Under the pieces are notes generated by a model. It was not told where the DNA came from, made no database searches, and saw only the letters and a program-made list of their open reading frames with translations. From NCBI RefSeq assembly GCF_963921235.1, contig NC_086097.1, positions 130,016,001 to 130,080,000 on the forward strand: DNA of 64,000 bases. The letters are read 5' to 3'. Position 1 is the first letter of the stretch. Each line of letters opens with the position of its first letter. This stretch comes from Mobula hypostoma. Its lineage: Eukaryota. The position numbers were made by a program, and so were the translations under genes. This document shows positions 1-64,000 of the stretch, in pieces.

Positions 1-704
1 CAAGCTGAAAAATTATAATAGCAGCATAATGGGAATAGAAGCTCGACAATGACCGAAAAGGAAGATGAAGACGGCGCAAATCAAAACCAAAACTGTAGAT
101 GCAAAAGGATCTTGTGCTTTCCGGTGCATATGACAGATAACTTCTTCTCAGACTTCCAGCTGGATACAGGTACTCGGTCGGAAGCCTGAGAAGAGATCAT
201 TCGTCAAAACTGCAGATGATGGAAAGCTGAAATAAAAGCAGCATCTCTGTAAAGAAAGCTAGCATTTCAGGTCCGAGACCTATTATCAGAAATAGGAGAG
301 AGAGAAGACAAGTTGATTTCCAGTCGCAGAGAAAGTGGGCAGGGATAGGTTAAATTGCAATGATTCCAAGTGAGAAGATGGAATACCTTTTTTTAAAACA
401 CATTTCCCCCTTCTCCTCCCAGGCAGTTACTTCCATTGGATAAGAGGTTCCATCGGCTTTGCATACTTGTAATAAGTCATGGCTTATTTCCTGAATCTCC
501 ACCAGCAGTTGCACTTAGTGAGCTATGGAGCAAGATCAACAGGAAGATGGAAGGTGGGGTAGGGAGTTGCTAGAGAAGTGTGGGGAAAGGAAAATTAAGG
601 ATCTGGACACTTAACTGAGTGCCAGTTATTGGGGCAGGGACTCAGGTAGCTTACAGAAGTCATAGAGCAAGGAAACAGGACCTTAAGCCCAGTAAGTCTG
701 TGCT

Positions 705-1045
705 GATCGTCAGATGTACCGTGGGGAGCATTCTAACTGGTTGCATCGCCTTCTGGTATGCAGCGGCCATCATACAGGATTGGAAAAAGCTGCAAAAGGT
801 TGAAAACTCAGCCAGCTCCATCATGGGCACTAGCCTCCCCAGCAGAGGATGTCTTCAAAAGGCGATGCCTCAAAAAGACAGCATCCATTATTAACAACCA
901 GGACATGCCCTCTTCTCACTGATTGCTACCATCACAGAGGAGGTACAGGAGCTGAAGACAAATACTCAAATGTTTTAGGTACAGCTTCTTCCCCTCCACC
1001 ATCAGATTTCTGAATACAGAATTGGACAATGAACCAACCCATGAA
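705..1045 (+). mobile_element. Rex1/Babar-type LINE 3' fragment (decayed)
   Basis: Translates to RCTVGSILTGCIAFWY...WKKLQKV, the post-RT C-terminal region of this LINE type; interrupted near 1046 by a related copy. Confidence 0.7.
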
Positions 1046-1046
1046 C

Positions 1047-1651
1047 ACCACATCACCAAGGACCTCACATGGTCTGGACACACCACCTATGTGGTGAAAA
1101 AGGCACAACAGCGCCTCTTTCACCTCAGACGCTTGAGGAAGTTTCGTATGGGCCCCCAAATCCGAAGAACTTTCTACAGGGGCACAATTGAGAGCATTCT
1201 GACTGGCTGCATCACTGCCTGGTATGGGACCTGTACCTCCCTCAACTGCAGGACTCTGCAGAAAGTGGTGCAGATAGCCCAGTGTATCTGTAGTTGTGAC
1301 CTTCCCATGATTCAGGACATTTACAAAGGCAGGTGTGAGAAAAGGGCCTGAAGGATCATTGGGCACCTGAGTCACCCAAACCACAAACTGTTCCAGCTGC
1401 TACCTTCCAGAAACCGGTACCACAGCATAAAAGCCAGGACCAACAGGCTCCGGGACAGCTTCTTCCACCAGGCCATCAGACTGATTAACTCACACTGATT
1501 TGAGTGTATTTCTATGTTACATTGACTGTCCTATTTATTATAAATTATTATAAATTACTATGATTACACACTGCACATTTAGATGGAGATGTAACGTAAA
1601 GATTTTTACTCCTCATGTTATGTGAAGGATGTAAGAAATAGTCAATTCAAT
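1047..1651 (+). mobile_element. Rex1/Babar-type LINE 3' fragment, nested in the previous one
   Basis: ORF 1022-1351: HITKDLTWS..VKKAQQRLFHLRRLRKF..FYRGTIESILTGCITAWYG, followed by RLRDSFFHQAIRLIN and an AT-rich 3' UTR. Confidence 0.8.
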
Positions 1652-2106
1652 GATCTCACCTCAATCTATCCACAATCAGAGATCCTTGTAACTAAAACCA
1701 AAGCAGCTTGCTTCAGTGATCATAGATTCAAATATGCTGTTAGATTTTGTTCAAATGACATCCAGAATTTGTGCACAAGTCTGCCCCATAACCATTTATG
1801 TTCAGCAATCTGGATTTGATTCAAATCCACTTCCTAGCCCACTTTGATTTTGTTGTGTCCATTGGCTAGGATGCTGCCCTACTACTGTTTCAAATAGAGA
1901 AAGATCCACTGTCCAGGGTACTGGTGAGGCCATACCTAGAGTATTGCGTGCAGTCTAGTCTCCTATTCAAAGGCGGCTTTGGAGGCGGTACAGAGGGGAT
2001 TCACATATTGATTCCAGAGATGAGGGCGTTAGACTATGAGGAGAGATTGAGTCACCTGACACTGTACTTGCTGGAATTTATTAGAATGAGAGGAGTTCTT
2101 TAGAAA

Positions 2107-2693
2107 TGTAGGGTTCTCAGTAATACTCATCGTAATGTTAATTGTTAAGGCTGACAAAATGGCTTCCTTGTACTGTTAACTGCAGAGCAAGGGATTCTCT
2201 GTAGCAGCATGTTTGGGTTATAATTAGTGATAACGGGATTTGTATTCATTTGCTAGCTAATGGAAGTCATGTTATTCTATCTGTATGTGCGGGAACCAAA
2301 GGAGAAGCGTGGGCTTTTGGTTGAGGAGAAGAGAAGAGGTCGGACGCGAGTCAAGTGCTCTGATAGATCACTGGGAGTGATCCCAGCCGAAGGTCGACGG
2401 AGTTCAGAGGAGATCGAGGGGAGGAACGGATACCGAATTTCGCGAGCTCCAACGAATTACTGTGCACAGAACTGATAAAATTTATTGATTTGGCGCCTTT
2501 ATTTTGTTTGTTTCTACTAACCCATCACCGAGAAATAATTATAAAGTGTAATTAATTACTTGCCCATTGTGTATTGTCTGATATTTTATGTCGCAGACTT
2601 GTACCTGGATGAAATCACACAGTATCCACACCAACACGATTACAGCTAGTTCACCCTAGATGAACGGGAGTCAAGTGGGGCATAGTCGCTACA
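2107..2693. mobile_element. Solo LTR (587 bp)
   Basis: Starts TGTAG, ends CTACA, with a 4-bp TSD GAAA (2103-2106 and 2694-2697); removing it restores the CR1 sequence ...tagaaacatataaaatt. Confidence 0.8.
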
Positions 2694-2902
2694 GAAACAT
2701 ATAAAATTATGAAAGGGATAAATAAGATGGAGGCAGGAAAGTTGTTTCCACTGGTAGGTGAGACTAGAACTACGGGACTTTGCCTCAAGATTTGGGGAGT
2801 ACATTTAGGATGGAGATGAGGAGGAACTGCTTTTCCCAGAGAGTGGTGAATCTGTGGAATTCTCTGCCCAATGAAGCAATGGAGGCTACCTCAGTAATTA
2901 TA

Positions 2903-4076
2903 CATCCTGTCCTCGTTCTATGCGAGGGATACGTTCCTCGAAGTTGACGCATACTGTGAAAAATTATTTAAGTGGAGAAAATAGGGATGCGTTCCAGAGG
3001 GCTTCCTAAATATGTTTTATCTGTAATTTATTCACGTTTTTATACCAATATGACACAAAAGCAGGACTACAAGACAACATTTGTATTATATTTAATCAAT
3101 TTAAGGTAATATTCAATGTAATAAATCATAGAAAGTTAACATCCTCTGGTGTACAGTACTCATGAACTGTGGCAGGTGTGTTCGCTCCGGGAGATGAGTG
3201 GTAGTTGTGGTGTTGGGCAGCTTTACACAGATAAGGTGGACGGTTGTGGTCGTCAGGATAATATCAAGCACAGCAAGGGGTGAAGGAAGACTCACAGAAC
3301 TCTTAGAACTGCTGGCAGCAGAAAGATTACAGCGATTTGCATAAAGTGGTGAGGGTTGTTTGCTTGGCAGCATTTTGTTTTTCAGCATAAATTTGCTTTA
3401 GGGACTTCCTCACCGTTGGTAAACTCCCGGGATTTTCAAAATCATCTGTTGCTTGCGGCATCTGAGAGGTAGTTCACCGTAAAAAAAAAATACGTACGCC
3501 TTGAGTATGAATTACACCTTGGTCGAGTGGTTGAATCAGCGATGTTGAGTTAAGCAGCAGGAAATGCACTGTTATGTAGGATGAATGCTGTCCAAATGTT
3601 TAGGATAGGCTGGCGCATTGTCAAGCAACAAAAGAACTTTAAAGGCAAGATTCTGTTCCCGACAGTAGCGTCCCAGAGCTGTGTTACCTTCAGCTGATGC
3701 CGCACTGTTTATAATTACCAACTTTTTTTCAAGTGTTAAAGCGGTTCTCTGCCGCTCGGCTGACAGCCCAAGACATGACATCGGACACTTAGGAGGCATA
3801 ATGAAATATTTCAAGCACAAAATCACTGCACTGAAGGTAAAACCAACAGAAGTTTAAGATCGCGCATCCACACCTTGTCAAAACCAATGCAAGAGTGGCG
3901 GAAGAGAGGTTGTGGGGCGCGCGCACCTGACTTGTATTGGCGGGAAAGCGGTGCTTCTCATCCCAACAGTGAGACTGTGAGGTGTGCGCAAGTGACTTGC
4001 ATTGGCGGGAAGGCAGTGCTCCTCGCATAACTGTGAATCCGCATAGTCTGAAGACGCATATAACGAGGCTAGGGTG
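2903..4076 (-). mobile_element. Tigger/pogo-type DNA transposon, internally deleted
   Basis: Imperfect 22-bp TIRs (catcctgtcctcgttctatgcg / cgcatataacgaggctagggtg), TA on the left. Minus-strand remnants LTLEKKLVII (HTH-psq), KVLLLLDNAPAYP and STSLIQPLDQGVI (DDE_1). Confidence 0.85.
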
Positions 4077-4667
4077 TCTTTAAGACAAGTTTGGAATTAA
4101 GGTTTATGGGGGAAAGGCAGGTAGGTGGAGATGAGTCCATGGCCAGATCAGCCATAATCTTATTGAATGGCGCAGCAGGCCCAATGGGCCAGACGGCCTA
4201 CTCCTGCTCCTATTTCTTATGTTCTTACGTTCCACCATGATTAACACTGTGCCCAAATGCTGGGACCTCCAATGAGGCAGCACTGGATTTTATGCCAAAG
4301 TCTCAGAAGTGGGCGTACAGTTCATGGACTACTGAATCAAAAGCTGGCACTTTACTAATAGGGCACAGCTGATGCTTGAAATAATGACATTAACTAAAAA
4401 ATGGATCTAAAGTAACTTGTAAATAGGACACTTACTGAGGATAAAGTGCCCATGTGTCAGGTGATTAAAATGAGCACCTAATTTCTTCAAAGCTGTAGCA
4501 CCAGATTTTAAATTAAAGCAGTGGATGCAAGTACCATAATTAGGGTCATTAAACAAAATATGAAATAATTAAGGATTTGTTCATTTAAATCACAGAATAA
4601 TTTATGTAATAGCTTATTTTGCTTTAAAATTTAATTGTGTGTACAGAAGACACCATGGGTTTCCTAC

Positions 4668-4719
4668 CAACTCCGTAAGGACATCTCCAGCAGCCAACTG
4701 ATAAGTTAGACCAAATTCA
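4668..4719 (-). CDS. Candidate coding exon (52 nt, phase 2 to 0): EFGLTYQLAAGDVLTEL
   Basis: Acceptor catccttctccag, donor TTG|gtagga, open frame, non-repetitive context; loose by-eye match to C9orf72 DLDLTAEGDL. Confidence 0.4.
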
Positions 4720-5967
4720 CTGGAGAAGGATGTTTGCATTTTAAAATTGCTGGATATAATAATCACAATAAAATATAAAGGGTTCCATATCCTACATACC
4801 TTGGAATAATCTTGCATTTCGGATCACTGTAGCACAGAAGGCCATTCAGCTCAATGAGCCAATGCTAGCTCTCTGCAGAATAACCTGTTCAAACCCATTT
4901 GTCCCACTCTTCCTCTACAAATTATTTTCTCTTTGATTAATTGATAATACCATCTTATCAGTCTTCTTATACTGTACACCAATCAAATACATAATCTAAT
5001 TTAATGCTAAATAAATCTTCGCTCTTAAGATAATAATGGTTTTCATAAGCCTCTCTGAACACTGCAGGAACACTTATTCCTAACTAAAAACAGAAAAATT
5101 TGATTAGATTCCTTAAGGGTGGTAATATTGGAATACAATCACAGCACTTGGGCTATCCAGCATCACAAATACAACACTTTTTCAGAGCAAATCTTGAGGT
5201 GCAGCATGCTGTCTCTTGAAAAGAAAATTCAGACTATTTAAATGTTGAAAATAAAAGATCATCACCATGTCCAACATTGCGTAAAAACAGGAAAAAAGGT
5301 TTTTTTGTGTCTCATTAATCTTATACAAACACTTGAAAGAGGACAGACAAACCCCGATCGAAAGTGACAGAGAAACAGCTTGGCATATCATGTATAATTT
5401 CTTTATAATATGTAACAATTCTAGTTGTCAGTATTTAATTTTGAAGCACCAGTGTCGCAATTTAATACTTCTAAGTAATCTCTCTTTTACAATCATGCAA
5501 AATGAATAACTGTCTCTTTCAGCTATTGAGCAGAAAGAGTATCACATCAAAAGTACTTTACAGGCTGTCCAGCACTTGGGGACATGATGAGCTATGGTAG
5601 CCTTTCAGTGATTACTCCATGAACAGTGCAACGAGCCTGATAAGGTTCTGCACATACTTGAAATATTGAGCAATACACACAAAATGATGGAGGAATTCAG
5701 CAAGACAGGCAGCATCGCGTGACGGGAATAAACAGTTGACACTTTCATCATAATTTGCTAAATCTCTTTTTAATGATACACCTCTTTAACCACCATGGAA
5801 CATGACAAAGAGCATCCAATAGTCCAGCAGGAATTCCACCAAATCATCTACTTCCATGTTGCTATTACTGTGTTAAAACAAACAACATAAAAAAAAAATC
5901 AGCTTATCTTGGCAATGGTAGTTTCAAAATCTGAAATTCAAGACGACACATATTTTTATGTTTATAC

Positions 5968-5994
5968 CTTAAAGAAATTTCAAATATATTCTGC
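5968..5994 (-). CDS. Candidate micro-exon (27 nt, phase 2 to 2): QNIFEISL
   Basis: Polypyrimidine acceptor ttttcttttattttgttaag, donor AAG|gtataa; only one frame is open, and it is phase-compatible with the 4668-4719 candidate. Confidence 0.25.
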
Positions 5995-6404
5995 CTTAAC
6001 AAAATAAAAGAAAATCAGCAAGCAGACAATGTCACACAAACCATGAATGAGATCTTTGCTCTAGATGGTAACTGCATTCTGTCCACGCAGGTATTCAACT
6101 CCTCTGTGTAACAGCTGTTAAACAATTCCAGAAATCATTCTAAAGCAAAATATTATGGATACTAAAATCTAAAGGAAGAAAAACTGTGTTTATCGACAAG
6201 CTAATTGATTTTATACACGTCTTATAAGATCACCTTTCATTCAACTATGCTCAAATGAGTAAGATCCTAGCCTACACAAAACTCGCTTTGCAAATCTATC
6301 CCTCCCACCCTCCTACCTGCAGACAGGTAGAGGCTAAAGAGCAAGGCTCCAGAGATATGGACAAAGAACAAATATTCCACAGTTGTCACGGATTTCATAA
6401 AAAA

Positions 6405-7290
6405 AAAGCCATGGACAAGTTTGTCCTCATAAAATCATTCAAACTCTTCCTCAACCGGAAGCCCTGGATGAACTATGATATCTGCAATTTGCTGAGGACC
6501 AGATCTGTGGCATTCAGGTCTGGCAACCAAGGAAAATACAAAAGGACCAGGTACATACTCCAGAATCCATCATATGTGCGAAGTGGCAATTCCGGACCAA
6601 ACCTGAATCACTGAAAGAAACTCAACAGCTGTGACAGGGCTTGAATGCTATCACCTCCTACAACGTGAAACCAAATGAAATACGTGGAAATAAGGTTGCG
6701 CTCCCAGATGAGCTCAATGCCTTTTATGCTCGCTTTTATCATCAAAACATGGAAGCACCTTCACAAAGTCTCACTGCCCCGACGACTCTGTGATTTCAGT
6801 CTCTGAGGCTGACATGACGGCATCCTTCATGCCACAGAAAGATCTGACCCAGATTATTGGGTACCTTGCCACGTGCTAAAGACCTGTGCTGATCAACTGA
6901 CGGGAACGTTCACCAATATCTTTAACCTCTTATTTCAACAGTCTGAGGTACCCACCTGCTTCAATTATACTAGTACCTATGAAGAACATGGTAATGTACC
7001 TCAATGGCTACCTTCCATTAGCACTTACTTCCACTGTGATGATGTGCTTTGAAAGGTTGCTGAAGAAGTGACTTGGGTTGCTCTAACTTGCCTACTGTCA
7101 CAACAGATCAACAGCGGATTCCATTTCATTGGCTCTTCACTCAGCCCTGGAACATTTGGACAGCGAAGATGCATATATCAGGATGCTCTACGTTGACTAC
7201 AGCGTGGCATTCAATATCACCATCCCCTCAAAACGAATCAATAAGCTGCAAAGTCTCAATAACTCCTTGTGCAAATCGATCCTTGACTTA
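6405..7290 (+). mobile_element. Rex1/Babar-type LINE RT-region fragment (decayed)
   Basis: NRKPWMN, LPDELNAFYARF, VLKTCADQL and ALHSALEHLDSEDAYIRMLYVDYSVAFNI motifs, with frameshifts. Confidence 0.8.
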
Positions 7291-9014
7291 GACCATAAGA
7301 CACAGGAGTACAATTAGGCCATTCTGCCCACCGAGTCCACCCTGCCATTTCACCACGGTTGATCCTATTCAACCCCATACATCTGCCCTGTCACCATATC
7401 CCTCAATGCCCTGACCATTCAGGAATCTATCAACTTCTGCTTTAAATATACCCTCGGGCATGGCCTCTACCATAGTCTGTGGCAGAGCATTCCGCAGATT
7501 CACCACTCTTTGCCTAAAAAAAATCCCTCTTTACTTTTTCTGTTCTAAAACATCACCCCTCAATTTTGAGGCTCTGTCATCTAGTTCTGGATACCCCCAC
7601 CAAAGGGAATATCTTCTCTACATCCGACTTACCTAGTCCTTTCAACATTCAGTAGGTTTCAATGAGATCCCATGCATTCTTCTGAACTCCAGTCAGTGCA
7701 GCCCAAAGACGCCAAAAGCTCCTCATATGTTAACCCCTTCACTCCTGGAATCATCCTTGTGAATCACTTCTGTACTCTCTCCAATGACAACACATCTTTT
7801 CTGAGATAAGGGTCTCAAACCTTTGACAATACTCCAAGAGCGACCTGACTGGTGTCTTATAATCTCCCTGTTTTTATATTATTTGACTTGAAATAAATGC
7901 CAGCATTGCAATTGCCTTCTTTACCACAGACTCAACCTGTGAATTAACCTTCTGAGAGTCTTGCATGAGGACTCCCAAGTTCCTCTGCACCTCTGATGTT
8001 TGAATTTTCCCTCCATTTAGTTAATAGTCTGCACTATTGTTCCTTTTACCAAAATGCATTATCACACATTTCCCAGCACTGTATTCCATCTACCACTTTT
8101 TTGCCCATTCTTCCAATTTATCTAAGTCCTACTGCAATCACATTGCTTCTTCAGGACTACCTACCCCTCCACCTATCTTCGTATCATCCACAAACTTTGC
8201 CACAAAGCCAACAATTCCATTATCTAAATCATTGACAAACAATGTGAAAAGTAGAGGTCTCAACATTTACCCCTGAGGAACATCACTAGTCATTGGCAGC
8301 CAACCAGAAAAGGCCCCCTTTATTCACACTCGTTGCCTCCTACCTATCAGCCATTCCTCTATCCTGTAACATCATAGGATTTTTATCTTGTTAAGTAGCT
8401 TCATCTGAGGCACCTTATCAAATGCCCTCTGAAAATCTAAGTAAATGACATCCACTGCCTCTCCTTTGAAGGAGAGGTTACTTGAAGAATTCTAACAGAT
8501 TTGTCAGGCAAGATTTCCCTTTACAGAAACTATTCTGGCTTTAATTTATTTTATCAGTAAATTCCAAGTACCCTGAAACCTTGTCCTTAATAATAGACTC
8601 CAACACTTTCCTAACCACTGAGGTTAAGCAACTGGCCTATAATTTCCTCTCTTTTGTCTTCCTCCCTATTTAAAGAGCGGAGTGACATTTGCAATTTTCC
8701 AATCCTCCAGGAGCATGCCAGAATCAGGTGATCCTTGACAGATCATGACCAATGCATCCGCTATCTCTTCAGCAACCTCCCTCAGGACTCTGGGGTGTAG
8801 TCGATTTGGTCTAGGTGACTTATCCACTTTAAGACCTTTCAGCTTCCCTAGCATTTTTTTGTTTGTAATAGCAATGGCACTCACTCCTTCTCCCTGACAC
8901 TCACAGACATCTGGCATACAGTAAAGATTGATGCAAAGTACCCATTAAGTTCAAATGCCATTTCTTTGTCCCCCATTACTACCTCATCAGCATCATTTTC
9001 CAGTCGTCCAATAT
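7291..9014 (-). mobile_element. CR1 LINE ORF2 fragment (decayed)
   Basis: Minus ORF 8666-8917 LKGLKVDKSPRPNRLHPRVLREVAEEIADAL...WKIANVTPLFK; CR1-type 3' end near 7291-7340. Confidence 0.85.
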
Positions 9015-9127
9015 CAACTTACTGAGTGCAAACACGAGGAAATCTGCAGATGCTGGAATTTCAAGCAACACACATCAAAGTTGCTGGTGAATGCAGCAGG
9101 CCAGGCAGCATCTCTAGGAAGAGGTAC

Positions 9128-9163
9128 AGTCGACGTTTCGGGCCATGACCCTTCATCAGGACG
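9128..9163 (-). ncRNA. Minimal type I hammerhead ribozyme motif (Penelope-associated)
   Basis: Minus strand: cgtc CTGATGA a gggtc atg gccc GAAA cg TC gact; both core boxes intact. Confidence 0.7.
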
Positions 9164-9830
9164 AACTGAAAGAAGAGCTAGTAAGAAATTTGGAAGTGGG
9201 AGGGGGAGGGGGAGATCTGAAATGATAGGTGAAGACAGGAGGGGGAGGGATGGAGTCAAGAGCTGGACAGTTGATTGGCAAAAGGGATATGAGAGGATCA
9301 TGGAACAGGAGGCCTAGGGAGAAGGAAAAGGGGGAGGGGGGGAAGCCCAGAGGATGCTTCCAGTGGCCACACATTTTAATTCCACGTCCCAATCTCATTC
9401 TGATATGTCTATCCACGGCCTCTTCTACTGTAAAGATGAAGCCACACTCAGGTTGGAGGAACAACACCTTATATTCCGTCTGGGTAGCCTCCAACCTGAT
9501 GGCATGAACATTGACTTCTCAAACTTCCGCTAATGCCCACCTCCCCCTCGTACCCCATCCGTTATTTATTTATATACACACATTCTTCTTCTCTCTCTCC
9601 TTTTTCTCCCTCTGTCCCTCTCACTATACCCCTTGCCCATCCTCTGGGCTTCCCCCCTCCCCCTTTTCTTTCTCCCTAGGCCTCCTGTCCCATGAACCTC
9701 TCATATCCCTTTTGCTAATCACCTGTCCAGCTCTTGGCTCCATCCCTCCCCCCTCCTATCTTCATCTATCATTTCGGATCTCCCCCTCCCCCTCCCACTT
9801 CCAAATTTCTTACTAGCTCTTCTTTCAGTT

Positions 9831-9866
9831 AATCCTGATGAAGGGTCTTGACTCGAAACGTCGACC
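9831..9866 (+). ncRNA. Minimal type I hammerhead ribozyme motif (Penelope-associated)
   Basis: aatc CTGATGA a gggtc ttg actc GAAA cg TC gacc; core intact, stem I weakened. Confidence 0.6.
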
Positions 9867-10044
9867 ATACCTCTTCCTAGAGATGCTGCCTGGCCTGCTG
9901 CATTCACCAGCAACGTTTATGTGTGCAACTTACTGAGTGCTTTCAGCATTCTTGTTTTCTCACCAAAAATATATTTTCTTACAATGATAGAAGCCATTAC
10001 TCAAAACAAGTGAAATTCTTCCACTAGAAAAAGAGGGATATCCC

Positions 10045-10565
10045 AATGGCTACCCATTTTAATTCCACTTCCCATTCCCTTTTCAACATGTCAGCCCACA
10101 GCATCCTCAACTGTCGCGATGAGGCCACACTCAGGTTGAGTAGCCTTCAACCTGAAGACATGAACATAGATTTCTTGAACTTCCAGTAATGCCCCTCCCC
10201 TCCCATTCCCCATTTCCTTTTCCCACTCTCACCTTATCTCCTTACCTGCTCATCTCCTCCTTCTAGTGCTCATCCTCCTTTACTTTCCTCCATGGTCTAC
10301 TACCCTCTCCTATCAGATTCCCCCTTCTCCAGCCCTGTACCTCTTTCACCAATCAACTTCCCAGCTCTTTACTTCACCCCTCCCCCACCTCCCGGTTTCA
10401 ACTATCACCTTGTGTTTCTTCATCCCCTCCCACCACCTTCTAACTCTGACTCCTCATCTTTTTTCTCCAGTCTTAGCTCGAAATATCCATAGATGCTGCC
10501 TGGCCTGCTAAGTTCCTCCGGTATTCTGTGTGTGTTGCTTGGGTTTCCAGCATCTGCAGGTCTTC
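10045..10565 (+). mobile_element. Penelope-like 3' fragment (older)
   Basis: gatatcccaatggctacccattttaattcc...gaggccacactcaggttg..., a pyrimidine tract, and the agatgctgcctggcctgc tail shared with the 9357-9925 copy. Confidence 0.7.
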
Positions 10566-10793
10566 ATTTATATACATAAAAAGCGATTCAAGTTTCCAGT
10601 TTATATAAATCCTGTTTGAAAATGGTTTTACCTTTCGGGGAAGCCCACTTGCAGCTTAATCCTCACAATCCTTCTGACTATTTAGCATAGACACAATGAA
10701 CTGGCATGTATATAGTAACAGAGATACAAAATTTTCCAACATTCAAATGTACAGCAGCAGTACACAGATAATGAGAGGAACCTTAACAATGAC

Positions 10794-12218
10794 CAGATAT
10801 CCCACCTCTCTCGGAAGTTCCGGGAGTCTCCCGCATATTGATAGCAGCTCCCTGACGCCCGGAAATTATATACAATATCCCGGAAATTGATTTTTTTGAG
10901 AAAGAGAGGGAGAGGGAGAGCCAGCGTCCTGATTGGCCTCTCTTTGTGCTAAGAGTGGTGCCCAACCACCGGGCCGTGAGGAAACGATATGATTTGGCGA
11001 TATGAAACGATATGAGTCAGCTGCACCTTTCCTCATTCCCTGTCACGCACTGTTGAACTTGAATGCACGCGAGGTCATTACGCACGCGTCATCCATGTCA
11101 GCGTGGGAAGATCAACTCCTCGAGCTTGCAAATGATAACGGGCTGAAAAGTATGTTTGACATAACTTCTCTGCCGACATTCTGGATCAAAGTCAAGGCTG
11201 AATATCCTGAGATAGCCACGAAAGCCCTGAAAACGTTGCTTCCATTTCCAACATCATATCTCTGTGAAGCGGGCTTTTCTGCAATGAATGCAATAAAAAC
11301 TAACCTGTGGAATAGACTGGACATAAGGCACCCCCTTCGAGTATCACTGTCTCCCATCACCCCTCGATGGCACCGTCTCGTTGCAGGAAAACAAGCCCAG
11401 GGCTCCCACTGATTCAGCGATATTGGTGTGTTGCAATGATTTTATATGTTCATACAAGGAAAATATGCGCTGTGTGTTTAATATCCAAACTTTACTTAAA
11501 ATGTTATGATGCTATTGACTTGTAATTGACTTATCACTATATTCATGCATGGAAAATATGCGCTGTGTGTTTACTACTAAATTCGTTAGATAAACCCTTT
11601 TAGAAATGAAATTGAGTGTATTATTAGCCACTTATAAGTGACTTATAGTTGACTTATCACCTATACTCTGGTCGTGATTAACACCTCCCCCACCCCTGGT
11701 CCGCAAGAATAATGTCAATATTAAACCGGTCTGCGATGCAAAACAGGTTTGGGACCCCTGCTAAGTAGACCTATCAGTTTTCTCTATGAGTGGGCTTTAC
11801 AGTCGACCTCAAAAATAAAGACAGTGTTGCTCACTGCACTGTTTGCAACAGTGACTTTTCTATTGCCCATGGTGGGTTAAAATGTAAAAGACATGTTGAG
11901 GTGAGTTTAACAGGTGTCATTTGTTTATTAGCATAGCTAACGTTATTTAAACTAGCTGGCTGGCTGCTTAAGAGCTTCGCTGTTGATGTCCTACGCGATG
12001 AGACCAAACTCCCTGTACACTTGCTTAAAGTTGTAATAGAATAAACATGATAATATAAGTACATATTTTAATGTCACATTTTCTGCATATACCCAACTTG
12101 GTTTACAGAATAGACAAAATCACTAAACAAAGTATTACATACACCCTTGGAGGTCGACAGGGGGAGGAAATGGGGTTGCAATCTCCCTAAAATGAGTTTT
12201 TGCAGGGTGGGATGTCTG
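10794..12218. mobile_element. Non-autonomous TIR DNA transposon hosting a hAT insertion
   Basis: Terminal inverted repeats cagatatcccacc / ggtgggatgtctg; no TSD recognised. Confidence 0.5.
10954..11760 (+). mobile_element. hAT (Charlie/Buster-type) internally deleted element
   Basis: ORF 11002-11412 carries the hAT dimerisation region FWIKVKAEYPEIATKALKTLLPFPTSYLCEAGFS...QAQGSH; ends agtggtgcccaacc / gtttgggacccctg; ctaag repeated at both junctions. Confidence 0.85.
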
Positions 12219-12845
12219 AGTGTTGATGTACAGAAGGATCTTGGGGGTACAATTCCATAGCTCCTTTGAAGTGACAAGTAAGTTGTATGGCTTTGAGTTC
12301 ACAAGAATCAGCTCTATAAAACCCTGCTTAGGCTGCATATGGAGAATTTCATTCAATTTGGATCATCCTGCTACAGGGAGAATGTGCCTATCAAGTAAGT
12401 GAAGATGAGGTTTGCTCGGATGTTGCAATGGATTAGAGGGCATGTGCTAAAAGGAAAAGTTGGACAAACTGGGGTTGTTTTCCCTGGAGTGAAGGAAGTC
12501 AAGGGGATACCTAATAAATATGATTATGACAGGTATAGAAAGACAATCAGTATCTTTTTTCCCTCAAGGGGAAGTGTCTAAGACTAGAGGGCATGCATTT
12601 AAGGTAAGAGGGGGGCAAGTTCAAAGAAGATATGAGTGCCTGGACTGCATCACCAGTGGTGATGGTGGAGGCAAATATGACAGAGGCGATAAAGAGGCGC
12701 TAAGAAAGTCATATGAATACACATAACATGGAATGACACGGACACTGTGTAGGCAGAAGGAATTAGTTTAGCTGGGTGTTTATTATTAGTTCAGCACAGC
12801 ATTGTGTGCCAAACGGCTTGATAGTGCACTGTATTGTTCTATGTG
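12219..12845 (+). mobile_element. CR1 LINE 3' fragment (old)
   Basis: SKTRGHAFKVRGG motif and ...ctgtattgttctatg tail. Confidence 0.65.
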
Positions 12846-13998
12846 GAAATACAGAATTATGGTCCCTAATGAAAAGTTTAAAAAAAAATGTAATTTCGTC
12901 ATACTCAGGCAAGAAACTTGAAGAAACGGTGCAAGCAGTTGCCAATGAAACGAAACACAACCTCAGAGCTTTAAATGACAGCGGAGATCAAATTAAGTTC
13001 AGTTTAATTTAAGAAGTTAAACTGAACTTCTCTATTAAAGATTATGAAAGATCTTTCAATAATCTTAAATGGAGACGGAATGAGAAATCAAACATATCCT
13101 GCAGCGGATTCCACACGTCATTTGTTAGCTAATTTGGAGAAAGTATGTGGAGAGCAGGGGAGTGGAAAAAGGAAAAGTACTTCATGAGAATCATTATTAG
13201 CATGGGAAAAATTAAAAGGGACTGGTATTATAGTTCATTTTGATTGGCTTCATGAGAATGACAAGATGAAGATTGAGTCATCAGTGTAACTGTCCCCAGA
13301 CCGATTAATATGATACATCACTGGTTGCTCATAATGATCACCCCCAGATACCACTTTCATCCAAACTGCTGCGCCCTTATTAGCAAATAACAGTGCGCAT
13401 CTCAAACAGGCCTCTTGTCAATGGAAAGCAGTGTCATAAAATTAATTTCACTCAGAAGAGATGTTTGCTCCAGTGTAAATGTCAGTGGAAGAGTTTTCAT
13501 CCCTACCTGGCGCTGATTTAATGGGCCAAACGCTCCCCTTCTGTGGAACTATGATTCGATGAACTATCTTGCCCCTTCCCAACCTCTCAGTTGCCAATTT
13601 ACTGAGAGAGCTCCACTTGCAAATATTCTAAAGTGACGTGCTGTCAATCAAACTGTAACACTTGGACGGTTGGTGATGAATGCTTCTGAAATAATAACAC
13701 AGCATTTCAAAAAGAATTGTCATGCTGCATTCACTCCCAGTTCTCAGAGCAGTTTTATACAAGAACCATGAGCATCCAGACAATTTATGCCTCTGAAACA
13801 AGTAAAAACTCAGACATCATAACTTATCCTACTTTTAAATTCTCTACCCACTACTTGTTGGTCACTTCTCATGGATGTTGAACTGTTGCCTCATAGACAA
13901 AATTTGCTGCTGTAATTTTAGCACTAAATAAGGGTAACCAACTAGGAAGGAAGTGAGGGTTATGTAATATATATTTTCACTTATTAACAAAATAATTC

Positions 13999-14657
13999 GG
14001 GAGGAGCGGGAGGAGAAGATGGTGGCACGATGCAGCTCGCAGCGGCCACTCTGGTGCTGATGTCTGTTATTTGTCAAGTAGTGTGCCGTGCACAATCCTC
14101 ATTTGATGGAGATGGACGTGAGAGCACGGAGGAATATCTGGTGAAACTTCTGAAATGCCTGCTTCACTGCCGCTGCTACTGTGTGGTCCAGAATCTCCGG
14201 AGGAGAAGGCCCCGAGTCCTCGGCTTTGCTCGTTGCTCGGTGGCCGGGGCGGGGTCGAAGCGCTCGGCAGAGGATGCAGCTCGGTGTCGGAGGCTCGAAG
14301 TTTTCAGACGGATTCAGAGTCCGCTGCGGTTGGGTGCTTCCAATGGTGCTGCATCGGCAAGTCTGAGGCGCTTGAAGGTTCATGGCAGGGAGAGTTTCTC
14401 CCTTCTACCGTCTGCGTGAGATGATGGGTCTATCGGGACTTTGAGACTTTCTTTTACCGTGCCCATGGTCTGCTCTTTATCCAATTATGGTATTGCTTTG
14501 CACTGTTGTAACTATATGTTATAATTATGCGGTTTTGTCAGTTTTAGTCTTGGTTTGTCCTGTGTTTCTGTGATATCATTCTGGAGGAACGTTGTATCAT
14601 TTTTTAATGCATGCATATCTAAATGACAATAAACGAGGACTGAGTGTCCTCATAATC
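13999..14657 (+). mobile_element. Non-coding SINE-like retroelement (about 660 bp)
   Basis: GC-rich 5' end ggaggagaagatggtggc, 3' aataaac-gaggac tgagt gtcctc-ataatctaa; 6-bp TSD taattc (13993-13998, 14658-14663); related copy at 52110-55380. Confidence 0.7.
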
Positions 14658-15539
14658 TAATTCTCAGGGCTTGAGTATTGCAGGTAGGTGCACACTAATG
14701 GCACAAATGCTTGCAGTTAATGGGCCCTTGATGTAATTCCCTGGGCATCTTCAGAAGGAAGCAGAGTTCCAAGTTGCTGGTAAGAGGACTGAGGTGACAG
14801 TGGTACAAGATAGTAGAGCTGCCTCTTCACTGCTCCAGCACCCTGGCATCAATGCTGACCACACAGAGCGTGTGACTACGTGGGTTACCTGCAGGTGATC
14901 TATTCCCCTCCAACATCCTAATGATGTGTAGGTTGGAAGGTTAACTGGTCAATAAGTTACCGTCAAGTGTAGGTGAGTGGCAGGAGGAATAGGGTAGCTT
15001 TATGATGGCATGTGAGCGATGAATCAACTCAAAGTGCTGTTGGAATTTGGTGTATCAACCAGCATCCGCGAGAGAAATGAACATCTAACGTTTCAGAGTG
15101 ACACCTTTCATCTGGACTTAAGTGTCAACCACCCATTTTTCTCCATAGATGATGCCTGACTTGCTGAGTTCCTCCAGTGCTTTGGTGTGTTGCTATGGGA
15201 TTGTTGTGAAAGCAGGAATAGATTTGACAGGTTGAATGGCCTAAAAAAAAGTGAATTAGGCTGGGGCACAGAACAACGGGGAATTTACTTCCCTTTTAAG
15301 GACATGGGACATTCAAGTGCAAAGATACATATTTTCCAATAGTCATAGATATTGTTTCAACTACCAAGAGTTGCAAAGAATAATTTAGCTCAAGTATTCG
15401 ATAATGTCAACTCTTTCAGTTCAATGCACAGGTCATGATGATGGATCTCTTTTATGAGGTGCATTTTTGCAAAGAGAAACAATCTGCCCAACCATAGCAA
15501 GTATCAACTGTACAAAATAACAGGCAATGACCAAGACTT

Positions 15540-15992
15540 TATAATCATCTGGGCAACAGAATTAGAAAGATTTACCCTTTAAGGGAAGAAATTACTCCTC
15601 ATATCAGTCCTGAATGGCTCACCCATTGTTTTGAGACTAGTAGTGTGCACCTACACAACCAAAAGTCGCATCCTTCTCACATTTATTTAGCCCGTGATGA
15701 TTTTTTATTGTGCTGCAATGAGATCATCCCCTCAATCTTTTAAACCGGACAGAACACAGGTCTAACCTACTGAATTTCTCATCATATGAGGCACCTTCCT
15801 TCTTTGGAACCAGTTCAGTGAACATTCTCACTAACAAATACTATATAAAAATTAGTTGATTTTTTTACATACAAGACTGAAGTTTTTTGTATAATATTCC
15901 AGGTATGGTCTCACCAATGTCTCATATAATTGCAGTAAGACAATTTGCACCCAAAGCTCTCTTGCAATAAGGGCCAATGTACCATTTGCTTT
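15540..15992 (-). mobile_element. CR1 LINE fragment (old)
   Basis: KANGTLALIARE...LLQLYETLVRPYLEY in minus ORF 15852-16103. Confidence 0.7.
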
Positions 15993-16796
15993 AGCACACA
16001 AAGCACTGGAGGAACTAGGCGGTCCAGCAGTATCCATACAGGGAAGTGGATAAATCAATATTTCTGGTCGAGATTTTCCATCTTGACCAGATGAATTCAA
16101 CAAGTACTGCCTGTCCTTCTCAGTTCCTTCAGCATTATGGGTGTTTCTCCAGATTGCAGCATTGCAGTCTCTTGTGCCTCCTGTGGAATCATTTGCCTTC
16201 CTGTGTACCTTCTGAACTTGCTTTCAGTGACTGAAGCTCCACTTCAGCGTAGTTCTTTGCAAAACTGGAAAAACAAAATGTTTATTCCATTTCACATCTT
16301 TCAGCTCAGCTGTCACTCGTGACAGTAAATCAACCTCCTACTCCTCACAGACCAATTTTGTGCTGCTCTTTCCACAGCTCCTGTGCCCTGTAGCACAACC
16401 CTAACACATACACCTACACTTCTACATTGCTTTGAAGTGCCTACAGGAAGACATCTAAAGTTAAGTAAGCCTAAACCAGGCCTATGATTGATTTTAGTTC
16501 ACATGATAGAATTGACTTTTGCCTAACAACAGCTGGCAGTAATTCAATAACTACCTCTAAAAAATCTAAAGCATCAATCGCATAAGCAATGCAAATGTAT
16601 TTCGAACAAAGTAATACTGATCTGTCAAATTGTGGAAGAAAATTTTCTTCACAGGGATATTATTCAGATAATTCATACCTTCAGCATGCCAAAACTGTGT
16701 GGGTGGATTCATGCTACTTTGAAGTGCTCACCCTATCATACCGAGGTGATAGTTGGTCAAAGGAGTTAGGAGTAAGAGCAAGCCTGCTCAGAGAAT

Positions 16797-16922
16797 TTAC
16801 CACTCAAGGTAGGACAGAGGTTTGGCTGGTAATAGAGGACTCTCTGATCTATGAGCTTTTACTACTCAAGTTAAGACAGAGATTTGGCTAGTATCAGAGG
16901 GCTTTCTGGATCTATGGGCTTT
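16797..16922. repeat. Diverged tandem duplication, two units of about 62 bp
   Basis: ttaccactcaaggtaggacagaggtttggctgg..gatctatgagcttt followed by ttactactcaagttaagacagagatttggctag..gatctatgggcttt. Confidence 0.8.
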
Positions 16923-16932
16923 TCCTGTGGGC

Positions 16933-17147
16933 ACTTTATTGATCCCGGGGGAAACTGGTTTTCGTTACAGTTGCACCATAAATAATTAAATAGTAATATG
17001 TGAATTATGCCAGGAAATAAGTCCAGGACCAGCCTATTGGCTCAGGGTGTCTGACCCTCCAAGGGAGGAGTTGTAAAGTTTGATGGCCACAGGCAGGAAT
17101 GACTTCCTATGACACTCTGTGTTGCATCTTGGTGGAATGAGTCTCTG
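16933..17147 (-). mobile_element. Rex1-type LINE extreme 3' end
   Basis: Minus strand RLIPPRCNTECHRKSFLPVAIKLYNSS, then a 3' UTR ending ...gggatcaataaag. Confidence 0.7.
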
Positions 17148-17149
17148 AA

Positions 17150-17465
17150 ATAGCTATCAAGTGCTGCTGGAAGGTCACCAACTTGGTGAAGAATACCTTA
17201 TGGTTGGCCCAAAATTTACTGATCTTCCAACACAGCCAGAGGTCTGTAAGGGAATGCTGCAGACTGGTACAGTCCACGGTTCAGCAGTACGTGCAGAGGG
17301 ATGCACTGAAGCTCAGTACAACCAAGGCTAGATTTCGCTGGGGAAGAACCACGTTTAGGGTTCTTCTTTACTGAACTTGGACAGGCAGAGTTGTGTGGGG
17401 AAGTCCCTCCAACAATGAAGAGCATCACCTCAGTGAGCCACATGACAGGCAATGGTGCTATGTTT
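17150..17465 (+). mobile_element. L1/Tx1-type LINE 3' fragment
   Basis: CWKVTNLVKNTLWLAQNLLIFQ...CCRLVQS..QYVQRDALKL..KARFRWGRT resembles the Tx1-like ORF2 C-terminus. Confidence 0.65.
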
Positions 17466-18349
17466 GCAAGCCTTGAAACGGTCACTGGTTTTTCTTTCCA
17501 CAAATGCTGCTTTACAGGCTCAGTTCATCCAGCATTTCTGCTTATGCTTCAGAATTCCAATATTTTCATTTTTATTTGTTGAGCCAACATGCACAATCCT
17601 AATCATTACCTCACTATAATAACAGCATGACTACTTTGCATTACAATGCACTTTATTTTTTTGATTCTAATTTGTGTTTTTTCTTGTAAAAATTATGTAT
17701 AATATATTCAATTTTTTTTCAGTAAGTTGTGCCGGTAATGTTCTTTGTGTATGATACTGCAGGCAAGTTTTTCATTACACCTGTGCATACATGTACTTCT
17801 GCACACAACAATAGAATTGACTTGCTTTCTGATTTGTAAACAGGACTATTTCGTATGTTTGTGGAAGACCTTGTGGTCAACCCCCACTCAACCACAAACT
17901 TCAGTAGTATAATAAGCTTCAATTTAGCAATGTTTTCACTTTCTTCAGCAGCCCCAAGCCTTGGATGATCTGACATTCCTCAAGTCCACATTCTTGCCCT
18001 TTCCTCTATTTCACAATCCCTTACTGACTAGAAATTCATCTACCTCAGTTATAAGTATCCCAAAGGTCACTGCCTCCACAACTCCCCATGGCAAGGAGAT
18101 TCAAAGACTCTTTAGGGGAGAAATTTTCCACATCACATGAGCAGGCCTCTGCAAAAAGGCATGATCCATTTCTACAGTGGAAACTTGGATGGCCCAGATT
18201 GTGGTCAAGTCCAGGTCAAGCGATCAAAGTGGCTGGCCAGGGGAGATAGGGGTCTGACTCGATGTTTGGGGTCAGAAAGAGCTGTGGTCAGGGGAGACCA
18301 TGGCGGGAGGGTCATAGAGGGCTGTTCATCCATGTAAGGGAAGCCAAAT

Positions 18350-18600
18350 AAATAGTGCAGCTGTCAGTATAACACTGTTACAGCATCAGCGACCTGGGTT
18401 CAATTCCGCTGCTATCTATAAGGAGTTTTTATATTCTCCCCGTACGCGAGCACGTTTCCTCCAGGTGCTCTGGTTTCCTCCCACAGTCCAAAGACTGGGT
18501 TAGTAGGTTAATTGGTCACATGGTGTACATGGGTGGCAGAGGCCCATGGAGCCAGAAGGGCCTGTTAGCATACTGTATCTCTAAATAAAATAAATAAAAA
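18350..18600 (+). mobile_element. tRNA-derived V-type SINE
   Basis: B-box-like gggttcaattcc, V-domain-like gtttcctccaggtgctctggtttcctcccaca, A-rich tail taaataaaataaataaaaa. Confidence 0.7.
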
Positions 18601-19787
18601 TATTTTTAAAGTGTAATTATATACCAAGTGTTAAGATCTGCTTTTAAAAATATTTTCAACAGAAGAGTCATTTAGTTGTCTTTCCTTTAACTGATGATAA
18701 GTATAGTAAGGTCCCCATCTACAGTTTGTACCTTGAGTAATAACAGCAATTACGAAACTTTAAAATAATGTTAAACTTAAGCAATTACCTACCTAACAAC
18801 ATTACTCCAAGAAACACATACATTGTGGAAGATTAGAAAAGCCAATGACTTCTGTAACCGGGATTAACATACCAATAACTTATGTTCTCGTTGGAGCAAA
18901 ATCTCATTAAAAACACTTTTTCCTTCAACAGCTCATTAACTTTTCATTAATATCATTAACATTTCAAACAACCCAACACTACTGCAGTCAGGCCCAGAAA
19001 TGAGAGTATCACTATCATCAGATACTGGAACGAGGATCACTGTGGGAAGAAAAAAATCCACACAGCGTTCAAAACAAGACCTTTGTTCAATTCTTGGCTG
19101 TTCTGATGTTCAAAAACTAAACCCTTGGCCAAGGGGGACATCAGAGTTCCGAATCGTCTATTGTTCAGAGCTCTGAATTCTAAAATGGAGCTCAGGCAAT
19201 GTTGGAAAGGTCAGTATGACAAATTAACTTTGCAAGTGAAACTTATTTAGAACTTCTGTTAACAGAAGATGGAAACATAGTTTGCACAGATTTTCCTTCA
19301 TGGAACTTAATGAAGAGGTCTTTAAATTATTCTTGGAAGCCAACCAACTCTGGCATTTATTACCTACCCCTAGTTACCCTGAAAAGATAGGGGTAGGTGA
19401 CTTTCTTAAGTGGCAAGATGTTGGATGCAACACTGTAATTTGACGAGCCAGATGAATCATTAGAAGTCCTTCACCTTGGTGTGTGACTAGAGTCAACATA
19501 GCTCAGATCAAGTTAGAACAATGTACTTTCTTCTCTAAAGGACATCACCCAACAAGTTTGGTTTATAAAACAACACAGTAGATTCACAGTCACTTTATCA
19601 AAACTATATTTTTCTTTCTGAAATTAAATTCAAACTGCCATTATGCCTCATGAGCTGAAGGAACCAGATAATAAACCCAGACTCATAATCAGTCATGATC
19701 TAACCTGGACACTTTTCTAGATGTAAAAGGAGAGATAGGGAGAGGTGGAGAGAGGTGGAGAGAGATGGAAAGAGATAAAGAGATAGA

Positions 19788-19791
19788 ATGT

Positions 19792-19844
<53 letters not shown>

Positions 19845-19845
19845 A

Positions 19846-19906
<61 letters not shown>
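19788..19906. repeat. Compound microsatellite (TACA)n(CA)n(TA)n(TG)n
   Basis: Directly visible. Confidence 0.95.
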
Positions 19907-19908
<2 letters not shown>

Positions 19909-19920
19909 ATTAATGTATTT

Positions 19921-20028
19921 CAATGGCTTCGTCTGTCTAAGTAGACAACGGATGCGCCCGGTTTAGGACTCAATTGGGTGTGGAAAAACGTCGGCTGTGG
20001 CTGAATAAGCCAATTCTTGAGCGGCAGT
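19921..20028 (-). mobile_element. RTE-clade LINE extreme 3' end
   Basis: Minus strand DCRSRIGLFSHSRR (RTE C-terminal motif), a stop, then gggcgcatccgttgtctacttagacagacgaagcc. Confidence 0.75.
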
Positions 20029-21607
20029 CTATATATATATGTAGATTTGAAACCAGTAGCCTCCCCTCCATTGATTATCTCTATGCTTCTTGCTGTCTTG
20101 GGAAATAATCAACATATGGATGACCCCTCCCACCCAAATCATTTTCTCTTGTTCCCTCTTCCATCAGTAGAAGACACAAAAGCTTGAGAACATATTCCAT
20201 CAGGCTCAAGGACAGCTTCTATCCTGCTGTTATAACACTGTTGGAAGAGAACCCTTGTATGCTAAAGGATGAACTTCTGATCTCCCAACCTACCTTGTTG
20301 TGGCCCTTGCAGTTTATTTGTCTACCTGCACTGCATTTTCTAAGTAACTATAATCCAATGTTTTGCATTATATTTTCTCATTTTACTCAATGTAGTTATG
20401 TGTGGAATGATCGGTCTGGATGGTATACAAGTAAAATTTTGTGCACTGTATTTCAGAACATTTAACAATAATAAACCAATTTCAATTAATACATAATCTT
20501 AGAATTCAATTTAAGAACTGACTAAGATTTAATTACCATTTGCAGAAGAGAGTTTAATTAGTATGGCAGCCTCGCAGCTCAAGTGATCTGGGTTTAATCC
20601 AATTTGTCGGTGCTGTCTGTGTGGAATTTGCGACTGCACGAGCTTTCCCAAGGTGGTGCACACATTCCAGGGCCAGAACAAAGCCAGAAGTTTGATCTGA
20701 AGTCCAGAAGCCAAATCCCGATAGCCGAACCCTGTGCTGGGGATGGAGGACTGTCTGTGTGTGTCGGTAAGTGGGTGGGTGAGAGGGCGGACAGGGACTT
20801 GTTTTGCTGTTGTTATTTGGTAGGTTGTTGAGTTCTGTGTTGTTCTGCAGAGTGTTGTGGGCACGCTATGCTGGCACTGGAATGTGAGGTGACACTTGCT
20901 GACTTCCCCCAGCACAAACTTAGGTTGTGCTGGCTGTTAACACAAACAACAAATTTCATTGTATGTTTTGATGTACATGCGATAAATAGATAAATCTGAA
21001 TCTGAGGTGCTGGGATCTGGAGCAAAAACCAACACGTTGGAGGAACTCAGTGGGTCAGCAGCATCTACAAAGGGAAATAGGCAGTCGACTCATCAGTCAA
21101 GACCCTTCATCTGGACTGACTGAAGAAGGGACAGCTATACTTCAAAAGCAGGATGGCCTGTCAAGTTAATTTGATAATAGTAAGTTCAGAAATTATATCT
21201 CAAATTGGAAAGCAGCCATAGGCAAAAGAATGAGCATCACTGCCAGGAAAGCTCACTAGCACCTCTACTTCCTCAGGAGGTTAAAGAAATAGGGCACTCC
21301 CTTTGATCCTCACCAATACTTATTGATGTGTGATAGAAACCATCCTATTCAGAAGCATCTTAGCTTGGTATTGAAACTGTTGGGCACAGTGTTGTGAATA
21401 TTCTCTTTTCTCCCTTTTCCCATAGAGCAGACGATACAAAAGCACTTACCCCAACAGGTTCAAGTACAGCTTTTATCCCACTTTTATGATTAGGTCCCCT
21501 AGTACAATAAGTTGTACTCTTGACCTCACACTGGCTCTTGCAACTCACTGTCTAACTGAACTACATTTTTGCTAACTCTAAGTTTAACACTATATTCTGC
21601 ATTCTGT

Positions 21608-21767
21608 GCAACAGACAAAATGCTGAAGGAACTCAGCAGGTCAGGCATCATCAATGGAAGGAAGTCAACAGTCCTGATGAAGGATCTTGGCTAGAAACAT
21701 CAACTGTTGACTTTGCTACATTAATGCCATCTGACCTGCTGAGTTTCTCCAGCATTTTGTGTGTTGC
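21608..21767 (+). mobile_element. Penelope-derived fold-back mini-element with hammerhead core at its apex
   Basis: Inverted arms gcaacagacaaaatgctg..ctcagcaggtcag / ctgacctgctgag..cagcattttgtgtgttgc around CTGATGA (21674-21680) and GAAA (21694-21697). Confidence 0.65.
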
Positions 21768-23522
21768 TCAAGATATCCAGCGTTTGCCGAATTTCTTGTG
21801 TCTTCAGTCTACATTGGGTTGTTGTTTTCCCTTCTGCCACCTCAATGCACTGATTTGTATGATTGCCATGCAAAACAAAGTTTTTCTACTGTACCTCAGT
21901 ACATGTAACCATTTTACCAATTTATTTTAAACAAACCACGTAGCAAAGCAAGGAAAGTGGCATCAGGACAAGTGACCATGAAACGGAATAATCAGAAACA
22001 CATTCATGCCAGAGAGCCAGTTCTGCTTTGGGTTGTTAATATACTGCTCAGAAGCCAACACTATCTGAACGGGCGTTCTTACATAGGTGACATTTTGACA
22101 CTACTTCATTCCTTCTTGACCACAATTTGCCTGGTAAGTATTTTCTAATCTCATTAGTAGTGCTAAAGTTACTTTCTTTTAACCTCCTTAGTTGCTGCAC
22201 AGTTCAAATTGCAACAAAGAAATATAACCACTCTGCTATCTTGCCAGAACAATGAGCAATTTATCTGGATGTCTTATTTTAGGTCTAATTTATGCAAATT
22301 GCTAGGAGGCTCATTTTATGTGATAATGATAAATTGCCACAGAATGCGAGAGGAATGAATTTATCACATCAAACGAGGGAATTATTAACTATGACCACTG
22401 AGCTATTGACAACTTCAAAATTAAAACACACAGATCATTCCTGAGAGTCAGTACAATACCTAATCAGAGTAATTAAATAGTGTGAGAGTCAGGCTACATC
22501 GCAGGGTGCTGGGAATTCATCCTGTATCAGGATACTGGGTTACCAATTTACAGCTTTCGGCTAAAGATCTGCTGATCAGTGAATGTGCTTTTAGCAGATT
22601 GCCTTGACCAGTCACAGACTATCCTGATTCAGAAGTAGCTTGAAGACTCATACAGCCAGATTTGGGAACAGCTTCTTTCCAACTGTGATAAGACTGCTGA
22701 ACAGATCCTGACCTGGATCTGGGCCGTACCCTCCAAATATCCAGACCTGCCTCTCGTTTTTTTTTTGCACTACCTTACTTTCCCTTTTCTATTTTCTAAT
22801 TATGACTTATAATTTAAATTTTTAATATTTACTAACGATTTGTACTCCAGGGAGCGTGAAGCGCAGAATCAAATATCGCTGTGATGATTGTACGCTCTAG
22901 TATCAATTGTTTGGCGACGATAAAGCAAAGCATCACCATCCCTTTATCAATGTTGGTTGAAAATCTAAAATGGCAGGACCTTCGTCATTAAGGCTAAATG
23001 TTGCCATTTTGTTTCTGGGTATCTATGAGGCAAGATTACATAAATTTACTAATTTAATCTGCAAGCGAGAAGAACTGGTAAGGAAAATGGAATAGAACCT
23101 TTCCTCTAGGTTGACGTTTGGTGTCAAATACTTGAGAGTCAGGCCTTTCAGAATTGACATTTGGAAGCATTTTCAGATTCACTATCTTTGCTACAAAGAC
23201 ATTTCTTCTCATTTCTGTCCTGTAAGGCTGCCGCCTATTTTAAGATTACAACTCTCACAGAGAACTAGGAAGCCAAAGAAACAGAGAAGACACTTAGAGG
23301 ACTTTGTGTGTGTGTGCGTGCGTATAGCAGGGGAAGGGTTAGAGGGAGGTATGGGGACTTATTTTGATATTGCTGCTGTTCAAATGTTGTTGCTTGTGTA
23401 TTCTGCGAACATGGTGGGCATGCTAAATTGACACCAGAATGTGTGACAACACTTGTCCCCAGCACATCTTTAGGCTGTGATGGTTGTTAACACAAACGAC
23501 GCATTTCACTATATGTTTTGAC

Positions 23523-24446
23523 GTATGCTCAGTGGCTACTTCCTGTATCTAATAGAGTGACCGCCTCATGTATGTTTGTGGTCTTTTACTGCTGTAGCCC
23601 ATCGACTTCACGATTTGATGTCTTGTGCCTTCAGAGATGCTCTTCTGCACACCACTTGTTATTTGAGTTTCTGTCACCTCCTTGTCAGCTTGAACCAATC
23701 TGGCTGTTCTCTCACCTTCCATTGACAAAGCTTTCTCTCCCATAGAACAGCCACACACTGGACATTTTTTGTTATTTTTCGTACCATTCTCTGTAAACTC
23801 TAGAGACCATTGTTCACGAAAATCCCAAGCAATCAGAGATACTCAAACCACCCTATTTGGCACCAACAACCATTCCATGATCAAAGTCACTTAGACTACA
23901 ATTCTTACTCATTCTGATGTTTGGTCTGAACAACAACCGAACCTCTTGACCATGTCTACATGGTTTTATGCATTAGGTGTACTGGCATACCTAACAAAGT
24001 GCCCACTGAGTCATCATCATGGTTCCGTCTGTCTAAATAGACAATGGATGCACCCGTTCTGGAGCGCAGACCTGGGCGATGGACATGGAGATCCTGGGCT
24101 GCCCAGACTTCAAGATCCCCCTCTCGGCCTGGCGGATGTGGTCCAAAGGAATGCAAAGCAGTACATTTGGCATCACCTTGGCTGCAGGAGCTGCCGGGAG
24201 GTGACGTGATACGTCATCCAACCACCTTAGGGGCTCCACTCCGGATTCGTGTAGGGTTTACTCCTTAGCCTTCTCTTCTCCCGAAGATACCCCCAAGGCA
24301 GTGGTATCCGTAACCCTGGATAGGGGCCCATACCAGGTATTCTCAGCCGGAGCCAGCTGAGCCCAGGACTCGTGTAAGGCAGGGTCGTCACGCCCTGAAG
24401 TAGTGACATATGGAGCCACTACCCACTACCCATGGCCACTGAGTGT
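23523..24446 (-). mobile_element. Non-autonomous Tc1-like element, right TIR split by a SINE
   Basis: Ends ..ctcagtggc / ..aaagtg(g/c)ccactgagtg; minus-strand remnant GERTARLVQADKE..TQIT..SISE resembles the Tc1 HTH region. Confidence 0.65.
24012..24432 (-). mobile_element. RTE-derived SINE-like element (421 bp)
   Basis: 3' end gggtgcatccattgtctatttagacagacggaacc(atg)n matches the RTE tail at 19921-19960; 12-bp TSD with one mismatch (24000-24011 tgcccactgagt, 24433-24444 tggccactgagt). Confidence 0.75.
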
Positions 24447-26419
24447 GCATGTGATAAATAAACAAATCTGATTCTGAATACATTACCCCTACATCTGCCC
24501 TCTCATGCCCTGCAAGTATTCTGCAAACTTCAACAAGATCACTTCACAATTTTTCAAGCTCAAGAGAGTCCAGGTATAGTTTGCCTGGTTTCACCTCAGC
24601 GAACTATCCTCACATGGAGAATCTTCACAGGCTTCCTTCATTAGGGAGGACCAGATCCATACACAATATTTATCCTTCCACCTCAAAACTTTGTGTAAAT
24701 GGAGTGATAGCTGCAGGAGGGGAGTGGAAAGATATCTTTGAAGAAAAAAGGTTAACTGAAGGGTCATATCTGCCGTTATTAACTTGACAATTATGCAGGT
24801 TCATTTGGATTGACAAATTGCACATTTTATAGCCCTCATGAGAAGGTATTTATCTATTTCTCAACACATATACATTTTTGGAAGAGCCAGCATTTATTGC
24901 CACCAAGTAAATGTGAGCCAACTTTGCTTACAATCTGACAGAATCCCCCGCAATTCCGAGGGGAATTTTGAAATGTCAACCACATTCTTAAGAGTCTAGA
25001 GCAGGGGTTCCCAAAGATTTTTTTTTTAACGCTATGGACCAATACCATTATTGCGGTTTGTAGACCCTGGTCTAGAGTCACTTATGGGCCAAAGAAAGTA
25101 ATTTCCTCTCCAGAAGGATATTTAATAAACCAGATAGATTTTGTGACTATTTATGTATACCATCAACAAAACTGACTTTAATTAATTGAATGTAAAAGTC
25201 CACAACTGCTGTAGTGGGACTTGAACTCACATCTCTGGGCAGTTAGCCCAGGGCTACTTGATTGATTTACCTGACCACTGCATCTCTACCAGTGTAGGTG
25301 CCCAAGCCTCTCAAGCGTTACTGCTCAAAATCTGACACCAAGATACACGAAGCTCCTCTTCCCAATCAACACTACGCACCACTCTGACAAAAGATTTTCA
25401 AACTGAAACAGTAACCAGTTCTTTATACTGGTATTGTGTGATCTGCTTCATGTCTCCAGCATTGTTTTTTTTTGTTTCGAGTTTTAGCATTTCATTCAAA
25501 GTCACTTACAAAAATGTCCTCTTCCTTAACTCAAACAATTTTGAACAGCTTCTGTTTCAAGACCTCTACAGTCTATATCACTTAATGTTACCTTTGCATC
25601 CTGCAAAGGTTGGTACCTCTATTAATTCATATCTTTGCTTGAAATTATCCGGTTCAAGGCACGAATTTCCCAGCTTTCAAAATACCCAAAAGAACATTCA
25701 GTGGATAAGTTCAAAAATACCCATGTTTTACACACGATATTTAAGTACATTCTAATTTAATTTGGTAACAGAAGTTTGAGTCTCTTTACAAAGAAAAATA
25801 TAAACAAACCACTTCTTTCATTAGCATCTTGGATATGAGATATAGGAGCTGAATTAGGCCAGTTGGCCTCTCAAGTCTGCTCTGCCAACTTGTGAAAAGC
25901 TGGTATTCAGTTCAGATTGCACAGAGTAATACAATGACACAGCTGGGCTTCATTTAGCCTGTAAAGTACCAAAGAACTACTTAAAAGAGTAAAGATACAG
26001 CACAAACTTACAATCAAATATGCATCCTACTGACTGAAAATAACGGATGATCTTAACTGAATAATCTTAAAATGAGGTTGCGTCAGGCAGAAAGACACAG
26101 TAAGGAAGACACACAGCAGGGGTGCGGTTATGGGTGAACAAGGTGTTAGGATACGTGTAGCAGAATTCTGGATGAGCTCAAAACATGCAGAGCAGGGTTC
26201 TGACTCGGAATGGCTCCATTTGATGTAGCAAATAAAATCCTAAACTGTCACTGAACACTGCACTGTTCAACTACTTCCTACTGCGTGGAAAATTAAAATA
26301 AGACAGCACGACTTTCTTCACAAAATAAACTTGTATTGCTTTTTTGTCATGAACTATGCATCCTTTGTATAATCTCAATAAAAGGGGTCAATGATCTTCA
26401 GGTTAGTTTGAAGAAGGCT

Positions 26420-28252
26420 CCAACCAACTCCCACCAACATCACCTGTAGAAACAGAGGAGCTGACACACTCGACCACAGTTAAACCACCATCAAGAACAC
26501 TTACAGTGCCATCCCACACTTTCATTTTGCGAAGTCCAATCACCTGGCTATACTTCTTCTTTTGATATACAGACACAGACTGAGGACCACAGAGCCAGTG
26601 GTGAAAACTATGAGGGCGTGATCAAGGGAGGAGGAGGAGAGTTTACAGGACTGCTTTGAATTGGTTGTCTGGGCCACATCCAGGGATTCATCTTTGGATC
26701 TGAATGGAATATGCCACGGCTATCACTAAATCCTCAAGACATGTCGATGAATGTTCGCATTTGAGAACATACTGAGTCTTCCCAAACCAGAGCCAGGAGA
26801 TTTGCAGTCTGCTGAGGGCTATATTTGCTAGACCCAAGACTGGTGATCCAGAACCTTACAAGAAGCTTAGACACAAGCTACTGAAGCCATTGTGAGACCG
26901 AAAAAGCAACTAAGTGAAGCTAGAGACAGAATCGGATGCATGACAGCAGTGGCAGGGTTTGCACGTCATTACTTCCAATAATGCAAATCTAACAGCATAA
27001 ATAGCAGTGATGCTTCACTTCCTGAACAGCTCAATGCCTTTTATGCACACTGTGAAATGGAGAATAACACTACAGTTGTATGAATTCTCACAACATCTAG
27101 TGACCCTGTGATCTCTGTCTCAGAGGTTTACAGTGAATGCAATCTTACTGGCTCTCCACTCTGCTTTGGAGTGTCAAGATATCTACAAGACATATGTCAG
27201 GCTATTGTTTTTCATTGCAGCTTAGCATTCAACTCCATCAGTCTCTCAGTACTAATTGCAATGCTTCAAAACCTGGGTCTCTGTACCTTCCTCTGCAACT
27301 GGATCTTCGACTTACTCATTGGGACACCACAGCCAGTGTGGATCAGTGATAACTCTCCTCCTTGCTATCAATGCAAGTGCACCTCAAGTCTGCATGATCT
27401 ACTCTCTCTACCCCAATGCTATGTGGCAGAGCGACTCAAATTCACCAATGACACCACTGCGATTGATAGAATCTCAGATGCCGACGTGGAGGCTTCCAGG
27501 AGTGAGATAGATTGATCACAGAGTTGAAGGCAACTGGCGGCAACAACAGTTTCTCGCCTGTCAATGTCAGTAAGGCCAAGGAACTGATTGTGGACATCAG
27601 GAAGGAAAGTCAGGAGAACAAACACCAGTCCTCAATAAAGGGTCAGCAGTGTAAAGGGTGAGCAACCTTAGTTCCTGGGTGTCAACATCTCCAAGGATCT
27701 ACCCTGAGCCCAACACATTAATGTTATCATGAAGGAGGTACAGCAGTGGCTATTCTTCATTAGAAGCTTCGGGGGATTTGGTATGTTACCAAAGACTCTT
27801 ACAAGTGTTTATAGATGTACAGTGGAGAGCATTCTGACTGGTTGCATCACAATGCTATGGAGCCTCCAAAGCACAAGTGGCTGCAGAGGGTTTTAGACTC
27901 AACCAGCTCCAATACACGGACAAGATTCCTCGCTATTGAGGACATTTTCAATAAGCGGTGCTGCAAGAAAGCAGCATCCACAATTAAGGCCCTCTCTATT
28001 CAGGGCATGGCCCTCTTCTCGTTACTGCCATTAGGGAGAAGGTATAGGAGTCTAAAGACATACATTCAATGATTTAGGAGCAGATTCTTCCCTTCTGAAA
28101 GGTCTGTGTCCCATTAGCACCATTTCATTATTCCATTTTTCAACTTATTATTTATTTTTGCAATATATATATTTTAATGTCTTTGTACTCTACTGCTATC
28201 GTATAACAAATTTCAGATCATAAATCAGCGATAATAAATCTAATTCTGATTC
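26420..28252 (+). mobile_element. Rex1/Babar-type LINE, long decayed copy
   Basis: Endonuclease remnant YSAIPH..KSNHLAILL, LPEQLNAFYA, LCNWIFDLL, KFTNDTT, VSKAKELIVD, ESILTGCI; (TCTGAT)-like tail. Confidence 0.8.
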
Positions 28253-29257
28253 AAGGAGAGAAAGGGGCAAAGTAATCTCCTGGGTTGGGTCTCTAACTAT
28301 TTATAGGCTCTCAATTTATTTTCCAGTAATTCATCAATCTCCTGGTGCAGCGCAAGCATAAATCACACAAATGAATGTCCTCCAAGCACAGAGGCGGGGG
28401 TGGCTTTCCACTGGCTGCTAGATTCTGACAACCTGATCGTTAGAGAAGAACACACTCTCTGTCGTAGCTGGAAAATGGCTCTTCGAAACCTGAGGTAAGA
28501 ACCTTCTGCTGGAGTCAGAGCTGATGGCCTTCTGGGATGGGCATAGAAACCAAGACAAGGCAAAAGAGAACAAGACGACTAAAACAGGTAGCAAATGTCA
28601 AGATGCAACTCTTTAAAGTTTTGATCAGGCCACATTTGGAGTACTAAATGCAGTCTGGTTGCCCCATTACAGGAAGGATGTGGAGGCTTTGGAGAGGGTG
28701 CAGTAGAGATTCATCACAATGTAGCCTGAATGGAGAGAGTACCGATAAGGAAAGGTTAATTTTTCCTGGAGTGTTGCAGGCTGATGGAACATACCTGATA
28801 GTAATATATAAAATTATAAGATACATACACGCAGTGGCCACTTTATTAGGTACAGGTGTACACCTGCTTATTGATGCAAATATCTGGTCAGCACGAACTC
28901 AGTGGGCTGAAGGGCCAGTTCCTGTGCTGGACTGTTCTATGTCCTATAGGTTCTATGAGTATGCAGGAGGGAGGGAGGAAGGATGCAAGTGAATGAAAAT
29001 ATAAACAAGGAAAACATATGAGAGAGTAAACAACAGAGGGTGAAAGAAGGAAACACACTGAGAGAATGGACAAAGAATGTAAGAAAACACTGCAAAAGAT
29101 CACATAGAACACTTCACCACACACTTTTTGCTGTTCATATATAGTTGCAAACTTCATACATAGAAACATAGAAACATAGAAAATAGGTGCAGGAGTAGGC
29201 CATTCGGCCCTTCGAGCCTGCACCGCTATTTATTATGATCATGGCTGATCATCCAAC

Positions 29258-32200
29258 TCAGAACCCCGCCCCAGCCTTCCCTCCATACCCCCTGACCCCT
29301 GTAGCCACAAGGGCCATATCTAACTCCCTCTTAAACATAGCCAATGAACTGGCCTCAACAGTTTGCTGTTGCAGAGAATTCCACAGATTCACCACTCTCT
29401 GTGTGAAGAAGTTTTTCCTAATCTCGGTCCTAAAAGGCTTCCCCTCTATCCTCAAACTGTGACCCCTCGTTCTGGACTTCCCCAACATCGGGAACAATCT
29501 TCCTGCATCTAGCCTGTCCAATCCCTTTAGGATCTTATACGTTTCAATCAGATTCCCCCTCAATCGTCTAAATTCCAACGAGTACAAGCCCAGTTCATCC
29601 AGTCTTTCTTCATATGAAAGTCCTGCCATCCCAGGAATCAATCTGGTGAACCTTCTTTGTACTCCTTCTATGGCAAAGATGTCTTTCCTCAGATTAGGGG
29701 ACCAAAACTGCACACAATACTCCAGGTGTGGTCTCACCAAGGCCTTGTACAACTGCAGTAGTACCTCCCTGCTCCTGTACTCGAATCCTCTCACTATAAA
29801 TGCCAGCATACCATTCGCCTTTTTCACCGCCTGCTGTACCTGCATGCCCACTTTCAATGACTGGTGTATAATGACACCCAGGTCTCGTTGCACCTCCCCT
29901 TTTCCTAATCGGCCACCATTCAGATAATAATCTGTTTTCCTATTTTTGCCACCAAAGTGGATAACTTCATATTTATCCACATTAAATTGCATCTGCCATG
30001 AGTTTGCCCACTCACCCAACCTATCCAAGTCACCCTGCATCCTCTTAGCATCCTCCTCACTGCTAACACTGCCACCCAGCTTCGTGTCATCCGCAAACTT
30101 GGAGATGCTGCATTTAATTCCCTCATCCAAGTCATTAATATATATTGTAAACAACTGGGGTCCCAGCACTGAGCCTTGCGGTACCCCACTAGTCACCGCC
30201 TGCCATTCTGAAAAGGTCCCGTTTATTCCCACTCTTTGCTTCCTGTCTGCCAACCAATTCTCCACCCACACCAATACCTTACCCCCAATACTGTGTGCTT
30301 TAAGTTTCCACACTAATCTCCTGTGTGGGACCTTGTCAAAAGCCTTTTGAAAATCCAAATATACCACATCCACTGGTTCTCCCCTATCCACTCTACTGGT
30401 TACATCCTCAAAAAATTCTATGAGATTCGTCAGACATGATTTTCCTTTCACAAATCCATGCTGACTTTGTCCGATCATTTCTCCGCTTTCCAAATGTGCT
30501 GTTATCACATCCTTGATAACTGACTCCAGCAGTTTCCCCACCACCGACGTTAGGCTAACCGGTGTATAATTCCCCGGTTTCTCTCTCCCTCCTTTTTTAA
30601 AAATTGGGGTTACATTAGCCACCCTCCAATCCTCAGGAACTAGTCCAGAATCTAACGAGTTTTGAAAAATTATCACTAATGCATCCACTATTTCTTGGGC
30701 TACTTCCTTAAGCACTCTAGGATGCAGACCATCTGGCCCTGGGGATTTATCTGCCTTCAATCCCTTCAATTTACCTAACACCACTTCCCTACTAACATGT
30801 ATTTCACTCAGTTCCTCCATCTCACTGGACCCTCTGTCCCCTCCTATTTCTGGAAGATTATTTATGTCCTCCTTAGTGAAGACAGAACCAAAGTAATTAT
30901 TCAATTGATCTGCCATGTCCTTGCTCCCCATAATCAATTCACCTGTTTCTGTCTGCAGGGGACCTACATTTGTCTTTACCAGTCTTTTCCTTTTTACATA
31001 TCTATAAAAGCTTTTACAGTCCGTTTTTATGTTCTCTGCCAGTTTTCTCTCATAATCTTTTTTCCCCTTCCTAATTAAGCCCTTTGTCCTCCTCTGCTGA
31101 ACTCTGAATTTCTCCCAGTCCTCAGGTGAGCCACTTTCTCTGGCTAATTTGTATGCTACTTCTTTGGAATTGATACTATCCCTAATTTCTCTTGTCAGCC
31201 ACGGGTGCACTACCTTACTTGATTTATTCTTTTGCCAAACTGGGATGAACAATTGTAGTTCATCCATGCAACCTTTAAATGCTTGCCATTGCATATCCAC
31301 CGTCAATTCTTTAAGTGTCATTTGCCAGTCTATTTTAGCTAATTCACGTCTCATACCTTCAAAGTTACCCCTCTTTAAGTTCAGAACCTTTGTTTCTGAA
31401 TTAACTATGTCACTCTCCATATTAATGAAGAATTCCACCATATTATGGTCACTCTTACCCAAGGGGCCTCTCACGACAAGATCGCTAATTAACCCTTCCT
31501 CATTGCTCAAAACCCAGTCCAGAATAGCCTGCTCTCTAGTTGGTTCCTCGACAAGTTGGTTCAAAAAACCATCCCGCATACATTCCAAGAAATCCTCTTC
31601 CTCAGCACCTTTACCAATTTGGTTCACCCAGTCTACATGTAGATTGAAGTCACCCATTATAACTGCTGTTCCTTTATTGCACACATTTCTAATTTCCTGT
31701 TTAATACCATCTCCGACCTCACTACTACTGTTAGGTGGCCTGTACACAACTCCCACCAGCGTCTTCTGCCCCTTAGTGTTACGCAGCTCTACCCATATCG
31801 ATTCCACATCTTCCCGGCTTATGTCCTTCCTTTCTATTGCGTTAATCTCTTCTTTAACCAGCAACGCCACCCCACCTCCCCTTCCTTCATGTCTATCCCT
31901 CCTGAATATTGAATATCCCCGAACGTTGAGCTCCCATCCCTGGTCACCCTGGAGCCATGTCTCTGTGATCCCAACTATATCATAATCATTAATAACAATC
32001 TGCACTTTCAATTCATCTACCTTATTACGAATGCTCCTTGCATTGACACATAAAGCCTTCAGGCGCTCTTTTACAACTCTCTTAGCCCTTATACAATTAT
32101 GTTGAAAAGTGGCCCTTTTTAATGCTTGCCCTGGATTTGTCGGCCTGCCACTTTTACTTTTCTCCTTTGTACTTTTTGCTTCTACGCTCACTTTACACCC

Positions 32201-32287
32201 CTCTGTCTCTCTGCACTGGTTCCCATCCCTCTGTTGTGAACTAACCTCCTCACGCCTAGCCTCTTTAATTTGATTCCCACCCCCCAA
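29258..32287 (-). CDS. CR1 ORF2: AP endonuclease + reverse transcriptase (1009 codons, no stop)
   Basis: APE motifs CVNARS, GITETW, MGDFN, KSDH; RT motifs [26 protein letters not shown]. The listed start is TTG, not ATG. Confidence 0.95.
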   Translation of the reverse strand: MGGGNQIKEARREEVSSQQRDGNQCRETEGCKVSVEAKSTKEKSKSGRPTNPGQALKRATFQHNCIRAKRVVKERLKALCVNARSIRNKVDELKVQIVINDYDIVGITETWLQGDQGWELNVRGYSIFRRDRHEGRGGGVALLVKEEINAIERKDISREDVESIWVELRNTKGQKTLVGVVYRPPNSSSEVGDGIKQEIRNVCNKGTAVIMGDFNLHVDWVNQIGKGAEEEDFLECMRDGFLNQLVEEPTREQAILDWVLSNEEGLISDLVVRGPLGKSDHNMVEFFINMESDIVNSETKVLNLKRGNFEGMRRELAKIDWQMTLKELTVDMQWQAFKGCMDELQLFIPVWQKNKSSKVVHPWLTREIRDSINSKEVAYKLARESGSPEDWEKFRVQQRRTKGLIRKGKKDYERKLAENIKTDCKSFYRYVKRKRLVKTNVGPLQTETGELIMGSKDMADQLNNYFGSVFTKEDINNLPEIGGDRGSSEMEELSEIHVSREVVLGKLKGLKADKSPGPDGLHPRVLKEVAQEIVDALVIIFQNSLDSGLVPEDWRVANVTPIFKKGGREKPGNYTPVSLTSVVGKLLESVIKDVITAHLESGEMIGQSQHGFVKGKSCLTNLIEFFEDVTSRVDRGEPVDVVYLDFQKAFDKVPHRRLVWKLKAHSIGGKVLVWVENWLADRKQRVGINGTFSEWQAVTSGVPQGSVLGPQLFTIYINDLDEGIKCSISKFADDTKLGGSVSSEEDAKRMQGDLDRLGEWANSWQMQFNVDKYEVIHFGGKNRKTDYYLNGGRLGKGEVQRDLGVIIHQSLKVGMQVQQAVKKANGMLAFIVRGFEYRSREVLLQLYKALVRPHLEYCVQFWSPNLRKDIFAIEGVQRRFTRLIPGMAGLSYEERLDELGLYSLEFRRLRGNLIETYKILKGLDRLDAGRLFPMLGKSRTRGHSLRIEGKPFRTEIRKNFFTQRVVNLWNSLQQQTVEASSLAMFKRELDMALVATGVRGYGGKAGAGF

Positions 32288-32292
32288 CCATT

Positions 32293-32707
32293 CTAGTTTA
32301 AAGTCACCTCAGTAGCCCTCGCTAATCTCCCTGCCAGGATATTGGTCCCCCTCGGATTCAAGTGTAACCCGTCCTTTTTGTACAGGTCACGCCTGCGCCA
32401 AAAGAGGTCCCAATGATCCAAAAACTTGAATCCCTGCCCCCTGCTCCAATCCCTCAGCCACGCATTTATCCTCCACCTCATCGCATTCCTACTCTCACTG
32501 TCGCGTGGCACAGGCAGTAATCCCGAGATTACTACCTTTGCGGTCCTTTTTCTCAACTCCCTTCCTAGCTCCCTATATTCTCCTTTCAGGACCTCATCCC
32601 TTTTCCTACCTATGTCATTGGTACCTATATGTACCACGACCTCTGGCTCCTCACCCTCCCACTTCAGGATATCTTGGACACGATCAGAAATATCCCGGAC
32701 CCTGGCA
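32293..32707 (-). CDS. CR1 ORF1 C-terminal SGNH/GDSL esterase-like domain (partial)
   Basis: VHIGTND and DGLHLN blocks; ends ...EVTLN-stop. Confidence 0.9.
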
Positions 32708-35700
32708 TCTTTTCATCATTCCTAGTTCAGGGCTCCTGTACCAGTAATGTGTTGAAAATCCACCAATATTTAATGAAAAGAATTAAAGACACTGTAGCAG
32801 AAAGGATACCTAAAAATACAGTGCTAACTTGTTGAAGATGCACAAGGTAAAATGTATGGGTCACCTTCAAACCCAATCTCCAGCCAAACCTGTAATCCTA
32901 AATCATACAGTTTGTAATTTTCCTCCCACTCAATCTCTCTCCCTTGTCAGAAGATACTCTTCACAAAGTACTTGTTACAGTAACCTGTACTTAGCAGTCC
33001 TGAAGTCCCCAGTGTCAAATTACCTTAATATTATTCCTGTGATATACCTGGAGAGGTTTAGCTATGTTCTAAAAATGTAAATGCCCAAACTACTGACTTA
33101 AAGAGGGGAATGTTACCTTTTAAACCACAGAGGTGGTAAAAGATTTAGTGTAGAGTATGACAATGGGCTTAAAGAATTAAAATTGTGTTCAATGTTACTC
33201 AAGCACAATGGAGGGATCTACCTAATGCTGCATAATTAATACACAGAAATAAAAATAGGGCAAAGTCATATCCATGTCAATAAAATCATTCCTGAAAAGA
33301 AATGACATAGTAGAGAACATCTGGTAAAATTGAGTCAGTCATACAGCACTGGAAAAGACTCTTCTCCCTGACTTGCTCATGCTTACTGAGATGTCCATCT
33401 CTAGTAATCCCACTTGTCTGCATAGGGCCCATATCTCCCTAATCCCTTCCTATCCATACAGTTGTCCAAATATCTCTTAAATATTCTAACAGTACCTGCC
33501 ACTACCACTTCTTGTGGTAGCTTGATCCATATACCCACCACCCCATGTGAAAAACATGTCCCTCAGTTCCCCTTTAAGCCCTTCCCATCCCACCCTAAAC
33601 CTGTGTCCTCTAGTTACAGACTCTCCTACCCTCAGAAAAAGATTGACTTTCTACCTTGGCCATACGCTCCTCAAAATTTTATAAACCTCAGTAAAGTCAC
33701 CTCTCAGCCTCCTGCACTCCAGTGAGAGTGATCCCAGCCTATCAAGTCTCTCTTTCTAACTACAACACCCCATTCAGGGTGTTGCTGTGCACATTCTTGA
33801 TGACCTTGTGGATTTCCCTTGAGTACCTCCCACATCCCAACGTACAAGTTCTGAAGAAGAGCCAGCCCCCGACCAGAAATGTTAACTGTTTTCCGTGTCC
33901 ATGGAGATATGAAAGACTGCAAACGCTGGAATCTGCTGGAGGAACTCAGTGGTTTGAGTAGCATCTGTGGAAGGAGAGGGAATGTCGACATTTTGGGTTG
34001 AAGCCCCATAGCAGTTCTGATTCAGGGTATCAACCTGAAACATCAACAATTTCTCCCCACCTCACAATTGATGTCTAACCCCAAGTTTCCCCGTAAGATT
34101 GTTTGTTATCCTTTCCATGGAGGCTGTTTCACCTGCTGAGCGTTTCCAGTATTTCTTGTTTTTACCCTGAAGGTGTGCTAGTCAATAGAGAAACTGGCCA
34201 CTGTAAATTACCCACAGTGTGCAGGTGAGTGGGAGAATCTGGGGGTAGATGGTGGGTTTGTGAGGCAAATAAGTTACATGAAATTCTAAGAGAGAATTGG
34301 GATTGCTCTAGAGCCAGTACTGAATTGAAGGGCCATTTTCTGTGTCATGAGGAAATATACAATGCAGTTGTAAAAAAAAATTAAGCAACTGAAGTCGCAT
34401 CAGAATCAGGTATTCCCATAGCGAGCAGATCAAAGCCTGATACCAAGTATAAGGCCAAGCTCAGTTTCTCTTTCACCACATTTGAGGCAGAGGCAGCTCA
34501 TTAACTATACACAACAATGTTTGATGGTATCAATTAATCTTCTAATCTACCTGTATAAAAATAACCACAAATCCCCCATTAAATTTAACCTCTTTTCCAA
34601 ATTTAAAACATCTTGGATAATATATTGTTCTAGTCACCACCCATTAATAACCTTCCTGATCCTGTGAAATGATTTTGGGAAGCCCACAAAATCTTGCACC
34701 CGGGAGATCGCTTAATTGATTCGCTTTTCTTTGCTGAATTGCTCCTTAGGGCAGACTGTACCTGGACTTGAAGCTGCACCACCATTCTGTTCACTCCTAA
34801 GTGACTTAGGCATAAGTGTGCTAAGTACTGACACAGCATTGACCAAGTGTTTTCACTGTATTGTAAATCTTGATTTATACACACTCATGCACAGAGTCTT
34901 TAGTCAATTCCTGGTAAAGTCTTAGAGTTACACTGTCTCTTTGAGAGCTTAAAGCTCTGCTCAAACATTGAAGTATTTACTGAAATGAGGAACTTGTATC
35001 TATACAGCACCTTTCAGAACAGGCTGCAAAGGTGGTACAGTAGTTAATTACCTGAATAACAATCTGGGGACACAAGTTCAAATAGCAGCTAGGAAATTTA
35101 AAACCACAAGAGATAGGAGCAGAATTAGGCCATTCAGCCCATCAAGTATGCAACACCACTGAATTATGGCAGGCAATTTCTTTTGTTTCTCCTTCTATAG
35201 CTCTTAATTCCCTTTACCAATCAAGAACCTCTGCCTTAGTGACTTGGTCTTCACAGTCCTGTGCGGCAATGAATTCCACAGAAAAAAATACCCTCTGGTT
35301 GAAGAAATTCTTCCTCAGTTTTAAAGGGACATCCTTCATTTTGATAGCTCTTGGATTCTAGATTCTCCTAATAATTCTTTCCACATCCACTCTATCTAGA
35401 CCTTTCAATATTTGGTGGATTTCAATGTGATCCCTCCCTTGTTCTTCTTCTGAACTCCATCTAGTATAGGCCCAGAGCCATCAAATACTCTTCAGTAATC
35501 ATCTGGAATATGAAAAACAATACTGATCTTAGATGACCAGTAAGATTACCAGATAGATGAGTAAGCAAAACATTCATTCTCTGATATCTTAACCTGATCT
35601 GACCTATACACGACTCCAGATGAACATCATGAACATTTAAAGATAATCAAAGAGCCTAGTAACCTGTTCACTTCTATCTTTTCAAGAGCAATCTGGGATG

Positions 35701-35840
35701 TGAAATAAATGCCAGCTTTGTCGATGACACTCAGACCTCCAGAAATCTGCCAACTAAGTACCACTGGAAAATAGTCAATATTGCTTTGCAAGAAGCTCAG
35801 AAGCCATTCTGCACATTGCCACCTGGGTGCCAATACTTAC

Positions 35841-35936
35841 TGTTTCTTTGCAGAAAAATCAAGCAAGTCAGCTGGACAGCTTCCCCAATGCCACTCATCG
35901 TAAGTACTGCACGGGAGCACTGAGCAATGTGAACTT
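35841..35936 (-). CDS. Candidate coding exon (96 nt, phase 2 to 2): SSHCSVLPCSTYDEWHWGSCPADLLDFSAKK
   Basis: Acceptor cttttgcag (weak), donor ACA|gtaagt (strong); phase-compatible with exon 46903-47114; SSH-x5-CS spacing as in C9orf72 SSHLQTCGCS. Could be chance. Confidence 0.25.
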
Positions 35937-37082
35937 CTGCAAAAGCCTCAGACATCTGACATAAATACAACAGCTCCAGTAAAATTTACAGGAAGGGAGG
36001 GCTTCCAGGCAGATGGCAAATATATAATTTAAACTAACTTATCTTAATTTATCTGCGAGTGTTTTAGTTTTTTAAAAAATTATTGCCTACAACTTTTCTT
36101 GAACTGACCTGCACAATACAAATCCTACCTTATCAATAGAACATGACAGATCACCTCTTGCATGACTACAGACTAGCTTCTGACTAAGTGCTTTTTTTTC
36201 ACTAATACCTTTCGTTTTAACCCTACAGTCATTTTTCCCTTTTCACTGTTTTGTATAATTTATGTTCTGTGTGGTGTTTGCGAGAAGAATAATGAGGTAA
36301 TGCTACCTGTAGCCTTGGGCCACGGCCATTGACATAGGCTAGCCAGGTAAACCAGAACCGAAAGAATTGAAACATAATGGTGCAGGACTGATTAAAAAAG
36401 AGAGAATAAGAATTATTTCAGGTGCAGAACAGTAAAAACACCAGAAACCATCTATTGTAAGGAAGAACTCCGTGGCAGAGGCAGAGAGAAGGATCAATTA
36501 TCTGGTTAGCAGAAGATCCTAACAAGCTGGAGTAGTGGTCTGGGTGAGCAGTGGTATAAAAGTTACAGCAGCATTCAGGAACCCAAATTAGTTAGTCAGA
36601 GAACAACACAATTTACATGGTTATTTGCATAGATAAAATAAAGTGTAGTTTTGTATTAACTTGTACGGTGATTTACAAGTTAGTCGGCCATCAAAATATC
36701 TTTGATGTTGACAGAACAGTAAGTGAGCCTGATGGCAGAGTCTCGCCAACTGCCAAACTCCTTCCTTGAGGCAGTTGCTCACTTGCATCTGGCGATGTCC
36801 TGCAATGGCAAGACACTGTGCCACTGAACTAGGAGCCTGTCTCCAAGATTGGAAATTTTGCCCGGGTCATAATGGCAAATCCACCTGGTTTAAGTTAGGT
36901 AGCTGATGATTTTTGAATTAAAAAGTGCAGGAGAAACTTCCTTATTTGACTTCTCAAAAACACCATGTGATTATTAATGGCCATCTGACAGGGCAGAAAA
37001 GTCCCTGGCTTAAGATCTTGCTCAAAACATGGCAGCTTGACAGGACATCTCTCCACTGGTATGGCAGTACCAATTTTAGTAC

Positions 37083-37904
37083 TGTTACGTAGCCCGTAAC
37101 TGGGTTGCCAAACCAGCAGAAATGGACCACTTAGTTGGAGTCTGGTTTAACAGAAGCTAATAAAGTTTTATTAAAGAAATAAGTAACACAGTACTCTAAT
37201 CGTAAGGATATAAATGCAACAGGTTAGCAATGATAAAACACACATGTAAACAGAACTAGGGTAATAGGAATCAATCAAGCTCTATTGCAGTCTGGGGTAA
37301 AATGATCAGTCTCAAGTGACGCAGAGTTCAGTTCAGCTTAGGTCAGTTCGCAGTAATCGCTGTTGTGCCGTTGGAGAGAGAGAGAGAATGCAAATTTCGA
37401 TTCAAACAGACCTTTGATGTTCTTTGCAGTGAGCTTTCAGGCGGACCCTTTGTTGTGTCTTCTGTGATCACCGACTGTGACCCCTCCGTTCCGGATACTA
37501 CCGCTCTTCCACAGTGAACCCGGCACCCAGGTAAGGGCGGATACACACACCAGGTTCCCGCCGATCGTACCCTTTCACCCTGTGCATCTATGGTCGGTTC
37601 CCGTGACCAGACCTCCAAACTCTCACCAACTTGTGGGGGCACACCGCTCTTCCAGGGTCTCGTTATCTCGTGGTGTGTCGTGCTTTAGCTAACCTGTTCT
37701 TTTTATCCCCCTGCTGGGGTATCGTTTGTCCATCAAACTTCAAACAGTTCAGGTTCAAAGCAACCAGTCTGTCAATACTCTGAAATGTGTTTCTTTCTCA
37801 TTAATCTCTCTCTTCTCTCTTATTAGCATTTTGAATGTTTCTCCATTGTCTCACTTATCTCTCTCATCAGCATCAATCTTCTGATAACTTGGTTTGTCCT
37901 CACA
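37083..37904 (-). mobile_element. Solo LTR (822 bp), probably Gypsy-type
   Basis: TGT...ACA termini, 4-bp TSD GTAC (37079-37082, 37905-37908), AATAAA on the minus strand near 37170. Confidence 0.8.
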
Positions 37905-39966
37905 GTACTGAAATCTCTGGTGTGCAGCTTGAATCTCCTACTGTCTGAATCAGGACTCGATATTAAAGATGAGGATGGGGTTGCATTTCCTGTTATGTTT
38001 TGTGAAAGAAAAGGCCAAGGGTAAATTTCTCTACACAATGAGCAGTTACAAACTGTAATGCACCACTTAAAAGGCTAGTGGAAGCAGATGCAACAAAGCA
38101 CTTTAAAAAGAGACTGGATAAATATTTGAAAGTGGAAAAACTTACAGTGGGCTGCAAGGGGACTAAGGAAACTGATTGGATTTGCTTTCAAAGAGATGGG
38201 ACTGTTACCAGGCTCAACATCCTGCTGCCATGCTTTATGATTCTATGCTTGTTTAATTCATACTTCACTAATGTATTTCAAAGACAGTTTGTGGAATACT
38301 GTACACCTATCTGCTCAAAGAAGGTACTGAGTAATTGAATAAGTGGAGTATGTGCAGAGCAAAGCTAGCTGAGCTGCCGCCTCATAGCACCGATAAGTTT
38401 GTGTAATTGACCATAAAAACACTGACACCAATCATCTGCTCAGATCTAGCACTCCTGCACAGCCCTCTGTTTTAATTTCATCGCTGTGCCTAGGAGTCTC
38501 TTAGATCTTTTTAACAAATTTGCCTCTCACACCACCCCGGCAGTGTTGCACTGACATCCTCCCCTATAATTTCCTCCAATCACCTTAATATTATACTCTC
38601 TCGTATTAGCCAATTCCACCCTGGGAGAAAGGTAATGGCTGTCCACTTTATCTATGCCTCTTGTTGTGTAATACACTTCTATCTAGTAAGCTCTCATGCT
38701 CCTTCTCTCCAAAGAGAAAAGCCCTAGGTCACTCAATTTAAGGACCTCCCCAGATAGAATTTAATCCAGAAACGTATGAAGTTAAGGACCTCCCCTGTCA
38801 TCTCCAGCTCCAGGCACATTTCCTCTTTTATTCCTGATCAGCCCTACTCTTACTCCAGTCATCCTCATGTTATTCATGTAGTGTATAACACCTCAAGAGT
38901 TTCCCTTAATCCTACACATCAAGGCCTTCTTATGCCTCTTTCTGTGTCCCTTCTTAAGCTCCTTCCTGGTTACCTTATAACTGCCTTGATCTTTGCTTCC
39001 TAAACCCTAAGTAAGTTTCTTTATTCCTCTTGACTAGACCTTCTAAGTCTCTTGTCAACCATGGTTCTTTCATGTCACCATCTTTTCCGTGCTTCAATGG
39101 GACAAACCTATTGAGAACCCCATGCCAGTGCTCCCAAAATAACCTCTACATTTCCATTGTGCATTTCCTTACATACACCATTTATGATGTATTGGAACAA
39201 ATTTATGCTCTCAAGGTCTTATCTAATAGCATAATTTGCCCTTCCCCCAATTAAATACTTTTCCATACTTCCTGGTCCAATGACATATCAAGGCTATGGT
39301 AAACGTCAAGGAATTGTGTTCACTGTGTCCAAAGCAGATGTAACAAAATGCTTTAAAAAGGACCCACCAAGAAATCCAGAGAACTGTTCATAGACCAGGT
39401 TCATTGCCTAATACTAGATCCAGTATGGCCTCTCCTCTAGTCAGCCTGTCCACATATTATTTCAGGAATCTTCCTGGTCACATCTAAGAAATTCTGCCTA
39501 ATCTAAACCTTCTGCACTAAGGCAGTGCCAATAAATATTCAGGAAGTTGAAGTCACACGATGCCAAACTAATCACGTCTGCCTGCACACATTCCACATCC
39601 CCCCAATTCCCTGCATACTCACGTGCCTATAATTCACTTCAATGCCAATATCTCATCTGATTCCACCACAAGCCTGGGCAACTCATTTTAGGCACCCGCC
39701 ACTGTACGTGTAAAAATAAACTTTCCCTATGCATCTCCTTTAAACTTTGCACCTCTCACATTAAATGGACGTCCTTTCCTATGTGAGGTCACCCAGTCTG
39801 TGCTTTGTGGTCTTGCCAACACAGAGGAGGCCACAGTGGGAGTACCAAATGCAGTAGATGAGGTGTATTCATTTAAATAACAGCTTAGGCAGCTGGTCAG
39901 TCAGGGTGGGTCCTAATGCTTAAAAAAACCTGTTTCTGGCATTGCATGGATGAAACCTAATACTTA

Positions 39967-41584
39967 CAGGGGCATGCAAATGTTTGGGCACCCCTGGTCA
40001 AAATTTCTGTACTGTGAATAGCTAAGAAAGTAAAAGATGACCTGATTTCCAAAAGGCCTAAAGTTAAAGGTAACACATTTCTTTAATATTTTAAGCAAGG
40101 TTACTTATTTATTTCCATCTTATACAGTTTCAAAATAACAAAAAAGGAAAAGGGCTCAAAGCAAAAGTTTGGGCACCCTGCATGGTCAGTACTTAGTAAC
40201 ATCCCCTTTGGCAAGTATCATAGCTTGTAAACGCTTTCTGTAGCCAGCTAAGAGTCTTTCAATTCTTGTTTGGGGGATTTCTGCCCATTCTTCCTTGCAA
40301 AAGGTTTCTAGTTCTGTGAGATTCTTGGGCCGTCTTGCATGCACTGCTCTTTTGAGGTCTATCCACAGATTTTCGATGATGTCTAGGTCGGGGGACTGTG
40401 AGGGCCATGGCAAAACCTTCAGCTTGCACCTCTTGAGGTAGTCCTATTGTGGCTTTTGAGGTGTGTTTAGGATCATTATCCTGTTGTAGAAGCCATCCTC
40501 TTTTCATCTTCAGCTTTTTTACAGATGGTGTGATGTTTGCTTCCAGAATTTGCTGATATTTAATTGAATTTATTCTTCCCTCTACCAGTGAAATGTTCCC
40601 CATGCCACTGGCGGCAACACAAGCCCAAAGCATGATCGATCCACCCCCTTGCTTAACAGTTGGAGAGGTGTTCTTTTCATGAAATTCTGCACCCTTTTTT
40701 CTCCAAACATACCTTTGCTCATTGCAGCGAAAAAGTTCTATTTTAACTTCATCAGTCCACAGGACTTGTTTCCAAACTGCATCAGGCTTGTTTAGATGTT
40801 CCTTTGCAAACTTCTGACGCTGAATTTTGTGGTGAGGACGCAGGAAACGTTTTCTTCTGATGACTCTTCCATGAAGGTCATATTTGTACAGGTGTCACTG
40901 CACAGTAGAACAGTGCACCACCACTCCAGAGTCTGCTAAATCTTCCTGAAGGTCTTTTGCAGTCAAACAGAGGTTTTAATTTGTCTTTCTAGCAATCCTA
41001 CGAGCAGTTCTCTCTGAAAGTTTTCTTGGTCTTCCGGACCTCAACTTGACCTCCACCATTCCTGTTAACTGCCATTTCTTAATTACATTACGAACTGAGG
41101 AAACAGCTACCTGAACATGCTTTGCTATCTTCTTATATCCTTCTCCTGCTTTGTGGGCATCATTTATTTTAATTTTCAGAGTGCTAGACAGCTGCTTAGA
41201 GGAGCCTAAGGCTGCTGATTGTTGGGACAAGGTTCGAGGAGTCAGGGTCTTTATAAAGCTTTGAAATTTGTATCACCTGGCCTTTCCTAACGATGACTGT
41301 GAACAAGCCATAGCCCTAACAAGCTAATTAAGGTCTGAGACCTTGGTAAAAGTTATCTGAGAGCTTAAATCTCTTGGGGTGCCCAAACTTTTGCATGGTG
41401 CTCCTTTCCTTTTTTCCCCACTCTAAAATTGTACAAAACAAAAATAATACCCTAATCTTGCTTAAAAAGTTGAAAAGAATGTTTCATCTTTAACTTTATG
41501 ACTTTTGGAGATCAGTTCATCATCTACTCACTTAACTATTCACAGTAACAGTAACAGGGATGCCCAAACTTTTGCATGTCACTG
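39967..41584 (-). mobile_element. Tc1 transposon, full length, IR-DR type ends, inactivated transposase
   Basis: TA TSD at 39965-66 and 41585-86. Repeat gcaaaagtttgggcaccc occurs twice per end (about 39976, 40161, 41378, 41558). Motifs GRPRK, WTDE, QQDNDPKH, WPSQSPDLDIIENLW; two in-frame stops and a frameshift. Confidence 0.95.
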
Positions 41585-42905
41585 TATGCTAAGGGAGGCA
41601 ATCTCCATGCTGGAACACTTGCTGAGGGTATGAGATTCCCCAACACAAATAACACTTATTTGCAACCCTGAAAATATTCTTTGTAAACATTAACTCTTTC
41701 TTTTCCTGATGAAAAAGATTTTGGGCAAATAAACTCACGATACAAAAACTTTTCATGAATTAACTTGCAATTTCACATTTTCAGCTGCAGCAATTAACTC
41801 CCACTCTTTGCAAGGATGGATCTTCACAGTTCCTTTTATGGTCCTGATGCAGGGTTTCGACCTGAAACATCAACAGTTCCTCTCCTCCTAAAGATGCTGC
41901 ATGATCTGCTGAGATCCCCTAGTACACTGTTTGTTGATCCAGGTTCCAGAATTAGCAGCCTCTCATGTCTCTATTCCTTTTATGGTGTTTTGTATCAGAG
42001 TAAGTAAAGAATAAATTAAACTAATTCTGGATTTAACATTTGCTCCTACAGAAGCAGTACAAATGATTGGCTTGAGCATTCACATGAACTATTTTTCCCC
42101 CGTAAATATAATTATGAAGAAAGATAATTGTTTAAGAAACCCTCAATGCTGACATTCCCACATCTCCTTGGGCTTGCTCTCAAGAATGGCACAGTGACAC
42201 ATAGTGTTCCTGTTTCCAACCACTTCGCAAGGATGTACCAGCTGGTAGGTTAATTTTCCACTGTAAAATGCCCCTAGAGTGTAGGTGGATAGTAGAATCT
42301 GGGAAAAGTCAATGGCAATGCATGAAGGATAAGTTACAGGGACAGTAAGGTTGAGAAAAGAATTCCTCTGTGCGCCGACATAGGAGACAGAGGGATGGTT
42401 GACATTTCAGATCTGAACCCTACTTCGGGATTGAGAGCATCAAAGAAAATCAGTCAGTACAAAGGCTAGAAAATGATAGATGGAACCTGGTGAGGTGGGG
42501 AATGACAGGCATTTTGAGCCAGGTGGGGAAAGAAGAAATTAGAGGCATGGTCTGAAAAGTGATTGGAGAGACAGATGGAGTTGGATGGGGGAAGGGAGAA
42601 GAGCAGGCTTACAGGCTGGAAGGTGATGTCACTTGTCCTCATATCTCTTTACGTGGCTGAGCATCAGTCTTTGTTTGATAACAGCTCCAGTGAAAACAAC
42701 TTGAAACAGCACCAGACATCTTCAGTGAATGTGACAGCGTAATCCACAAATCCGCATCGAAGATTGAAAAGTACTGGTGGTCCAACTGTAATGCATAGGA
42801 GCAGCACTGCACTGTGACACTCAACATTGTCTGGGAGCAGACTAGTCTCTGGAGCAGAATGGAGACGGATGCGTTTCATACCCGGCCTCTCAGTTTTAGA
42901 GACTC

Positions 42906-43528
42906 AGACTGGGAGACCGCTTTGCTGAACATCTACGCTCTGTCCGCCAGAGAAAGCAGGATCTCCCAGTGGCCACACATTTTAATTCCACATCCCATTC
43001 CCATTCTGACATGTCTATCCACGGCCTCCTCTACTGTAAGGATGAAGCCACACTCAGGTTGGAGGAACAACACCTTATATTCCGTCTGGGTAGCCTCCAA
43101 CCTGATGGCATGAACATTGACTTCTCTAACTTCCGCTAGGCCCCACCTCCCCCTCGTACCCCAGCTGTTACTCATTTTTATGCACACATTCTTTCTCTCA
43201 CTCTCCTTTTTCTCCCTCTGTCCCTCTGAATATACCTCTTGCCCATCCTCTGGGTCACCCCCCCCGTCTTTCTTCCCGGACCTCCTGTCCCATGATCCTC
43301 TCGTATCCCCTTTTGCCTATCACCTGTCCAGCTCTCGGCTCTATCCCTCCCCCTCCTGTCTTCTCCTATCATTTTGCATCTCCCCCTCCCCCTCCAGCTT
43401 TCAAATCCCTTACTCACTCTTCCTTCAGTTAGTCCTGACGAAGGGTCTCGGCCTGAAACGTCGACTGCGCCTCTTCCTATAGATGCTGCTTGGCCTGCTG
43501 CGTTCACCAGCAACTTTGATGTATGTTG
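42906..43528 (+). mobile_element. Penelope-like retroelement 3' fragment
   Basis: RLGDRFAEHLRSVRQRKQDLPVATHFN...LRLEEQHLIFRLGSLQPDGMNIDF (GIY-YIG C-terminus); same family as 9357-9925. Confidence 0.9.
43431..43466 (+). ncRNA. Minimal type I hammerhead ribozyme motif (best copy)
   Basis: agtc CTGACGA a gggtctcggcct GAAA cg TC gact: stem I agtc/gact, a stem II hairpin, palindromic ACGT stem III, predicted GUC cleavage after 43462. Confidence 0.75.
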
Positions 43529-45819
43529 TCTCAGTTTTACACTTTGGTGAGGGCCAATAGACTTGTTTTTCAATAAACTTTGCCAACATCATTTCAATTA
43601 CTCTACATAAGTGGAATATGATTTCAAATGATTTTATTATATTTATGTTTAACCTTTTATATATTTTATATATAGTTTTTATATATAATTTATATTTTTT
43701 GACTTGACTGTTTATAGGCACTTGTGTTGTAGTTTTTCACTGATTTTATTGTATTTCTTTGTGAACTTCTGCAAAAAAGTGAATTTCAGGGCAGTATATG
43801 GTGACATATACTGGATAATAAATTTATTTTGAACTTTGAATATTAAATGTTTTTTGTATGATAAGTTACAAAAATTTCGGTACTGAACATTCAGTAACAC
43901 TTTTAACTCAACAGGTACTTCACTAAATTTCCCCAAGTTACACAACCACAAAACTAGACAATCAACAGCTAAGTATGCACTTGGGGCCCCTTATCTAAGC
44001 ACACTTTCCCAATGGTTCTTCAGCAAACTCAGCTTGAAGTGAGCCCCTAGTGAAAGAGACAGTCTTTTGCACGTGTTATTCTTATACCCCTGAGGTGCCC
44101 AGAACCGGAAGCTGGTGCTGTGGACCGAAAGCCAGCCAATGAGAAAGAGCTACTGCCTCCTTCAAATGGGCCAAACAACCACCAGCAATGCAGAAGCTGC
44201 TTTCAACTGGCAAGTAAGTTAAATCTTCACACAACATTGACAATAGATAGCTCAAGATCAAAGCAATTTGTTTTTAAAAGTGCTTCCAATTCTGGAAAAC
44301 AATCCTTAAAGGATTACCGTGACGTTGCTTTCTCTCTTCGGCAGTTTATCTACATCTCATTAAAATGTCTACGAGTCACTAGAATACTGCATTCCACCTG
44401 TCAGGTCTGATCATCATTTCCCAATCAATTTGGGAGCTGAATAATCTGTATTTAACCTTCAAATTTACAGTCCACACCATTTATATTTCCTTTCCAAAAA
44501 ATCTTAATCAAACCTAAATCACAACTGCAGTCTTTTGTGAATATTTTTAAACTGGGGTTGAAATCATGATTTTCTTTTTAAAAGAACAAGGAAAAGAAAT
44601 TGATTAGTTTGCTTCCCTAGGTCTGCATTCAATTTAAGATTTTAGAGGTAGAATATAAACACACTCACACACACAGAATGTAAATCTTTTGGCTATTGTA
44701 TTATGAAAGTATATTGTGCACTCTTTCTTGAACATTTAAACTTCCCATGGTTTCAAACCAGTTTTAAATTTAAACTGTGACAGCAAATGTTTCCAGAATT
44801 TCTGAGATGAATCATTTCATAGAAATCTGCTGGAAACAGTCAGCAGATCAGACAGTAACTGTGGAAAGCAGATCAGTTAAAACTGCAGGTGCATCAGTTT
44901 TGAAGAAGGAATGTACACTTGAAATATAACTGTTCCTCTCCCCACAGATTCTCACTGATCTGAGAACTGTTTCCAGCATTTTCTATGTTTATTTCAGAAT
45001 TCCAGTACATCTTGACGTTTCGTATCTGTACTGTCGACAAAATATCCACAGTAATCTTGAACTTTGCTGATAATAACGTACATTTATTGAACTTCCGGGA
45101 AACATGCTGCCAATATCCTTTATTTCAAATGATGCTTTTTTATTTTGACATGTATTTCAAATGAAAATTGTAGATGTTTGAAGAGCCAGAGGTTTTATAC
45201 CACCGCTTTACTCTGAGTAAATATTTATACAAGTGATCCCACTGCATGCTGAAGTCCTAATCCTCCCACTCAAGCCTGTGTAGATTAGCTAAATTGCAGA
45301 ACAATAATATATAAACACAAAATCAGAAACTGCTGGAAATACTGAGATCAGGTGGCATCTGTGGTAAGAGAAACCATTAGCTCTTTACGTCAAAGACCAT
45401 CTGTCCAGTTAGAATGTTTTCGGTATTTTGTGTTTTAGTATGAGATTTCCAGTTTCTGCAGGTTTCCCCCCATTTATTGTGTAATACATGATGTTCATCT
45501 GAAATCTGGAAACGATAATTGAGACTTTGAGGTAGGTACAACCTCATTCATACATTTAAAGTTAGGTTATGGTCCAGTTGGCAGCTGAATGAGTCGATAG
45601 GCTATGATATTCTTTACAGAAAATCATTAACTACATGATTTAGTATTAATGGTTGAGGTGTAATGAATGGAGAGAAAATTATGCGAGAGACGGCAGAACA
45701 CGAGGAGGTTTGGACAGCATTCATTTATGTCAAAGCTTCAACAGGAAGGTCTTCAGTGGAGCACACAAAAAATCAGCTGTGATCCAGGTAAAAGTTACAC
45801 TTCATCTGGACAAATTAAC

Positions 45820-46352
45820 AAATCACTTGGAGCACTGTGTACAATTCTGGTTAATGCATTACAGGAAGGATAAGGAAGGTTTGAAAAAAGTTCAGAAGAG
45901 GTTTACCAGGATACTTTGTGGATTAAAGGATACTAGCTACAAGGAGAAGTTAGAAAAACTTGGATTGTTTTCTCTGGAGTGTCGGAGGCTGAGCAGAGGC
46001 TTGATAGAAGTTTAAAATTAAGGGAGGCAAAGATAGGGTAGATATACAAAATCTTTTACCCAGCGTAGAAATGTTGAAACTAGCAGGCATGGTTTTAAGG
46101 AGGAATGCTCAAAGGAGAAGTATGTGGCACAATTTTTTATAAAGTGCCTGGAGTGTGCTGCTGGGGTTGCTAATGGAAGCAGATATGACTGTAGTATTCA
46201 AGAGGCTTTTAGACAGGCACATGAATGTGGTGGGAATAGAGGGATATAGATTTTGTGTAGACAGTAGGGCTTAGCTTGATTTGACATCATACTCAGCACA
46301 AACATGATGGGCTGAAAGGCCTACTATTCCTGCACTGTGCTTTTCTATGTTC
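45820..46352 (+). mobile_element. CR1 LINE 3' fragment (old)
   Basis: HLEHCVQFW..YRKD..LKKVQKRFTR..SYKEKLEKLGLFSLECRRL; ttctatgtt tail. Confidence 0.8.
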
Positions 46353-46902
46353 ATGCTGGTTGGAGTACAATTTAAAAAAAGGAAACCTTATATTATTACT
46401 TTTAAAGCAATATGATGGTCCTCAACTATTGATGTTAATATAATGATCTTAGCTGATGGAACTGGAGATAGTAAGAACACTTGAACAAAACCAGAGATGA
46501 AGAAGGGTCATAATCAACTGATCAAGTAAATTTTGACAGGGTTACACATTTTGTTTGTGGGGGTTTATCAATACACTGAGATAATTAGGATAGTGGTAGC
46601 CTCTTGAAATAAGGTACAGGTGGGGGGGGAAATCAAGAGCATTCTGACATGGATCCTTCAAGATGGTATTCACGTACCACTTTGATCAGCTAAGGGTGAC
46701 AAACACCACTGGTGAGACAGTTCACTGTTCACTATTTACCTGAGTAATCCATCACTAGGTACAATATCTCGTATTGGGTGTTCATCTGGCTTGCTTGATT
46801 ATATTGTGTTCATATCATTTCTTGGTGACTCAATAAACTGGTCTATTCAACGACCTTTGGGAAAACCTATAATCTCTGTAAAAAAAAGAGTTAAAATCTT
46901 AC

Positions 46903-47114
46903 AGCCTTTGTGCTAGTGTTTTACCATAGGCTTTTAACAAACCAATATTAGGAAATGTGAAGAAGGGCTGGAGTGCATCTTCATTTCTCTGAGGTGGCTC
47001 AAAAGAAAGCAACATCTTGATTGGTGATATAATATCCACTGGCAACTTTTGATTCCATTCAGCCCAGTGTACAAATTCCAAACTCGATTCTGGAATTCTT
47101 TTTCCCTTGAGCTC
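46903..47114 (-). CDS. Host-gene coding exon (212 nt, phase 0 to 2): ELKGKRIPESS...LKAYGKTLAQR; possibly C9orf72-like DENN protein
   Basis: Acceptor gtttcgtacccatctctgaag, donor GCT|gtaaga, 70 open codons in non-repetitive DNA, in phase with exon 56735-56932. LPVDIISPIKMLLS resembles C9orf72 LTGEVIPVMELLS. Confidence 0.6.
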
Positions 47115-50100
47115 CTTCAGAGATGGGTACGAAACAACACATACTACATGCTTAAACACAGATCACACTAACAAATAACAGCACAGAATGTTTATCAGCA
47201 TTAAATAACAATATTATCCATAAATGCACACTTGTTCATATGCCTGCAACCAAAGTGTGAATGAAATCAGGCTCTTCGCTCCCCTTGACAGCAGTGAGTT
47301 TCACTGTCACAGTTCAGCACTCACACTTCAGCTACTTCTAACTTCCTGGCTGGAAATGCTGTGTATCTCCTGTACAATAATCAGTGAACACAGTTAACAT
47401 TCTCACATCTCTGAATACAGCAGCAAACAGCAGTTAGTCAAACACTGAGTAAATGCAATTATGGAAAACATTTCTTTCACAATGTCCATGCACCGTATGC
47501 CAAGACTAACACAAGACCTTGACGACACATTCATTCAGATTTGGTGAGCTTAGATAATTTTACAATGTACTTGAAAACCCAGTAGTGAAATCTACTTGTG
47601 AATTTATCCATTTTTATTTTCTGATTAGCTGCACGATTGTACAAAGGTTTCATCATCAACTCTCCAATCTAATGTGCAAACAGGAAAACAAATTTTTGCA
47701 ATGACAACAATCATTGTAACTTAAAGGCTCAGAATAATTGAAAGACCATACACAAACACGACAATGTGTTCAAGTTCTACATCATACATTAAAGGCCGCT
47801 GCTTCCACAGATCTGGATTAAAGGCGCTTGTTTTATGATGAATAATTTCTCTGCTTCTGGGAGCAGTTTATTATTACTACTCTCAAGCTATTAGATACTC
47901 ACACTGTAAGATTACACAAGGTGGTTATTTAAATGTTTGGTTTGTTCCACCTGTAATCCAAACATATCTGGTGCTCTCTACACTCTCTCCTATATTCCTT
48001 TTCACTTTAGTTGAATCTCAACCACTCTTATGAGTGTATATCTCAATCCAGTCTGTATGGATTGAACTTCTAACCCTTCCTTAGTTTAGTAAAGGGCATA
48101 TTTCCAGAAATCCAGGCTTCACTGTTAGCATGACTCAGTGGCTGGACTTGTCACCTCTCAACCAGTGGGCTTAATCCCACCCAGACACACAACCCAAGCT
48201 GATCATCCATTGATCTTTTGGATAAAAACATGAAACCAAGATTCAATTACTCACACAATTGCACATAAAATATTATTCAAAGTGGAAAGGAAGCATCATT
48301 CCATGTGTCCAAAGCAACATTTATTCCTTAGCCAGCATTATGAAAACATAACTTCTATCATTGTTATTTGTGGAAGCTTGAATACAAACTGAGAGCTCTT
48401 TTTTGGTACCTGGCTTCATAAAGTGAGAGCGATGTGGCCAGCCAAATTAAAGATGATTGGGTAGTCTCTTTATCAATGAAGTTTAGTAACGACATTTGAC
48501 GTAAGTGACTCTGACTGTGCTTGTGCATAAAACAGGATTAGAAGTATGCTCTATTCAGAATAGGATATATGACTAGCTTATTAAACTAGCGTAACGTTGA
48601 GACAGATTTCAGCCTGATGTGAGTGACTGTGAGCAAGTTTGACATAAAACTGGATTAGAAGTATGAGCCATTCAGACTAGAACACAGTGCAAAGTTTAAA
48701 AGAACTCAGGTGCTTTCGGCTTTTATTCAGTGAGTGGCAATCAACATGGAGCCAATAAAAATAAAGGATGTGTAAGCGGAGCGGCCACTGTTAGATTAGG
48801 ACGGTGTAAGAGTGGTCCAAATTTGGTTCAACAGGCTGGTCAAGCACACGTGGAGGTTCTAAGTAAGCAAGGAAGTTTCTAGTAAGTTTTCGTTTCTGTT
48901 ACTACATAGCTAGTGTACAGAGAATGGGTCCGGAGTTAGAGGTAAGTTCCCTGTGTGAGGTGTGGGAAATTTGGGAGACCTCCAGTCTCTCTGATAACTA
49001 CAACTTCACGAAGTGCATCCAGCTGCAGCTCCTGAGAGACCGTGTTAACGAACTGGAGCTGCAGCTGGATTGCCTTTGGCTTAGACGGGAAAATAAGGTA
49101 ATAGATAGCAGCTGTAGGGCGGTAGTTACCACTAAGTTGCAGAAGGCAAGTACTTGGATGACCGTCAGGAGAGGGAAAGGAAACAGACTGCCAGTGCAGA
49201 GTATTCCTGCACCTGTTACCCCCAGTACTAAGTACACTGCTTTGGATACTGTTAGGAAGACGACCTACCAGGGGAAGCCACAGTGACCAGATCTCTGGCA
49301 CGGAGTGTGGCTCTGTGGCTTGGGAGGCGGGTGGGTGGGGAAAGAAGAGCTCATAGTGATAGTGGATTCTATAATTAGAGGAGAAGAACGCAGATTCTGT
49401 GGACGTGAAAGAGACACCCAGATGGTATGTTGTCTCCCAGGTGCCAAGGTCAGGGATGTCTCGAATTGGAACCACAGCACTCTACAGAAAGAGGGTGAAC
49501 AGCTGGATGTCGTGGTGCATTGTGGTATCCACAACATAGTTAGAAAAAGGAAGGAGATCGACAAGAGAGAATACAGGGAGCTAGACAGAAAGCTGAAAAG
49601 CAGGACCTCCAGGGTAGTAATCTCTGAATTGATGACTGTGCCATACACCAGTGAGGGTAATAACAGGATGATTTGGCAGATGAATGAGTACCTGAGGAAC
49701 TGGTGAAGGGGGCAGGGTTTCAGATTTCTGGATTATTGGAATCTCCTCTGGGGACTGTATGACCTGTTTAAAAAAAAAAGGACGGGTTACACCTGAACTC
49801 AAGAGGGATCAATATCCCTCTTTGCTGGCAGGTTTTCAAGAGCTGTTGGGAAGGTTTAAATTAATTTGGCAGGGGGATGAGAACCGAAGTGATAGGGCTG
49901 AAGATGGGGCCATTGGTATACAGGTAGATGCAATGTGTAGTGAGACTGTGAGGAAGGACAGGCAGATAATAGGGCAAAATTACAGTCAGTGGGATGAGTT
50001 AAAGTATAACAGGGGACCAAAATCAAGAAGGGTGATGAATACAGGAATGAAGATGGTATACTTGAGTAAGCACAGTATAGAAAATAAGGTAGATTATCTT

Positions 50101-52109
50101 GTGACACAGATACAGATTGACAGGTATGACATTGACATCTCTGAGTGTGGCTGTAAGATCACAGTTGGGAGCTTAACTTCCAAGCATACACATTATATCA
50201 AAAGGATATACAAGTATGCAGAGGGGAGTGACGGCTCTGTTAGTTAAAAAAATGAAATCAAATCATTAGAAAGAGGTGACATAAGATCAGAACACGCAGA
50301 ATCCTTGTGGGTAGAGTTAAGAAACTGTAAGGACCCTAATGGAAATTATAGGCAGGCCTCCGAATAGTAGCCAGGATATGGGCTACAAATTATGACAGGA
50401 GGTAGAAAAGGCATGTAAAGGGCAATGTTGCGATAATCATGAGGAATTTCCACATGCAGGTAGATTGGGAAAATCAGATTGGTGCCTGATCCCAAGGGAG
50501 GGAATTTGTAGGATGTTTACAAGGTGCCTTTTTAGAGCAGCTTCCGATTGAGCCCACTAGAGGAATGGCAATTCTGGATTGGCTGTTATGTAATGACCCA
50601 GATTTGATAGGAGCTTAAGGTAAAGAAACCCTTGGGGAGCAGTGATCATAATATGACAGAATTTACCCTGCAATTTGAGAAGCAGAATTAAAATCATATA
50701 TATCAATATTACAGTGGAATAAAGGAAATTACAGAGGCATGACAGAGGAGCTTGACAAAGTTGATTGGAAGAGGACGTTAGAAAGAATAATGGCAGAACA
50801 GCAAAACTGACATTTCTGGGGAAAATTCACAAGGCACTGGAAAGATACATTCCAAAGATGAAGATGTTTGTTAAATGGAGGAGGTGACAACCGTGGCTGA
50901 CAAGGAAAGTCAAAGACAGCATAAAATCAGAAAAGGGCATATAATAAAGCAAAAATTAGTGTGAAGGTCGAAGATTGGGAAGCTTTTAAAAACCAACAGA
51001 AGGCAACTAAAAAGCCATAGAGAGAAAAGATGAAATATGAAGGGAAGCTAACCAATAATATGAAAGAGGATACAAAAGGTTTTTTTCTGATATATAAAGA
51101 GGAAAGGAGAGATGAGAGTGGATGTCAGACCACTGCAAAATGAAGCCGGAGAAACTGCAATGAGGGACAAAGAAATGGCGAACAAACTTGATAAGTATTC
51201 TGTGCCAGTCTTCACTGTGGAGGACACCAGCGGAATGCCAGAAATGCAAGTGTTTGGGGGTTGAAGTGAGTGTCATTACTATTACTAAGAAGAAGGTGTT
51301 TGGTAAGCTGAAAAGCCTGAAGGTATGTAGATAAGTTACCTTTACCAGATGGACTACACCCAAGAGTTTGTAAAGAGGGAGCTGAAGAAATTGTGAAGGC
51401 ATTAGTAATGATCTTTCAAGAACTGCTAGATTCTGGAATGGTTCCTGAGGAAAGGAAAATTGAAAATATGACTCCACTCTTTAAAAAGGGAGGAAGGCAG
51501 AAGAGAGAAAATTATAGGCCAGTTAGCCTGACTTCTGTGTTTGGGAAGATGTTGGAGTCCATTATTAAGGATGAAGTTTTGGGGGTACTTGGCATTACAA
51601 TGTAAAATAGGCCAAAATCAGTGTGGCTTTCTAAAGGAGAAATCTAGCCCGACAAATCTGTTAGAATTCTTTGAGGAAATAACAAACAGGATAGACAAAG
51701 GAGAGTCAGTGGATGTTGCTTACTTGGATTTTCAGAAGGCCTTTGACAAGATACCACAAAAGGTTGCTTAATAAGAGCCCGTGGTATTATAGGAAAGGTA
51801 CAAGCATGGATGGAAGATTGGCTGACTGGCAAGAGACAAAGAGTGGGAATAAAGGGAGCCTTTTCTAGTTAGCTGCTAGTGAATATTGGTGTGCTGCAGG
51901 AGTCAGTGTTGGGACTGCTTCTTTTCACATTGTATGTCAATGATTTGGGTTAAGGAATTGGTGGCTTTGATGTCAAGTTTAATGATGATACTAAGATAGG
52001 CAGAGGGGCAGGTAGTGTTGAGGAAGAAGGGCGTGGCTGCAGAAGGACTTGGACAGGTTGAGGAATGGGGAAAGAAATGGCAGATGGAATATAGTGTCAA
52101 GAAGTGTAT

Positions 52110-55100
52110 GGGCAGCGCCCGTGGCCTCTCCGGTGATGAATATCTGTTATTCAGCTGGTGGGAGTTGTGTACAGGCCACCTAACAGTAGTAGTGAGGTCG
52201 GAGATGGTATTAAACAGGAAATTAGAAATGTGTGCAATAAAGGAACAGCAGTTATAATGGGTGACTTCAATCTACATGTAGACTGGGTGAACCAAATTGG
52301 TAAAGGTGCTGAGGAAGAGGATTTCTTGGAATGTATGCGGGATGGTTTTTTGAACCAACATGTTGAGGAACCAACTAGAGAGCAGGCTATTCTGGACTGG
52401 GTTTTGAGCAATGAGGAAGGGTTAATTAGCGATCTTGTCGTGAGAGGCCCCTTGGGTAAGAGTGACCATAATATGGTGGAATTCTTCATTAATATGGAGA
52501 GTGACATAGTTAATTCAGAAACAAAGGTTCTGAACTTAAAGAGGGGTAACTTTGAAGGTATGAGACGTGAATTAGCTAAGATAGACTGGCAAATGACACT
52601 TAAAGGATTGACGATGGATATGCAATGGCAAGCATTTATAGGTTGCATGGATGAACTACAACAATTGTTCATCCCAGTTTGGCAAAAGAATAAATCAAGG
52701 AAGGTAGTGCACCCGTGGCTGACAAGAGAAATTAGGGATAGTATCAATTCCAAAGAAGTAGCATACAAATTAGCCAGAGAAAGTGGCTCACCTGAGGACT
52801 GGGAGAAATTCAGAGTTCAGCAGAGGAGGACAAAGGGCTTAATTAGGAAGGGGAAAAAAGATTATGAGAGAAAACTGGCAGAGAACATAAAAACGGACTG
52901 TAAAAGCTTTTATAGATATGTAAAAAGGAAAAGACTGGTAAAGACAAATGTAGGTCCCCTGCAGACAGAAACAGGTGAATTGATTATGGGGAGCAAGGAC
53001 ATGGCAGACCAATTGAATAATTACTTTGGTTCTGTTTTCACTAAGGAGGACATAAATAATCTTCCAGAAATAGTAAGGGACAGAGGGTCCAGTGAGATGG
53101 AGGAACTGAGTGAAATACATGTTAGTAGGGAAGTGGTGTTAGGTAAATTGAAGGGATTGAAGGCAGATAAATCCCCAGGGCCAGATGGTCTGCATCCTAG
53201 AGTGCTTAAGGAAGTAGCCCAAGAAATAGTGGATGCATTAGTGATAATTTTTTCAAAACTCGTTAGATTCTGGACTAGTTCCTGAGGATTGGAGGGTGGC
53301 TAATGTAACCCCACTTTTGAAAAAGGAGGGAGAGAGAAACCGGGGAATTATAGACTGGTTAGCCTAACGTCGGTGGTGGGGAAACTGCTGGAGTCAGTTA
53401 TCAAGGATGTGATAACAGCACATTTGGAAAGCGGTGAAATGATCGGACAAAGTCAGCATGGATTTGTGAAAGGAAAATCATGTCTGACGAATCTCATAGA
53501 ATTTTTTGAGGATGTAACTAGTAGAGTGGATAGGGGAGAACCAGTGGATGTGGTATATTTGGATTTTCAAAAGGCTTTTGACAAGGTCCCACACAGGAGA
53601 TTAGTGTGCAAACTTAAAGCACACGGCATTGGGGGTAAGGTATTGGTGTGGGTGGAGAATTGGTTAGCAGACAGGAAGCAAAGAGTGGGAATAAACGGGA
53701 CCTTTTCAGAATGGCAGGCGGTGACTAGTGGGGTACCGCAAGGCTCAGTGCTGGGACCCCAGTTGTTTACAATATATATTAATGACTTGGATGAGGGAAT
53801 TAAATGCAGCATCTCCAAGTTTGCGGATGACACGAAGCTGGGTGGCAGTGTTAGCAGTGAGGAGGATGCTAAGAGGATGCAGGGTGACTTGGATAGGTTG
53901 GGTGAGTGGGCAAACTCATGGCAGATGCAATTTAATGTGGATAAATGTGAAGTTATCCACTTTGGTGGCAAAAATAGGAAAACAGATTATTATCTGAATG
54001 GTGGCCGATTAGGAAAAGGGGAGGTGCAACGAGACCTGGGTGTCATTATACACCAGTCATTGAAAGTGGGCATGCAGGTACAGCAGGTGGTGAAAAATGC
54101 GAATGGTATGCTGGCATTTATAGCGAGAGGATTCGAGTACAGGAGCAGGGAGGTACTACTGCAGTTGTACAAGGCCTTGGTGAGACCACACCTGGAGTAT
54201 TGTGTGCAGTTTTGGTCCCCTAATCTGAGGAAAGACATCTTTGCCATAGAGGGAGTACAAAGAAGGTTCACCAGATTGATTCCTGGCATGGCAGGACTTT
54301 CATATGAAGAAAGACTGGATGAACTGGGCTTGTACTCGTTGGAATTTAGAAGATTGAGGGGGGATCTGATTGAAACGTATAAGATCCTAAAGGGATTGGA
54401 CAGGCTAGATGCAGGAAGATTGTTCCCGATGTTGGGGAAGTCCAGAACGAGGGGTCACAGTTTGAGGATAGAGGGGAAGCCTTTTAGGACCGAGATTAGG
54501 AAAAACTTCTTCACACAGAGAGTGGTGAATCTGTGGAATTCTGTGCCACAGCAAACTGTTGAGGCCAGTTCATTGGCTATGTTTAAGAGGGAGTTAGATA
54601 TGGCCCTTGTGGCTACAGGGGTCAGGGGGTATGGAGGGAAGGCTGGGGCGGGGTTCTGAGTTGGATGATCAGCCATGATCATAATAAATGGCGGTGCAGG
54701 CTCGAAGGGCTGAATGGCCTACTCCTGCACCTATTTTCTATGTTTCTATGTTTCTATCTATCAAGTAGGGAACCGTGCACAATTCTGATTTGATGGAGAC
54801 GGACATGAGAATACGGAGGAACATCTGGAAAACTTCTGAAATGTCCGCTTCGCTGCCGCTGCTGCTGTGTGGTAACCGGAATCTCCGGAGCAGAAGGCCC
54901 CGAAATCCTCAGCTTTGCTTGTTTCAGCGGCCAGGGCGAGGTCAAAGGCGCTCAGCAGAGGATGGCACTCGGGAGGCTGTATCGGAAGGGCTGGTCGGAG
55001 GCTCGAAGTTTTTGGACGGATGGACTCAGTGTCGGCTGGGGTCGGCTGCTTCCAAGGCATCGGCAAGTTGACGGTGCCTGGAGGTTTATGGCAGGGAGTT

Positions 55101-55380
55101 TCTCCCTTTTGCCACCTGCTATCGGGGACTCGGGAGTCGATCGACTCGGGGACTTTTGAGTCTTTTTTTTTACCGTGCCCATGGTTTGTTCTTCATCAAA
55201 TTATGGTATTGCTTTGCACTGCTGTAACTATATGTTATAATTATGTGGTTCTGTCAGTGTTAGTCTTTGGTTTTTCCTGTTTTCTGTGATATCACTCCAG
55301 AGAAACATTGTGTCATTTCTTAACGCATGTATGCATTTCTAAATAACAAAAACAGAGGACTGAGTGTTCTCATAATCTAA
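52110..55380 (+). mobile_element. SINE-like element (family of 13999-14657), 5'-truncated and split by a young CR1
   Basis: 52110-52150 and 54758-55380 align consecutively with about 14033-14657, including the gaggactgagtgt(t/c)ctcataatctaa end. Confidence 0.8.
52154..54757 (+). mobile_element. Young CR1 LINE, 5'-truncated, near-identical to 29159-31760 in opposite orientation
   Basis: ORFs 52158-53285 and 53373-54659 match the 1009-aa ORF2 almost residue for residue; one +1 frameshift in a T-run near 53250; (TTTCTATG)n tail. Confidence 0.97.
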
Positions 55381-56734
55381 TCATGCACTTTGGCAGAAGG
55401 AATAAAAGAGTAGATTACTTTCTAAATTCAAAAGTCCGAGGTGTAAAAGAACTTGGGAGTCCTCAAGCAGGATTCTCCAAAGTAGATAGAATATAATGTA
55501 GGGAAATGTATGGTCGTGCACTTTGGCACAAGGAATAAGGCCGTGGACTATTTTCTAAATGGGGAGAAAATTCAAAAATCAGAGGTGCAGAGGGACCAAG
55601 AGCGAGGAATGAGCTAAGGTTTGACCAATGCTGGAATGGACTTGGAGCTGATTCAAAGTGGCAGATCCAAGACAAGGTGATGCATAGTCTACAACCAGGC
55701 AGCAGAATTTAGGTCTGAGACCAAGAAACCAGAAAATGTTTGACCCATTTAAGAACCCAGCCAAATTGAAAAGGTCAGGGTGCGGAGCCTGAGGTGATCG
55801 AGGGGCCGGTGTTCAGCTCGCTGCTTGGCGAGGTTTACTCAGTTTTGCGCTGAACTGAGGCTGTGGCCTGTAACTAATGGGCTGCTGGACCAGCTGCAGT
55901 AATGACTGGCTTTGTGGCTGTGAACTCACTTTCTTGAACTTTAGTTCTGAACATTATTTGCTTTTGTTTATTGTTGGTACGAATTGTTTTTTTTCTGCAA
56001 AGTGCTTGTTTGACAGACTTTCTTCCAATGAGTTCTATTGCATTTCTTTGTTTTGTGACTGCCTGTAAAGAGAGGAATCTCAAGGGAGTAATCAATGTAC
56101 TTTGAATTTGAACTTTGAACCATGATTGAGTGCCAGGGCAGACTCGATGGGCCAAATAGCCTAATTCTGCTCCAATATTTTATGGTCTAACATAGGAATA
56201 GCTTATTGTTAAGCTATTGTGTTATTCAAGCACTGTGTTAAGGTAGGTTTCAGCCTTATGGCCAATTACATCAAAAAATAGAAAATCTTGTCCCTAATCA
56301 ACACAAAATGTAAAGTTCAAGTCTACCGTAGTATTATTTGTTTGCATATACTTGGCCCAATATCATACCACTCATGCCCATTAAGGGAAATATTTAAAAG
56401 CTCCATGGGCTATTAAAAGTAACAGATACTATTAGGCACTCCTCCAATATTTGTCCAACACAGCTGAAAATTATAGTACATAAATGAAAGAAAAAGCATG
56501 GATAATGAAATATCCTTATTTAGTTAAAAGAGGACCACCAAACAGAATGTGGATATCCACAGAATCATTATTAATCAGTTTACAGAGTAGAATATCTGGA
56601 AATTATGAATTCATTAAGAATAAGTGGAAGCTCTTGGAATAGGTATGAAAATTATAATTGGCCATTGTTAGGTAAATGATGTTTTCGAGCTCTGTGCATC
56701 TCTGATGACAATTCCTTAGAAATGGAAAACCTAC

Positions 56735-56932
56735 AAATACTTTCATGACTAGACTATGGAAATGAGCATCCACAGCTCGAAAACAAGAATTAGGTATACT
56801 GATACACAAACAATAGCTCAAGACCTCATTTCGCCTATCCTCATACAATGTGAGACAATGAATTATGTATGATTCAGCAAAGTAAAGATTACGTTGAAAT
56901 GTTTGGGTAGACTGTGACATATCTATGAATAT
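56735..56932 (-). CDS. Host-gene coding exon (198 nt, phase 0 to 0): IFIDMSQSTQTF...HFHSLVMKVF; possibly C9orf72-like longin/uDENN region
   Basis: Acceptor gtttttggccacag, donor TTT|gtaggt, 66 open codons. IIHCLTLYEDRRNEVLSYCLCISIP aligns without gaps to C9orf72 IIVSLIFDGNWNGDRSTYGLSIILP (recalled sequence, by eye). Confidence 0.6.
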
Positions 56933-57549
56933 CTGTGGCCAAAAACATCCCAGCATTCCCCCCCCCCACCACAGACAGACACACAACAGAAATTGCATGA
57001 AACTACATAATAAAAAAATCATACTTCCTAAAGGAGGAATCACCTTTTTAAGACAGAAAACTGCAGATGCTTAATCAATTAGAATTTTCTGACTAGCACA
57101 TTGAGTTTGTATTTCTGGGCAATTAAAAACAGTTATTTAATACAGGTTTAATCTGGAGGCCGTTTTCAAAAAAAAAGGTGTCAAATAACTCAAAGCTGAC
57201 TATAGAGTGTCCCACTCACCTAATACGTTCTATGGAACTAAAGGACAAACTGGAACAACATTTTTAAAGAACTTTTTTTTTATTTTAAAGAATCCATTAT
57301 ATTTCAATGGTTAAAGCCCCCAAACAGAAAAGTTTCCAATTTTTCACTGAAGCCACCTGACATTTGAAATGTTGACTTTTGCCAAATCTAATAAAAAGAC
57401 AAATTTTAGGCTGTTGCCTTAGTCATTAAACAAAAAATCTTATAATACTTGAAGCATAATCCCTTTAAGAACTGCAATAAAGTGAATCTTACACCAGGGA
57501 CCACACTTCAAAAGAACTTCATTAGTTTTAAGGCACTTTGGACCCGTTG

Positions 57550-57660
57550 ATGTTGTGGAAGGAGGTATGTAGTTAACCTGATGATGTGTAAGGAGGTATA
57601 TTGATGTGTAAGGAGGTATATTATTAACTTGACATTGTGGAAGGAGGAATGTAGTTAACT
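57550..57660. repeat. Short tandem repeats (20-bp unit tgatgtgtaaggaggtatat x2 plus diverged flanking units)
   Basis: Directly visible at 57583-57622, with tgtggaaggagg..tgtagttaac variants on either side. Confidence 0.75.
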
Positions 57661-58550
57661 TGTGCTTAAATCAATTTGATTTGACCCATCGACAGAGTAT
57701 TCAAGCACACTCACCTCCTCCGGACATGGAGGGTGAGCTAAAATGACCTTCCATACCTGAGAGTCCTCCCTGGAATGGAATGAACCACAAACAGCCACTG
57801 GAACTTTTTTTCTGTTATTTACCCTTGTGTCTTTCTTATTGCACATTTAGAGCAGTGTAAGTGCCAGGCAGGATAGTAGAATGCTCCTACTGCAGGATAT
57901 GGGAAAGCAGGGAGATATACAGTATTCCTGACAACTACACCTGCAAGAAGGGCATCCAGCTGCAGCTTCTAGCAGTCTATATTAAGGACTTGGAGCTGGA
58001 ACTAGATGAACTGTGGATCATTCGGGAGGCTGAGGCGTTGACAGGCAGGACATACAGGAAGGTAGTTACACCCAAGGTGCAGGAATCAGGTAACTGTGTG
58101 ACCATTAGGAGGAGGAAAGAGGGCAGCCAGTGCAGAGTACCCCTGTGGCCTTTCCCTTCAACACAGGTATACCACTTTGGATACTGTTGGAGCAGGGGGG
58201 AGATGACCTAGCAGAGAAAAGTCACAGCAGTCAAGTCTCTGGCACCGAAGGGAATGGGGGTAAAGGGTGGAGGAGAGGCAAGCAGTAGTGAAAGGGGGTT
58301 TGTTAGTTAGGGGAACAGAAAGGAGGTTCAGTGAACGAGAATGAGATTCCTGGATGGTTTGTTGTCCCCTGGTGCCAGGGTCAGGGACATCTCAGTTCGA
58401 GTCCACAGCATTCTTAAGTGGAAGTGGCAGCCAGAGTTTACTTTGGTATCAAAGACACGGGTAGGATGGTTGACAAGGTCCGGCAAAGTGAGTTCAGGGA
58501 GTTATGTGTGAAGTTAAAGGGCGGGACTTCCAGGGCTGCGATCTCAGGAT

Positions 58551-61500
58551 GGGTCAGGTCACAGACCTCTCAGTGCGTGAGCATCTGGGGGACAGTGACC
58601 ATCACTCCCTGGCCTTCAGCATTATCATGGAAAAGAATAGAATCAGAGAGAACAGGAAAATTTTTAATTCGGGAAGGCCAAATTATGAGGCTCTGAGGCT
58701 AGAACTTGCGGGTGTGAATTGGGATGATGTTTTTGCAGGGAAATGTACGATGGACATGTGGTCAATGTTTAGGGATCTCTTGCAGGATGTTAGGGATAAG
58801 TTTGTCCTGGTGAGGAAGATAAAGTAGAGTGAAGGGACCATGGGTGACAAGTGTGGTGGAAAATCTAGTCAGGTGGAAGAAGGCAGCATACATGAGGTTT
58901 AGGAAGCAAGGATCAGATGGATCTATTGAGGAATATAGGGTAGCAAGAAAGCAGCTTAAGAAGGGGCTGAGAAGAGCAAGAAGGGGGCATGAGAAGGCCT
59001 TGGCAAGTAGGGTAAAGGAAAACCCCAAGATATTCTTCAATTATGTGAAGAACAGAAGGATGACAGGAGTGAAGGTAGGACCAATTAGAGATAAAGGTGG
59101 GAAAATGTGCCTGGAGGCTGTGGATGTGAGCGAGGTCCTCAATGAATACTTCTCCTTGGTATTTACCAATGAGAGGGAACTTGATGACGGTGAGGACAGT
59201 ATGAGTGAAGTTGATGTCTGAAGCATGTTGATATTAAGGGAGAGGAGGTGTTGGAGTTATTAAAATACATTAGGTCGGATAAGTCCCCGGGGCCTGACAG
59301 AATATTCCCCAGGCTGCTCCACGAGGCGAGGGAAGAGATTGCTGAGCCTCTGGCTAGGATCTTTATGTCTTCGTTGTCTGCGAGAATGGTACTGGAGGAT
59401 TGGAGGCAGGCAAATGTTGTCCCCTTGTTCAAAAAAGGTAGTAGGGATAGTCCGGGTAATTATAGACCAGTGAGCCTTATGTCTGTGGTGGGAAAGCTGT
59501 TGGAAAATATTCTGAGAGATAGGATCTGTGGGCATTTAGAGAATCATGGTCTGATCAGGGATAGTCAGCATGGCTTTGTGAAGGGCAGATCGTGTCTAAC
59601 AAGCCTGATAGAGTTGTTTGAGGAGGTGACCAGGCATATAGATGAGGTAGTGCAGTGGATGTGATCTACAAACCCCATTTCCAGAAAAGTTGGGATATTT
59701 TCCAAAATGCAATAAAAACAAAAATCTGTGATATGTTAATTCACGTGAGCCTTTATTTAACTGACGAAAGTACAAAGAACAGATTTTCAATAGTTTTCCT
59801 GACCAACTTAATTGTATTTTGTAAACATACACAAATTTAGAATTTGATGGCTGCAACACACTCAACAAAAGTTGGGACAGAGTTAAAATAAGATTGAAAA
59901 GTGCACAGAATATTCAAGTAACACTGGTTTGGAAGACTCCACATTAAGCGGCTAATTAGTAGCAGGTGAGGTATCATGACTGGGTATATAAGTAGCGTCC
60001 ATCACAGGCTCAGTCTTTGCAAGCAAGGATGGGTCGTGGCTCACCCCTTTGTGCCAAAATTCGTGAGAGAATTGTTAGTCAGTTATAAAGGAACATTTCT
60101 CAACGCAAGATTGCAGAGAATTTAGGTCTTTCAACATCTACAGTACATAATATCGTGAAAATATTCAGAAAATTCAGAGACATCTCAGTGCATAAAGGCA
60201 AGGTCGGAAACCACTGTTGAATGTGCGTGATCTTCAAGCCCTCAGGCAGCACTGCCTAAGAAACTGTCATGCTACTGTGACAATTATAGCCACCTGGGCT
60301 CCGGAGTACTTCGGAAAACCATTGTCACTCAACACAGTCCGTCGCTGCATCCAGAAATGCAACTTGAAACTATATTACGCAAGGAGGAAGCCATACATCA
60401 ACTCTATGCAGAAACGCCGGCAAGTTCTTTGAGCCCGAGCTCATCTCAGATGGACCGAAGGACTGCGGAACCGTGTGCTGTGGTCAGATGAGTCCACATT
60501 TCAGCTAATTTTCGGAAAAAACGAGCGTCGAGTTCTCCATGCCAAAGATGAAAACGATCATCCAGATTGTTATCAGCGAAAGACGCAAAAGCCAGCACCT
60601 GTGATGGTATGGGGGTGCATCAGTGCCCACGGCATGGGTGAGTTGCATGTATGTGAAGGTACCATTGACTCTGAGGCGTATATTAGGATTTTAGAGAGAC
60701 ATATGTTGCCATCAAGGCTACGTCTCTTCCCGGGACGTCCATGCTTATTTCAGCAGGACAATGCCAGACCACATTCTGCACGGGCTACAACAGCGTGGCT
60801 TTGTAGACACAGAGTGCATGTGCTTGTCTGGCCTGCTGCCAGTCCAGATCTATCTCCTATTGAAAATGTATAGCGCATCATGAATAGGAGAATCAGACAA
60901 CGGAGACCACAGACTGTTGAGCAGCTGAAGTCTTACATCAAGCAAGAATGGACAAAATTTCCAATTGCAAATCTACTATAATTAGTATCCACAGTTCCAA
61001 AACGATTAAAAAGTGTTATTAAAAGGAAAGGTGATGTAACACAATGGCAAACTTGCCTCTGTCCCAACTTTTGTTGAGTTTGTTGCAGTCATCAAATTCT
61101 AAACTTGTCTGTGCTTACAAAATACAATTAAGATGGTCAGTAAAACTATTGAAAGTCTTTTCTTTGTACTTTTGTCAGTTAAATAAAGGTTCACTTGAAT
61201 TAACATACCACAGATTTTTGTTTTTATTGCATTTTGGAAAATATCCCAACTTTTCTGGAAATGGGGTTTGTATATGGATTTTAGTAAGGCATTTGACAAG
61301 ATTCCACACAGTAGGCTTATTCAGAAAGTCAGAAGGCATAGGATCCAGGGAAGTTTGGCCAAGTGGATTCAGAATTGGCTTGCCTGCAGAAGGCAGAGGG
61401 TCATGGTGGAGGGAGTACATTCGGATTGGAGGGTTGTGACTAGTGGTGTCCCACAAGGATCTGTTCTGGGACCTCTACTTTTTGTGATTTTTATTAACGA

Positions 61501-62447
61501 CCTGGATGTGGGGGTAGAAGGGTAGGTTGGCAAGTTTGCAGATGACACAAAGGTTGGTGGTGTTGTAGATAGTGTAGAGGATTGTCGAAGATTGCAGAGA
61601 GACATTTATAGGTTGCAGAGGTGGGCTGAGAAGTGGCAGATGGAGTTCAACCTGGAGAAGTGTGAGGTGGTACACTTTGGAAGGACAAACTCCAAGGCAG
61701 AGTACAAAGTAAATGGTAGGATACTTGGTAGTGTGGAGGAGCAGAGGGATCTGGGGGTACATGGCCACAGATCCCAGAAAGTTGCCTCACAGGTAGATAG
61801 GGTAGTTAAGAAAGCCTGTGGGGTGTTAGCTTTCATAAGTCAAGGGATAGAGTTTAAGAGTCATGAGATAATGATGCAGCTCTATAAAAATCTGGTTAGG
61901 CCACACCTGGAGTACTGTGTCCAGTTCTGGTCGCCTCACTATAGGAAGGATGTGGAAGCATTGGAAAGGGTACAGAGGAGATTTACCAGCTGCCTGGTTT
62001 AGAGACTATGCATTATGATCAGAGATTAAGGGAGCTAGGGCTTTACTCTCTGGAGAGAAGGAGGATGAGAGGAGACATGATAGAGGTATACAAGATATTA
62101 AGAGGAATAAATGGAGTGGACAGCCAGTGCCTCTTCCCCAGGGCACCACTGCTCAATATAAGAGGACATGGCTTTAAGGTAAGGGGTGGGAAGTTCAAGG
62201 AGGATAGTGGTGGGAAGTTCAAGGAGGATATTAGAGGAAGGTTCTTTACTCAGAGAGTGGTTGGTGTGTGGAATGCACTGCCTGAGTCAGTGGTGGAGGC
62301 AGATACACTAGTGAAATTTAAGAGACTACTAGACAGGTATATGGAGGAATTTAAGGTGGGGAGTTATTTGGGAGGCAGGGTTTGAGGGTTGGTACAACAA
62401 TGTGGCCCGAAGGGCCTGTACTATGCTGTACTATTCTATGTTCTATG
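58551..62447 (+). mobile_element. CR1 LINE ORF2, 5'-truncated, different subfamily, split by Tc1
   Basis: [47 protein letters not shown]; (TTCTATG)n tail; 24-bp in-frame duplication at about 62186-62233. Confidence 0.92.
59669..61270 (+). mobile_element. Tc1 transposon, full length, TIRs of about 210 bp, inactivated transposase
   Basis: TA TSD at 59667-68 and 61271-72; ends caaaccccatttccagaaaagttgggata and its reverse complement; WSDE, FQQDNARPH, WPAASPDLSPIENV followed by a premature stop. Confidence 0.95.
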
Positions 62448-64000
62448 CTCAATGCTACCCCTGCCACTTGCTAATGAGGCCAGAAATAGGAAGATCATAT
62501 AAGTTAACATGTGGCTAAGGAGATGGTACAGGAGCGAGGCTTCAGATTTTTGGATCATTGGACTCTCTTCCAGGGACTTTCATTGGACTCTCTTCCTGTA
62601 CAGATGGTACAGTATGCACCTGAGCTGAAGGGGGACTAATATCCTAGCGGGAAGGTGGGGCGGGGTGGTAAACTCAAGTTGCAGAGAGATGGGAACCATA
62701 GCATCAGAACAGACAGTGGGGAGGTTGTGGATAAAGATGCTGTTAGGCTTCAAGCGAAGTCGGGAATCGAAAGGTTGTGCATGGTGGGACTAATGATCTG
62801 AGCTGCATATATTTCAGCACAAGGGACATTGTAGGAAAGAAGGATTACCTTAGGGCATGGAGCAGCACATCGAATTATGACAATGTAGCCATTTGTGAGA
62901 TTTGGTTGCAGGAGGGGCAAGACTGCCAGTTCAATGTTCCAGTGTTCTGTAGTTTTAGACACGACAGAGCAGGAGGGATGAAAGGGGAAGGGTGGCATTA
63001 CTAGTCAGGGAAAATGTCACAGCAGTACTTAGTCAGGACAGACTGGAGAGTTCATCTATTGAGGATTTATGAGTGGAACTCAGAAATAAGAAAAGGTATG
63101 ACCACGTTAATGGGATTATATTATAGACCACCCAACTATTTGTGGCATCAGAGGAGCAAATTTTTAAAGAGATCATAATCTATTGCAAGAAACACAAAGT
63201 TCTGATAATAGGTGATTTTACCCATAAATTGCAGGAGTTAAAGAACTGAGAGATCCAGAGAGGTGATGGAGGACGTGAAGAAAAAAACAGGAAATAACAG
63301 AGCTAAGAAATTTGATGCACCCATCTGGAGATGGGAAAGGCATGGGTGTCCATTCCAGCAGCAGTCATGATGTAAGCCGAGGTTGCGATGGAAGTAGAAT
63401 CTCAGCTCAGGCTCGAAGTTTGTCAAAGCAAGGAGTTTATTGCACCATGGTGTATATGACAATAAACTAATCTGAATCTGAACCTATAGGGAGCCTGCCC
63501 TGTTAAGGAAGGAAGTACAAGTCATCCTGAAAGCATGGAATTTGTTGAGGCCACATGACATTGGAGAACACTGTTCAAATTCACTGCAATCTGACTGTAC
63601 ATATATACAATCAAATGAAACAACGTTCCTCTGGACCACAGTGCACTCACAAAACATGTATCACACACAGCACATAAAATATTACTACAAATAAGTTAAT
63701 AAAATTCAAAATGCAAGATGCGGGCAGCACAGGTAAACGGTAAACAGCAGCTTTTGTCTTTCTTTGGTTAAGCAGCCTTGATGAACCTCAGCAGCCACCT
63801 CCAGCACCATTTAAGAATTAGGTGGTTGATGGAATGTCTAACATTTAAAAATGATGAATGAGAATATCTTATACGTGTGGGAGTATTGCTGAGTTCTTTG
63901 CAAATATATTTTCAAAATCACAACTTTGATAGCATGATTCATTATAATCACGAGCTGTGTAATTTAAGCCGTTGAAGCTATTCTATTATACAAAAGTAAA

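Follow-up and report, generated by a model that had tools for sequence, protein, structure and literature searches.

A conserved slippery heptamer, stop codon and GGGGG motif at the ORF1/ORF2 junction of esterase-type CR1 retrotransposons, best read as a -1 frameshift site

To our knowledge, the second open reading frame of animal LINEs is reached either by reinitiation or by 2A-type skipping. The RNAs of human L1 and silkworm SART1 are bicistronic, with translation of ORF2 dependent on that of ORF1 (PMC2881922), and a review calls ORF2 translation in LINEs an open question (PMC3894237). CR1 resembles these elements in having a two-ORF LINE RNA. However, L1, which needs no AUG, and SART1, which uses an overlapping UAAUG (PMC3894237), rely on reinitiation and make a separate ORF2 protein, whereas CR1 has overlapping frames and a slippery site. 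Frameshifting in LINEs has a precedent, since the passage on Dictyostelium TRE5-A and TRE3-A in PMC5911963 states that a -1 frameshift is required for translation of ORF2. Like CR1, these are APE-type non-LTR retrotransposons, but they belong to another host, have an APE-RT-zinc finger organisation and an oligo(A) tail, and that passage gives neither a slippery sequence nor a stimulator.

Among viruses, the coronavirus ORF1a/1b junction shares with CR1 the UUUAAAC heptamer, a new frame starting from its C, and a nearby zero-frame stop, which in coronaviruses raises the efficiency of frameshifting (PMC8499926). The first-pass annotation had pointed to U UUA AAC as the coronavirus -1 heptamer, as the same source indeed states. 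However, coronaviruses use a 3' pseudoknot, whereas for CR1 no 3' structure is predicted to be conserved, and its stop lies immediately next to the heptamer. The PRRSV nsp2 -2/-1 frameshift, stimulated by nsp1beta/PCBP, is efficient only with a spacer of 9-11 nt; as in CR1, there is no obvious 3' structure, and a short single-stranded motif follows a 10-nt spacer (PMC4937337). The PRRSV motif is C-rich, is bound by protein and follows a different slippery sequence, and the likeness of the CR1 GGGGG motif (G5) to it would be one of analogy only.

Canonical vertebrate CR1 elements end in short tandem repeats of 8 bp and have no poly(A). The canonical vertebrate CR1 (zinc finger/leucine zipper plus esterase, ORF1 type IVB, CR1 subgroup 7; PMC4120745, PMC13343379) has the same esterase ORF1, APE-RT ORF2 and octamer-repeat 3' end as the element considered here, a copy of which lies in the 64-kb window, that is, the whole stretch of DNA analysed (Table 1). 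Indeed, this element is a canonical esterase-ORF1 CR1 on three features: an ORF2 with APE endonuclease and reverse transcriptase, an ORF1 comprising an SGNH esterase and an N-terminal zinc finger/leucine zipper region, and a 3' end of 8-bp tandem repeats without poly(A). The 3' UTR of the window copy ends in three TTTCTATG octamer repeats (29182-29159) and lacks poly(A). The nearest named homologs of its ORF1 come from rays and sharks.

In the covered parts of two surveys, one of ORF1 and one, from 2026, of CR1 (PMC4120745, PMC13343379), the words 'frameshift' and 'overlap' do not occur; 'frameshift' is likewise absent from the covered parts of reviews on how LINEs are translated, and 'CR1' has no match in the initial 300,000 characters of the review by Atkins (PMC5009743). 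No description of frameshifting in CR1 was found in this material; the chicken and turtle CR1 papers of 1997-2001, Repbase/Dfam and supplements, which lie outside the search, may mention an overlap or a frameshift.

Table 1. Features of the CR1 junction and its surroundings in the window
Feature	Position	Strand	Details
Slippery heptamer TTTAAAC	32302-32296	-	Phased T TTA AAC, X XXY YYZ, in the ORF1 frame
ORF1 stop codon TAG	32295-32293	-	Directly 3' of the heptamer
Conserved GGGGG (G5)	32285-32281	-	Begins 10 nt past the heptamer; candidate 3' stimulator
Second G-box, displaced; GAGGG in the window copy	32227..32231	-	Where recombination joined the ORF2 donor lineage
3' part of CR1 ORF1, SGNH/GDSL esterase domain	32293..32707	-	PF13472, E 9e-16
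ORF2 frame, -1 relative to ORF1	29258..32308	-	1016 codons from stop to stop
ORF2 content: linker of about 84 codons, APE endonuclease, reverse transcriptase	29258..32308	-	PF03372, PF14529, PF00078
Short 3' UTR	29159..29257	-	Read from sequence
Junction of an older, diverged CR1 copy	49855..49876	+	TTTAAAT TAA, 7 nt, GGGGG

The 3' end of ORF1 in the window copy, read on the minus strand, is GAG GTG ACT TTA AAC TAG. The heptamer in the ORF1 end ACT TTA AAC TAG had been noted at first pass, together with the claim that a -1 shift on it leads exactly into ORF2, and both are borne out by the sequence: the -1 frame reads TTT AAA CTA GAA TGG TTG across the heptamer and is the long open frame in which Pfam finds the endonuclease and the reverse transcriptase. 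An X XXY YYZ heptamer in the zero-frame phase thus lies within the overlap of two ORFs, with the downstream ORF in the -1 frame. The nearest upstream stop in the -1 frame is two codons 5' of the heptamer. The first methionine of ORF2 does fall well inside the endonuclease, as claimed earlier, at codon 218 of the -1 frame (216 counted from the heptamer) and not at about 210; it stands immediately 5' of GDFN and 3' of the NARS, ITETW and YRPP motifs, which, from work on the L1 endonuclease, we take to be catalytic.

The window copy is truncated at its 5' end inside ORF1, at about 32707, where its identity to the full-length copy L026 ends. The full-length ORF1 of L026 encodes 311 aa, a Cys-rich N-terminus and the esterase; its N-terminal part contains two CxxC pairs and a Leu-rich stretch, a region missing from the window copy. 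Because of this truncation the window copy cannot express a fusion and records the design of its family only.

Canonical heptamers are frequent by chance. The window contains 260 X XXY YYZ heptamers on the plus strand and 269 on the minus strand (529 in total), and TTTAAAC alone occurs 15 times on the two strands together, so little weight attaches to a single copy. When at most two mismatches are allowed, the extended pattern TTTAAACTAR-N7-GGGGG has two matches in the window, at 32302 and 49855, both of them CR1 ORF1/ORF2 junctions; in shuffled controls the mean is 0.36 matches, and six of 100 shuffles reach two. The strong evidence lies in conservation across lineages and not in the single window copy.

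The second match belongs to an older, diverged copy with an ORF1 of about 50% identity. Several further CR1 copies are present in the window, all on the plus strand. A second young copy of the window family (52154-54766, 98.5% identical), truncated at its 5' end inside the endonuclease, sits in or beside the older copy at 49443-52104. A third junction (62440-63136) is heavily decayed, with GGTAAAC at the heptamer position and an eroded G-run. In an old copy at 58374-59643 a fragment of the ORF1 esterase is joined straight to the middle of ORF2, which suggests that an internal deletion removed the junction.

A search of the genome with the ORF1 C-terminus yielded 150 scored matches from 74,476 candidates, mostly 97-100% identical. 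Junctions were located with a profile that omits the last 13 residues of ORF1, and the best heptamer match nearby was taken. Exact TTTAAAC was found at 57 of the 60 loci of the first young set, at 13 of 19 relatives of the older copy in the window (one more locus lacked an anchor), and at 37 of 50 further loci, old decayed families included. Searches of the same genome with PF13472 and P0158 retrieved mainly the same young families again. Elsewhere, 82 of 169 ORF1 homologs have a tail of 22-30 residues after DGxH, and 69 of these 82 end in LN; the named sources of proteins with such a tail include rays, sharks, coelacanth, frogs, turtles, squamates and a hummingbird. The L2-type esterase ORF1s are set apart from LN ends by ending in TI or in longer tails.

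A metagenome scan, with the pattern placed about 140 residues upstream of the ORF1 terminus, gave 40 loci of 24-52% identity. Sixteen of these have no anchor and five more stop short of the junction; among the remaining 19, the heptamer is exactly TTTAAAC in 15, differs by one base in two and by three bases in two. The scan alignment was built from proteins ending in LN, which biases it towards CR1 and towards no codon. No relative was found in viral contigs with A1, P0047 and P0162, in genome contigs with P0138 and P0158, or in plasmids with P0001. A motif scan of viral contigs returned 62 loci, none with similarity to CR1, and these were taken as chance matches.

Clustering on upstream DNA produced 17 lineages with medoid identity of 0.39-0.75. 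Of these, 16 were counted, L116 being omitted as L2-like and without the LN end; the 16 share ancestry, 11 come from few metagenome samples and seven are single copies. As the lineages are related, no product probability is given. The commonest heptamer is TTTAAAC in 15 lineages and GTTAAAC in one (L088), the latter a slippery form known from arteriviruses. A stop codon follows the heptamer directly in 15 of 16 lineages, its commonest form being TAG in 11 and TAA in four. The terminal leucine is encoded by TTA and the asparagine by AAC in all 16. The codon before them specifies eight different residues, yet its third base is T in 15 of 16 lineages.

Control codons in the same domain behave differently. 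The invariant residues L290 and G294 use six and four codons, respectively, across the 16 lineages. In a codon alignment of ORF1 from 13 lineages, the other invariant columns (G, L, N and L) use 4, 4, 2 and 6 codons, and the terminal Leu and Asn one codon each (13/13). In ORF2 of the window copy, TTA accounts for 13 of 93 Leu codons and AAC for 14 of 47 Asn codons. Since control codons vary freely, synonymous sites in this sample have changed repeatedly and the heptamer has stayed fixed. The refuting condition named at first pass, a site that varies freely between CR1 families at synonymous positions, did not arise, and the conservation goes beyond protein coding, as expected of a -1 frameshift signal. 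Among the matches listed for four contig sets spanning the junction, whose RNA status is a guess, no sense-strand splice-end joint was seen and no variant fell in the heptamer or the stop, with variation at neighbouring wobble positions; these matches are not counted as evidence.

The codon counts bear on the possibility that there is no signal: the terminal Leu-Asn pair would be kept for the structure of the esterase, and the heptamer would result incidentally from codon choice and common descent. In alignment A1 (whose proteins were chosen for LN ends) N311 does not vary and L310 hardly does, and slippery-like heptamers abound by chance. However, equally invariant residues of the same domain use two to six synonymous codons and those of the terminal pair one each; T is kept as the wobble base of a residue that is itself free to vary; and G5 lies outside ORF1 and is fixed across different amino acids of the -1 frame. 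We regard this explanation as extremely improbable, and the codon controls already go most of the way to refuting it.

Downstream of the stop, seven variable bases are followed by GGGGG, with G at the five positions in 15, 16, 15, 16 and 15 of the 16 lineages. In 15 of 16 lineages the spacer between heptamer and motif is 10 nt; in L088 the run begins three bases earlier. A G-rich stretch had been described at first pass as starting 5 nt after the heptamer; it exists in the window copy, but only GGGGG with the 10-nt spacer is conserved. No conserved stable fold was detected in the 50 and 90 nt after the heptamer in 17 representatives, under a model that covers neither pseudoknots nor protein-bound states; the z-scores scatter around zero, mainly from -1.6 to +1.3, with single values of -2.5 and +2.3. 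A scan for long-range duplexes of the G5 arm found partners at unrelated places, none of them common to the lineages. The canonical 3' stem-loop or pseudoknot at 5-9 nt downstream was not found with this model, and since no conserved local fold was predicted the signal is not classed as structure-stimulated. A G-quadruplex was rejected as a general stimulator: L083, L085 and L087 have a single G-run of at least three near the site. G5 is a conserved unstructured motif at a spacing of about 10 nt, of the type found in PRRSV.

The reading frame is conserved as well. For 13 of the 14 lineages that could be scored, the endonuclease most often starts in the heptamer's -1 frame, after linkers of about 100-270 nt. 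In the exception, L087, tblastn puts it in frame 3; the -1 frame there stays open across the first endonuclease motif and breaks just after it. In the three largest lineages the -1 frame closes 1-2 codons 5' of the heptamer. With the frame closed just upstream, ORF2 cannot be entered before the heptamer, and an upstream start cannot account for any dual coding of the overlap. In the window family the short open -1 stretch 5' of the heptamer contains neither ATG nor a near-cognate codon, and a methionine precedes the first endonuclease motif in two of the 42 copies with the -1 frame open that far, so the lack of an AUG is a family trait. In Zorro3, the endonuclease change N17A reduces retrotransposition to under 5% (PMC1965478).

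The earlier claim that ordinary AUG initiation could not make full-length ORF2 protein therefore stands for the window family, which has no usable AUG, and for some others, but not for several lineages with an AUG in the linker. Such codons are found as Met 4-5 in clusters 6, 13 and 14, as Met 23-39 in clusters 4, 8 and 15, and as Met 8/16 in two decayed copies of cluster 5.

Termination-reinitiation of the L1/SART1 kind has to be weighed here. Ribosomes would restart in the -1 frame near the ORF1 stop and make a separate ORF2 protein, using a linker AUG where there is one and AUG-independent initiation elsewhere, and the heptamer with G5 would be a reinitiation signal. Lack of an AUG does not by itself argue against this, since L1 ORF2 translation is AUG-independent (PMC11485995). 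SART1 sets an example with its UAAUG; an in-frame ATG follows a few codons past the stop in L081, L086, L092 and cluster 6, the stop is conserved beside the site, and no RNA structure lies downstream. However, reinitiation leaves unexplained the phased X XXY YYZ whose -1 re-pairing yields exactly the ORF2 frame. Neither a start nor a near-cognate codon is conserved at the junction, and the ATG at 32291, one base past the ORF1 stop in the window copy, is not in the ORF2 frame and is missing from most of the other lineages. Reinitiation is therefore an unlikely explanation, although it may act alone or alongside frameshifting.

The junction might also be a DNA or RNA-processing motif that provides a separate or corrected ORF2 message: an internal promoter (a TATA-like box and a G-box), a splice acceptor at CTAG, or a site of polymerase slippage. 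TTTAAA followed by a G-run resembles promoter elements, CTAG is a YAG, and conservation at the nucleotide level is what such elements would show. On the other hand, the AG of a splice acceptor is missing in the four of 16 lineages ending in TAA; a transcript started downstream would meet no AUG before codon 216 in the window family; the junction contains no long homopolymer on which a polymerase could slip; and the phase to ORF1 and the fixed -1 register are not explained. We consider a processing motif of any of these types very unlikely.

The window family is a mosaic. Its ORF1 and junction are mostly 79-96% identical to the L072/L075/L138/L140 lineages, and, beyond a point about 70 nt 3' of the heptamer, its ORF2 matches the L157-L159 lineage with 90-97% identity. 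The recombination join (window 32240-32220, minus strand) is at the G-box of the donor, which is displaced by 54 nt, or 18 codons, beyond the first box, so that the -1 register is kept. A crossover at this position exchanged ORF1 and the junction cassette as one block. The recombinant family has neither Met4 nor Met20 of the donor. In 59 copies of the family, the in-place box is GGGGG in 55; the displaced box is GGGGG in 38 and the shared variant GAGGG in 17. This suggests, without proving it, that the importance of G5 is confined to its spacing from the heptamer. The family is young and abundant, with a median identity of 97.7% between the window copy and 30 others. On these identities, the youngest CR1 family arose by recombination between two older lineages.

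Among 89 ORF2 homologs there was no full-length CR1 protein in which esterase, EN and RT are naturally fused. The annotated single-copy proteins P0019, P0024 and P0028 run from ORF1 into the FKL of the -1 frame, which reflects indels in those copies rather than expression.

Some ORF1 homologs lie outside the common pattern. The lineages L083, L085, L087, L102 and L088 have ORF1 tails 5-6 residues longer than the shark, tetrapod and bird proteins and retain the heptamer, the stop and G5. With these longer-tailed lineages included, the range of the signal may extend beyond vertebrates. The distant homologs P0162, P0157 and P0166 end in SQGN or EFFR; judged from the protein ends alone, these could be encoded by other slippery heptamers. 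P0101 and P0042 are recorded for a bacterium and a flatworm, but are CR1 ORF1 proteins of the vertebrate type and probably represent host DNA in those assemblies.

Taken together, the comparative data show the junction to carry a real signal of deep conservation, whose best interpretation is a -1 frameshift site accompanied by an unusual G5 element. The inference of programmed frameshifting made at first pass is supported by this comparison, and we consider it highly probable that esterase-type CR1 elements produce an ORF1-EN-RT fusion in this way. Slippage, its efficiency, the role of the stop and of G5, and the fusion itself are what we infer from the junction. The majority of ribosomes would terminate at UAG and release the 311-aa ORF1 protein. 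A minority would move back one base at U UUA AAC; tRNA-Leu and tRNA-Asn would pair anew with UUU AAA, and reading would resume at CUA into the linker. The pause probably comes from the adjacent stop and the G5 10 nt downstream, in place of a pseudoknot, and G5 may be bound by a protein. The predicted product joins ORF1, linker, EN and RT in about 1,320 residues (311 plus 1012 codons); the esterase-EN-RT fusion proposed earlier is thus retained as a prediction, except that it would carry the whole 311-aa ORF1 and could not come from the truncated window copy. The ratio of ORF1 protein to polymerase would be high, as in gag to gag-pol frameshifting. The signal would act in full-length master elements, of which the window copy would be a 5'-truncated product.

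A more far-reaching proposal, made by analogy and put forward tentatively as a possibility, is that esterase-type CR1, the dominant retrotransposon of most vertebrates, has for hundreds of millions of years made its polymerase as a fused, Gag-Pol-like ORF1-ORF2 protein by means of a structure-free cassette (U UUA AAC, stop, 7 nt, GGGGG). In this cassette G5 would be a putative binding site for a trans-acting protein, either a host G-run binder or the ORF1 protein itself, the latter providing feedback control. It would then be a G-rich counterpart, in a cellular genome, of the protein-stimulated frameshift of PRRSV.

If frameshifting is indeed used, a retrovirus-like mechanism would be added to the routes to ORF2 in the most widespread vertebrate LINE, its signal having a length of about 25 nt. 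A G5 motif at a fixed spacing and without a fold points to an undescribed kind of frameshift stimulator, and the features of the junction are what assays of CR1 retrotransposition should keep intact. The CR1 polymerase would be redefined as an esterase-carrying fusion, and ORF2 annotations that begin at the first AUG would be truncated.
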